Assembly (NCBI GenBank): GCA_951406725.2
Contig: OX597828.1
Location: 52,204,001-52,268,000 of the forward strand
Length of the DNA stretch: 64,000 nt
DNA from: Octopus vulgaris
Taxonomy: Eukaryota
Direction of reading: 5' to 3'
Shown: positions 1 through 64,000 of the stretch, one piece after another
Layout: every line of letters begins with the position of its first letter
Position numbering within the stretch: position 1 is the stretch's first letter
Notes under the pieces: generated by a model
Seen by the model: only the letters and a program-made list of their open reading frames with translations
The model's database searches: none
Told to the model about the DNA's origin: nothing
Made by a program: the position numbers and the translations under genes

Positions 1-90
1 GTCCTAGCTGGAATACCTTTGATCATATACCTGCTCAGTCAGAGCTGACCTATGCTAAGCCACAACAGATGTAATGCTATTTCTGTTTAA

Positions 91-477
91 GGAGGCGCAA
101 TGGCCCCGTGGTTAGGGCAGCGGACTCGCGGTCATAGAATCGCGGTTTCGATTCCCAGACCGGGCGTTGTGAGTGTTTATTGAGCGAAAACACCTAAAGC
201 TCCACGAGGCTCCGGCAGGGGATGGTGGTGATCCCTGCTGTACTCTTTCACCACAACTTTCTCTCACTCTTACTTCCTGTTTCTGTTGTACCTGTACTTC
301 AAAGGGCCGGCCTTGTCACTCTCTGTGTCACGCTGAATATCCCCGAGAACTGCGTTAAGGGTACACGTGTCTGTGGAGTGCTCAGTCACTTACACGTTAA
401 TTTCACGAGCAGGCTGTTCCGTTGATTCGGATCAACCGGAACCCTCATCGTCGTAACCGACGGAGTGCTTCCACTCC
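91..477 (+). mobile_element. tRNA-derived SINE (family C), full length with target-site duplication
   Basis: tRNA-like head (A box TGGCCCCGTGG, B box GGTTTCGATTCC); near-identical copy at 29996-30380; 11-bp direct repeat ATTTCTGTTTA at 79-89 and 478-488. Confidence 0.9.
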
Positions 478-949
478 ATTTCTGTTTAGCAATCTTAGTT
501 TTATGGTTCATGTGGCTGAGGTCACCTTTGCCTTTCATTCTTCCCTGGGATCGATATAATGATTGGCAATCAAGTAGTAGCATCTATTTAATCGCCTCTG
601 CTCTCCTTCCAAATGTTGCAGCTTTGGAATTTTGTTCGAAAGGCGTTGATAGCTTGGTGGATTAGCGGAATCGCCAGAACCTCGAGCCATAAATTCTAGG
701 TATTGACGTCATGAGGCCAAATCCTGCTGCGGTCAAATTTTTAGCCTTTTAGCGTCTGAAAATATAGAGTACCAGTCATGTGCTAGGGTCGATGGTAGCG
801 ACTAATCCCCTCCTGACCAAAATTATTGACCTCGTGTTTAAATTAGAAACAATAATTAAATGTGGCATTATTTTGATTTAAACATCTAAGTAATGAGTCC
901 CATCTTGGTCATCTTTACATTTCATTCTCTACGGAATCCAAAACAAATT

Positions 950-1190
950 TAGAGGCGAATTGGCAGAGCGATTAAAGTGTATACTCAGAGTTCAAGTTCC
1001 CTATTTTTCACTGCCCACAAGGGGCTAAACACAGAGGGGACAAGCAAGGGCATACAAACAGATTAAGTCAATTATATCGACCCCAGTGCGTAACTGATAC
1101 TTAATTTATCGACCCCAAAAGGATAAAAGGCAAAGTCGACCTCGGCGGAATTTGAACTCAGAACGTAGTGGCAGACTAAATACCGCTAAG
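950..1190 (-). mobile_element. SINE family B (Nin-domain-like), partial
   Basis: Reverse complement of the GCCTTTCATCCTTTCGGGGTCGATAAATTAAGTACCAG-type core repeated across the window. Confidence 0.85.
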
Positions 1191-1436
1191 AATCGGTTAT
1201 CAAGCGATGTTGGGGGAACAAACACAGACACACAAACATATATACACACATGCATATATATATACATATATACGACGGGCTTCTTTCAGTTTCCGTCTAC
1301 TAAATCCACTCACAAGGCTTTGGTCGGCCCGAGGCTATAGTAGAAGACACTTGGCCAAGGTGTCACGCAGTGGGACTGAACCCGGAACCATGTGGTTGGT
1401 AAGCAAGCTACTTACCACACAGCCAATCCTACGCCT
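1191..1436 (-). mobile_element. SINE family A (CORE-like, internal TA/TG microsatellite), 5' half
   Basis: Reverse complement of the tRNA-like head and CACCTTGGCCAAGTGTCTT core shared with 23275-23757. Confidence 0.85.
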
Positions 1437-1547
1437 ATCAACTTTCTTAACAAATCATAATCTGCATCTGGTTAGATCCTGATTCTGTGGCCAAATACTT
1501 ATGGATCTTGTAGATTCTATATTTCTACTGATAGTGAAGGATTTGCT

Positions 1548-1850
1548 TGGAGGCACGTGGATCAGTGGTTAGGGTATTCGGCTCATGATCGTAAGGTTGT
1601 GTGTTCGGTACTCGGCGGTGCAGTGTGTTCTAGAGCAAGACAATCTATTTCACGTTGCACGAGTCTATTCAGATAGGAAACATGAGTTGTACCTGTCTTT
1701 CAAAGGGCCATAACTTGTCACATTGTATGTCAGACTGAATCTTCCTGAGCAATACCTTAAGGGTACACGTGTCTGTGGGGCGTTCAGCCAATTGCGCGTT
1801 AATTTCAAATCGGATCATCAGACGTCTTCGTCTTAACCGATAGGGCCCAG
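1548..1850 (+). mobile_element. Degenerate SINE related to family C
   Basis: Shares TTCAAAGGGCC and TTAAGGGTACACGTGTCTGTGG blocks with 91-477; decayed tRNA head. Confidence 0.7.
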
Positions 1851-1993
1851 TTAAAGATATAAAGATATGCTTATTATTATTGTTGCTTTTGGAAATGGTC
1901 ATATTGCCAGTTTAGCCAATAAAAACACACGCACTGTATATTTGGTGTTAATTTGCTTCAGCTTTATTTTATTTTTTACATTAATCGTATTTC

Positions 1994-2038
1994 GGCCAGA
2001 GTTCTTTCGTCACACTTCTGTGACCTCATCAGTGGTCC
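1994..2038 (-). ncRNA. Type I hammerhead ribozyme motif (intact core)
   Basis: Minus strand GGACCA-CTGATGA-G-GTCAC(agaagt)GTGAC-GAAA-GAAC-TC-TGGCC: 5-bp stem II, minimal stem III, CUC triplet, short stem I. Confidence 0.75.
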
Positions 2039-2420
2039 TTTGCTTTATTCTTTCTTATTTGTGTGTGTTTCCTTACTAATGATCAACCATTTTGTATTTT
2101 GTATTCCTGTTGTATGTACCATTATTTGCGCATGCGTGTACTCCTATGTGTGTCTGTGTTTAGTAAGTGCGTATGTGTGCGTGTTTGTGTGCGTGTGCGT
2201 ATGTGTGTGGGGGGAAGTACCTGTATTATCTGTATCCCCTGTTTATACACGTTCGTTTAATTTGTTTTTAATTGTTTTGTTCATGTGTTTATACGTACTT
2301 ATTTTTTCTATTCTTTCTTTTTTATATTTAATTTAATTTAAATTTGTTAACGTATATAGTTATTTAATTCCATTTGTTTATCCGTGTATTGTATTCTAAT
2401 TTGTTCATATTGTTATCAGT

Positions 2421-2978
2421 TTATGGGGATCTTATTCTGTCATATGTTGTGGTGTGTTCGGGGTGTGTGCTGTTGTTCCATTCCAGTTTTCTATTCGGGC
2501 TAGGTTTATCTTCTATTATGTTTGTAGCTTCTGTAATTTGTCTAAGCGCTGTTCTATATGTGGACAAGATTTTAACTTCTATATTGTTGAGTGAGCCCCC
2601 GTGTTCCTGCTCGACATGCTGGTACAGAACCGATGAGGTCTTCTCTTCCTTAAGTTCCCTCCAATGCTCAGTTATCCGCTCTCCTGTGCTCCGTGCTGTT
2701 TCCCCTACGTATGTCGTTGTCTTGTGACTGCACCGTCCCTCTGTACATCTTATAATATAGACTACATTTTTGGCTTTATAGTTTGTTTGTGGGTTAAATA
2801 TACATACAGTACAGTTCTCATCAGTACAGGGGGTTCTACTAAAAGGGTAGGTTCTACCGATTAGGGATTTGATAGGGTTGCCTAGCCTTTCAACAACCCT
2901 TATTCTTAGCTTAAGTTTGTCTAGGGCCCTTCTAAAGCGGTACGCCAGCTCCCCTCTAGAGGTGGTGTCGACGAACAT
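2421..2978 (-). pseudogene. PLE linker and GIY-YIG endonuclease (RT missing)
   Basis: CTDENCTVC...NVVYIIRC...TYVGETARSTGERITEH...RQITEA...N: VVY/YVG/R/E/N residues of GIY-YIG nucleases with the Cys-rich linker typical of PLEs. Confidence 0.85.
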
Positions 2979-3014
2979 GACACTCTGGTATTTGTGGCTA
3001 TCATACCATGAGTT

Positions 3015-3310
3015 GGGCTTTGTCTTTCATCCTTTCGGGGTCGATAAATTAAGTACTAGTTGCGTTCTGGTGTCGATCTAATAAGACTGGCCCCACCCCC
3101 AAAGTTTTAGGCCTTGTGCTTAGAGTAGAAAACAATATGTTTAACGAAAATTCGGTTGTCTTTATATTCTTCCGAGTTCAAAGTCCGCCGAAGTCGACTT
3201 TGCTTTTTCATACTTTCGGATTCGATATAGAAAAAGGTACCAGCTGAGCCCTAGGGTTGATGCAATCGCGTGAGCCGAAATTGCTGGCCTTGAGCCAAAA
3301 TCTGAAACAA
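3015..3310 (+). mobile_element. SINE family B fragments (two)
   Basis: CTTTCATCCTTTCGGGGTCGATAAATTAAGTAC core, present twice. Confidence 0.75.
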
Positions 3311-3974
3311 ACATTTATGGAGAGAGAGAATAAAGTGATATCACCATATTTGGAATTTGAGGCCTTGTGTGTAAGAGAGAGAGAGAGGGAGAGAGACAGA
3401 GAGAAAGAGAGAGAGAGAAGTATTAATAATATATGTGTTTAACATAAAGTAACTATGGACACTTAGGGATTTATAATACCTCAATGGATTATAGTATTAT
3501 ATATACACCCACACACTCACATGTACATATATATATCCATACATAAGCACATATACATTGCGTAAATGTATATACACACACATATATATATATATGTACA
3601 TATTTATATGTGTGTGTGTAGATATATATTTATGTATATCAACACACACACACGTAATTACGCGTCCACATTTTAAGATATATTTCGTATTTTCCTACCA
3701 GAGGGTTTATATACATTGTTTACAATATTAATACAAATCTTATGTTCTGGTGACAATGGGGCAAATTGTTATCATTGATATTATTTGTTTCTAATATTCT
3801 TATCATCATCATCATCATCATCATCATTTATTTATTTATTTATTTATTTATTTATCTATCTATTTTTCTATATGTTTGTGACTTTCTGATTCGCTCCCTG
3901 GCTAAAACGTCCCAAACCGCCTGCAACGAAAATGTGCTTGTTCCCTCTTGTTATAGTCATGTTGTTGTTTAACT

Positions 3975-3995
3975 AATAACAACAACAACAACAAC

Positions 3996-4087
<92 letters not shown>

Positions 4088-4116
4088 CGACGGTAATGAT
4101 GATGATACTATTAATA

Positions 4117-4175
<59 letters not shown>

Positions 4176-4197
4176 CGACGGTAATGATGATGATACT

Positions 4198-4271
<74 letters not shown>

Positions 4272-4323
4272 CGACGGTAATGATGATGATACTATTATTA
4301 TTATTGTTATTATTATTATTATA

Positions 4324-4375
<52 letters not shown>
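3975..4375. repeat. (AAT)n/(ATT)n microsatellite with repeated GACGACGGTAATGATGATGATACT interruption
   Basis: Direct reading; the interruption occurs three times. Confidence 0.95.
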
Positions 4376-4689
4376 TCTCCCCGTGGCTGCGGACCTTCAC
4401 CGGAAATGAAGCCTGCTGTAAAATGGAAAATCTTTGCAATCTTTGCTCAATCTTTGCTAAAATGCCCCGACCAACATTTAGCTGGATGCCACAGGGCGCA
4501 ATCGGAATGGCATTAGTTTTCGTTTCGATATTTGTGTTGAATGGCTATGGAATGGTTCGTAATGGAAGACAGTTTTCTGGGTTTTTTTTTATTATTATGA
4601 TTATGGTTCTTGGGGTGGCTGCCCCAAATAAAAAGCTATTAAAAGGTTGCGGTTCTGGTTTGCATTAAAACATCTTTGGTGGTGGGGCG

Positions 4690-5632
4690 ACCACCGTCAC
4701 TACCATCGTTGCCTCTAAGACCATTACAATATGGAGTATAGCTGCTTAACCATTACCGCTACTGCCAGCAGCCGTCCCTGTGAGGATCCTTTTGCGCCAT
4801 CGATGCCATCACCATTGACGATTCTATATAGCCATCGATGACCACTACCAATTATGCATCACCACCAACACCGCGACGACAACATCCCCATCACTACCAG
4901 CACCCCAACCACCAGTGGTATTACTACCACCACTATCACCACTATCGGCGCCGTCGCCTCCACAGAAGCGGCCACCAGCATCATGACTACCACTTCCACC
5001 ATCACCACCACCAACAACAACTACTACTACCGCCATCACACCACCATCACCAATATATTAAATACCATTACTGGTAATGACACCACCAGCGTTAGCACTA
5101 CGACATACCACTATGAATATAACAACTACCATCAATCATAGCTACTACCAACACAGTCATCACCATCACCATCACTACTTCCACGAACAACACCACAAAC
5201 ACCACCGCCCCCACAAACACATGCACCACCACTATCAACATCAAACCCACCACCACCACCACCACCATCACCACCACCACCACCACCACCATCAGTACCT
5301 CCGCCACTACTATCACCACCAAAACTACTACTACTGTCATCCCCTCAATGAGCACAACTACCACCGGAGCCACTTCAGAATCGACCTGCAGCAAACCAAC
5401 AAACATTAACGTCAATACCACTAACACTACCACTACCACCAGCATCCCTACCACCAATACCACTACCACAACCATCATCGGGCACATCGCTATCGCTCCT
5501 ACAATCCTGTTCATAAAGACAACCTCAATTATTACCACTGCCACCAGCACAATCACAACCTTTGTTACCACTAAACCACAATGACCGCCACTATCACTTC
5601 CAGCACTGCTGCTACTGTTGCTGCTGCTGCTG

Positions 5633-5668
<36 letters not shown>

Positions 5669-7020
5669 AAACCATAGTCATTAAAGCCGAGACCACAGCG
5701 ATCACCGCCGCCATTTATAACTGTTGCCATCACCAATACTATCGTTAGCACCACCTCTACTACCACTGAAACTATAATGGTCACTGAGATCGTCACCCTC
5801 CATCTCACCATCACCACCATCATCCTCATGCTATCGCTAATACCGCCACCACTGTTACTGTTACCCATACTATGATTGCGACAATTGCTGCTGTGGTAAT
5901 CACCACCACAGCCAACACCACAATCACTAACGCCACCACCACCACCACCACCACCACCACCACCACCACCACCACCACCACCACCACCACCACCACCACT
6001 GCAACCATCACAATTACCATCAATGTTACCATTATAGTTTCCACCATTATGTGCTTTGCTTCCGTGGCCATCACTGCCAATATAAACTTCATCAATACTA
6101 ATAATACTAGAGTTTCCATCACCATGACCATCTCTACAAACAAAACCACCATCACTACCATCAACATCATCGACGTCAGCAACGCCAGCAGCTGCACCAC
6201 CACCACTACCACTGCAACCAAAACCAGACCACTACAACTAACACCACTACCACCAACACAACAACCTTACAAAACACCGCCAATACCATAACCACCATAG
6301 CCATCATAACCACCGCAACCACCAACACCATTATCACAATCACCTTCGTCAGATTCATCAATAATAAACTTACCATCCAACACCACCGCCAACACCCTGC
6401 TATTACTACCAACTACACCACGACTAACTACACCACAACCAATGCCACCACTACCACCAACACAACAACGCCACCACCACCACAACATCAAATGCACATA
6501 CCACCATCACTACAACCACCACCACCACCACTACTATTACTACCAAATCCAACACTACCAACTACATCACCACTAACTACACCACAACCAATGCCACCAT
6601 TACCACCAACACCACCAACGCCACCACCAGCATCACCACGATCAAATACACTACCACCATCACTACAACCATCACCACTACATCAAATACACTACCGCCA
6701 TCACTACAACACCACCACTAAAAATCCAACATCACTACCAAATCCACCACCACTACAAAATCCAACACCACTACAAAAACTCACCACCAACACCACCAAT
6801 ACCGCCACCACCTCTACAAAATCCAACCCCACCACCAAATCCACCACCACCACAACCACTACCACCACCACTACAAAATCCAACACAACCACCAAATCCA
6901 CCACCATCATCTACATCCACACCGACTAACTTCATCACCACCAACTCCACCATCAACACCACCAACTACCACCACCAACACCAACAACAGCAACACTACC
7001 ACCATCACCACCACCATCAT
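4690..7020. repeat. (ACC/ACT/CAC)-rich low-complexity tract
   Basis: Degenerate trinucleotide repeats; poly-T/H/P ORFs in all frames. Confidence 0.9.
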
Positions 7021-7484
7021 GCTGTAGTTGATGTTGTTTTGCAGTCCCAGTCATCGTTAATGGAGCAGACGCTTAAATATTGTATAAAGGCGGGGGTCGG
7101 GTGGGTGTAGGGTAATAGATGTAGGGGGTTGAGAGACGGAATTGTGAGATCGTCTAGTCTAAAAAGGGGGGGGGTAAAGGTGGTGAGGATGGGAGAGGTG
7201 GGAGCTAAAACTGTGAAATGGCGATGCAAGAATGTTTGAGCGAAAGAAAAGGAAGATGGATATTAGGGTGTTAGGGAGAGGCACGTTGAAATAGAAGGAG
7301 GATGAGGAGGAGGAAGTAGAGTAGAAAGAAAGGAAGAAGGATAGAGAGAGAGGAGGAGAGAAAGAAACGAAGCATGCAAGAAAAGGAGGCAAGAACAGCG
7401 AGAGAGATGTGGTGCGAAAGAGAGAGAGAGTGGGAGGGATAGAGTAAAAGCGCACGAGGAGAAATATCTATCGATCTGTCTGTA

Positions 7485-7552
<68 letters not shown>

Positions 7553-7569
7553 ATCTATCAGTCTGTCTG

Positions 7570-7687
<118 letters not shown>

Positions 7688-8494
7688 AGTCTGTCTGTCT
7701 GTCTATCTGTCTATCTGACTATCTATTTGTTCGTCTATCTATCAGTTTATCTGATGGTCTGTCTGACGGACTGCCTATATACAATGAATGGAAGCATGCA
7801 TTTACCATGTTTATATGTGTGTATGTATGTATGTATGTATGTATGTATGTATGTATGTATGTATGTATGTATGTATGTATGTATGTATGTATGCATGTAT
7901 TTAAGTATGTATATATGTATGTATGTTTGTACGAATATATGTATGTTTGTACGTATGTATGTATACATGTATGTATGAATGAATGTGTATATCTGTATAT
8001 GTATGTATGAATGTGTATGTATATATGTATGTGTGTGCATGTATGTAGGTATACATGTATGTATGAGTGTATGTATGAATGTGTGTATACATGTATGTAG
8101 ATGTGTATATCTGTGCATGTTTGCATATATGTATGTAGGTATGCATGCATGTATGTCTGTATATATGATTTATAAATGTATCATTTTGTATGTATGTATG
8201 CGTGTATGAATGGTTATGTATGTACCTATTTATCTTTCGACCTATGTAATCCACTCACAATCCACACATATACGTGCGCGCACACTCTCTCTCTCACACA
8301 CACACACACACAAATTCACGCACATAAATATATATACATACACATATATTTACACATACGCACACATATATACATGCACGTACATTCACACACACACAAA
8401 TATTTCTAACAGAAATATATTTAACAATATATAAAAGTAAAACAAAAGCAACTCTAAAAATGAATAAGAACAATAAAAATAAAAACAAAGACAG

Positions 8495-8530
<36 letters not shown>

Positions 8531-9120
8531 TAACCTCAACATCGGCAGAAATTTAAAAAGGCATAAAACTATAGAAAGAAAAAAGAACGTAATGGAAGAA
8601 TGTTTTGCCCATTTCGAGGTTGGAAGTCCCACAGTGAATTTTAGCGCGACACCTGGGAGAACTTCCGGTAAGTTGATGTTCGGACGACACCAATATTGTA
8701 CTAGCATTTCCTTATATGGTCATCACCTCTGGGCAGTACTTAGCGAATTATCTCTGCTAAAAGGTGCACGAAATGGGAGCAGCGGGGTTAGGGTGGAGGA
8801 GGAGCAATATTTTATAGATTTGATGGAAAATACTAGAAAGCGAAAGTAGGGTTTTATAGAATCAGAGAATGGTGCAAGCCACATTCTTGCTGATGGATAT
8901 GTGTGTGTGTGTGTGTGTTCCTGTGTGTGTATGTATATATGTATGTATGTAAGTATGTATGTATATAAATGTTTACAAACGTACACATGCACACCCTCAA
9001 TTACGGATATATTCGTATAGAAACACATAACCACACACCTGTATATACATATACGTATACAACAGGCACACACACGCACATATATACATACTATAATATA
9101 TATGGGTGTGTATATTATGT

Positions 9121-9300
9121 AGAGAATTCACAAAAAAAAAAGAGACGAAGACAGGTGGTGTAGGCAACAAACAGATGTATTAATATAACGCTCGGGAAGT
9201 GAAAAAGTCTTTAACGTTTCGAGCCTACGCTCTTCCACAGAAAGGAACACAGCAAGAAACAAGGAGAGAAAATAAAGAATGTGTAGTGGTTAGCGATCTA
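9121..9300 (-). mobile_element. Short TA-flanked repeat (probable PLE terminal repeat) with HHR-like motif at 9209-9244
   Basis: Minus strand CTTT-CTGTGGA-A-GAGC(gtag)GCTC-GAAA-CG-TT-AAAG; homologous copies at 18748, 19294 and 29138. Confidence 0.7.
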
Positions 9301-9495
9301 TGTACATATATATGTTTGCGTGTGTGTGTGGATCTACTTGTTTCAGTGATGAGACTGCGGCAATGCTGGGACATCGCGTTGAAGAATTCGTATGAGTGGT
9401 ACGAATAGACCCCAGGAATATTTAAAGTAAATATGCGAACATCTTTTGTAAAGTGGTGGTGAAGAAACGAACGTAAGCACGCAAAATCATGCACA

Positions 9496-9542
<47 letters not shown>

Positions 9543-9601
9543 GCGCACATTGATACTTTCAAAGATATGCGTGTGTATGCATGTATGTACGTATATATAT
9601 C

Positions 9602-9694
<93 letters not shown>

Positions 9695-9709
9695 GATAGG
9701 TAGACAGAC

Positions 9710-9752
<43 letters not shown>

Positions 9753-9831
9753 AAGATACATACATACATACATATATACATACATACATACATGCATGCA
9801 TACATACATACATACACATACATACATACAT

Positions 9832-9864
<33 letters not shown>

Positions 9865-9894
9865 TAGGTAGATCGATAGATAGATATAATGTAC

Positions 9895-10200
9895 ACGACT
9901 GACTTCTTTCAGTTTCCGTCTACCATATCCGCTCACAGGATTTTGTTAGCCCGAGGTTACCGTAGAATTTACTTACCGTAGGTGCCACGCAGTAGGACTG
10001 AACACCCCACTCACACAAACTCACACACAACGATGAGCTGCTTTCAATTTCCGTCTACCAAATCCACTCACAAGACTCGGTTAACTCGAGGCTATAGTAG
10101 AAGACACTTGCCCAAAATGCCAAGCAGTGGGACTGAACCCGGAACTATGTGGTTGGGAAGTAAACTTCTTACCACACAGCCAGAGCCTCGCCTACGTCCT
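9895..10200 (-). mobile_element. SINE family A 5' halves (tandem pair)
   Basis: Two successive reverse-complement copies of the head and core. Confidence 0.8.
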
Positions 10201-10688
10201 ACACCTATTGCCACGCTTGCGCCTATATCTCGAAATTTATCATATAATACTACAATGGCAGTCCAATGCTACCTTTTTGTTCTTTTATCATGCATTTATG
10301 ACAACATCTTGAAATAAAATTATTATTATACAGTTCAGTAAATTAATTATCATCCCTGTGCTTTTATTACACGCCATATAAGGTCATTTTAGTTATACAT
10401 ATTCCAGAGGAAGAATCAAGTTAGCATTGCATGTGGCAAGTCAGGGTCTTTGAATTACATGGAGAGACGAGTCTTCGGAACAAAATCACTCAGATTTTAG
10501 TATACCTATAAAAGAAAGTCAAAAACGAGATTTTAAGCACAGTGCGTTGGTTAAATCATGCACCCTCTATGCAATGTACATACATACCGAGTACATATAC
10601 ATACATACACACACACGCACATATATATTACACACATATATATATATATAAAAAACACACACACACATATATAACATATATGTATATG

Positions 10689-10807
10689 GCTTACGGCCAT
10701 ATCACGTTGAAAGCACCGGTTCTCGTCCGATCACCGAAGTTAATCAACGTCGAACTTAGTTAGTACTTAGATGGGTGACCGCTTGGAAAACCTAGGTGCT
10801 GCAAGCG
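10689..10807 (+). rRNA. 5S rRNA gene copy, dispersed, probably a pseudogene
   Basis: 119 nt GCTTACGGCCATATCACGTTGAAAGCACCGGTTCTCGTCCGATCACCGAAGTTAA...TAGTACTTAGATGGGTGACCGCTTGG...GGTGCTGCAAGC; helix I pairs with one mismatch; TTTT at 10816-10819. Confidence 0.9.
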
Positions 10808-10820
10808 TCACACACTTTTA

Positions 10821-11514
10821 GGCACATGAGTGGCTGTGTGGTAAGTAGCTTGCTTACGAACCGCATGGTTCCGGGTTCAGTCCCACTGCGTGGCACTTTG
10901 GGCAAGTGTCTTCTACTATAGCCTCGGGCCGACCAAAGCCTTTTGAGTGGATTTGGTAGACAGAAACTAAAAGAAGCCCGTCGTATATATATATTTCTTT
11001 ACTACCCACAAGGGGCTAAACACAGAGGGGATAAACAAGGACAGACAAACGGATTAAATCGATTATATCGACCCCAATGCGTAACTGGTACTTAATTTAT
11101 CGACCCAGAAAGGATGAAAGGCAAAGTCGACCACGGCGGAATTTGAACTCAGAACGTAACGGCAGACGAAATACGGTTACGCATTTCGCCCGGCGTGCTA
11201 ACGTTTCTGCCAGCTCGCCCGTCGTATATATATATTGATGTGTGTGTTTGTGTGTGTATGTGTATGTGTATGTGTGTGTGTGTGTGTGTGCGTGTGTGTG
11301 TGTTTGTGCGTCTGTGTTTGTTCCCCCAACATCGCTTGACAACCGATGCTGGTGTATTTACGTCCTTGTAACCTAGCGGTTCGGCAAAAAAAAGGGTGAT
11401 AGAATAAGTACTGGGCTTACAAAGAATAAGTCCCGGGGTCGAATTGCTCGACTAAAGGCGGTGCTCCAGCATCGCCGCAGTCAAATGACTGAAACAAGTA
11501 AAAGAGTAAAAGAG
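10821..11514 (+). mobile_element. SINE family A, full length, with family B SINE nested (10995-11220, minus) in its TA tract
   Basis: Head, core and 3' tail GGCGGTGCTCCAGCAT..GACTGAAACAAGTAAAAGAG; CCCGTCGTATATATATATT duplicated on both sides of the insert. Confidence 0.9.
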
Positions 11515-11907
11515 TATATGTACCGATGTATCTACATATCTATTTATGTATGTATGTTTGTATGTATGTGTGTGTGTGCACGTATCCGTATATCTGCATA
11601 AACGGATACACACTCAGAAATCACAAAGATACGAAAATAGAATGCCGTATTTTTAATCAAATAGTCTGTCATACCACAAATAGTTTAAAAGCCAATAAAA
11701 TATGTCAGTAATCATGGAGTTAGTGAGTAAACCTTGACGTGGACCTGCGTCGTATGTGTAATTGCTCTATGGAAGACAAGGACTTTTATTGAGCTGTACA
11801 TCCGGCATTGTATGCTTTATGAATTTTGCAAATGCAACAATGTTACACGTACAAGAGAGAGCATATGTGACTACCAAAGGTTGTTTTATAAATTCAAAAT
11901 AATAGTC

Positions 11908-12510
11908 AGCGAGCCAGCAGAAACGTTAGCGCGCCGGGCGAAATGCTTAGAGGTATTTCGTCTGCCGTTACGTTCTGAATTCAAATCCCGCCGACATCGA
12001 TTTTGCCTTTCATTCTTTCGGGGTCCATAGATTAAGTACCAGTTACGCACTGGGGTCAATGTAATCGACTTAATCCCTTTGTCTGTCCTTGTTTGTCCCT
12101 CTATGTTAAGCCCCTTGTGGACAATAAAGAAATAGGTATTTCGTCTATCTTCACATTCTGAGTTCAAATTCCGCCGAGGTCGACTTTGCCTTTCATCCTT
12201 TCAGGGTCGATAAATTAAGTACCAGTTACTCACTGGGGTCGATGTAGTCGCTTTAATCCCTTTGTCTATTCTTGTTTGTCCCCTCTATGTTTATCCCCTT
12301 GTGGGCAAAGAAAGAAATAAGAAGCGTTAGCATGCCGGGCGAAATGCTTAGTGGTATTTCGTCTGCCGTTACGTTCTGAGTTCCGCCGAGGTCGACTTTG
12401 TCTTTCATCCTTTCGGAGTCGATAAATTAAGTACCAGTTGCGTACTGGGCTTGATCTAATCGACTAGCCCCTCCCCAAAAATTTCGAGCCTTGTACCTAG
12501 AGTACAAAAA
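11908..12510 (+). mobile_element. SINE family B tandem array (about 3 units)
   Basis: Repeated GTTCTGAGTTCAAATTCCGCCGAGGTCGACTTTGCCTTTCATCC blocks. Confidence 0.9.
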
Positions 12511-12519
12511 ATAAATTCA

Positions 12520-13026
12520 AAATGATGATTACGATCTTCCGGATGGGTATCGATCAGGAAAACTAACAGCTGTAAATAATGACGCAGTAAATACACCATA
12601 CGAAGTGGATCCGTATTGAAGTATTGGGAACTTAGTTCGGATGTTTTAATAAACTTGGGTCCACAGAGAAAGAAAGTGGTAACCTTGCTCTCAGGGCAGA
12701 TAATCCGAGAAAAGATAAATTCATTCGGTTGGAAGACTCTATCTCACCCTACTTTCTCGCAAGGTCTACAGTCAACAGATACTTACTTCTTCGGGTTATT
12801 TGAACCCTTTTCCTGTGGAGAAACATTCAGGAGTAGAGACGATAACGAAACGGCAATCCAAACATTCTTCTCTTCTATAGAATCTGATTTATTTTCCCTC
12901 AAAGAATCAGAAAATTGGTTTTGATGTGGGGCAATGTTATCGCTACCAATGGTTATATGTTTCTTTTTTTTTTTCATCATGAAAAATTAGAAACTTCGGG
13001 GAAATGTGAAATAATTAATTTTTAAC
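12520..13026 (+). mobile_element. Internally deleted mariner transposase relic
   Basis: GWKTLSHPTFSQGLQSTDTYFF resembles the mariner HPPYSPDLAPSDYHLF motif; upstream DGYRSGK resembles the HTH-linker RSGRP. Confidence 0.7.
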
Positions 13027-13429
13027 ATTGGAAAACGAAGTAGCTAAATCACTCGAATTGTTCTGTCTGTAGGGTACTTTAACTTCCTTATTTATAACGT
13101 TATATATATATATGCATATATATACGTATATGTGTGTGTATCATACGTTTCAAAGAATTGTGTTGACAGTGACTTCGAAGTTTCGCCTGCTACCCTTCAT
13201 CGTTCTGTTTTTATTATAACTCGATATCAAAATTGTGTATCTATGCATGTATGTATGTATGTATGTATGTATGTATGTATGTATCTAATTTATGTATGTA
13301 TGTGTATATGTATGTAGGTAGTTTGGTAGGTAGGTTATACACACACATACATTTACACACACATATATACGTACAGAAACTTATATATGGTGATAGAGTG
13401 ATGAAATTATCATTATTATTATTGTTGGC

Positions 13430-13507
<78 letters not shown>

Positions 13508-14124
13508 AACGTTATTTGCATATAGAAATATGTGCATAGATGGGTATGTATATGTTTATACAAGGGGATGTGTGCCAACAATTAGTGTGTCAGAGAGGCT
13601 TTATGAATTTGTGAGTGCGTTCAAGAACACACACGCACACATACTCACAGTCGCGCACTCTCACAAACACATACATTTGTCCATATATACATGCATTTTA
13701 CTTTGTACAAACGTAAACTTTGTATATGGATATAAAGCACATGTTTATATATGTATTTACACCTTCGTACCAGCCCTCTTACATGAAAGCACAGAGGCAT
13801 CACAGCACTATTCAAAAACAATAAACAAACACATAACCACCTCACACCCTCATTCATGCACCCGTTACCATATACGCAACCCGCACCCGGTCCTTTATTT
13901 CACATATACGACAAAACGCGGGCAACAACCTTCGACCTGCAAACACACGTACGCTCCGACCGAAACAAACTAACTTTTGTTCATCACGTGACTAGCTTAT
14001 TAATATAAATGTACAATTGGTACTAATAATGTTTCATAGTACAAAAAAAAGAAATAATTGTCTACTTGTGTGTGTGTGTGTGTGCGTTTGTATATGTATA
14101 TATATATATATATATATATGAATA

Positions 14125-14453
14125 CGTGGGGTACCCAAAAGTAAAAGTAATCGGTAACGTTCTCTGTTGGATAAACCAGTTGTAGTTCAGGTTTCCGCCG
14201 CTAGAAGACACTTGATGCAATCATCAGGCATCAGTCTGCCGAGCGGTGTTATTGTGTACACTCATACTGCCTCGTGGTGTGCCTTTGTTTCGCAGTGCTT
14301 CTCCCCTGTTCGTCGAATTTCACGATGGCCGAAACGAAGGAGCAGCCTGCTTCCGTGAAATTCTGTTTTTTGCTGGGGAAAACGGCGGCCGAAACAGTTG
14401 TTCTGTTTCAAACAGCTTACAAGGACGCTGCCATGAGCAAAACACAAGCTTGA
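14125..14453 (+). mobile_element. Mariner element 5' end with transposase N-terminus
   Basis: TA followed by TIR-like CGTGGGGTACCCAAAAGT; 14325-14453 encodes MAETKEQPASVKFCFLLGKTAAETVVLFQTAYKDAAMSKTQA (mariner HTH N-terminus), then a stop. Confidence 0.8.
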
Positions 14454-14569
14454 TCACTGCTCACAATGAATGAACATTGAAATGCTGATAATACTGACTG
14501 TGCTACTATATAGCCGTTATCTTTGGACTGAAACGCATAAAAGAATAAACGAATATATATATATATATC

Positions 14570-14773
14570 TATGGGTGTGTGACCGCGTGTGTATCGTTGG
14601 CGATTTTCTTTCTCCGTCTTCCCTTCTTTGGACTTTCTGTAAATTTCTGACGAAGAACTCCGCTCGAAACGTGAAATCCTCCTTCTTTCTTTCCTTTCCT
14701 GAGCGTCCAATAACACTGTACTTATTCCACGTCCTCGCATTGTTGTGTGTTCTCTTTTTGTTCATGTTTGGAT

Positions 14774-14778
<5 letters not shown>
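14570..14778 (+). mobile_element. TA-flanked PLE-type terminal repeat with degenerate HHR (14643-14677)
   Basis: ATTT-CTGACGA-A-GAAC(tcc)GCTC-GAAA-CG-TG-AAAT; the GUG triplet would be non-cleavable. Confidence 0.6.
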
Positions 14779-14838
<60 letters not shown>

Positions 14839-16253
14839 ATGTATATGTATACGTATTTATATATACATATGTATATGTTTATATATATGCGTGTGTGTTT
14901 GCATGTGTGTGTGTACATTTTTGTCTGTACAATACTTATCATATTCGACGCTTCCATAATTTGTTTATAAAAGATAGTCGTATTCCAAATGCTATTATTT
15001 TGCTTTAGAATTGACGGCAATTGTTGTCAGCTGGCCGTTTAGTTTTATGGGGCAGTACTCAGCCGTATCTTAGAGTTACTGGTATGATTCCCTTAACCGT
15101 CTTATAGGAACTTTTCTTCCCGTCTTATAAACCTAAAATACCCGAACTTTTGGATCGTTTCTCAGGAATATTGCGATTGAAATTTAATTTCTTCTCCTTA
15201 AAAAACCAAATACATCCGATGTTTCCAATGTTTGTTTATAAAATGTGGTCATATATGTGTGTGTGTGTGTGTGTTTGTGTATATATATATATATATATGC
15301 GCAGGCATATCTGTGTGGCAAGAAGCTTGCTTAGCATCCACATGGTATACATATATATGTGTGTGTGCGTGTGTGTGTGTTCACATCCCTGTCACTTAGC
15401 ATTTCGGTAAAAGCATACGATAGAATATTACCAGGCTTACAAAGAATAAGTTTGCGGTCGACTTTCTTTCCACTTAAGGCGGTGCTCCAGCATGGCCACA
15501 GAAAAATGAGTGCAACAGGTAAATGAATAAAAGAATATTTATCTATGCTTATTGTATGTACATATTTATTAAATTCATTAACATCCGCGTACACATGCAC
15601 ACTCATTCACGGAATCTTATCCATACGCACACAGATATACATAATGCTATACTAATGCTTTGTTTTCCCTATAAACTCACACATACGAAGTTCTCTGTCT
15701 TTCTACACACATAGGGATTTGCCGCTATAACATCTTTTAAGTGTAAAGTCCAAACAGGAAGTTGCGTCTTTCTCCTTTGACGCCATTTCATTTCTGTAAC
15801 AATGGCGTTTGTTCTCACTCTGTTTTTGACGAGGATTATAATCTAATTACAGGTTTCTATTTATCCAAAGAATTGTATCCTTTCTACAAAACCCTTTTTA
15901 CACACTTAGATCACCTCTTTTCTCAATCCTTTCTTTCATTCCTAACGTGGTTTCATTTATTTCGTCTTTGCCTGCAGTTGCTTCAATCGTGCATTTACTT
16001 TCTGTGCTTATATCAAACGATGTACGTACCAACGTTTATATACACACAGACGTGATCCCATCTTATATATACAAATGTGTGCGTGTTTGTGTGTGTGTGT
16101 GTGTCTGTGTATGTGTGTGTATAATCGCATATATACATACGCACCTATGAATGTTTATATATGTGTATGTAAATATGTATGTATATATATATATATGTCT
16201 GTGTGTATATATATATATACGTATATATATGTGTTTATATATATATATGTATA

Positions 16254-16296
<43 letters not shown>

Positions 16297-16349
16297 ATAT
16301 ATATGCATATATACACATGTATGCACGTATGTATGTAACTATCTATCAC

Positions 16350-16404
<55 letters not shown>

Positions 16405-16531
16405 GTATATATCTATTTAGCTAACTGTGTTTACCACGCATATGTATGTATTTGTATAGCTGTCCATTTATGTATATATGTATGTATATGCATGTATATA
16501 CACACGTGTGTGTGTGCTTGTATATATATAT

Positions 16532-16577
<46 letters not shown>

Positions 16578-17554
16578 GTGTGTGTGTGTGTGTGTGTGTA
16601 TACATATATGTGTGCGTCTATTTCTTTTGTGTGAACCGAGGCCTTTTCAGTTCCTGTCGCCTGGCTTTTGTGTCCGTTTCCGTTTGTAGTATGTTTATAA
16701 TGTTATACAGTGTTAACGGGTTCAAGAATTATGAACAAGGGATCAAACTGTATGTACGCGGGTTCAAACGATAGTAACATAATATTTTCGCAACTGTGCC
16801 TCACCTGGCATGTTGAACATTTTTGATTTTTGTTTTTTACTTTCTCGTAATTACCTTTTGTTTAGTATTTCTTTATTGATTACTTGTCTTTAGGTCGAAG
16901 GTAATTTGTTTATTAATGAACCCCACTGAATCAACTAATTTGTAAGATGCCGTGCTAAATTTCTGGACAGTGTAATGTCCGTTTTCAAGTGTTGAAAAAA
17001 AAACATAAAAAATGTATCTACGCGCGCACCCATCTATATGCATACACAGTTATAAACATAATCATATACACACACACGCACACACACACACATACACACA
17101 CACACTTATACAACCACTCACGCACGCGCGCGCACACAAACACATACACACAAGCACACACACACACACACACATACACACACACTCATACAACCACTCA
17201 CGCACGCGCACACACACAAACACATACGCACACACACACACATACACACACACACACTCATACAACCACTCACGCACGCGCACACACGCACACACAGACA
17301 CACAAACACACACACACACAAACATAGAAGGATGAGTTGGAGAAAACATGAAAATGCAAAAGACGAAGGTGAATGAACAACGAATGACTGAATGAAGGTT
17401 CGAATGAATGAATTGATTGAAAGATGAACGAAACGATAATTAAATGAAGAAGAAACAAGGGTTAGGTTATTTGTAACAAATGGGTAGATGTGGGAGGAAT
17501 AAGGGTAGATTAAATCAAATGAATGAAAATAAAGAGAAATAGTGGAAAAAGAGG

Positions 17555-17694
17555 AAGAGAAGAAGAAGAAGAAGAAGAAGAAGAAGAAGAAGAAGAAGAA
17601 GAAAAGAAGTGGGAGAAGGAGAAAGAAGTGGAAGGAGAAAGGGTAGGAGCAATAAACAGGAAGGAGGAAAATCATAACAATAACAATAGCAATG

Positions 17695-17748
<54 letters not shown>

Positions 17749-17751
17749 GTA

Positions 17752-17806
<55 letters not shown>

Positions 17807-17995
17807 TAATAATAACAACAACAACAACAACAACAATAAGAAGAAAAAGAAGAAGGAGGAGGAGGAGGAGGAGGAGAAGGAGGAGGAGGAGAAGGAGGAG
17901 GAGGAGGAGGAGGAGAAGAAGAAGAAGAAGAAGAAGAAGAAGAAGAAGAAGAAGAAGAAGAAGAAGAAGAAGAAGAAGAAGAAGAAGAAGATAGA
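17555..17995. repeat. Compound (GAA)n-(AAT)n-(AAC)n-(GAG)n-(AAG)n microsatellite
   Basis: Direct reading. Confidence 0.95.
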
Positions 17996-18747
17996 GAGTG
18001 ATAAAAATATGAAAGACAGACGACGGAGAGGAAAATAAACAGTGTGACCGAGAGAACGTAAAATAAAAGATTGCAATGAGATATTGAATGAAAATCGGAG
18101 GGAAAAAAATGAAGAGAGATTTAAAGAAATATACAAAAAAGAAAGAAGGCAAAAAGAAACGAAAGCAGAAAAGGACGGAGCAGGTAAAAAAATAATAAAG
18201 TATAGTAAAAGGAAAGAAGGTTGGAAGAAAAGAAAAGAGAAGCAGAAAACATAAAGGGAATTGGTAGAACAAATATGGCGACCAGCTTTAAGTAGTTAGA
18301 AGTTGGCGTGTTTATTTAGCGTTCTGTTGGCATTGAAGAAACAGCTTTGCTATTGATTCAATCACACCTTTTATACACCGCCCAACTGGTCTGTCTGTCT
18401 GTCTGTCTGTCTGTCCGTGTGTCTGATCGTACGCTTGTGCATGAGTTTGTGTATACGTGCCAGTTTCTGTATGTGTGTATGTGTGCGTGCGTGCTTATGT
18501 GTGTGTGGTCAATTCGGTGCCTGAGTTGTATGTAAATGTCTACGATATATGTGTGTCAGTGTGTGCGTAGCTGGGCGTGTATGTGTGTAGGTGTGCTTGA
18601 TGTGTGCATTTTGCGTGTGTATGTATGTGTACATGTGTCTTTGTTTCACTATGTGTACTTCTCTGTAACTGCTCATGTATGTGCATCTTTTCTCTGTATG
18701 TGTTTGTATATGCATGCATACATACATACATACATACATACATACAC

Positions 18748-18921
18748 TAGACACTACACACATTTTTTTTCTCTCCTTGTTTTTTTCTGTGTCCCTTTCT
18801 GTAGAAGAGCGTAGGCTCGAAACGTAAAAGACTTTTTCTATTCCTGAGCGTTATACTAGTACATCTGTTTGTTTTGTACACCACATGTCTTCGTCTTTTG
18901 TTTTTTCGTAAACTCTCCCAA
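18748..18921 (+). mobile_element. PLE-type terminal repeat with HHR-like motif (18795-18830)
   Basis: CTTT-CTGTAGA-A-GAGC(gtag)GCTC-GAAA-CG-TA-AAAG. Confidence 0.7.
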
Positions 18922-18922
18922 C

Positions 18923-18956
<34 letters not shown>

Positions 18957-18957
18957 T

Positions 18958-19280
18958 GGGAGACCACAAGCCTACTCAATTCAGGGTAACAACACATAAA
19001 TACACTGCAACACAATTTCTTTTCGTCAACAAGCCCTGCCCTATTTAACATTGTCCCGAAACATATCAAAGAGGAAAAGGATCCCATTACCTTTAAAAGG
19101 AATCTGGACAAATTTCTACAAGGAATACTAGATAAGCCACCTATACCTGGATACAACTCACTCAACATGAACTCCCTTCTCGAATGGACTATGATACCAC
19201 AGAACTTGAATTAAATATATTTTAGATAATTCTATGAAGTAGTGCTATTAATACATAGCATCTCGAAACATATCTAAGTT
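18958..19280 (+). mobile_element. CR1/L2-group LINE 3' end
   Basis: About 18990-19214 reads QHNFFSSTSPALFNIVPKHIKEEKDPITFKRNLDKFLQGILDKPPIPGYNSLNMNSLLEW, the FKxxLDKFL..PGY..NSL C-terminus of CR1-group ORF2. Confidence 0.75.
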
Positions 19281-19293
19281 ATATATATATATA

Positions 19294-19478
19294 AGGAGAG
19301 TTTATGAAAAAAAATAAAAGGCGAAGACAGGTGGTGTACAAAACAAACAGATGTATTAGTATAACGCTCAAGAATAGAAAAAGTCTTTTACGTTTCGAGC
19401 TTACGCTCTTCTACAAAAAGGGGCACAGAAAAAACAAGGAGAGAAGAAAAAAATGTGTGTAGTGGCTAACGGTCTCAC
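19294..19478 (-). mobile_element. PLE-type terminal repeat, inverted copy of 18748-18921
   Basis: Reverse complement of the 18748 copy; HHR-like motif at 19385-19420. Confidence 0.7.
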
Positions 19479-20497
19479 TATATATTGTACATATATTTAT
19501 ATATATTCACGTGCGCTTCTATGCAATTACGTGTCTATCTCTGCATATTTGAGAGTTACGTTTATGTGTATATTGTTATAGGTGTTTACTTCTATACGTA
19601 TCTAGCTGTTTCTCCATCAATGTGCTTGTATCACCGTGTAGCTGTTTATGTATGCGATGGTATTTTCATGCATGAAACGAGTGTGTCTAGTTTGGGCAGC
19701 TCATATGATTACACAGTAGCTTCCCTTGGTTTGCACTTGAGCAACACTCTCCATTAAATGATTGCTATGGTAGGGCTGTTGGTGTTAATGGCAAGGTTCG
19801 TCCTCTACTCCGTTCTCGGACAGATGCATTTGATGATGCTTCCTCCCCTGCAATTTTGAAGCATTAGTACTCTTGAAAGCCTTTCTAGGGCGAGGATTTC
19901 TAATAAAACGCAATGCATAGCTATTACTACATCTACATATACTGCGAAAGACAGCAGCATTAACAACAAGAATAACAATACCAGCAACAGCCACACTTCC
20001 AAAGCTCCCACTAACACTGCCACCGCCACCGAGAGGTCAAATGTCACTACTACCACTACCACCAACAGAATATTGCCCCTCTTTTTAAAGGAGGAATAAA
20101 CTGAAAAAAAATTAATAACAAAACCTTCTTTATATTTTTGTTGGTCTTCATTTCTTTCTCATTTCGCTCTTCAAAGACGAGACAAATACACACATATATA
20201 CACACAAAAATGCATGAATATATGCATACGTTTATGTGTGTACACCCACACACACATATAGATGTTCAAACGCAAATATATATGTATGTAGTGCGTGTGT
20301 CTATTCTGAAAAATATTTTGTTTGTATACACCATGTGCTCTAAGCTTGTGGCCATTCTTTACACTGATTATACTTATGAGACACGTGTAACACCAGCATT
20401 GTGTAGTGAAATTAACATACTTCTGACCCTGACACACCTATGAACTGGAAACTATATGTACGTATGTGTGCTCGTAAATGTGAGTGTTTCTATGTCT

Positions 20498-20625
<128 letters not shown>

Positions 20626-20860
20626 GTATGTATGTATTTATGCATGTATGTATGTATGCATGCGTGCATGTATGTATGTATGTATATATGTATGTATGCA
20701 TGTGTGTGTGTATTATACTGCACAGAATCTTACTTCCCAAACACATGGTTCTGGGTCCCGTCCCACTGCGTGGCACCTTGGGCAAGTGTTTTGTATTATA
20801 GTCAGTGCCTGACCAAACTTTTGTGAAAGGAAACTGAAAGAAGGTCATCGTATATATATA

Positions 20861-21015
20861 GGAGACGCAGATGCGGGAAGCAGCATCGAACTCTCTTGTT
20901 GATCAAGTGCCACGTATCAGAGGTGGATTCACATATTAGTGTAACTCATTCAGTGGTGGTGCCCCAGCATGGCCGCGGCCTTCGGGCTAAAACATTTTTA
21001 AGGATTTAAGGATTT
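20861..21015 (+). mobile_element. CR1-group LINE extreme 3' end
   Basis: ETQMREAASNSLVDQ... stop at 20937-20939; 3' UTR GGTGGTGCCCCAGCATGGCCGC, stem-loop and (TTTAAGGA)n tail. Confidence 0.65.
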
Positions 21016-21107
21016 ATATATATATATATATATATACATATATATATACATACATATATATTTATACATTCATATATATATATATACATACATACATATG
21101 CATATAT

Positions 21108-21620
21108 GGGTACAAGATGTCACCAACTGTGTAAACAACATGAAATACGTAGTTGTCGGATGTCTATCCACTCCTCATTTCGAGTATTCAACGACAATAT
21201 GAGTCTTGAAAGACCGTTGCTCCCATAAATTCTAAAACAAATTTGGGATTTATGGAGGGTCGTTAGACCAGAATGAGAGGAAAATAGTGAACGATGGGAG
21301 AAATATTTTCTTTGCAAAGAGAAATGATAGAAAAGAGAGAAAAAAACGTCCAGTCTTTTGACTGTCTGTGCAAAAAACTAAAAATAGTCACATAAGGAAA
21401 GGAAAGATGGACGATGGTCACGTGTGAGCAACGAGAGAGAGAGAAAAGAGAAAGAAGGAGAGAGAGAGACAGATAGAAAACGGTGAAAGAGGAAGGGGGA
21501 GAAAAGGGTAATTAAAGAAGGGTGGCGAAGGAAACAATATAGAGTAGAGTCGCATCAAAAAGGTGAAGATAAGCTTACTTGGAAATGGCTGCGTGGCGTT
21601 CGATTAAATAATAATGAATA
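21108..21620 (-). mobile_element. TA-flanked repeat carrying a rearranged HHR remnant (21151-21214)
   Basis: End shared with 22109-22200; HHR strands described in findings. Confidence 0.6.
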
Positions 21621-21790
21621 ATATATATATATATACAAATATGAGAGAGAATCCACTATGTGGACGCTCTTATGCTAGATATAGATCCGCAAAGGGACTC
21701 AACCACTAAGAATTGTTCTCAAGAAGAGTTTTAGCCCACTAAGAACGTAAGCAAGCAGGACAAATGAAAAATGACAAAAATATAGATTAA

Positions 21791-21864
21791 CCCCATACAA
21801 TTGTTTCACTGTTAATAAATTATGTAATTTTACTTACATAAGTATCCTCAGATCATCGGTGGAG
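21791..21864 (-). ncRNA. Type I HHR motif (U4C core) in TA-flanked repeat 21635-21950
   Basis: CCA-CCGATGA-TCTG...CAGT-GAAA-CAATTG-TA-TGG; palindromic stem III ACAATTGT, GUA triplet. Confidence 0.65.
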
Positions 21865-21975
21865 TACGTCATAAAATATAATTTGTCGAACTGCACGCTA
21901 TATATTAACACGAGGTCAGAGGCACTAGCAGTTCGGCCGATTATATTCACAGTTACATTGAAATGCCCTCATACA

Positions 21976-22084
<109 letters not shown>

Positions 22085-22849
22085 GTATATATATATATAT
22101 GCATATATGGGTATAGGACGTCACCAATTGTGTAAGCAACATGAAATACGTAAACAATGAGAGAAAATGAAAAACAGGACAAGTAAGCAGAGAAACGACC
22201 CGTATGTGTGTATGTGTGCGTGTCTGCGTTTGTACCTTCACCAACGCTTGGTAAGCAATACTGGTGTGTTTATGTCCAAGTAACTTAGCGGTTCGGCAAA
22301 ATAGACCGTTAGAATAAGCACCATGCCTGTAAAGAATAAGTCCTGGGGCCGATTTTTTTTTCGACTGAAACCCTGTAAGATGGTGCTCCAGCATGTCAGT
22401 ATTCAAGCGACTAATACAAGAATATATGAATATGTATATACTATGATTGCTTTGGCTTGTTTTGTTTCATTCTTAGAGCACTTTCAAAAAGAAAGGAACC
22501 GGACAAACAAACGAAGGTCCGTCACTGGAATTTGGATAACAACACGCACAATTATCACCATCATCATATACTTACCTACAACAACAATGCCAACAACTAA
22601 ATATCAACTACTGCAAACACACCAATACCATAATCATAATGTCTTGAATATATTTACGGGTTTCCAATTTAGGCAAAATGTCAGCTGCTTTGAGGGGCCG
22701 GCCACATCGACACCATTCACCTCAATACATAATTTTATCTACCCTGGAGGAATGAATAGCAAAGCAAACCCCAGCAGAATTTCCAAACCAAAACAGTTTT
22801 GCTGTTGCTTTGTTAATTCTTCCAACTCATCATCTTATTAGTAATATTT

Positions 22850-23215
22850 AATTACATCGACCCCAGTATTCATCTGGTATTTTTTTTAACGACCCGGAAA
22901 GGATGAAAGGCAAAAATCTACGTTGGCAGAATTTGAACTGAGAACGTAGACAGACGAAATGCTGCTAAGCAACTAGCCCGGCGTGCTAACGATTCTACCA
23001 GCTTTCCGTCTTATATAATAAAATAAATAATAATCCTTTCTACTGAATGCACAAGACCTGACATTTTGGAGAAGGAGACTAGTTGATTACATCGCCCTCG
23101 AAAGGATAAAAGTATACCTCGGCGGAATTTGAACTCAGAACGTACAGACGGACGAAATACTGCTAAGATTTCCACACAGCTTGCTTAACAATTCTGCCAG
23201 CTCGACACCTTATAA
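22850..23215 (-). mobile_element. SINE family B copies (two, diverged)
   Basis: GGAATTTGAACTCAGAACGTA..GACGAAAT blocks. Confidence 0.8.
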
Positions 23216-23274
23216 AATAAAATAGATTTCAAATTAGGGAAATGGTAAATCGATTACATCAACCCTTGTATTCA

Positions 23275-23757
<483 letters not shown>

Positions 23758-23799
23758 AATAGTTACTTATTTTTATCTACCCACCAAAAATGGACATCA

Positions 23800-24225
23800 A
23801 AATGTGAACACGAACTCAGAACATAAAGACTGACGAAGTACATTTCACCCGGTTTGCTACCGATTCTTATTTCTTTATTGCCCACCAGGGGCTAAACACA
23901 GAGGGGACAAATAAGGACAGACAAACGGATTAAGTCGATTACATCGACTCTCGATTACATCGACTCAAGTGCGTAACGGCAGACGAAATACCTATTTCTT
24001 TACTACCCACAAGATGCTAAACACAGAGGGGACAAACAAGGAAATACAAACGGATTAAGTCGATTACATCGACCCCAGTGCGTAACTGGTATTGTATTTA
24101 TCGACCCCGAAAGGATGAAAGGCAAAGTCAATCTCGGTGGAATTTGAACTCAGAACGTAACGGCAGACGAAATACGGCTACGCATTTCGTCCGGCGTGCT
24201 AACGTTTCTGCCAGCTCACCGCCTT
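23800..24225 (-). mobile_element. SINE family B tandem array
   Basis: Repeated family B units. Confidence 0.85.
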
Positions 24226-24627
24226 AAATCATAAAAAAAAACATAAATAATATTAAACAAGAAGCATAAAAGCAACATTGCCATTAATATGAACATCAAC
24301 AACAATAACAGCAACGAGGGCAGCGGTAGCGGAGACAACAGCCACAAAAATAAAATACAAACAATAGCAACATCAGCAACAATAACAATTTATGGAAGAC
24401 CAACAAAATATAAATAACAATGAAAAAACATTGACAGTTATAATTTCTTCTTATAGAATTTAAATATGAAGAAAAGCAACATCGACGATAAGAAGAAGAA
24501 GAACACCATAAATGCGAAACAGACAAGAAAATCTATAAACATAAATGTAAACAAATCTACAAACACAAACAATAAACAAGAAAATCCATAAACACACAAA
24601 CACACGCATGCGCATACACATGCATGC

Positions 24628-24761
<134 letters not shown>

Positions 24762-24766
24762 GTATA

Positions 24767-24826
<60 letters not shown>

Positions 24827-25160
24827 GCATACACAGAAAATGAAGAACTAAAAAATTGTATACGCAAACAATAAAAAAAAAGAATTATAAACAAAGAAGT
24901 AATATGCATAAAAACAAACAACAGGAAGCATAAACACAAACAACAACAAAGACACTAACAATAAACAACAATAAACAACAATAAACAAACAAATGAATAA
25001 ATAAAGGCAATATTACAAAAGACGAAAGATTTAAAGTTAAGTGATTTCTAAAAATTAATCGACATTCATGACAGACACACAGACAGACAGACAGCTAGGC
25101 AGACAGACACACAGACAGACAAATGGACTGACTGAGAGACAGACGAACAGATAGACAGAT

Positions 25161-25216
<56 letters not shown>

Positions 25217-25360
25217 AGGGAGGGAGAGAAAGAGAGGAAGGTGAGGATAGTCATTGTGTGAGAGAGAGTAAGAGTGACAGAGAGAGACAAAGAAGTAAAG
25301 GAGTAATATGAAATGTGTGTGTGTGTATACATATATGTATATGCATATATATACATATAT

Positions 25361-25422
<62 letters not shown>

Positions 25423-26330
25423 GTATATATATATATGTATATGTATATATGTGTATGCATATGTATATATATATATATACATGTATGTGTATATATATGT
25501 AGTGAGTACGTGTGTGAGAGAGAGAGTTTAATACAAACAGACACACACACACATATGTATACATTTATGTATATGAATATGTACACATGTATCTGTGTGT
25601 GTGTGTGTGTGTGTGTGAGCGTGCGCTAGTGTGTGTATGAGTGTGGCGTGATTATTAGGCATGCGTATACACGGGAAAAGAGAAAGAAGACAAAGAGCGT
25701 TGGAGAGGTCGATGGTCGGAGTTGCGAGTCGGATGATGTTCAATGATAGAGACAGACACGTAGTAATACACGAATGACAAGATAGACAGACTGACAGATA
25801 GACACTAGCATCAGGGGAAGTGGAATGAGGGGGGGGAGGGTTACGTTTTAAAATGATAAAATGAGGAGCAGGGGAAAGTTTTTGAAAATAATTGAAGAAA
25901 TGTCGAAACGTTAAGTGGGTTTTATGAGTCTACGGGGCCTGATTGTGGAGAGGTGGGAGTAGTTGAGGGTACGGGGCATGGATGGATAGATAGTTCGGTA
26001 GGTAGACTGTCGGTTGATATAGATGGAGACGGATACATAGAGACAGACTGACATACATCATATATGTATATATAGATATATATATGGATATATATGTATG
26101 AATCTCTCTCACTTTCTGTCTCTCTTTCTCTCTTTCGATGTATATATATATGTATATATGTATATATATACACACACATACTTACATACGTACACACATA
26201 CACCCACAAATATAACACAAACACATACATATATACACATATAAACGCGCACACATAAACACACATTCACACACGCACGTTTCTGTCTGTCGATAGATTG
26301 ACAGACAGACAGGCAGACAGACAGACAGAC

Positions 26331-26397
<67 letters not shown>

Positions 26398-26581
26398 CAG
26401 ACAGATAGACAGATAGATAGGCAGACAGACAGACAGACAGATAGGTAGATAGATAGATAAGTAGATATATAGATAGATAAGGTTATAATATGAGTGAGAA
26501 AGAGAGAGAGAGGGGAGAAAGAGAAAGAAACGGAGAAGTTACTTGAAGGTGCTAATCAGAGGGACAAGTATTTATTTACAA

Positions 26582-26977
26582 CTAGCAGTATCGCCCGGCG
26601 TTGCTCGGGTTTGTAAGGGAAATAACTATATAAGCATTTTTGGAGATGTAAAGTATAATAGCCATCTCAATATGGCTAACTACAAAGGCGGGGGTGTTAC
26701 TGTAGCTTTTTACGTTCTGAGATTTAATAATAAATTTTTAGAGAGTTACTTCTCTTATATATGCCAAAAATGCATTAAAAATGGGAAAAATCGATGGTAA
26801 TTTTTTTTTTAATCGTAGACTCATCGTAGACGCACGCTAATTCCCAGAAGGGCTCGATATGAATCACGACTATAAGATACCCGCTTTTGGTTACACTGCA
26901 CCGCAAAATGTGGGAGTAGTTAGGAATCTAAATCGTAGGAGACAGACAGCACACAACCTCACTTTTATATATAAAGA
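26582..26977 (-). mobile_element. Non-autonomous Helitron
   Basis: Minus strand begins TCTTTATATATAAAAG and ends with hairpin CCCGAGCAACGCCGGG plus CTAG; inserted between A and T without a TSD. Confidence 0.85.
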
Positions 26978-27690
26978 TATTCATGTACATGTGTGTGTTT
27001 GTGAGAGAGAGAGAAACAGAGAGAGGGCGAAGGAGATTTACGGATATGAGTGCGTGTATGTCTGTTTTTACCTGTAAGTTAATGAACATGTGACTCAGCG
27101 TTCCCTGTATCTGTGTATACTCGCCTCTCTCTCTCTCTTTATACACATTACAATAAACATATTTCGCACAGACACACACACACATACACACGCACACAAA
27201 TTCATTAATGTGTATGTCTGTGCCTTGACCTTTATGCAGGGCCAACTGCATATACACATGCGTTCGGTATCTATAGAGATGACGGGTTAAAAAAGACAAA
27301 AATCAGACTACAATCGAATTGCTAATGGTCTGTGTCGATCAGAATTGTATTTAAATTTAAAAAATGGTTTTAATTTATGTCATTCTGAGAGGAAGTTTGC
27401 AAGTTTAAAGTTGAACCCTTCCTGACGAAGAGACGAAAATGGTGAAAACTTTTGGAATGAGAAGCAAAAAAAAAAATAAAAGGACTCTATTCCTTCTTCA
27501 AGAACATGCCAAATCTTTTCTCTTTTGCCCAACGAAATATTATATTCATAAACATTGACACTTTTCTGTTAACCCCCACCACCACCGCCTTGTTTCTCTT
27601 ATAGAAAGGACGCTGAGAGCTTTTCTTTTTACACGATGAAGGACTCTATCCGAAACGTTGGAAATCATCATCATCGTAGTCATCGTCATT

Positions 27691-27725
<35 letters not shown>

Positions 27726-28721
27726 TATCATCCTCACCCTCCTCATCATCATCACTATCGTCTTCAGCCGCAGCAGTAGCAGTATCACCACCACCACGAC
27801 CACCAAAAACACCACCACCAGTTCAACCAAGGACAAGCGACATATCTCTTTCCAGTCGTGCCCACCACGCCTGTCTTCTATCGTGCCCAGATTACATTAC
27901 TCAATAGTTCCCTTCTTTGCAGACTGTAGGGTGTAGTTTGAAGGATTTCTTGATTACTGTGTCTACGCCTGTGTCTCACGCTCTGTTTGCCACGTATGTT
28001 GTAATATAAGAAATGGCGGCTGTGACGTTATAAATCATGGATTAGTTCCAGGTCGGCCTGAATCGGCTTCATCTATGGTCAAAGTCGATCGATCTGTGAC
28101 CTTCATTTGATTGTGTATATCGAGGAGTACATCATCTTATTTGATGTTTCTGTTTCCTTAAGACGGTAGAATGCGATTTAAGGGAATTCAGGTGCTATAT
28201 GTAGCACTGTGTTGGATGGGGAGAGCTGGAACAGACACAGAAACAGAGACAAGGGGTGAGTAAGCGTGAGAGAAGGAAAGAGAGAGAGAGAAATACACAT
28301 ACTCACAAAAACACACACAAACACATACGCAAATAAATGAATAGACATACAGGCTAATTACAACTACAGAATACATTCGAATACGTAAAAGCACCTAAAA
28401 TACGTATACACGCATACACATAAGACTAAATACAAATATATACACACACACACATAGCAACGCATATACACACACAAACATACATACATTCACAGACATA
28501 TGCACACACAAGAACACACAGACACAAATACACACGCAAAAACATGCGCACACAGACACACACACACGCACACACATGCAATCGCACATATCCACATTCA
28601 CAAACTCACATAAACTTTCACACACCTTCACACACAAACCTACAAACGCGCGCACACACACACACATGCAACACTCATATCCACATTCACAAATTCACAT
28701 AAATGTTCACGCACAAACCTA

Positions 28722-28760
<39 letters not shown>

Positions 28761-29073
28761 ACACACACACAGAGAAACACACACACACACACTCACAAAA
28801 TCTCACATATACACATTGACAAACACGCACATGCGCACATATACTAATTGCCAAACGAGTCAACCAAGTATATCGTCTTCATACAAATATATCATCTCTC
28901 TCATATCTCAGACATTCTTTCGCTAAAAAAAATTCTTCTCCGACATCGATTCTATTCGTGTCTTTCATTCTTTAGATATATTATCATTAAGTCTCGACAA
29001 GTTGTTGTTGCTATTGTTGTGGTTTTGGGGGTGGTGTTGAAAGTAATATTACTTGTTTGGTACGTTATATGCA

Positions 29074-29137
<64 letters not shown>

Positions 29138-29140
<3 letters not shown>

Positions 29141-29283
29141 AGAATTCACAAATATACTGAAGACGAAGATAGCTGGTGTAGACAAAAAACAGATGTATTA
29201 GTTTAACCCTCGGGAAGTGAAAAAATCTTTAACGTTTCGAGTCTACGCTCTTCCACAGAAAGAAACATGGAGAGAAAATAAAG
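29138..29283 (-). mobile_element. PLE-type terminal repeat with HHR-like motif (29227-29262)
   Basis: Homologous to 9121-9300; core CTGTGGA. Confidence 0.65.
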
Positions 29284-29431
29284 TAAGAACACAACTCAGG
29301 CTTGCCAGCTGGGTAAACTGGAGCAACGTGAAAAATAAAATGCTTCACTCAAGGACACAAGTCGTCGCCAGGAATTGAACAGTGAATACTGTGAACTGAC
29401 TCAATGGGTATTTACACCTATTCGTCTACAA

Positions 29432-29770
29432 CAGTAGTTCTCAACCGTGGTCCATATGGCCCCTGAGGGTCCAGATACGATTATTAGGGGTCCAGGCAAG
29501 AAAATACTAACTGGGGATCCACAATGGTATCTTAAGGACCCCTGAACATTTTTTGCCCAAGTTGTATTAGTATGTTTGCAAGGAACAGCTAGGTTTCTTT
29601 CTCTAATGTTTCACATAGTTCAATCTACACAAGTTAATGAGTGAAAAACAAAATAGGAATTTTGAAAGAAGTCTCTATAGAATTAGTTCCTAAACATCGA
29701 ATGGCTATGGTGGACCATCGGAATAGAATATTAATCAAAGGAGCCCATAATAAATGCTTCTGAACACCTA
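29432..29770. mobile_element. hAT-like MITE
   Basis: Left end CAGTAGTTCTCAACC (hAT/Charlie-type); decayed right end; possible 8-bp TSD GTCTACAA/ATCAACAA. Confidence 0.55.
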
Positions 29771-29995
29771 ATCAACAACAAGAAATTTTCTTCAAAATAA
29801 AATACAGTGAATATGCTTCAAGCTTATTTGAACTGGTAACAAGTTTGTCGTACATTTGCTAAAATTGGAACGACATATATACATATAATGGTTCCGAAAT
29901 CTTTTGATTCTTTATACCGAGTTTCAATTACAATTAGGACATGGATATTTTTGGCTCACCATTACTCAGCGTATAGACCTATATTTTCGTGTTAG

Positions 29996-30380
29996 GGAGG
30001 CGCAATGGCCCAGTGGTTAGGGCAGCGGACTCGCGGTCGTAGGATCGCGGTTTCGATTCCCAGACCGGGCGTTGTGAGTGTTTATTGAGCAAAAACACCT
30101 AAAGCTCCACAAGGAGTCCGGCAGAGATGGTGGTGATCCCTGCTGTACTCTTTCACTACAACTTTCTCTCACTCTTACTTCCTGTTTCTGTTGTACCTGT
30201 ACTTCAAAGGGCCGGCCTTGTCACTCTCTGTGTCACGCTGAATATCCCCGAGAACTACGTTAAGGGTACACGTGTCTGTGGAGTGCTCAGCCACTTACAC
30301 GTTAATTTCACGAGCAGGCTGTTCCGTTGATTTGGATCAACCGGAACCCTCGTCGTCGTAACCGACGGAGTGCTTCCCCC
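29996..30380 (+). mobile_element. tRNA-derived SINE family C, full length with TSD
   Basis: Near-identical to 91-477; ATTTTCGTGTT at 29983-29993 and 30381-30391. Confidence 0.9.
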
Positions 30381-30582
30381 ATTTTCGTGTTGCTTCTTAG
30401 TGCAAACTGAACAGGTTTTCCATATCTTTTAATCCTCCGTAATCCAACAGTAAGAACGCCAAAATGAACGACGGATAACAATATCTTCTTTACTTGAGTT
30501 GATATTTCTTTTATTTAAAATGGTAAAGAAGTCTTCAGCTGTTCTAGAATCGCTCCGTTTGTTCTTCAACCAGACATTGATT

Positions 30583-30905
30583 ACTCTTTTACTTGTTTCA
30601 GTCATTTGATTGTGGCCATGCTGGAGCACCGCCTTTAGTGGAACGAGTCGATCCAATGACTTATTCTTTGTAAGCCTATCGTTCTCTTTTGCCGAACCGC
30701 TAGGTTACGGGAACATAAACACACCAGTATCGGTTGTCAAGCGATGTTGGGGAGACAAACAAGACACACAAACATATACACACACATGCATACATCTACC
30801 AAATCTTCTCACAAGGCTTTGGCCGGCCCGAAGTGCCACGCAGTGGGACCGAACCCGGAACCATGTGGTTGGTACGCAAGGTACTTACCACACAGCCACC
30901 CCTAC
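30583..30905 (-). mobile_element. SINE family A with internal deletions
   Basis: Reverse complement of head and tail. Confidence 0.8.
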
Positions 30906-31906
30906 ACCTTGGTGATCTGTCAGTTTTATATATTCATTGGCACACTGTGTGATTTGACGGTGATTTAACTGCTATTACCAGCCGGTTAATCGACCACATA
31001 GGTAACACCTTGTTGTTATTGCTGTTATTGTTCTTTAGCTCTGGGTTATTCATGGCAGAATAGATATTTGATCAAAGTTGTTCCCGCCATGATCTTCCAG
31101 TATTTTGTTCTAGAGTTAAAACGTACCAATTTATTGGATAAATCTATGTAGTCTTTGGTAGAAGGATTTTCGAGACGGTAAGTTATGGCTTAACGGAGAT
31201 TTGGCTGCTCTCTCTAGCAGACTGAACAACCTGCTTAGAGGCTCCTTGTTACCCTTGTTGCTGGTTTATGATTGTGCTGTTGGTGATAGCGGCAGTGGTG
31301 GTGGAATGTTTGGTAATGATATTAACGATGATGATGATGAGGATGATGATAGTGGTGGTGTTGGTGAAGGAGGTAGTTGTGGGGGTGGCACACGTGGTGG
31401 TGGAAATGGTGGCTTTGGGGGTCGGCGCTGACAGTGGTGTTGATTCTAACGACTATAATGAACGTGATGAGAAATATCTTGCTCCTGTTGATAGTTGAAG
31501 ATTAAATTGATGTACGATGTTGTTGATGCCGTTATTGTCCTTGCTGTTGTTGTTGTTGTTGTTGTTGTTGTTGATGAAGATTAAGATATTCTTGTGGCTG
31601 TTGATGTTGTTTTCCTTTGGTGTTCATTTCGGTGTTGCGTCGAAGCCCCTGATATCTTTGAGGATCAGAGAAATTTACCTTATATACTTCTTATATATGT
31701 GTGTATGTGTACGTACGTGTGTTTTATATATACATACATACATGCATACATACACACATACACATGCACGTATATACATATATTTATATCTGTATTTGTG
31801 TAACACTCTCCGTTTTTTCCCGTCTTTGTCTTCGTATACATCCCTTGCTTTCTTCCAAGGAATCTAATGCTTCCAAAGAATCGAAGATTCCTAGGAATCT
31901 TAGCTT

Positions 31907-32002
31907 AGTTTTCCCCTTGAGGCTGGCCAGATTGGAGCAATCTCGAGTATAACCAGCCGAAATTGCAAATATAATCTGGAACTCGACTGAGGAAAGAAAA
32001 CT
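31907..32002 (+). ncRNA. Candidate non-circularly permuted hammerhead in repeat 31800-32068
   Basis: GCAAT-C-TCGAGT / CCAGCC-GAAA-TTGC / ACTCGA-CTGAGGA plus extra helices; see findings. Confidence 0.55.
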
Positions 32003-32094
32003 CCGAATGACTCGTCCTTGTTTTCTTTGTATCGTCTATTTGGATGATTTGCGTTTTTGTCCCATTCGTATATATATATATATATATATATATA

Positions 32095-32151
32095 TCATCA
32101 TCATCATCGTCGTCGTTTAACGTCCGTTTTCCGTGCTAGCACGGGTTGGAC
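32095..32151 (-). mobile_element. RTE-type 3' tail fragment
   Basis: Minus strand TGTCCAACCCGTGCTAGCACGGAAAACGGACGTTAAACGACGACGATGATGAT: hairpin plus (GAT)n tail. Confidence 0.55.
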
Positions 32152-32152
32152 A

Positions 32153-32199
<47 letters not shown>

Positions 32200-32438
32200 G
32201 TAATAAATAAAATATATGCATACATACAGACATATATGTACGTACCGACATCTACATGTATATATACGTACAGGACATCACAGGAAGACGAAAAAATCAA
32301 CAGAACGAAAGCAGAAAAGACATTTTGTTACAACAGAAGGACAGAGACGTGGAACAAGACGAAACGAAAACGAAAACGGGAAAAACAATTATGTGCAGCA
32401 GAAAAACGAAGTACAGGACATGCTGCACAAGGAAAAAT

Positions 32439-32508
32439 CCCCTTCATCAGCTGTCGCTAGCAGACACGTGTTTCGAAGGCAGAGACAGAACACGTAAGGT
32501 CAAGCTAG
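32439..32508 (-). ncRNA. Candidate non-circularly permuted hammerhead with intact core, in repeat 32268-32575
   Basis: ACGTGT-T-CTGTC / CCTTC-GAAA-CACGT / GACAG-CTGATGA-AGGGG; see findings. Confidence 0.7.
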
Positions 32509-33109
32509 GCCTTCCTACGAGAGAATTAAAATAAAATAAACTCGTAGAGGGGTAAACGAGCAAGAAAAAATGTAATATATATATATTTACATATTTTTCG
32601 AATTTGTGTCAATATATGTAGAATAATATATCAGTTGAATAAACTTAAGACATGGTCTAGTTTTTACATTTTTTAAAGACCATTATACATTATGGTATTT
32701 AAAAATTTTGTTTACAATTTTGAAGTGTGTTAAACATTAAATTTGCGCTTTCATACGTTCGTAGTAATTATCATATTTCAAAATGTATTTAACTGGCAGT
32801 TGAATTCTTGAGAATTGTAGTGAAATGACTGATTCCTTCCTTTTTATACCCTTGGAAGGATCCAACCAGCTGAATATTTGGAATACCATTTTGACCAATC
32901 CGCATGCAGCTTAAACGTCACGGTTCGCCGGGCGTACTGATATAACTGGCATAGCTCCCACCTTTATTTTAACCAATTAGCTTGCTGTTTACATGTAATG
33001 CTTTTATGAGTGAGCAAACTTAGTTGATTTCGTTTTTATTTCAAGTTAGTGGGAGTCTTCTATGATTTGTTTATATTCGTATGCTAAAAATATTTTTTAA
33101 TCCACATCA

Positions 33110-34310
33110 TTAACTGGTTATTATGTTATTGTTGTTATTTCCGTTCATGGCAGGTTTGAAAATTTTGATAAACCGTGTTCCTTTTATCTTTCTTCCAACC
33201 TCACATGTATCGTGTAATATGTGGAAAAGAAAAATTAGAAACATTTTCTGACCACATGTTTCTAAATGTTCGTTCAATGGAAGTTTGAGAACATTAGTAT
33301 TCCAGATCTGTTTTCTGTGGACTCGTGAACGTTCCGATAATGCATTCCCTGTCTCGCTAATATATAGTTCCTCGCAATTCGGACATTTAATGCAGTAAAT
33401 CAAATTTCTGTTTTTGCAGTTCAGATCTGCATTTGCAAAAAATCAGTCTATTTTTTGTTCTAATGGATCTACCATTATGCATGTATTGACACGTTCCCCA
33501 TCTGTTAACATTACGTTTCATGTTATGTGGTTGCCTTTTGCTTAAGATAAGTGTTTCATAATTTATTAAGCATTTAAAATTTTTCACTTTGTTTCATGAT
33601 TGGCAAATTTGTTTGATGCTGTTAAAAATGCTTTGGTGATGCGGATTGAGTCTTACTAAAAATGTATTGTGTTCCATTGATGGGTTCGTCCTTTTTGTGT
33701 TGGCTTAAGTTGTTCTATATGTATATCTTTTGCTTGTTGTAGGCTATTTCTATAAGGGTAAATTTGCTTGAGCAGAAAACCTTTGAGTTCTATATCTCAT
33801 ATGTTCCTGGTATTTGGATCATCCACTATAGTATAAATTTTCCTGGCAAGACAGTACGGGATGTTGCATTTTGTGTGTGTTGGGTGGCATGATCTGAAAT
33901 TTAGGTACTGGTGTGTGTCTGTGCTTTTGTAAAAAACATCAGTTGTGATTGTGGTGTTGTTTTTAATTACCATTATGTCACGAAATAGCAATTATGTGTT
34001 GTTCATTTCTCTTGTGAATTTGAGACTAGGGTGTAGATCGTTGAGGAGTGTGCAGAATTATTCCAGATTTTCTAGGGATTTGATCCAAATTAGAGAACAA
34101 GCATCGTGGGTATCTTTTCCACATGTCCTCTATATGTCTTCTAAAGGTTATGCCGTAGTTATCGCCAATTTTTTTAATATAGGTTTTGCTCCAAGTATCC
34201 CGATACTGAGTTCGTGAAAATTGGAGCAAATCGCATCTCCATAGATGTGCCGCGAATTTCGAGGTAGTTTTTTTCCGTTAAAATGGAATGTATTGTTTTC
34301 GAGGATGTGA
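33110..34310 (-). pseudogene. Penelope-like element RT (C-terminal half) and GIY-YIG, frameshifted; Neptune-like
   Basis: ILENNTFHFNGK, TDVFYKSTDTHQYLNFRSCHPTHTKCNIPYCLARKI (PLE RT thumb), IYCIKCPNCEELYISETGNALSERSRVH (GIY-YIG); 3' UTR runs to about 32590. Confidence 0.9.
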
Positions 34311-34679
34311 ATGAATCTGTGTATGTGTATCTGTGTGTGTATATGTGTGTTTATGTTTGTGTATGTGTGTGTACATGCGTATGTATGTACGTGAATGTGT
34401 GGGTGCATGTGTGTGTGTGCATAATTATTTTATTTACATGATTTTTGCCTAACGTTGTTCTTGCTTTGTTACTATTTTCTTGTTGTGGTTGTTGTTGCTG
34501 CTGCTGTTGTTGCTGCGGATTGTGGATGTTATATCTGTGCGTGAAATAGTAATGACAGATTAGGGTTGTGAGATCTTAGCTGATACCCAGTAAATAATTA
34601 AATAATTTGAAGAATATAGACAGACTGACAGACACACAGACGAGCAATGAGACAGACAGCGAGATAGATAGGTAGATAG

Positions 34680-34740
<61 letters not shown>

Positions 34741-35111
34741 TGGATAAACAGACATAGACAGATAAAGAAGAGGAAGAGAGAGTATATCTATAAATACCTA
34801 TGTATATGTATATATATATTAATAAATTTTAGGGTAGCAAAAAATTCTAGAAAAATTCCCCGCCACCAGCGGTCAAGTGAGAAAGAAAAAATAGTCACTA
34901 GACTATATAATATACATTCAAACATATAAGGGATGGCTATAATAGAACATCCGACTCTCTAGAAAGAGCAGCTAAGCTCCAAACCACTAATAGTTGTAAA
35001 TCTGAAATGGAAAGAGAAATAAAAACGTTTATACATATATATATATATATATATATGTGTATATATACATACATATATATACATATATATATGTATCTGT
35101 ATATACATATA

Positions 35112-35170
<59 letters not shown>

Positions 35171-35197
35171 ATATATATATATTTATATATATATATA

Positions 35198-35418
35198 AAC
35201 TAGCAAAAACATCACGAAAAGTGTTGCTCAGAGTTTCACGTTCCCGTTTGTTTTGTCGGCCAGTTTGTTTAGAAACTAACCAAAACTGTCCGACGAACGT
35301 GAAACTCTGTGTAACAGTCTTGTGATATATTTGCTACTTTTTAATAGAGCATATTACTCTACCTCTGGTATTTGAGTACTATTTTCCCACCTTGTTTCGC
35401 GCTTATGTGCTTACACTA

Positions 35419-35421
<3 letters not shown>
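35198..35421. mobile_element. Inverted pair of PLE-type terminal repeats, each with a degenerate HHR
   Basis: Plus copy ACTGT-CCGACGA-ACGT-GAAA-CTCTGTG-TA-ACAGT (35285-35318); mirror copy at about 35221-35266; TA tracts on both sides. Confidence 0.6.
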
Positions 35422-35481
<60 letters not shown>

Positions 35482-35517
35482 TATATATGCATATATATAC
35501 ATATATATATATACATA

Positions 35518-35555
<38 letters not shown>

Positions 35556-36736
35556 CTAGCATTAAAGACCCGTTGTTGCTGGGTCATAGTGCTAGTGCAT
35601 GTATATATGTGTACATATTACATGTACATCTATATATATACATCTACACATAAAATACAAAATACAAAGTTATATCTTGATATCGCTAGTGATAACAATG
35701 CTCAAAATATATAACAGACTGGAATTGTTAGCCCGTTTCTTGTAATATCGATCAATTGTATCTTGTCCTCCCTCTTGTATAGAAGTGTGGCTACAATCCA
35801 GCCTACCTCTACTTCTGGGGTGGGGGGCATTTGTAAATTTTTTTTCCGGGACGTCCTACGTCCCAGATATAAAGGTAATAATAAAATATTTCCACTTTGC
35901 AAGTTCGAGTCGAGTACTCCCATGCACGCTCCGTTGACTCGAACCTTGCTTCTATTGTGGCGAATTTACCGCCTCTGATTAGATACCTTTCATAGTCGCA
36001 CCAAGACACTTTTCAAAGGTGCTTTCCTCCATCTGTTCAAATCTTCTTTTTTCTCTACATTGTATACTTTATAGACAATAGTCTTTTCTTTAATTTAATT
36101 TTTTATTATCCATCTGGACTATTCCATTTCTGCACGCTAATTTTATTTTTAATTTATTCCCATTCATGTGAAACCACTTATTCAAGTTCAAATCATTGAT
36201 GCAATTTTATACCAATTGTTATTTTTACTTTTGTTATGTTACGATTATATTATACTTTAGTTTGATTTTAATTATTACTTACTACATATAATTCAATTGT
36301 TATTATTATTTTTATTGTTAAAGTGAAAGTATCTGACATAAAATAGAGAAATATTTTTGCTTCACTTTTAACACGTAATACTGAAATATTGGAGAAGATA
36401 TGATATTGCTATGGGCTCGCTCTAGGCAAGAAGTTGAACATTGGTTTTGCCCATGAAGCTATATGGATCCTAAGTAAGGCATGTGTAAAATTTGAATGGA
36501 ATTGGTAGTGTAGTTCTCAAGTTTTAAGGAATCGTAGTGGAGAAGATGTGATATTGCTATGGGCTCGCTCTAGGCAAAAAGTTAAAAAAATTTTTTGCCG
36601 ATGACACTCCCCGGACTCTAAGTAAGGCATTTGTAAAATTTGAATGAAATTGGTTGTTTAGTTCTCAAGTTTTAGGGAAACACACAGACAGACAGACAGA
36701 CAGACAGACACATTCTCAATTTTATATATATAAAGA
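35556..36736 (-). mobile_element. Non-autonomous Helitron with internal ~150-bp duplication
   Basis: 5' TCTTTATATATATAAAA, 3' hairpin GACCC..GGGTC plus CTAG, A|T insertion site; direct repeat at about 36390-36530 and 36538-36680. Confidence 0.8.
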
Positions 36737-36959
36737 TATATATATATATATATATATACACACAAACACACACACGCACACATATATTTCGTCTGCCGTT
36801 ACGTTCAGAGTTTAAATTCCACCAAGGTGGACTTCGCTTTTCATTCTTTCGGAGTCGATAAATTAAGTGCCAGTTACGCACTGTGGCGATGTAATCGACT
36901 TAATCCGTTTGTCTGTCCTTGTTTGTCTGTGTTTCGCCCCTTGTGGGTAGTAAAGAAAT

Positions 36960-37520
36960 ATATAGCTGAGATACGAGGAGATATTGATAAATCGGGTATA
37001 GCTGGTCATGTATGCAAAAATGGAGACCGCCCCACCACCACCACCACTGTGGGATGAATTTGATATAATAGATAGAGAACATCACTGGAAAATACGAAAA
37101 CTAAAAGAAGCAGCACATATGCTAGGACACAACAACCTCCTAAGCAGACCGAATGCGGATATGAACAGCATATTGGAACCGGTATTAAGGAAGGATAGGA
37201 AAATATTATATTTATAAGCCCTAAAATTCAATCCATAATTTCCCACGGGCATATACTGTAGTAGTTAAGTGCGTGGGCTACTAACCCTAAGATTCCGAGT
37301 TCGATTCCAACCAGTGACCTGAATAATAATAATAACATCGAAAAATACCTTAGGAATGAGAACCCAGGTTAAAAATTTCCCCAAGATCCCTGATGGAGGC
37401 TGGAGGGTATATCAGCCGAAACATTGTGTTAACAACAAACAAGATGAGGACAAAAATCCGTCAAATGTAAATAATGTAAATAATGTACATAATTCCCCAT
37501 GTCTTAAATATAGAACTGTA
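36960..37520 (+). mobile_element. PLE 3' end: GIY-YIG C-terminus, tRNA-like segment, HHR
   Basis: KSGIAGHV...WDEFDIIDREHHWKIRKLKEAAHM (stop at 37215-37217); B box GAGTTCGATTCC; CTGATGG-A-GGCTG..CAGCC-GAAA-CATT. Confidence 0.75.
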
Positions 37521-38252
37521 AGATCTATATTTATTCCTAACGTCTCCTTCCGTTTACAAAGCAGAAGGCTGCGATTTTAAGGAGATTTCACTGCTATTAC
37601 TCGCAGATCATGCTACAGTTAAGAAGCCCCCTTCATTAATGTCTTTTAGCGTTAGTCTAACCCAGATTAGCTAGACCTGTAAACAAAGACTTTGCAGTCG
37701 TCTTGTTTTGAGAGCGGCAAAGGATTTGGTGTCGGAACCTAAGGGCGTCTGTGTCGGAGGAGTTCGAGGGCGAAGGGGAGCAGTGGGAGTTGAAAACACT
37801 GAGAATGAAGATATGGAAGAGTGTTGATCCGAGATCAATTCATTGAATGAACGCGCGGCAGCTCTGACGTTTGCTATTAGCTTGAAGAATTTAGAAAACG
37901 TTAGAGACATCAGATACAAATGTGTATGAGAGAGGTCGTCGATTGGCAGTGAGAGTGCATCTTATATGTAAAAGAGAAAGAGAGAGTGAGAGTACCTTGG
38001 AAATGAAAATTTATTAATTGTTGATTTATTTATTCACTTGAGTGTGTGGTCTGTCTTGATCGGAACGACATAATGATTAAAAGCTAAGACATATCTTTTA
38101 ATTTTTATCATTTACGTGTTTCAGTCAATAGACTGCAGCCATGCTGGAGTTATCGCCTTGAATTTCTAGTAGTATGAATCGACCCCAATACTTATTTTTC
38201 AAGCCTGGTAAGTTATCCAATCGCTCTATTATCCAGTCGCTCTATTATGACA

Positions 38253-38347
38253 AACCGTTAAGTTACAGGGGCTCAACCGGTTGTCAAGCGGGGGCGGGAG
38301 ACAAATACAGACACAAAGACACACACACATACACACATATGTATGTA

Positions 38348-38386
<39 letters not shown>

Positions 38387-38535
38387 CAAGCGGGGCGGGA
38401 AGACACAGACACAAAGACACACACACATACACACATATGTATGTATGATATATATATATATATATATATCATACATACATATGTGTGTATGTGTGTGTGT
38501 CTTTGTGTCTGTATTTGTCTTCCCGCCCCCGCTTG

Positions 38536-38576
<41 letters not shown>

Positions 38577-38670
38577 TACATACATATGTGTGTATGTGTG
38601 TGTGTCTTTGTGTCTGTATTTGTCTTCCCGCCCCCGCTTGACAACCGGTTGAGCCCTGTAACTTAACGGT
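38253..38670. repeat. ~420-bp palindrome built from SINE family A internal segments
   Basis: AACCGTTAAGTTACAGGGGCTCAACCGGTTGTCAAGCGGGG mirrored by CCCCGCTTGACAACCGGTTGAGCCCTGTAACTTAACGGTT; two units per arm. Confidence 0.9.
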
Positions 38671-38684
38671 TACAGCTCACAGTG

Positions 38685-38736
<52 letters not shown>

Positions 38737-38739
38737 CAC

Positions 38740-39141
38740 TGTGAGCTGGCAGAAACGTTAGCACGCCGGGCGAAATGTATAGCCGTATTTCGTCTGCCGT
38801 TACGTTCTGAGTTCAAATTCTGCCGAGGTCGACTTTGCCTTTCATCCTTTCGGGGTCGATAAATTAAGTACCAGTTACGCACTGAGGTCGATGTAATCGA
38901 CTTAATCCGTTTGTCTGTCCTTGTTTGTCCCTTCTGTGTTTAGCCCTTGTGGTTAGTAAAGAAATAGGTATTTCGTATGCCGTTACGTTCTGAGTTCAAA
39001 TTCCGCCGAGGTCGACTTTGCCTTTCATCCTTTCGGGATCGATAAATCAAGTACCAGTTACGAACTGGGGTCGATGTAATCGACTTAATCCCTTTGTCCT
39101 TGTTTGTCCCCTCTGTATTTGTCCCTTTGTGGGTAGTAAAG

Positions 39142-39145
<4 letters not shown>
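38740..39145 (+). mobile_element. SINE family B tandem dimer
   Basis: Two consecutive family B units. Confidence 0.9.
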
Positions 39146-39227
<82 letters not shown>

Positions 39228-39467
39228 TATATATGTATATATATATGTGTGTGTACATACATACTTAGATACCTATAGATATATAAGTAATATGCTATAA
39301 TTATATACATAATCATAATGAGGGGTCAGCTAATTTCTTCACCACGTACTGAATTAGAAATACACGCTAATGTCTTTTCAACTACCATAAAAACTCCTAG
39401 AAAATAACACACTTTTTTGAATGTAGGCAAAAGGGAAAATGATGAATCGAATTCGACCGCAATTAAT

Positions 39468-39525
39468 TACAGACGCGTTTCGAACTTAAAGTAAAACATA
39501 ATTACCTTTTGTTCTCATCGGTGTT
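39468..39525 (-). ncRNA. Type I HHR motif (U4C core) in repeat ~39310-39700
   Basis: ACA-CCGATGA-GAAC...GTTC-GAAA-CGCG-TC-TGT; palindromic stem III ACGCGT, GUC triplet. Confidence 0.7.
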
Positions 39526-39712
39526 ATAGCCAAATATAAATTTGCAAGTGTTGGAATAAATATGCACGCGATCAAGCGTCGTCGCGTGACTAACGTTTAA
39601 CAACGCTTTCAAAGATATACAGTCGAATGTGATTCATACTTAACCTTTATACCTACGTGTGAGAACCGACCTATCCCGCAGAAAACTGCACTTTCGATGA
39701 TATACGTATATA

Positions 39713-39925
39713 CAGTAATACCTCGCCATACCGCGGTTCACCTATCGCCCTATATTATTTTAGCTTCCGTCGATTCCGCCGTGCTGCTGTTTTGCATATT
39801 ATAATAAAATAATTATATAAAGATTATAAAAATAACAAAAAATATACAGTACAGCTCGGTTTCTACTTTGTGGATTTTCACCTATCGCAAGGTTTTTGGA
39901 ACGTAACAACCGCATTAGTCGAGAG
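39713..39925. mobile_element. Tigger/pogo-like MITE
   Basis: TA then CAGTAATACCTCGCCATACCGCGGTT; degenerate mirror AACCGCATTAGTCGAGA. Confidence 0.55.
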
Positions 39926-40119
39926 ATAATATATATATATATGTATTATATATATGTGTGTGTGTGTTTCATGTCTCGTTTCTCTGTTTTTTTCGTTGTT
40001 CGAAAAAGTTTCGTTTCCTGTTTTTGTTTTTATGTCCCGTTCTCATGCTTGTATATATATGTAGGTATGTACACATATGTATGTATATATGCATATATTT
40101 ATATATTATTTATATTGTT

Positions 40120-40199
<80 letters not shown>

Positions 40200-40216
40200 C
40201 ATATATATATATATAA

Positions 40217-40790
40217 GGAGCTTGCTTCCCAACCACATGGTTCCAGGTTCATTCCCATTGCGTGGCACCTACTATAGTCACGGGCTGACCAAAGCCTTGT
40301 GAGTGGATATGTTAAACGGAAACTGAAAGAAGCCCTTTGTATATATATATGTATGCATGTATGTATGTATGTATGTATGTATGTATGTATGTATGTATGT
40401 ATGTATGCATGCATGCATGTATGTATGTATGTATGTATGTATGTATGTATGTATGTATGTATGTATTATGTATGTATGCATGTATGTATGCATGCATGCA
40501 TGTATGTATGTATGTATGTATGTATGTATGTATGTATGTATGTATGTATGTATGTATGCATGTATGTATGTATGTATATGTTTGTGTGTCTGTGTTTGTC
40601 ACCTCACTATCGCTTGATAGCTGATATTGGTGTGTTTATGTTCCCGTAACGTAGCGGTTCGGCAAAAGAGAACGATTGAATAAGTACTAGGCTTACAAAG
40701 AATAAGTCATTGGATCGACTCGTTCCACTAAAGGCGGTGCTCCAGCATGGCTGCCGTCAAATGACTGAAACCAGTAAAAGAATAAAAGAA
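40217..40790 (+). mobile_element. SINE family A with expanded (TATG)n centre
   Basis: Head and tail as in 23275-23757. Confidence 0.85.
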
Positions 40791-40805
40791 TATATCCATA
40801 CATAC

Positions 40806-40840
<35 letters not shown>

Positions 40841-41054
40841 CGCATGTATGTTTATATACATGATTGTTTGTGTGTGTTATGCGTGCATGTATAAATTCAA
40901 GTGTGTATGTGAGTGAAAGTGGGGAGGGTTGAGTCAGATAAAAAATGAGACACTTAAGTGAATAATTTCAACAGAAATTGTTGGTGCTTGGAATAATAGG
41001 AAGGATAAGAGTTATAAAATCCGGTTTTATAATCGAGGGGACAAGACGGCATTT

Positions 41055-41153
<99 letters not shown>

Positions 41154-41704
41154 ATGTATGTGTGAGCGCGTATAACGGAGAGAAAGTGATAGGGAAGACA
41201 GAAGGAAGAAAAAGACTGAAGAGAGAGAGAGAGTGAGAAGATAGAGAGTGAGAAGATAGAGAGAGAGGGAAGATAGAGAGAGAGAGCGAAGAGAGAGAGA
41301 GAGAGAGAGCGAAGAGAGAGAGAGAGAGAGAAATTTTGTGCCCGAGTGTGTGCGTGCTTAGTTAAGAAAAAGAGCGATAGGCGAGGTGCCAAATTTCAAG
41401 GAGAAAATTTGCAGGCAGACGACAGGTCACGGGGCCATGGACCATGGCAGCAGTTGGTGCTGGTGTGTGCAAAGAGCGAATTTCCGAAAAAGAAGAAGAA
41501 GAAGAAGAAATAAGTGAGTTGGAGGTGAGTTAGTCCTGTTTATCGAGATGTTTGTTAAGGGTGAAGTTTGAACATAGCGAAGTAAGGAAGAAATTTACAT
41601 TTTCATATTATTTTTTTCTTTCTCTTTTAAATAACCACTTATTTCATGATTTATTCTTCAGTTTATTCCAGAGTTTCCAATGTGACATGACCGCCTTTCT
41701 TTCG

Positions 41705-41740
<36 letters not shown>

Positions 41741-41914
41741 CGCTTTTCCTTCCCTCACACACATAATCTCTCACTTTCTCTTTTTCTCCCTTCTTGGAAT
41801 TTGGCCACGCGCCATCAACTAACAGCTCTTTGACAAGTGCAACTAAAACAGCTCCCCCACCTTACCGTTTAGCAGAAGACAACGAGATAAAAATTGCACC
41901 AGCTCTTATTAAAG

Positions 41915-41947
<33 letters not shown>

Positions 41948-42125
41948 CACAAACAAAGAAACGAAATAAAAAAACTCCAAATGAATAGTAAACAATTAAT
42001 GAAATAAAAATATAATAAAAATATTGTTCAGGTTTCGCCTTCATTTTCTAAATATACTTCAGTAAATCAGCATCTTGTTTGTCCAGTTGTGTGTTTGTAT
42101 GTGTGTGTGTGTGTGTGTGTGTGCG

Positions 42126-42165
<40 letters not shown>

Positions 42166-42682
42166 TATTTGTGTGTGAGTGTGTGTACGTATGCATGCAG
42201 TTATAATAAAATAATTTTATATTAATCTGATGGGTTACTCTATATTTTCGTAGAGTGCAAATTCATTATTCTTAAACACGAATATTTTTGACAATGACTT
42301 CGAAGTTTTAAGTCAACAGAGGCTCTATTAAGCCATGATTAGCGACGACGGTTTAATGGCAAAAACTTCCGAGAAAACGTAGAGTACATATAAAGCCATA
42401 AACATTAAAAAAAAAGCCTTAAATTTTGAAAGAGCGGGCTGGTCGCTTTCATCAAGTCCCGTGCTCAACTGGTACTTTTTTATGGATTGCGGAAGGATGA
42501 AAGGAAAAGTCGACCTCGGTGGAATTTGTTATCAGAAGGTAAAAAACAGAAGAAATACCGTGAAGCATCGTGTTGTCCAACGTGTTAACGATTCTGTCAT
42601 CACGCCGCCCTGACGATGCTATCAATAATAGCATGTGAATATATTGCATTAAAACTCTTTTCCATAGACATAAATTATGTGG

Positions 42683-42724
<42 letters not shown>

Positions 42725-42729
42725 GTATG

Positions 42730-44091
42730 CAGGATCTAGTTAAACTGATTCACAAAATCTGCATTTTCTAAAGGAAGTTAAAAATCTGAAAATTGACTAT
42801 ATTAATGTAGTTTTCCACTCTTATTGCTATGAAGGATGATGTTCTGGAGAAAAAAATTGGAGGAAAAAGGTGCAGAGATTTAAACCATGAAAACGCTGTA
42901 TATTTTTAGCCAATAGCAAGACAGAAATTTTCTGCATTTAGTGGTGTCAACTTTAAGGTTATACCCAGTGAAATTTGTAGTTTAGCATCTGTGAAATGAC
43001 CTGTTCATTGTATGTTTCTAAATGAACAGAAATACCAAATAAAATCAACATGTATCATCTTACTGTTTATTTTGTCTCTTCAATGGTTTCTATAGTGTTT
43101 GAGTGTTTATATTTTTTAAAATTTACTATATTTATATAATTGTATGTATGTGTTTACTTTATGTATGTATACCCGTCATGTATTTGTGTACATAATTAAC
43201 AAAGAAGTGCATACGGATGTATGTATTCATATATATGTTTATATGTACATTTATGCATTTATGTGTGTTTCCAAAACTCCAAAGTTGAATAACGTTTTCA
43301 TGCTTGGATTTGTAAACTACAATAAGAATAACACTGACCAACAACGAATTTGTTCCAAGGAAAAGAATACCTTTATCTTATCTATTTTTGCATGCAGAAT
43401 TCAAAAATAGTGTCAAATTATCTGTATCACCCACAGTCTCTCTGTTCCATGAAATCCCTCTCAGTTACTGTGACGGGGACTAAATTTCAGTTAAGCTGTT
43501 GAAATGTGAAGCTAATGGTTTAAGAAATACTCCTATTTGAAATTTTTATGAATAGAATTAACCTAGTGAAATCATAAATCCAGCTATCTCAGTCAATGAG
43601 TTCCGGAAGCTTGGATTTACTGAGTCGATGAGTCACCGATGCTTTCTCAGTACTATGCTTAAAGTGTAGGCATGCGTATTCCATTTACCTTCATAATGAC
43701 AAGAAACTGTATAAACACTGCAAACAACTTTTGCTATATATGAAAAATATGTAAAATATTAAGACATTTGACGAAAAATATCTGTGGTAAAATTTATATT
43801 TATATATAAATTTTCATTAAAACAAAACTCACAGGTGAAGCAAATATCGTGGTGTGAAGAATCAACACAACGCAACTGCGGGTGAAGTGAAGCACAAAAC
43901 AACTATCGGTTGTCATGGTAACAAGCTTCTAATGCCTCGCTGTCTGTTGATTGGCTAAACTTACCCAAATTTCCCAACTTTAATTCCAAATAACATCAGA
44001 TTCTTTGAATTGCATAGATACACCAAAATTGAAAGCAATCTGAGCAAAATTAAAAGTGGCTAATTTTGTGAATCAGTTTAACTAGGTCCTA
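42730..44091. mobile_element. Non-autonomous TIR DNA transposon (hAT/P-like, ~1.36 kb)
   Basis: 28-bp TIR AGGA(T/C)CTAGTTAAACTGATTCACAAAAT at 42731 and ending 44090 (one mismatch); possible 8-bp TSD TATGTATG/TATGTATA, within microsatellite so weak. Confidence 0.85.
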
Positions 44092-44647
44092 TATGTATAT
44101 ATATATATACATATACGTGCGCGCGCTTCTGTGTACAGTCGTACTCAATAAAGACCGTAGAGCTGAACCCTTTCTAGTCTCATTCACGGACTGCTTTAGT
44201 TGCCTTTTATTCTGTCTGGCTGTCATCCTGCACGTCTGTCAATTTCTCTCACTCTTTTTTCCCGTTGTTGGTCAATCTCTTCCCCTCTCTGCTTGTCCTT
44301 ATCTCTTTCTTTCATCCTTTCAATTTTAAACTGTCAACATCTCTCTCTCTCTCTCTCTCTCTCGTTCTCTCCCTTTCTTTCCCTCTCTCCTCTCCATTCC
44401 CGTGGAGTACACTCCCACCACCACCACCACCACCACTCTCACTTAATTAATTCCTCAATATTTCTTCTTCAATAACAAATCTCTACCTTCCCGTCTAATC
44501 ACATCCTCTCTTATTCTTTAGTAATTATTATAATTCTGCGCCATTCTCTCACGCTCTCTCCCCCTCTGTCCTTCTCTCGCTCTCTATCTCTCTTTCTTTC
44601 TATCACTCCTGCTATCTAAGATCTATTTCTGTCTGTCTATTCATTTG

Positions 44648-44718
<71 letters not shown>

Positions 44719-45057
44719 GTCTATCTATTTATCTATCTATCTATCTATCTGTCCGTCTGTCCGTCTGTCCGTCTGTTTGTCTGTCGGTCTGTATGTCTGT
44801 CTCTCTCTCTCTCTATCTAGTTATCTGTCTTTCTCACCAACTGTGCAATCTCGGCTCTCTTTATATCTATAAATATCTCTCTTTCCTAATTCTCTTTAGC
44901 CTATATCTTTCTCTATCTCTCACATCTCTCCTTTCTGTCTGTCCGTTTGTTTTTTTCCTATACTTTCCTTCATTGTTTCTTTCTCTCTGTCTTTCGGTCT
45001 GCCTCTCTCCCTCCTCCCTCCTCCCTTTCTCTCTCACATTATAGATGTGTGTGTATG

Positions 45058-45162
<105 letters not shown>

Positions 45163-45220
45163 CACTAGTTCTCTCTGAACCGTCCTCCGCTCTTTATTCC
45201 ACTGCTCCACTCAAAACCAT

Positions 45221-45372
45221 CCAATGCATACAGTCACGTGCCCATCACGTGCACAACACGTAAGAGCGTATGAACAACTCATACGTCAACCAGCAGCAGG
45301 CCTCCTGCCACAACTGAAGTGGGGGTCCCTATTTTCCCGCACTCAAACCCTACTTTATACTTGCTCTATATA
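45221..45372 (+). promoter_or_regulatory. Candidate promoter: CCAAT, triple E-box (ChoRE spacing), TATA-like
   Basis: CCAAT 45221; CACGTG-N5-CACGTG-N5-CACGTA 45235-45262; TATATA near 45367. Confidence 0.35.
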
Positions 45373-45499
45373 GCCATATGTGGCCCCTTGTACACTCATT
45401 CTTCACGCCTTGCTCCGACACTTCCATCATAACAGATTAAACACACGCGTACGCACATACGCACGGGTGCGCGTGCATGCAAACACATATATAAGCTTG

Positions 45500-45530
<31 letters not shown>

Positions 45531-45879
45531 TAACACACACACGCACACACACACACACACATGCATATATTCACACATGGAGACTTGCAGAATACATAAA
45601 CAACGCAAGCAATCTGTGTATATGTGTATGTATGTATATATGTACATGCATACATACAAACAGACATATATATATATACATAGAAACATGCATACATACA
45701 CACATGCATACATAAATACATACATACATACATACGTGCGTGTGTGTGTGTGTGTGTGTGTGTGTATTTGCCTATGTTTGTGATTATATTATCGGATTGG
45801 TCTGGAAATAAGGGCTGTACCACCGGTCTTCACCGTTCCTCCTGGGAATTGTAAGATGGGCGCGATCAGCATTCCGCTT

Positions 45880-46166
45880 GAACAGCTAAAAGTTCAAGAT
45901 TACAGGAAAAAGATATGGTGGAAGAGAATTTCCAGTGGAATGGCGTCATTTAGAATTTAGAATTAGTAAAATGTGACGAGACCAGTAGAAGTGAACGTGC
46001 TGGGGACGCCTGAAATTAAACGAGTTCATTTCAACCAGCTCCGAGTATTTATAGCGTTTCTTTTCGCGACAAGGAAAGAAATGACGAGATGACTCAGTAC
46101 TCCCGAGACTGGAGTGTGTTGCTGAGTGACGTCATACAAACCAGCCGTTTCATTGGTTGCCATCAA

Positions 46167-46202
<36 letters not shown>

Positions 46203-46338
46203 CAGTAATAGACCCGTTGCAGTTATGATAGTAATTCGCCATTGTGCGAGTTTTCTGATATATATAATGGTTTAATAATAAAAGCAGTTGTTACTTGAAG
46301 AATGTTATGGTTTTGAAGACTAAAGCCACACTTACACA
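45880..46338 (+). mobile_element. Possible Gypsy integrase C-terminus and LTR relic
   Basis: KVQDYRKKIWW and VEVNVLGTPEIKRVHFNQLR peptides; purine tract before TG at 46082; AATAAA; CA end. Confidence 0.35.
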
Positions 46339-46919
46339 GATAGTATGTCAAGCATATTCTTTCTCCGGGTTTGTCAGTGATATAGAAGTCTGATACTTTT
46401 TAGCCCAAAAATGAGGAATAGTTTTGCGTGCTCTTCATGTGGGAGTTGGGTGAGATAATTATTCCTTCATCTGTATGGTGATTGTTTATGAGAGGAGACA
46501 AAAATGTATGGCTGAGGTTGATGTATGTGTACATATGTGAATACATGAATGTGTAAGAATATAAGTATGTACATGCATAATTACATATCTATATACATAC
46601 ACATATATATATATATGTGTGTGTGGGGGGGTGTAGAAAGTATGGGGATTTAGTTCACAGGTGATCTAAACGATTAGGTACGCTAGGTAAGTGATGTAAT
46701 AGTTCACTAGCGCTCCAAGGTTATAGCCGAGACGGTAGTTATGGAGCCATTGCAGATTTTCGATGCAGCGGATATATAATTGTTAAAGAGGACAACAAAC
46801 AGTAAGTCAAGGCAAGCCTCTTAAATCGTATACAATATTACTATTGGAAAAAATTGTAAGCCTTAAAGCTGATTTTGGGATATGTATATATTCTCATATC
46901 TAGAGATGCTCATATATAT

Positions 46920-47730
46920 TTAAATCATAAACATCTGGAAAGTTTTACAGATATTTACTGTTCCAGTGATGGACTGGATCTGTAGTCTTCGAATTAACTT
47001 TCTCCTTTCTGGTTTTGAGAAGATTGGTATTCAGGCAGTGTGTTACACAGACCAGGGCCCCAATAATTACAGGTATATACCTGAACTTGGAATCTGGATA
47101 GAGTAACTGCAGATTTCTCAATAGTTCAGCATCCCACCAGGACATTCTCAATAGTCAGCATCGACTCGGACATTCCAACAGTACTCTTTTTTCTTATGAG
47201 TGTCTATGTCTTCTACCATACTGTAGGTTCTTATTTCTTTATCCTCGGGGTTATCCTTCCGACGGACTTCGTTATTGAGTGTCCTAGCAACAACATCATG
47301 TTTCATCGGATGATATCTTTGGTGTCAATTCCACAAAGTCTGCATCGGTTGTCACATTTTACTGTTTTTCCAGCATTTCTATGCCTTTTTGTGCATAAGG
47401 TACTTGATTAATATTTCCTGTTTCTGGATTGCAGGCGCATGCTCTTCAAAGTGGAAGGTAGTAATCTGGCTATTGGTCCATGATAAACTTCTCTGATGGT
47501 CAATGTTACTATCATCTAGGAGCTTTCTACTGATATATCCACGCATATTCTTCTGTTCATATAGGCTCGGTCTTCTGATGATACGTTGCGGTATAAACGT
47601 GCGACTTCTTTGGGCAGGTATTCTAGGTTACCAGATAAAGCATGTTGCTCAAGGAGCTGCCTTCCAAGTCTTTTGATGTTATCAGCCTCACGTATGCAAA
47701 CTTTGTCAAGAGATGTACTTCGACACTTGG
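46920..47730 (-). mobile_element. RLE-type (R4/Dong/NeSL-like) non-LTR retrotransposon 3' relic
   Basis: AIQKQEI, CDNRCRLCG (CCHC knuckle), KHDVVARTL, ELLRNLQLLYPDSKFRYIPVIIGAL; frameshifts and deletions. Confidence 0.8.
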
Positions 47731-48848
47731 TGGTTAAAAGATGTTGCCGAAGGGATATGATGCGATAGAATAAGTACTAGGCTTACAAAGAATAAGTCCT
47801 GGGGACGATTTGCTTGATTAAAGGCGGTTCTCCAGCATGGCCACAGTCACATAACTGAAACAAGTAAAAGAGTAAAAGTATGTATGCATGTAAGTACGTA
47901 CGTATGTACGCTCAAGTGTGAGAGTGTGTGTAGTTATATGAGTATATGCATGTATACACTCATATACAATGCTTGTTTATTGCATAGACACTTGTAATTT
48001 TAGCATGCTAGCTGACCACGTGCCATCAATAATGATGGCTAATTGTAATATTTTATATATAAATAAGGTACATAATAATCACACATACAAACGTTCATAT
48101 ACTTCCCTTCTACACGCACACACATACACACATATACTCACACAAGTTGAAACGCTGATTTTTTCAACCCTTCCTTCCTTACTCATCTATCACCCCTTCA
48201 TTTCTCACATTGCTATTATTTTCTCTCACTCTTTCTCGTTCAGAGCTATAACTCTCACGACTTCTCCTTCACTGATTTACTATTTTCTCTCCTCCTCTGC
48301 TTCCGGCGTGATTCTGGACAAATATACTTATATATACAAAAATATATAAGAACACTTAGCTCATTAATATATTAGGCGAGATAGAACCTGTGACATAGCG
48401 GGAACAAGAATGTACTTTTAGTATTACTCGTACAATCCATGTAGCTGTTTCTGTCCATTCAATGTTCGTTTACTAAGCTTGAATGGAAGTCAGACTTCGG
48501 CCAACCTACAACGCTGTGTGTTTGAAACCCGAACCTGATGATTGCGAAGCGAACTTGAAACAGGCGCGAGAAACATGTTCTCGTTTAATGATTGAGTGAA
48601 ATGTAACTCATGTCTGAAAGCACACGTTTACATACACGCACGGATTCATGTACGCATGCACGCATGTACACACGCACACACACACACACACACACACATT
48701 TATGTACACATATATACACTGGTATGTATGTATATGAGTATGTATATATGTATACCTCCATTTATATATGGTTCGATAGATAGCTAAACAGATAGATAGA
48801 TAGATAAATACATACATACATACATACATACACATACATGCATATATA

Positions 48849-48936
<88 letters not shown>

Positions 48937-49329
48937 TTGTTCACACATACACAAAGACGCAGAATCTCTCTCTCTCTCAAAATCGCACACATACAGTTAT
49001 GTAGCGCTGTCGCATAAATCTTCCCTTGTCATCAATACAATTTTACATGAGATAAACTTTAGCGGAAAGGGGTGAATAGAAGCGAACTATCTCAATATAG
49101 CATCTCCTAACAACAAAAGCAACTACAAAAGTAACTACAACAACAACAATAATAACAAGAACACCATCCCTTGGTGAAAGTTACGTATGGTTTATAATGG
49201 TAACGGCATGTAGCGTACAATTGGACTCGTGTGGAAGTGTAGACAGGGGGGAAGATTAGAAAGAATGGTAAAATGGTAAAGGGGTTTCTGGTAGTGCTGA
49301 TAGTTATAGTAGTGATTGTAGTAGTGGTT

Positions 49330-49372
<43 letters not shown>

Positions 49373-49538
49373 CCACAGCAGCAGCAACAGCAGCAGCAGT
49401 AGTAGTAGTAGAAGTAGTATTAGTAGTAGTAGTAGTTGTAGTAGTAGTATTAGTAGTAGTAAGGTTACTTGTGATGTTTCATGGTGGAGACAGAGGTACA
49501 TATAATTCTTGTGGTTATAACGGCAGCTGTAGGGTTAG

Positions 49539-50747
49539 GGCAACGCTGTCCAGTAAAATTTGGGAATTGAAAGAAAAAATATCGAATTTAACCTAAAATG
49601 GGATATAATAAGGAAGGCACAGCCTTATAAAAATAATAGGGATGGATGTGAACTTTGTTCTATGGAGACATGAAATTTTGAAACATAGGAATAATATAAA
49701 CTTATTGAATAACCTTTCTGAACTAGGAGTATCCTGCATGCATTGTGCCACCCGTACTTTTAAGTATTTTAAATAATAGCATTCTGACCATTCTTAAATT
49801 TTCAAATCTTAATATTTTGTAACCAAATAAGGAATTAATATACCATACTAGCTTTTATTTAACCTGCATAGATCATTAGAAAATTTTATAATATAAATAA
49901 ATTAGAATCTTTTGATACTTTCCTATATAGGATTGCATACATTCTATATATCTAGTGAAATTATTTAGTTCATCTTGATTACCTCCCTTCCACTACATTT
50001 TAGTATATCTACCAAGAACGTCACTCCGAAGCGGCACGGGGTAATTTTCGTTTCGATCTCTTCGGTGGCGGGACACGTAGTCGGCCACGCGGACGAGCTA
50101 AGATATTTATTTAAAATTCCCAAGCAGAATTAAGGCTGTTAGGGCATTAGTAGTCTCTATTCTCCCCACCCCACAAGCTTCAGCCTACTAACTTTAGCTA
50201 AAATACATTCAAATATGCCTAAGTTAAATTCCTCATAATAGGGATGGATTTATGGCTTTGACATTTGTACTACCCCTTCCTCTATCTATAAATAGAGAAA
50301 AATTCTTGTTTGTCTCCATTGAACCAAATAAAAAAAAATCTCCCCATTGATAAATCTAAATAACAAAGTGAACTCAGTGATTAAAAATCTATAGATGGAG
50401 AAGGTCCTTCTATTACCATGTTCTTAATGGTGAATTTAACCTCTCTATATATCTACCCTCTTTGTAATGTTGGCAAATGAAATAAGTATAAAAATGTACG
50501 TTGTCCATTTAATTAAAAAATTCTATATATGGTTGAAGATTGCTCTACATTTTAAAACTAATGTAATACTTACATTGTTTAATAAAATGAAGTAGCATGA
50601 AACGATTGTACTACACTATCTTGGATATCCTTATTGCTTATTTTGATTATAATCACCCCATTTGATTTGTATGGATAATACCATACCGAATTCTGATGCC
50701 TTTAACTTAAGTACCATATTCATCTGAATCTAAATTTTTGCTGAACG
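49539..50747 (+). mobile_element. 5'-truncated Naiad-like PLE: endonuclease C-terminus (49539-49776), long 3' repeat with HHR (50529-50614)
   Basis: With frameshifts: ATLSSKIWELKEK/IEFNLKWDIIRKAQPYKNNRDGCELCSME/EILKHRNNINLLNNLSELGVSCMH; TGG-TTGAAGA-TTGCT..AGCAT-GAAA-CGATTG-TA-CTA; ends at a TA tract. Confidence 0.75.
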
Positions 50748-50781
<34 letters not shown>

Positions 50782-50818
50782 CATACATACATATATATAT
50801 GTATGTATGTATAAATGC

Positions 50819-50867
<49 letters not shown>

Positions 50868-50873
50868 TAAATG

Positions 50874-50937
<64 letters not shown>

Positions 50938-51714
50938 AAGAAAAACCCAAAATAAACCTGACCTGAGCACTGTTTCGTCAAGAATCTCTCCACCAACTTC
51001 CTTCTCTTGCCTCCACCCCACCCGCTATTTCTCTGCGCATTCTTCTCTCCATCTTCAACTACCACATACACACTTGCACACACACACACACACACAGACA
51101 CACACACGCACACACACACACACACATACATGGTTCGTTCCACCACCCTACACACGATTCGACCTCACATCCTTCTAAGCTCTTCGTTGTTAATAGTCTT
51201 GCACTGGTGGCCAATAAAAACATATGCCGTGTGTTTAATGGCGTGAGAAGACTCGCACAGAAGGAGGAAAGCCTCGTAGTCACGTGAAACCTTTAAAAAG
51301 GGTTGCCAGCTCGTGCAGGGGCTGGCGGTGGTGGTGCTAGTGATAACGAGAAGTGTTGATTGTACGTCATCGTATTTATAGTTGTTATTGTTGTTATTGT
51401 GGTGGTAGTGGTGGCGATGGTGGCAGTAGTGTTGTTGTTTGTAGTAACAATAGTGTTGACGTGTCAGTGGTATAAATGGCGGCAGCGGTGGCGCTGGTCG
51501 TGTGAGAGAATTCTCGGTACTGGTTGTAATGGTTGTAGTGCTTGTAGGAAGTTATAGTATTGGTCGTGGTTATAGCGCTGATTGCAATTTTGGTGATATT
51601 TGTTACGATAGAAGTGATCCTGGGGGTAATGGTGAAGTCGAAGACTTGGTTGTAGGAGTAATGATGATGATGATGAGGAGGAGGAGGAGGAGGACAGTAG
51701 GAGGAGGACAGGAG

Positions 51715-52405
51715 GATTAAGTCTATTATATCGGCCCCAGTGGTACTTATTTAATCGACCCCGAAAGGATGAAGGGCAAAGTCGACCTCGGCGGAATTTG
51801 AACTCAGAACGTAGCGGCAGACGAAATACCTATTTCGTTAATTATCGACCCCGAAAGGATGAAGGGCAAAGTCGACCTCGGCGGAATTTGAACTCAGAAC
51901 GTAGCGGCAGACGAAATACCTATTTCGTTAATTATCGACCCCGAAAGGATGAAGGGCAAAGTCGACCTCGGCGGAATTTGAACTCAGAACGTAGCGGCAG
52001 ACGAAATACCTATTTCGTTAATTATCGACCCCGAAAGGATGAAGGGCAAAGTCGACCTCGGCGGAATTTGAACTCAGAACGTAGCGGCAGACGAAATACC
52101 TATTTCGTTAATTATCGACCCCGAAAGGATGAAGGGCAAAGTCGACCTCGGCGGCATTCGGCAGACGAAATACCTATTTCTTTACTACCCACAAGGGGCT
52201 AAACACAGAGGGGACAAACAAGGACAGACAAACGGATTAAGTCGATTACATCGACCCCAGTGCACAGCTGGTACTTAAATTATCAATCCCGAAAGGATGA
52301 AAGGCAAAGTCGACCTCGGCAGAATTTGAGCTCAGAACGTAACGGCAGACGAAACACGCTAAGCATTTCGCTCGGCGTGCTAACGATTCTGCCAGCTCGC
52401 CGCCT
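51715..52405 (-). repeat. SINE family B array containing a perfect 90-bp tandem repeat (about 4.5 copies, 51754-52154)
   Basis: ATCGACCCCGAAAGG recurs at 51754, 51844, 51934, 52024 and 52114. Confidence 0.95.
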
Positions 52406-52652
52406 CAATCAAGCGAGAATATCGTCAGTTAAATGCTCGTGTTACACGCATATATTACAGAACATTGTAGTCCTGCACAGTATATAAAGTGGTACAGGTA
52501 AAACATTAGTTGACTGCCCTACGCTTCCATACAGAATTCTACCATACGGCCACACCTGCATTGATATGTATTTATTTGTACATTTCTCTCTCTCTCTCTC
52601 TTCCTCTCTCTTTCTCCACACGCACACGCACACACAAACATGCACATATACC

Positions 52653-52814
52653 TTTTTACTTGCTTCAGTCATTTGACTGCGGCCATGCTGGAGCACCGCC
52701 TTTAGTCGAGCAAATCAACCACAGGACTTATTCTTTGTAAGCCCAGTACTTATTCTATCGGTCTCTTTTGCCGAACCAGATACGGTTGTCAAACGATGTT
52801 GGGGGAGGAGACAA

Positions 52815-52845
<31 letters not shown>

Positions 52846-53012
52846 CATATATACAACGGGCTTCTTTCAGTTTCCGTCTACCAAATCCACTCACAAGGCT
52901 TTGGTCGGCCCGATGCTATAGTAGAAGACACTCGCCCAAGTTCCCACGCAGTGGGACTGAACCCGGAACCATGTGTTTGGTAAGCAAGCTACTTACCACA
53001 CAGCCACTCCTC
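52653..53012 (-). mobile_element. SINE family A
   Basis: Reverse complement of head, core and tail. Confidence 0.85.
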
Positions 53013-53949
53013 GGATGTTGTTATACATCACTGGTCGCCCACGCACTTCGCATCGTTTTTAGCTTTCGAATGATGCCAGCCTCACTGACTAGGCGAGCAG
53101 GCCAACATTTCCCCAGATCGGAAAACCAGTCCATCGCGGTGTTACCCATTTGCAGTTGTCGTTCGTAATTTCGCTCTTGTTCATTATATTTCTACATTTA
53201 TGTCTCTGACGCAAGACGAACTATCCGAAACGTTAAACCTCAGTTCTTTGTGATATTAAACAAGCTCTGCTATTTGATTAATATGTATTAGCTTTTGCCG
53301 AGTCACAACATTACTAGTTCCATTGGTTTCTGGAACCCGATTCAAACATCAGGTAGCCAGACTTGCAATAGGTCAAGTAGAAAATGAAACAGAACCACTC
53401 TCACATTACACTCACATACACATACACACACGCATATACATATACATGCACACAGAGACACACATGCATACACACATATGCACACGCACACTTAGGGAGG
53501 TTGCAAACACATTCGGAAAAACACAAAACTCAGACACAAACACGGATAAATATAAGAGTGTGAAAGTGAGTGATAGAGAGGGTGGGGCAGCGAAAGAGGT
53601 AGCAGATAAATATATAAAAAAAAACATACAATAAGTGGAACGTGTTGAGGAATAAAAGAATAAGGGAATAAAAAAGAAAGAATAAAAGAATATAAAGAGG
53701 TTTATGTAGGGAGTCAGTGAGGCATGAATTAAGGGGAATCCCGGATGGGAGAATATGGAGGAATGAAACAGAATGAAGAGAATGTAGTGTGCTGGAAGTG
53801 GTGGGGTGGGGTGGGGTGGTACGATGAGTGAGGGTCGTTTGGGGGTGGGGAGAAGACAATAAGTGGAGTTTGATGATGATGGCGATGAGGTGTGTTTTGG
53901 GCTGGAGAGTAGAAGGAGGAAGGGGTTAAGAAGGGAAAGGTACAGTGAG

Positions 53950-56900
53950 ATGGAGTGAGAACGAGAATAGGGTAGACGTGGCGGCGGTGACGGTGGCTGT
54001 GGTGATGGTGGTGGTGGTGGTGGTTATGTTGGGTGTGGTGGAAATGGAAGTGACGGTGTTGGTGATGGTGGGTGGAGGAGGTGGTGCAGTCGGTAGAAAT
54101 GATGGTAATGGAGGTGGTGAGGGTGTTGATAGTTGTGTTAGCGATGTAACGGCGATGACAAAGGCGGCGGTAAAAAAACGCGGTAGTTGTGGTGGTAATG
54201 GTGGTGGTGGTGGTGGTGGTGGCGGCGGTGATAGTTATGATGGAGATTGTGGAGGATATGTTGGTGGCGGTGACGGTGGTGGTGGTGGTGGTTGTAGTGG
54301 TGGTGGTTGTGGTTGTGGTGCTGGTGGTGGTGGACGTGGTGGTGGAGGTGGTGGTGGTGGTGGTGGTGGCGGTGGTGGTGGTGATAGTTATGATGGAGAT
54401 TGGGGAGAATATGTTGATGGCGGCGACGGTGGTGGTGGTGGTTGTAGTGGTGGTGGTGGTGGAGGTGGTGGTGGTGGCGATGATCGAAGCGGTTGTAATG
54501 ATGGCGGTGATGGAAGCTATGGTGGTAAACGTAGTTATGATGATGATAATGATGATGATGATGATGATGATGAAGATGGCGGTGCTGCTGCTGCCGCTAG
54601 CGGAGGAGGTGTGTTGGAAATAACAATTAAAATGTCGACAGATGAGGGTGGTGTGCGGGTATAAGTATGTCGTTGTATTGTGGAGATATAATGCGGGTAG
54701 ATAAAAATTACGGTATGCATGCGTCTAAGGCTGGAGCAGCCGGGTGGAGGAGGAAAAGGAGAGATGAGCATGCACATGAAATCTGAGTCCGAATCTTGGG
54801 TAGGTGGGGTACTAAAGCTTGCAATATACATCAGAACGGTAATGTAGAGGGGGTAGTGGTGGTTAAAGCGGTGGTACTGGAGGTAGTTTGGTAATAGTGG
54901 TGGAAGTAGTGATGTTGGTAGTGATGATATCGTCGATACTCGGAGTGCAGTAAGTGGTATCGGTAGTAGTGGTGGTGATGGTGGTGGTGGTGGTGGTGGT
55001 GGTGGTGGTGGTGGTGGTGGTGGTGGTGGCGCGGCAGTAATAGTGGTAGAGGTGGTAATGATAGTGGTGGTAGTCGTGGCAATGCTGACGATGCTAGCTG
55101 AAGTTGTTACGGTGATAGTGCGATGGTGGGGTGGCTATTGTGCAATGGTGGTTGTGGTGGTGGTGGTGAGAGTAGTGGTGGTGGTTGTAGTGGCAATGTT
55201 GAGGATGCTAGCTGAGGTTGTTACGGTGATAGTGCGATGGCGGTGTGGCTATTGGGCAATGGTGGTGGTGGTGGTGGTGGTAGAGATGATTCTGGGAGGA
55301 TTTCGGGTCGTAGAAGAATGAGATAGGAGTCTGTTGGCACTGATGATGAATAAGCATGGATTGTGGGGTGCCCGTAGAAAGTATGAGAGGGGTGTTTGTT
55401 GTTTTTGGTGGTGGTTGTGGTATTAGTGGTGGTTGTGATGTTGGTGGTGGTTGTAGTGTTAGTGGTCGTTCTGTTGTTAGTGGTAGCTGTGGCGATGGTG
55501 GTGGTTGTGGTGTTGGTAGTAGTTGTGGGTGATGGTGGTGGTTGCGGTGTTAGTGGTGGTTATGATGTTGGTGGTGGTTGTAGTGTTAGTGGTCGTTCTG
55601 TTGTTAGTGGTAGCTGTGGCGATGGTGGTGGTTGTGGTGTTGGTAGTAGTTGTGGGTGATGGTGGTGGTTGCGGTGTTAGTGGTGGTTGTGATGTTGGTG
55701 GTGGTTGTAGTGTTAGTGGTCGTTCTGTTGTTAGTGGTAGCTGTGACGATGGTGGTGGTTGTGGTGTTGGTAGTAGTTGTGGGTGATGGTGGTGGTTGCG
55801 GTGTTAGTGGTGGTTATGATGTTGGTGGTGGTTGTAGTGTTAGTGGTCGTTCTGTTGTTAGTGGTAGCTGTGGCGATGGTGGTGGTTGTGGTGTTGGTAG
55901 TAGTTGTGGGTGATGGTGGTGGTTGCGGTGTTAGTGGTGGTTGTGATGTTGGTGGTGGTTGTAGTGTTAGTGGTCGTTCTGTTGTTAGTGGTAGCTGTGG
56001 CGATGGTGGTGGTTGTGGTGTTGGTAGTAGTTGTGGGTGATGGTGGTGGTTGTAGTGTTAGTGGTGGTTATGATGTTGGTGGTGGTTGTAGTGTTAGTGG
56101 TCGTTCTGTTGTTAGTGGTAGCTGTGGCGATGGTGGTGGTTGTGGTGTTGGTAGTAGTTGTGGGTGATGGTGGTGGTTGCGGTGTTAGTGGTGGTTATGA
56201 TGTTGGTGGTGGTTGTGATGTTAGTGGTAGTTCTGTTGTTAGTGGTGGTTGTGGCGATGGTGGTGGTTGTGGTGTTGGTAGTAGTTGTGGGTGATGGTGG
56301 TGGTTGCGGTGTTAGTGGTGGTTATGATGTTGGTGGTGGTTGTGATGTTAGTGGTAGTTCTGTTGTTAGTGGTGGTTGTGGCGATGGTGGTGGTTGTGGT
56401 GTTGGTAGTAGTTGTGGGTGATGGAGGTGGTTGTGGCTGATGGTGGTGGTTGTGGTGTTGGTGCTGGTTGTGGGGGTCGTGGCGGTTGTGGTCGTGGGTG
56501 TGGTGTTGGTTGTTGTGGTGGTGTTGGTGGTGATAGTGGTAGAGAGGTGGTTGTGATGGTGGTGGTGGTGGTGGTTGTAGTGTAGAAAATGAGACTGGTG
56601 ATGATGGTTTTCACGAGTGGTGTGCTGGTGTTAATGCTCGAGCGAGTGGTATGGTAGGTTGCGTGGTATAGTTGCCGTAGTTGTAGTGGTGATTCCGGGT
56701 GGTAGTAAAAAATACAGAAGATATATGATGGCGGTGGTGATGGTGGTATTCATGGTAGATGGCATTGGAAGATGGAGTGGGACGGCAAAGCTATCAGTAG
56801 TGGTGGTGGTAACGACAGGACGTGTTAGTGGTAGTGGTGGTGGTGGTGATGCTGGTGGTGGTGGTGGTAATGCTAATGACAGGGCGTGTTGGTGATGATA

Positions 56901-57130
56901 GTAGTGGTGGTTGCTAGTAGTTGTGGTGGTAGTGGTAGTCGCTATTGGAGATAGTGATAGTGGTAGTTGTTAGTGGTGGTGGTGGTTGTGGTGGTGGTAT
57001 TGGCAGTTGTTAGTGGTGACGGTTATGGTAGCTGTGGTGGTTGGTATCAGTGGTGTTGTTGTTGTTGTTGTTGTTGGCGGTGGTGGTTGTAGTGTTGTAG
57101 TGTGGTGGTGGTAGTACTGGTGAGGTGGTG
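53950..57130. repeat. (GGT)-rich low-complexity tract containing a 127-bp minisatellite (about 8 copies, 55410-56430)
   Basis: Near-identical ORFs offset by exactly 127 nt in the track. Confidence 0.95.
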
Positions 57131-57710
57131 GGTGCAGTGGTCAGGCTGATTTAATAGCCGCGATGATGAATAAAGATGAAGTATTTTCTAAGTGTTTCTT
57201 TTTGATTGATTAAAAGGGAAATGATGGCGTGTTAATGGCGGAAAGAAAGGAAACGAGACAGAAAGAGAGAACGACTGAGAAGCAAGGAGCGGAAGTCGAA
57301 GGGAGAGTCAGATAACTATAGAGATTGAAAGAGAAGGGGAGAAAGGGGGTTAAAAAAGAAAAAGACAGAGACAGAGATAAAACTGGAGAGAGACAGAAGT
57401 GAAAGTGAGAGAAAAGAGGGTGACAAAGAAGTATACAGCGTTATATTTCTGTCTATCTGTCTATCTGTCTGTCTATCTGTCTGTCTGTCTATATATCTCT
57501 CTATCTATCTATCTATCTATCTATCTATTTTTCTGTCTATATGTCTCCCTCTCTCCCTCTCTCTCTCTATATATATATATATCTATCTGTCTGCCAATCT
57601 GTCTTTATCAGTCCGTCTGTCTATTTCTCTCTCTCACTCTCTGTCACACTCTCTCACTCTCTCTCCTCGCTCTCTCTCACTTTCACTTTCTCTCTCTATC
57701 TCTGTTTGTG

Positions 57711-57767
<57 letters not shown>

Positions 57768-57867
57768 GTCTGTCTGTCTGTTTCTCTGTCTGGCTGTGTG
57801 TGTCTCTCTCCCTGTATGTAGATCTATCTATATATCTTTCACCATACACACACATACACAGTAACAG

Positions 57868-57909
<42 letters not shown>

Positions 57910-58599
57910 ATACGTGTGAGTGTTTATATGATTGCATGTAAATATGTTAGAGAACGAGAAAGATGAGGGAGGAGACAAATAGACAGACAGACAGACAGAC
58001 TTCCAGGCGGCAGAGAATGTGGAGAATTAAAACAGAAGCTAGAGGGAGAGAAAGAGAAAGGGAAAGAGAGTTGGAGAGAATTCGAGAGAGAGAGGGGGAG
58101 GAGGAGGAGGAGACCGGGAGGGAAAGAGAGAGTAAATGAAAGCGAAATATGATAAAACAAAAGGAACTGAAGTGGTTTGTGGGCGATAGAAACGGATTAA
58201 AGCTATAATCCCTGTCCAGGGGTAACACCATCTGGCCGTTGAGGTGCATAGAAAGGGTGGGCGAAGGCACAGTCACACTGTTGCAATTATTCTGTGCAGG
58301 CCCATGGATAAGTCATGTACTATGACTTCTTAGTCGCTTGCCTCCAATCAGGATAAGAGACCCTCTAAACATCGTAGGCTCCCAATTGTGGTTCTTTCTC
58401 CGTGTAAGCCATAAAATGAAACAAAAATCTATACGAAGCTTGAAGGCAAAGAACGAAGAGAAGAAAGAAAGAACGACTAAAAGTACAGGGGAGAGAGAGT
58501 GAGAAACATAAAGTGAGAGGGAGAGGACAGGAGAAGGAAGAGAAATATGGTGAAGTCTAAATTGAGGTAGAGAAGGAGAGAGATGAGAAAATTGTAGTT

Positions 58600-59290
58600 A
58601 GGTGTAGGAGTGGCTGTAGTAAGTAGTTTGCTTACCAACCACATGGTTCCAGGTTCAGTCCCACTGCGTGACACCTTGGGCAAGTATCTTCTACTATAGC
58701 CTCGGGCCGACCAAAGCCTTGTGAGTGGATTTGGTAGACGGAAACTGAAAGAAGCCTATCGTATATATGTATGTATATATGTATAACTAATGTAGGATAA
58801 AATTTTTTTCGGGAAAAAAATTCTTTCAATGGCCGGCATATCAAAAACTACCTTTAAAGGTTGAATTTATAAATAATTTACAAGATAAGGGCAAAAGGAA
58901 AATTCTAATGCCAAATATGCCGAAAAAAAGACAAGAATTGTCAATAACCATTATAATTTATGCGTCTCGAAACAAACCGATAGAAATTTCTAAAAAATTC
59001 GTTATTACCATATTGGTCCAATTTCGGGGTTAATTCATAAGAAATTTTCCCCTCTTCAGCGGCAAATACGCGAGATATAAGTGAGTATAGTAAGTATTTC
59101 ACTTATATCTCGCGTATTTGCCGCTGAAGAGGGGAAAATTTCTTATGAATTAACCCGAAATTGGACCAATACGGTCCAATACGAAAGAATGAAAGGCAAA
59201 CAATAAGTCCCTTGATCGATTTCTTCGACTAAAGACGGTGCTTCAGCATGGCCACAGTCACATGACTGAAACAAGTAAAAGAGTAAAAGA
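58600..59290 (+). mobile_element. SINE family A interrupted by a PLE-type insert (58787-59175)
   Basis: SINE head at 58600-58762 and tail at about 59200-59290 flank the insert. Confidence 0.8.
59011..59175. ncRNA. Inverted repeat encoding two head-to-head type I hammerheads
   Basis: Arms 59011-59084 and 59099-59171 differ by one C; each reads GCCG-CTGAAGA-GGGG..CCC-GAAA-TTGGACCAA-TA-(C/T)GGT. Confidence 0.85.
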
Positions 59291-59909
59291 GTTAGATTTT
59301 GGTAGAAAGAGCATCCAAAAAGGCTTTCGCATAATATAATCTTTTCTACTCTAGGCACAAGGCCTGAAATTTCTTTAGTGGGGAGGCCAGTCGATTAGAT
59401 CGACTCCAGTACGCAACTGGTACTTAATTTATCGACCCCCCAAAAGGATGACCCCCAAAAGTCGACTTCGGCAGAATTTGAACTCAAAACGTAAGGACAG
59501 ACGAAACATTTTGCCTAGTGTGCTAACGTTTCTGCCAGTTCGCTGCCTTAATTTCGTAAAACATAATGAAAGACAAAAGGAGGAGAGATTAGAATACACA
59601 CACACACACACACACACGCTCGCACGCGCGCACACGCACACACGCACATGCACGCGCACACATACACATGCGCACACACACACTCATTCATTTCGTCGGG
59701 TGTGAAATTCCAGATTAAGACTTTTACACGTTATTCTTTTAAAACATTTATGAAACTTTATACCCTAACTTACAAGGAAATGTATTTATGTGTATGTATG
59801 CATATATGTATGTATATATGTATGTGTATTTATATATATAAGTATATATATACATATATATATATATACACATACATACAAACACATGCACATACAGACA
59901 CACACACGC

Positions 59910-59940
<31 letters not shown>

Positions 59941-59997
59941 TAAATATGAATACACATATACGTACAAATATAGGTATATTATATATATTTATTCATG

Positions 59998-60050
<53 letters not shown>

Positions 60051-60412
60051 CATAGACACACGTACAAACATCTGTGTATGTGTGCGTTTGTGTGAGTGTA
60101 CACCTAAAAATAATTTATAATTACAATTAACAAATAAATAAACATGTTAATAATTATAAAGCTGAAATTGGCAAGATTTCCTTAATGAAATGTCAATGGT
60201 AAACAAATGTAAATATTTTACAATTTATAGACACAATTATCTTTCTAAAAGTTATCTGTTGTTGTTTTAGGAATGTTAACAGTGGTAATTAAATAATGAT
60301 TATCTAATTGAATATGTAACAGCTACCATTAACAGAAGATGATGGTTTTTTCTTTCATCAAGAGTAGTGAAACACATTGGTTTTCGTAATATAGTATAGT
60401 ATATATATATAT

Positions 60413-60505
<93 letters not shown>

Positions 60506-60540
60506 TGAGAGAAATATATTAATCTATATATGTATGCATG

Positions 60541-60575
<35 letters not shown>

Positions 60576-61127
60576 CTCTCTGTTTAATTGTTTCAGTCAT
60601 TTGAATGTGGCCATGCCGGAGCACCGCCTTTAGTCGAGCAAATCGACCCCAGGACTTATTCTTTGTCAGCTTAGTACTTATTCTATCGGTCTCTTTAGCT
60701 GAACTGCTACTTTCGGGAAAAGAAACCAATAAAATAAGTTCTACGCTTTCAAAAAATGTCATGCGGATTATTTTTTTTACTAAGTACTTCAAGGCAGTGC
60801 TGCAGCATGGCCGCGGTCAAATGACTAAATCAAGAAACAGAAAAAAAAAGAACATACATATATATACATACATACATACATACATACATACATGAGTCTA
60901 TCATCAAATTTCGGAGAATCGAGGGATAAAATACTTATTCCAAGCGTCCTACACACATATAATTATAAATATAGGTACAGCATATGTAACTGTGACGTAA
61001 CGTCATGAATAACATGTCTCGTCATAAGATCGTATTCCCTAAACTCAACAAGCATGTTCCTGATAGCCGTACACCCGACGAAGAGCTGAATGTGCGTTGT
61101 CGTACAGAATTTCAATATATGTGTATA

Positions 61128-61595
61128 TAAATGTGGAGTGGAGTGAAAGCAGTTGAAGAGGCAAGGATAACGCATGTAATACTCAAAATAGATTTAAGGA
61201 AGAATGTAACGATCGAAAAGGGGAATGACCTTTTTGTGTGCACAGTCTGTAACAGGCAAAGCCTGCCTTTGGCTGGGCTCAAATCTCACCTGCGAACCCA
61301 TGGAAAACGGACCTCCACCAACTATCCTGTCTATATGTCTGTGCACAGATTTGAATGCAGTGCATGCCAGAAGGTTCGCAAATCCAACGGAGGCCTCAAA
61401 AGACATTTTAAGATCCATAAAGATCAGAACTTATCTGCAGCTCTTGGTGGTCCAAATCGGATGTGCAATCTGTGTGGATGTCTTTTCAGAATATTGTCTG
61501 GTTTGAAAAGTCACATAAGTTGCCATGATGGTGCTAGGTCGTAGGTACAGGAGGTGGTCAAACTCTGTCTGAGGAGTACACAACCACCACCATAT
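61128..61595 (+). mobile_element. RTE-type LINE 3' end with three C2H2 zinc fingers
   Basis: GVKAVEEAR then CTVC..GLKSHLRTH, CSAC..GLKRHFKIH, CNLC..GLKSHISCH; short 3' UTR with (ACC)n tail; no TGEKP linkers. Confidence 0.6.
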
Positions 61596-61664
61596 ATAGA
61601 TAGATAGATACATAGATAGATGGATAGATAGACAGATAGATTGAAAGATAGATAGATAGATAGT

Positions 61665-61778
<114 letters not shown>

Positions 61779-61896
61779 TACATATATATACATACGTACA
61801 TACACAAATACATATGCTGCTTATGTATTTGCGCGACTCTATATCTATTATCTTCATGTCTATGTCTAGATTTATATCTATTTATGTCCTATCTCT

Positions 61897-61928
<32 letters not shown>

Positions 61929-61937
61929 CTGTATATA

Positions 61938-61987
<50 letters not shown>

Positions 61988-62070
61988 AATATATATATAT
62001 ATATATTCACATATGTATGTTTATATGTCTGTCTCTCTGACTTTCTCTCTCCTTCTTTCGTTCTCTCCCG

Positions 62071-62112
<42 letters not shown>

Positions 62113-62469
62113 GTGGAGGTATATATTCATACAATTATTAATGAAAGTTACATAACATGGAGTTAATAACCTTCACTTCACGTGCTAATGGATTATTATT
62201 GATTTTCTGACACGGTTTCATCCAATAAGATTTAAGTGGAACACAACAGTAACCATCATCTTGATGTTGCCTTCATCAAGATACAAACAGACGTTAGATT
62301 AGTAATGGCATTGTTGATGCTGTTGTTGTTGCTGCTGTTTCGTTCCAGTGCAACCTTGAATCCAAAGTGACCTAAGTTCAACAGCATTTCTACAGCCGTT
62401 TACATCCCGTTCTTTTAGCTAATGCATCCATACTAATTTTACACGCGCGGAAGATTTTGCTGCTATTTC

Positions 62470-63412
62470 TAATTTCTTTATAGCCCACAAAGGGCTAAAC
62501 ATAGAGGGGACAAACAAGGACAGACAAAGGGATTAAGTCGATTACATCGACCCCAGTGCGTAACTGGTACTTAATTTATCGCCCCCGAAAGGACGGAAGG
62601 CAAAGTCGACCTCGGCGGAATTTGAACTCAGAACGTAAAGACGGACGAAATTCCGCTAAACATTTTGTCCAGTGTGCTAACGTTTCTTATTTCTTTACTG
62701 CCCAGAAGGGGCTACACACAGAGGGGACAAAAAACAAAGAGATTAAGTCGATTACATCGATCCCAGTGCGTAACTGGTACTTAATTTATCGACCCCGAAA
62801 GGACAGAAGGCAAAGTCGACCTCGGCGTAATTTGAACTCAGAACGTAAAGACGGACGAAATTCCGCTAAACATTTTGTCCAGTGTGCTAACGTTTCTTAT
62901 TTCTTTACTGCCCAGAAGGGGCTACACACAGAGGGGACAAAAAACAAAGAGATTAAGTCGATTACATCGATCCCAGTGCGTAACTGGTACTTAATTTATC
63001 GACCCCGAAAGGACAGAAGGCAAAGTCGACCTCGGCGTAATTTGAACTCAGAACGTAAAGACGGACGAAATTCCGCTAAACATTTTGTCCAGTGTGCTAA
63101 CGTTTCTTATTTCTTTACTGCCCAGAAGGGGCTACACACAGAGGGGACAAAAAACAAAGAGATTAAGTCGATTATATCGATCCCAGTGCGTAACTGGTAC
63201 TTAATTTATCGACCCCGAAAGGACAGAAGGCAAAGTCGACCTCGGCGGAATTTGAACTCAGAATGTAAAGACGGACGAAATACCGCTAAGCATTTCATCC
63301 GGCGTGCTAACGTTTCGACCTCGGTGGAATTTGAACTCAGAACGTAGCAGCAGACGAAATACCGCTAAGCATTTCGCCCGGTGTAATAACGTTTCTGCCC
63401 TCTCGCCGCCTT
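62470..63412 (-). repeat. SINE family B tandem array, 210-bp period (about 4 units)
   Basis: CCCAGTGCGTAACTGG recurs at about 62552, 62762, 62972 and 63182. Confidence 0.95.
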
Positions 63413-63723
63413 ATTTTGCTGCTATTTCTAACGAATGAAGGTACCCTCTCAGTTGAAGTTGAGGTGTGAAATATTTGCAATTCAGTCAGTAAAACCTGTT
63501 CGATGTTTCCAATAGACAAATTTTTCTAGCCAGCCGGATGTGCTTTGAGGGAGATTTCGCTACTATTTTTAACATGACAAACGACCACAGATAGCGAGTT
63601 AAAGTCACAAGGATTTATCCGTTCATTTAGGCAGTGATTTAGTGGAATCCTTAAAGGGTGTTTATTTCATTTCATTTCAAATCCTGCAAGTCCCTTTGAA
63701 TTTCATCATTTCAGGTTCATGAA

Positions 63724-64000
63724 TTCTTCTTCTTCTCCTTCTTCTTTTTCTTCTTCTTCTTCTCCATCTTCTTCTTCTTCTTCTTCTTCTTCTTCTTCTT
63801 CTTCTTCTTCTTCTTCTTCTTCTTCTTCTTCTTCTTCTTCTTCTTCTTTTCCTTCTTCTTCTTCTCCTTCTTCTTCTACTTCTTCTCCTTCTTCTTATTT
63901 TCCTTCTTCTTCTTCTTCTTCTTCTTCTTCTTCTTCTTCTTCTTCTTCTTCTTCCTTCTTCTTTTCCATCTTCTTCTTTTCCATCTTCTTCTTTTCCTTC
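63724..64000. repeat. (TTC)n microsatellite
   Basis: Direct reading. Confidence 0.95.

What the first reader, a model, noticed from the sequence alone, without database searches (positions are those of the whole stretch)
31907..32002. Second, unrelated S1-S3-S2 hammerhead whose stem II appears to be bridged by a fourth strand
Seen, plus strand: GCAAT (31937-41), C (31942), TCGAGT (31943-48); CCAGCC (31953-58), GAAA, TTGC; ACTCGA (31981-86), CTGAGGA (31987-93). Stem III is GCAAT/ATTGC with an AUC triplet, extended by CCAGATT/AATCTGG. Stem I is TCGAGT/ACTCGA. The two stem II strands do not pair with each other. Instead the upstream segment pairs with both: GGCTGG (31921-26) with CCAGCC, and AGTTTTC (31907-13) with GAAAACT (31996-32002). 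Five helices of 5-7 bp fall around exact core motifs within 96 nt. Inference: a multiply pseudoknotted HHR topology, or an auto-inhibited conformer.
Basis: partly seen in the sequence, partly recalled or inferred. Interest (0 to 1): 0.85.

Follow-up and report, generated by a model that had tools for sequence, protein, structure and literature searches.

The report
Split-core hammerhead ribozyme of Penelope retroelements
This stretch is a damaged copy of a conserved RNA fold at the tail of Penelope-like jumping genes: it holds all the core letters of the self-cutting hammerhead RNA in a scrambled order, with one helix predicted to be completed by a strand from upstream, and it is likely the self-cutting RNA that part of the Naiad group of these elements was reported to lack, though cutting is untested.

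Summary
The block order is Eckert 2023's type SGC, but stem II is never completed after CUGANGA (0 of 90 hits); its 5' strand lies upstream. The fold recurs, with compensatory changes, in several high-copy non-coding Penelope-like families of this genome, and behind Naiad-type reverse transcriptases in 5 of 8 metagenome loci with enough flank and, read by eye, in 10 of 52 published Naiad 3' ends; 6 more carry type CSG. Its fifth helix is probably an alternative register: intact copies close with a helix further upstream (31849-54/31994-99) stacked on a hairpin, which this copy has damaged by a 27-nt insertion. Best reading: a hammerhead opened between A9 and G10.1 that likely cuts element transcripts. 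Cleavage is untested and this family's partner enzyme was not found. The scan noted rearranged hammerheads in Penelope-like elements on other DNA before; I found the split form in no paper.

The parts
31791..32070 (+). 5'-truncated copy (about 280 bp) of non-coding Penelope-like family A, ending in a TA run
   Evidence: blastn against 30 other loci covers about 31781-32095; ends read
31849..31854 (+). IVa: 5' strand of the closing helix IV in the family register
   Evidence: pairs with 31994-99; flush with Z; one compensatory pair between A and A2
31855..31920 (+). Hairpin Z abutting stem II; damaged in this copy
   Evidence: CCAAGGAA/TTCCTTGG in the family, 232 of 272 cells paired in 35 copies; here only 5 bp remain
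31872..31898 (+). 27-nt insertion (direct plus inverted repeat of the Z 5' arm) not seen in the other copies examined
   Evidence: other copies run on at 31898 with the normal upstream letters (table 7); forms a competing hairpin
31907..31913 (+).
31921..31926 (+). Stem II 5' strand (G10.1 = 31921), supplied from upstream
   Evidence: 6 Watson-Crick pairs with 31953-58; 199 of 207 cells paired in 35 copies
31927..31933 (+). Helix Y 5' strand (counterpart of the type-SGC stem I-II interaction helix)
   Evidence: two compensatory pairs between A and A2
31937..31948 (+). Block S: stem III 3' strand, AUC triplet (C17 = 31942, predicted cut 3' of it), stem I strand
   Evidence: two compensatory pairs in stem I between A and A2
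31953..31966 (+). Block G: stem II 3' strand, GAAA, stem III 5' strand; joined to stem I by a 4-nt linker
31973..31979 (+). Helix Y 3' strand
31981..31993 (+). Stem I partner strand and core C3-A9 (CTGAGGA); not followed by stem II
   Evidence: core letters kept in 32-35 of 35 copies
31994..31999 (+). IVb: strand directly after A9
   Evidence: pairs with 31849-54; can also pair with 32020-27 or 31907-13
32020..32027 (+). Competing partner of 31994-32001 (local hairpin W), favoured in this copy
   Evidence: -6.2 kcal/mol; chosen by the constrained fold of this copy
32439..32550 (-). Intact ribozyme of the same architecture in a sequence-unrelated family (B), CUGAUGA starting at 32450
   Evidence: element spans about 32575-32153; 976 candidates in G000

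Best explanation
The stretch is one damaged copy of a conserved RNA fold in the 3' repeat of Penelope-like retroelements that is predicted to act as a hammerhead ribozyme whose backbone is opened between A9 and G10.1, and that would cut the element's transcript after C31942. Shown: the core letters; the order IVa-Z-II(5')-Y-III(3')-cut site-I-linker-II(3')-GAAA-III(5')-Y'-I'-CUGANGA-IVb; its recurrence in unrelated families; compensatory changes; its position behind Naiad-type reverse transcriptases. Inferred: stems I, II and III build the usual hammerhead core; helix Y and the 2-5 nt linker hold stems I and II together as in type SGC; helix IV and hairpin Z stack on each other and replace the A9-G10.1 link. 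It is the same closed ring of strands as types SGC and CSG, cut at a new place. Inferred role: cutting head-to-tail transcripts into unit RNAs (785, 832 and 905 nt for families A, A2, B) that a partner enzyme copies back, as proposed for retrozymes. This copy keeps the core, I, II, III and Y but has lost an intact Z, so it may cut poorly or not at all.
For: Chance: 2 hits against 0 in ten shuffles; 0 of 1600 shuffled metagenome flanks. Topology: of 90 distinct descriptor hits in 1.06 Mb of (family-enriched, non-independent) loci, 0 have stem II in place, 73 have an upstream strand of >=5 Watson-Crick pairs, 89 have C at 11.1, and N7 and H17 vary as the hammerhead allows. Covariation: B/C/E alignment, 20 of 38 pairs with a change on both sides, 94.8% paired, 0 of 500 shuffles, slid controls 36-46%; A against A2, 5 of 48 pairs, in stem I (2), Y (2) and IV (1). 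Independent loci chosen by protein alone: 5 of 8 with >=300 nt of 3' flank carry the fold on the sense strand; L224 and L225 have an N-terminal GIY-YIG hit. In G000, 11 of 30 Naiad-RT loci carry family D downstream on the same strand. IV plus Z flush in 10 of 16 representatives, 0-5% in shuffles, and chosen by constrained folding in 8 of 8 intact copies. By eye, 10 of 52 published Naiad 3' ends have the split form and 6 have type CSG. 5' breaks of TA-joined A/A2 copies: 5-6 of 39 at the predicted cut, 1-2 in the 5 nt upstream; about 13 at an ATC downstream against 1-2 at the same ATC just upstream (hand tally; P 0.001-0.004). Type-SGC and -CSG RNAs cleave in vitro (PMC10085705); one unpaired base 5' of stem II is known in PLE hammerheads (PMC4209133).
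Against: No cleavage data. Eckert et al. report no insertion above 1-2 nt between CUGANGA and its stems, so no tested RNA has this break. Helix IV is the weakest part: no two-sided change in the B/C/E alignment; not flush in A2 (two U-U first), D, E or L231, and the test failed in 6 of 16. Two-sided changes in stem II rest on one row (family E) and are absent between A and A2; the A/A2 pair count is not above shuffles (274 of 500). The break test is not repeated in B/C: 1 of 35 at the cut, 3 upstream, 16 at a TA microhomology (hand tally); about 87 of 100 A copies run through the site, and stalling of the reverse transcriptase at the fold could give the same pattern. No PLE open frame was found attached to families A, A2, B or C, so their tie to Naiads rests on shared fold and element anatomy. 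3 of 8 metagenome loci gave no descriptor hit (one looks like a decayed copy by eye). Folding energies leave out pseudoknot loop costs.
Confidence: 0.7

Rival explanations
1. The fold is real but no longer cuts: it descends from an SGC/CSG-type hammerhead and is kept as a recognition or pausing signal for the element's reverse transcriptase.
For: The A9-G10.1 break has no tested precedent; most copies run through the site; B/C show no break peak; PLE hammerheads can be weak in vitro (PMC4209133).
Against: Every catalytic core letter is kept across sequence-unrelated families while N7 and H17 vary within hammerhead rules and helices turn over completely; other Naiads hold intact type-CSG hammerheads or twister-like motifs at the same place (by eye).
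Confidence: 0.13
2. It is a switchable hammerhead: the strand after A9 chooses between helix IV (active) and a local hairpin, the first reader's fifth helix, or a helix reaching into the core (inactive), so that only some transcripts are cut.
For: Competing pairings of similar strength in A; a local hairpin after A9 in B and C; in family E helix IV can extend over G5-A9 (read); most genomic copies extend past the site.
Against: The competing helices differ from family to family and are not evident in L224, L225 or L227; circular or re-ligated templates also explain read-through. Overlaps with the best explanation: it adds regulation and does not change the active fold.
Confidence: 0.1
3. The active ribozyme forms from two copies, in a tandem transcript or in trans, one copy giving CUGANGA and another the stem II strand, as with dimeric PLE hammerheads.
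For: Canonical PLE hammerheads are proposed to work as dimers (PMC4209133); tandem arrays exist (8 units of about 832 nt).
Against: A single copy holds every strand, with a 4-7 bp stem III, and no palindromic stem III is needed.
Confidence: 0.05
4. The helices are chance complementarity inside a repeat, amplified by copying.
For: Within one family the copies are too alike to test pairing.
Against: The same order recurs in sequence-unrelated families and in loci chosen by protein only, with compensatory changes.
Confidence: 0.02

Closest known systems
Type-SGC hammerhead (HRIMA-1 and variants), Eckert et al. 2023, PMC10085705
   Same: Block order S-G-C; stem I joined to stem II by a short linker (3 nt there, 2-5 nt here); a helix joining the far ends of stems I and II; full core.
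   Different: There block C is whole, with stem II directly after CUGANGA. Here the stem II strand and the interaction strand sit at the 5' end, and helix IV plus hairpin Z take the place of the A9-G10.1 link. Type SGC was reported from metatranscriptomes and not from genomes of known organisms; this form has over a thousand DNA copies in an animal genome.
Type-CSG hammerhead (CSG-1, CSG-2), same paper
   Same: Same closed ring of strands, opened at another point; found in DNA.
   Different: Block C is whole and only two examples were published. By eye six nematode Naiad consensi carry this type, one with a single extra base between A9 and stem II.
Type I and minimal hammerheads in pLTRs of Penelope/Neptune elements (Cervera and de la Pena 2014, PMC4209133)
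   Same: Same position in the same class of element; some have one unpaired base 5' of stem II.
   Different: Ordinary three-way junction, short palindromic stem III, proposed to act as dimers. Neptune-type elements of this genome carry that ordinary form (read by eye).
'HHR_core' and 'HHR_half_core' notes in Naiad elements (Craig et al. 2021, PMC8557442)
   Same: Same elements and position; core words with the second half 35-50 nt away on either side.
   Different: Left without a structure there, and the clade is described as lacking canonical hammerheads. The fold given here accounts for several of those notes.
Non-LTR retrozymes (bioRxiv 10.64898/2026.07.22.740005)
   Same: Non-coding, head-to-tail units, each with a hammerhead, derived from PLE pLTRs.
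   Different: Defined by a type I hammerhead; descriptors for it would miss these families.

Membership tests
Hammerhead ribozyme class | Core C3 U4 G5 A6 N7 G8 A9, G12 A13 A14 A15.1, U16.1, H17 | tested here: met
   kept in 32-35 of 35 family A copies found by similarity
Hammerhead ribozyme class | Stem I flush with H17 and C3; stem III flush with A14 and H17 | tested here: met
   two-sided changes in stem I and stem III
Hammerhead ribozyme class | Stem II closing the core with G10.1-C11.1 | tested here: met
   as base pairs only, from an upstream strand: 73 of 90 hits with >=5 Watson-Crick pairs, C at 11.1 in 89 of 90
Hammerhead ribozyme class | Stem II strand covalently next to A9 (at most 1-2 extra bases) | tested here: not met
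   0 of 90 hits with >=4 bp in place; the rule is stated in PMC10085705
Hammerhead ribozyme class | Site-specific self-cleavage 3' of H17 | not testable with these tools
   only indirect: 5' breaks of genomic copies, suggestive in A/A2, not in B/C
Type-SGC hammerhead (HRIMA-1) | 5'-3' order of blocks S, G, C | tested here: met
Type-SGC hammerhead (HRIMA-1) | Short linker from stem I to stem II and a helix joining their other strands | tested here: met
   linker 4 nt here, 1-5 nt as counted in 16 representatives, helix Y 5-11 bp; Y covaries
Type-SGC hammerhead (HRIMA-1) | Uninterrupted block C (stem I strand, CUGANGA, stem II strand) | tested here: not met
Penelope-like element (non-autonomous) | Fixed 3' end, 5' truncation, partial tandem and inverted copies, microsatellite targets | tested here: met
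   features as listed in PMC8557442
Naiad clade | ORF with N-terminal GIY-YIG and C-terminal RT attached to the family of this finding | tested here: inconclusive
   none found for A, A2, B, C in the loci held; found for the same fold in family D (RT pieces) and in L224, L225
Non-LTR retrozyme | Non-coding head-to-tail units, each with a hammerhead | tested here: met
   A2 array of 8 units of about 832 nt on contig C6; two-unit copies of A and B
Non-LTR retrozyme | Type I hammerhead | tested here: not met
   order is S-G-C with a split block C
Non-LTR retrozyme | Circular monomer RNA | not testable with these tools
   only contigs were available

The most novel reading that the evidence does not exclude
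An active hammerhead ribozyme whose catalytic core tolerates a two-helix insertion between A9 and G10.1, forming a doubly pseudoknotted five-helix junction outside the six permutations thought possible. It is the standard self-cleaving RNA of a wide branch of Naiad retroelements (ctenophore, cnidarian, acanthocephalan, crustacean and cephalopod families) and of thousands of non-coding partner copies, and it arose by tandem-repeat-driven permutation from type-CSG/SGC hammerheads that other Naiads still carry.
Probability: 0.6. Interest if true: 0.88.

Novelty: new variant of a known kind. Interest (0 to 1): 0.8.

Why it matters
If it cuts, it overturns the working rule that CUGANGA and stem II cannot be separated, which limits hammerheads to six layouts, and shows a new place where whole helices can be put into the core. 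It would move non-circular permutations from obscure metatranscriptome RNAs into animal genomes, at over a thousand copies per family. It would also explain why Naiad retroelements seemed to lack hammerheads: searches assumed the ordinary order. The claim can be tested with a one-day transcription assay on RNAs of about 130 nt, and the descriptor can be run on any genome.

Tried and rejected
Rfam: no hammerhead family at gathering score or up to E 10. Ordinary folding cannot show the crossing helices; 7 of 200 shuffles fold as well as 31900-32010, so that z-score is no support. Reading G8-A9 from the upstream strand (GA before GGCTGG in this copy): rejected, most copies have GG there and family B has AG. 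A minimal hammerhead from CTGAGGA-AA-GAAA: no stem I or III partner by eye. The local hairpin after A9 as the conserved fifth helix: I first favoured it, then dropped it when the flush upstream helix IV appeared in B, C, E and the metagenome loci. Neptune-type PLE as partner: its 3' ends hold ordinary minimal hammerheads and none of 30 GIY-YIG loci had the fold downstream in sense; two apparent links (L032, L201) are separated from the element by TA or other repeats and unrelated DNA. The frame ending just upstream of family A looked like a PLE C-terminus from memory; no PLE protein hit supports it. Sequencing runs: no RNA holder listed; the four runs laid were contigs, which cannot show ends or expression. 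A broad Naiad alignment had no stretch conserved enough for a scan; the narrower one gave only 11 loci, 3 of them with under 100 nt of 3' flank. I did not build a covariance model, because two of the helices cross.

Full report
1. The observation. The three hammerhead blocks come in the order cut site, GAAA, CUGANGA, which is not a circular permutation. The strand after CTGAGGA does not pair with the CCAGCC before GAAA, while GGCTGG at 31921-26 does, with six Watson-Crick pairs. A descriptor that asks only for the core, this order, stem I of 5 bp and stem III of 4 bp found 2 sites in 264 kb (the window and 200 kb beside it), both in the window, and none in ten shuffles. Rfam finds no hammerhead here.

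2. The setting. The stretch lies in a 280-bp copy of a repeat (family A) with 1317 candidates in G000 and 1424 exact matches to a 15-nt anchor against 0 for the control. Copies share a 3' end at TA runs, are cut short at the 5' end, and often form partial tandems or carry an inverted copy. These are the Penelope-like features listed by Craig et al. (PMC8557442, passages). Units are non-coding: about 785 nt in A, 905 in B and 832 in A2, which forms an eight-unit array. The match of family D to the Octopus Naiad consensi suggests an octopus-like host; that is an inference.

3. The same fold in unrelated families. The second hit, on the minus strand at 32450, has different letters but the same order. 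Following it gave families B, C1-C4 and E, and A gave A2. Over 1.06 Mb of loci, enriched for these families and not independent, 90 distinct hits had stem II in place 0 times and an upstream strand of at least five Watson-Crick pairs 73 times; C stood at 11.1 in 89, position 7 took all four letters and position 17 took C, U or A (the descriptor itself excludes G at 17). In a 12-row alignment of B, C and E, 20 of 38 pairs change on both sides, 94.8% of cells pair, 0 of 500 shuffles reach this, and slid partners give 36-46%. There the two-sided changes in stem II come from the one E row, and helix IV has none. Between A and A2 five of 48 pairs change on both sides, two in stem I, two in Y and one in IV; with only two subfamilies the pair count is not above shuffles (274 of 500), the cell count is.

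4. The fifth helix. In intact copies a hairpin (Z) ends directly before the upstream stem II strand, and the segment directly before Z pairs with the strand directly after A9 (helix IV). Both reach four Watson-Crick pairs with gaps of 0-1 nt in 10 of 16 representatives, against 0-5% of shuffles; the test fails for A2, one C3 copy, both D copies, E and L231. With the core and stems I and II held open, folding picks IV and Z in 8 of 8 intact copies.

5. Link to Naiad elements. Craig et al. say Naiads lack canonical hammerheads and mark some as HHR_core or HHR_half_core. I read the last 420-490 nt of 52 of the 54 Naiad consensi in their File S5 by eye (the ends of Ptep and Cmel were not seen, and motifs further upstream would be missed). 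Ten show the split form (Bfor with a very short stem I, 3_Chem, Amil, Aacu, Anas, 2_Movir, Plae, EuTe, Obim, Ovul; IV is unclear in the last two), Esco looks like a decayed one, six nematode entries show type CSG, and Smim shows S-G-C order with about 3 nt after A9. These parses were not computed. Computed support: the Octopus-type motif has 386 matches in G000 against 0 (family D), RT pieces lie upstream of it, and 11 of 30 Naiad-RT loci of G000 carry it downstream on the same strand. Relatives of that RT fetched 11 metagenome loci by protein alone. Three have under 100 nt of 3' flank; of the other eight, five carry the full fold in sense with a 6-bp upstream stem II, one looks decayed and two show nothing; 0 of 1600 shuffled flanks hit. 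L224 and L225 have open frames of 914 and 924 aa with GIY-YIG at the N-terminus (L225 just under Pfam's cut-off; L229 has no such Pfam hit). For families A, A2, B and C no attached frame was found.

6. Indirect test of cutting. If RNAs begin at the cut, truncated copies should stop there. Hand tally of the first 100 rows (39 distinct A/A2 loci joined to TA runs): 5-6 begin at the cut, 1-2 in the five positions upstream, about 13 at an ATC 10-12 nt downstream against 1-2 at the same ATC just upstream (P 0.001-0.004). B and C do not repeat this: of 35 loci 1 is at the cut, 3 at +2, 3 upstream and 16 at a TA microhomology. About 87 of the first 100 A copies run through the site. The result is suggestive for A only and could come from stalling at the fold.

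7. How it most likely works. Inferred: stems I, II and III form the usual hammerhead core; the upstream strand gives G10.1; Y and the short linker hold stems I and II together; IV and Z stack outside the core in place of the A9-G10.1 link. Joining the ends of a type-SGC or type-CSG RNA gives one ring of strands, and this form is that ring opened after A9. Head-to-tail repeats, which these elements make, are a known route to such permutations (PMC10085705). Cutting at successive copies would release unit RNAs for reverse transcription; re-ligation to circles would explain copies that run past the site. That a single extra base at this spot can raise activity in a viroid hammerhead is recalled, not read; the unpaired base in PLE hammerheads is from PMC4209133 (passages).

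8. What is known. Eckert et al. (PMC10085705; parts 1-6 of 8 read; one supplement search; figures not seen) define six permutations by treating CUGANGA with its two flanking strands as unbreakable, validate SGC and CSG in vitro, and found none in genomes of known organisms apart from one GCS candidate. Perreault et al. 2011 (passages) list core insertions of one or two bases, none of this kind in what I saw. PMC13725137 (passages) mentions variants with additional helices; in one of its sources, PMC10162972 (passages), I found no description, and I did not check its reference 13. The 2026 retrozyme preprint (abstract and passages) uses type I models only; its supplements are closed. Nine searches found no paper on a split block C or on permuted hammerheads in Naiads; the library lacks most subscription journals. 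Earlier notes of this scan mention a type-CSG RNA, rearranged hammerheads in Penelope-like elements, and twisters in Naiads on other DNA; I saw only their summaries, after forming this reading, and cannot tell whether they describe the split form.

9. Verdict. Real, conserved and widespread; it works like a hammerhead by every sequence test but fails the contiguity of block C, so it is filed as a new variant and not as type SGC. The copy in the finding is damaged; intact copies should be tested. Confidence that the fold is a self-cleaving split-core hammerhead 0.7; interest 0.8.

Noticed in passing
window 32439-32550 (-), element about 32575-32153: Family B ribozyme of the same architecture, intact, top copies 98-99% alike, so a better test object than the finding itself.
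   Followed up: yes
window 34348-33146 (-): Decayed Neptune-type Penelope ORF (RT then GIY-YIG, 31% to the L087 protein); the family B copy appears to sit in the TA run at its 3' end.
   Followed up: partly
PMC8557442 File S5, nematode Naiads: Six consensi carry clean type-CSG hammerheads by eye, a type published from two examples; one has a single extra base between A9 and stem II. One spider Naiad has S-G-C order with about 3 nt there.
   Followed up: partly
PMC8557442 File S5, bivalve, hemichordate and some cnidarian Naiads: Other conserved 3' motifs at the same place: one twister-like by recall and two that I did not assign. Earlier notes of this scan report twisters in Naiads.
   Followed up: no
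L229:24-4058 and L228: Naiad-type ORF of 1344 aa with a C-terminal ubiquitin hydrolase domain after the RT (Pfam UCH, E 2.6e-26), followed by the split hammerhead; L228 has a similar motif by eye.
   Followed up: partly
G000 C16:20838796 and many others: A young Neptune-type PLE with 781-aa open frames in many copies, carrying an ordinary minimal hammerhead-like motif by eye.
   Followed up: partly
G000 C6:85539761-85545547: Eight head-to-tail units of family A2, about 832 nt each, a retrozyme-like array.
   Followed up: partly
G000 C1:84106814-84106848: An inverted junction that starts at the predicted cut and uses the stem I complement, as fold-back priming from a cut RNA end would give; one case.
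   Followed up: no
L192:2050-2213 (+): Family E, a single copy seen, in which helix IV can extend over the core letters G5-A9.
   Followed up: partly
families A, A2: A GTAAGT splice-donor-like word just past the 3' tail, where Penelope elements have a 5' UTR intron, and a shared small hairpin and short motif about 150 nt upstream of the ribozyme.
   Followed up: no
window 10689-10807 (+): 5S rRNA gene copy (Rfam 100.2 bits).
   Followed up: no
window about 59010-59120: Ordinary-order hammerhead-like hit on the minus strand inside a long inverted repeat; probably a repeat junction.
   Followed up: no
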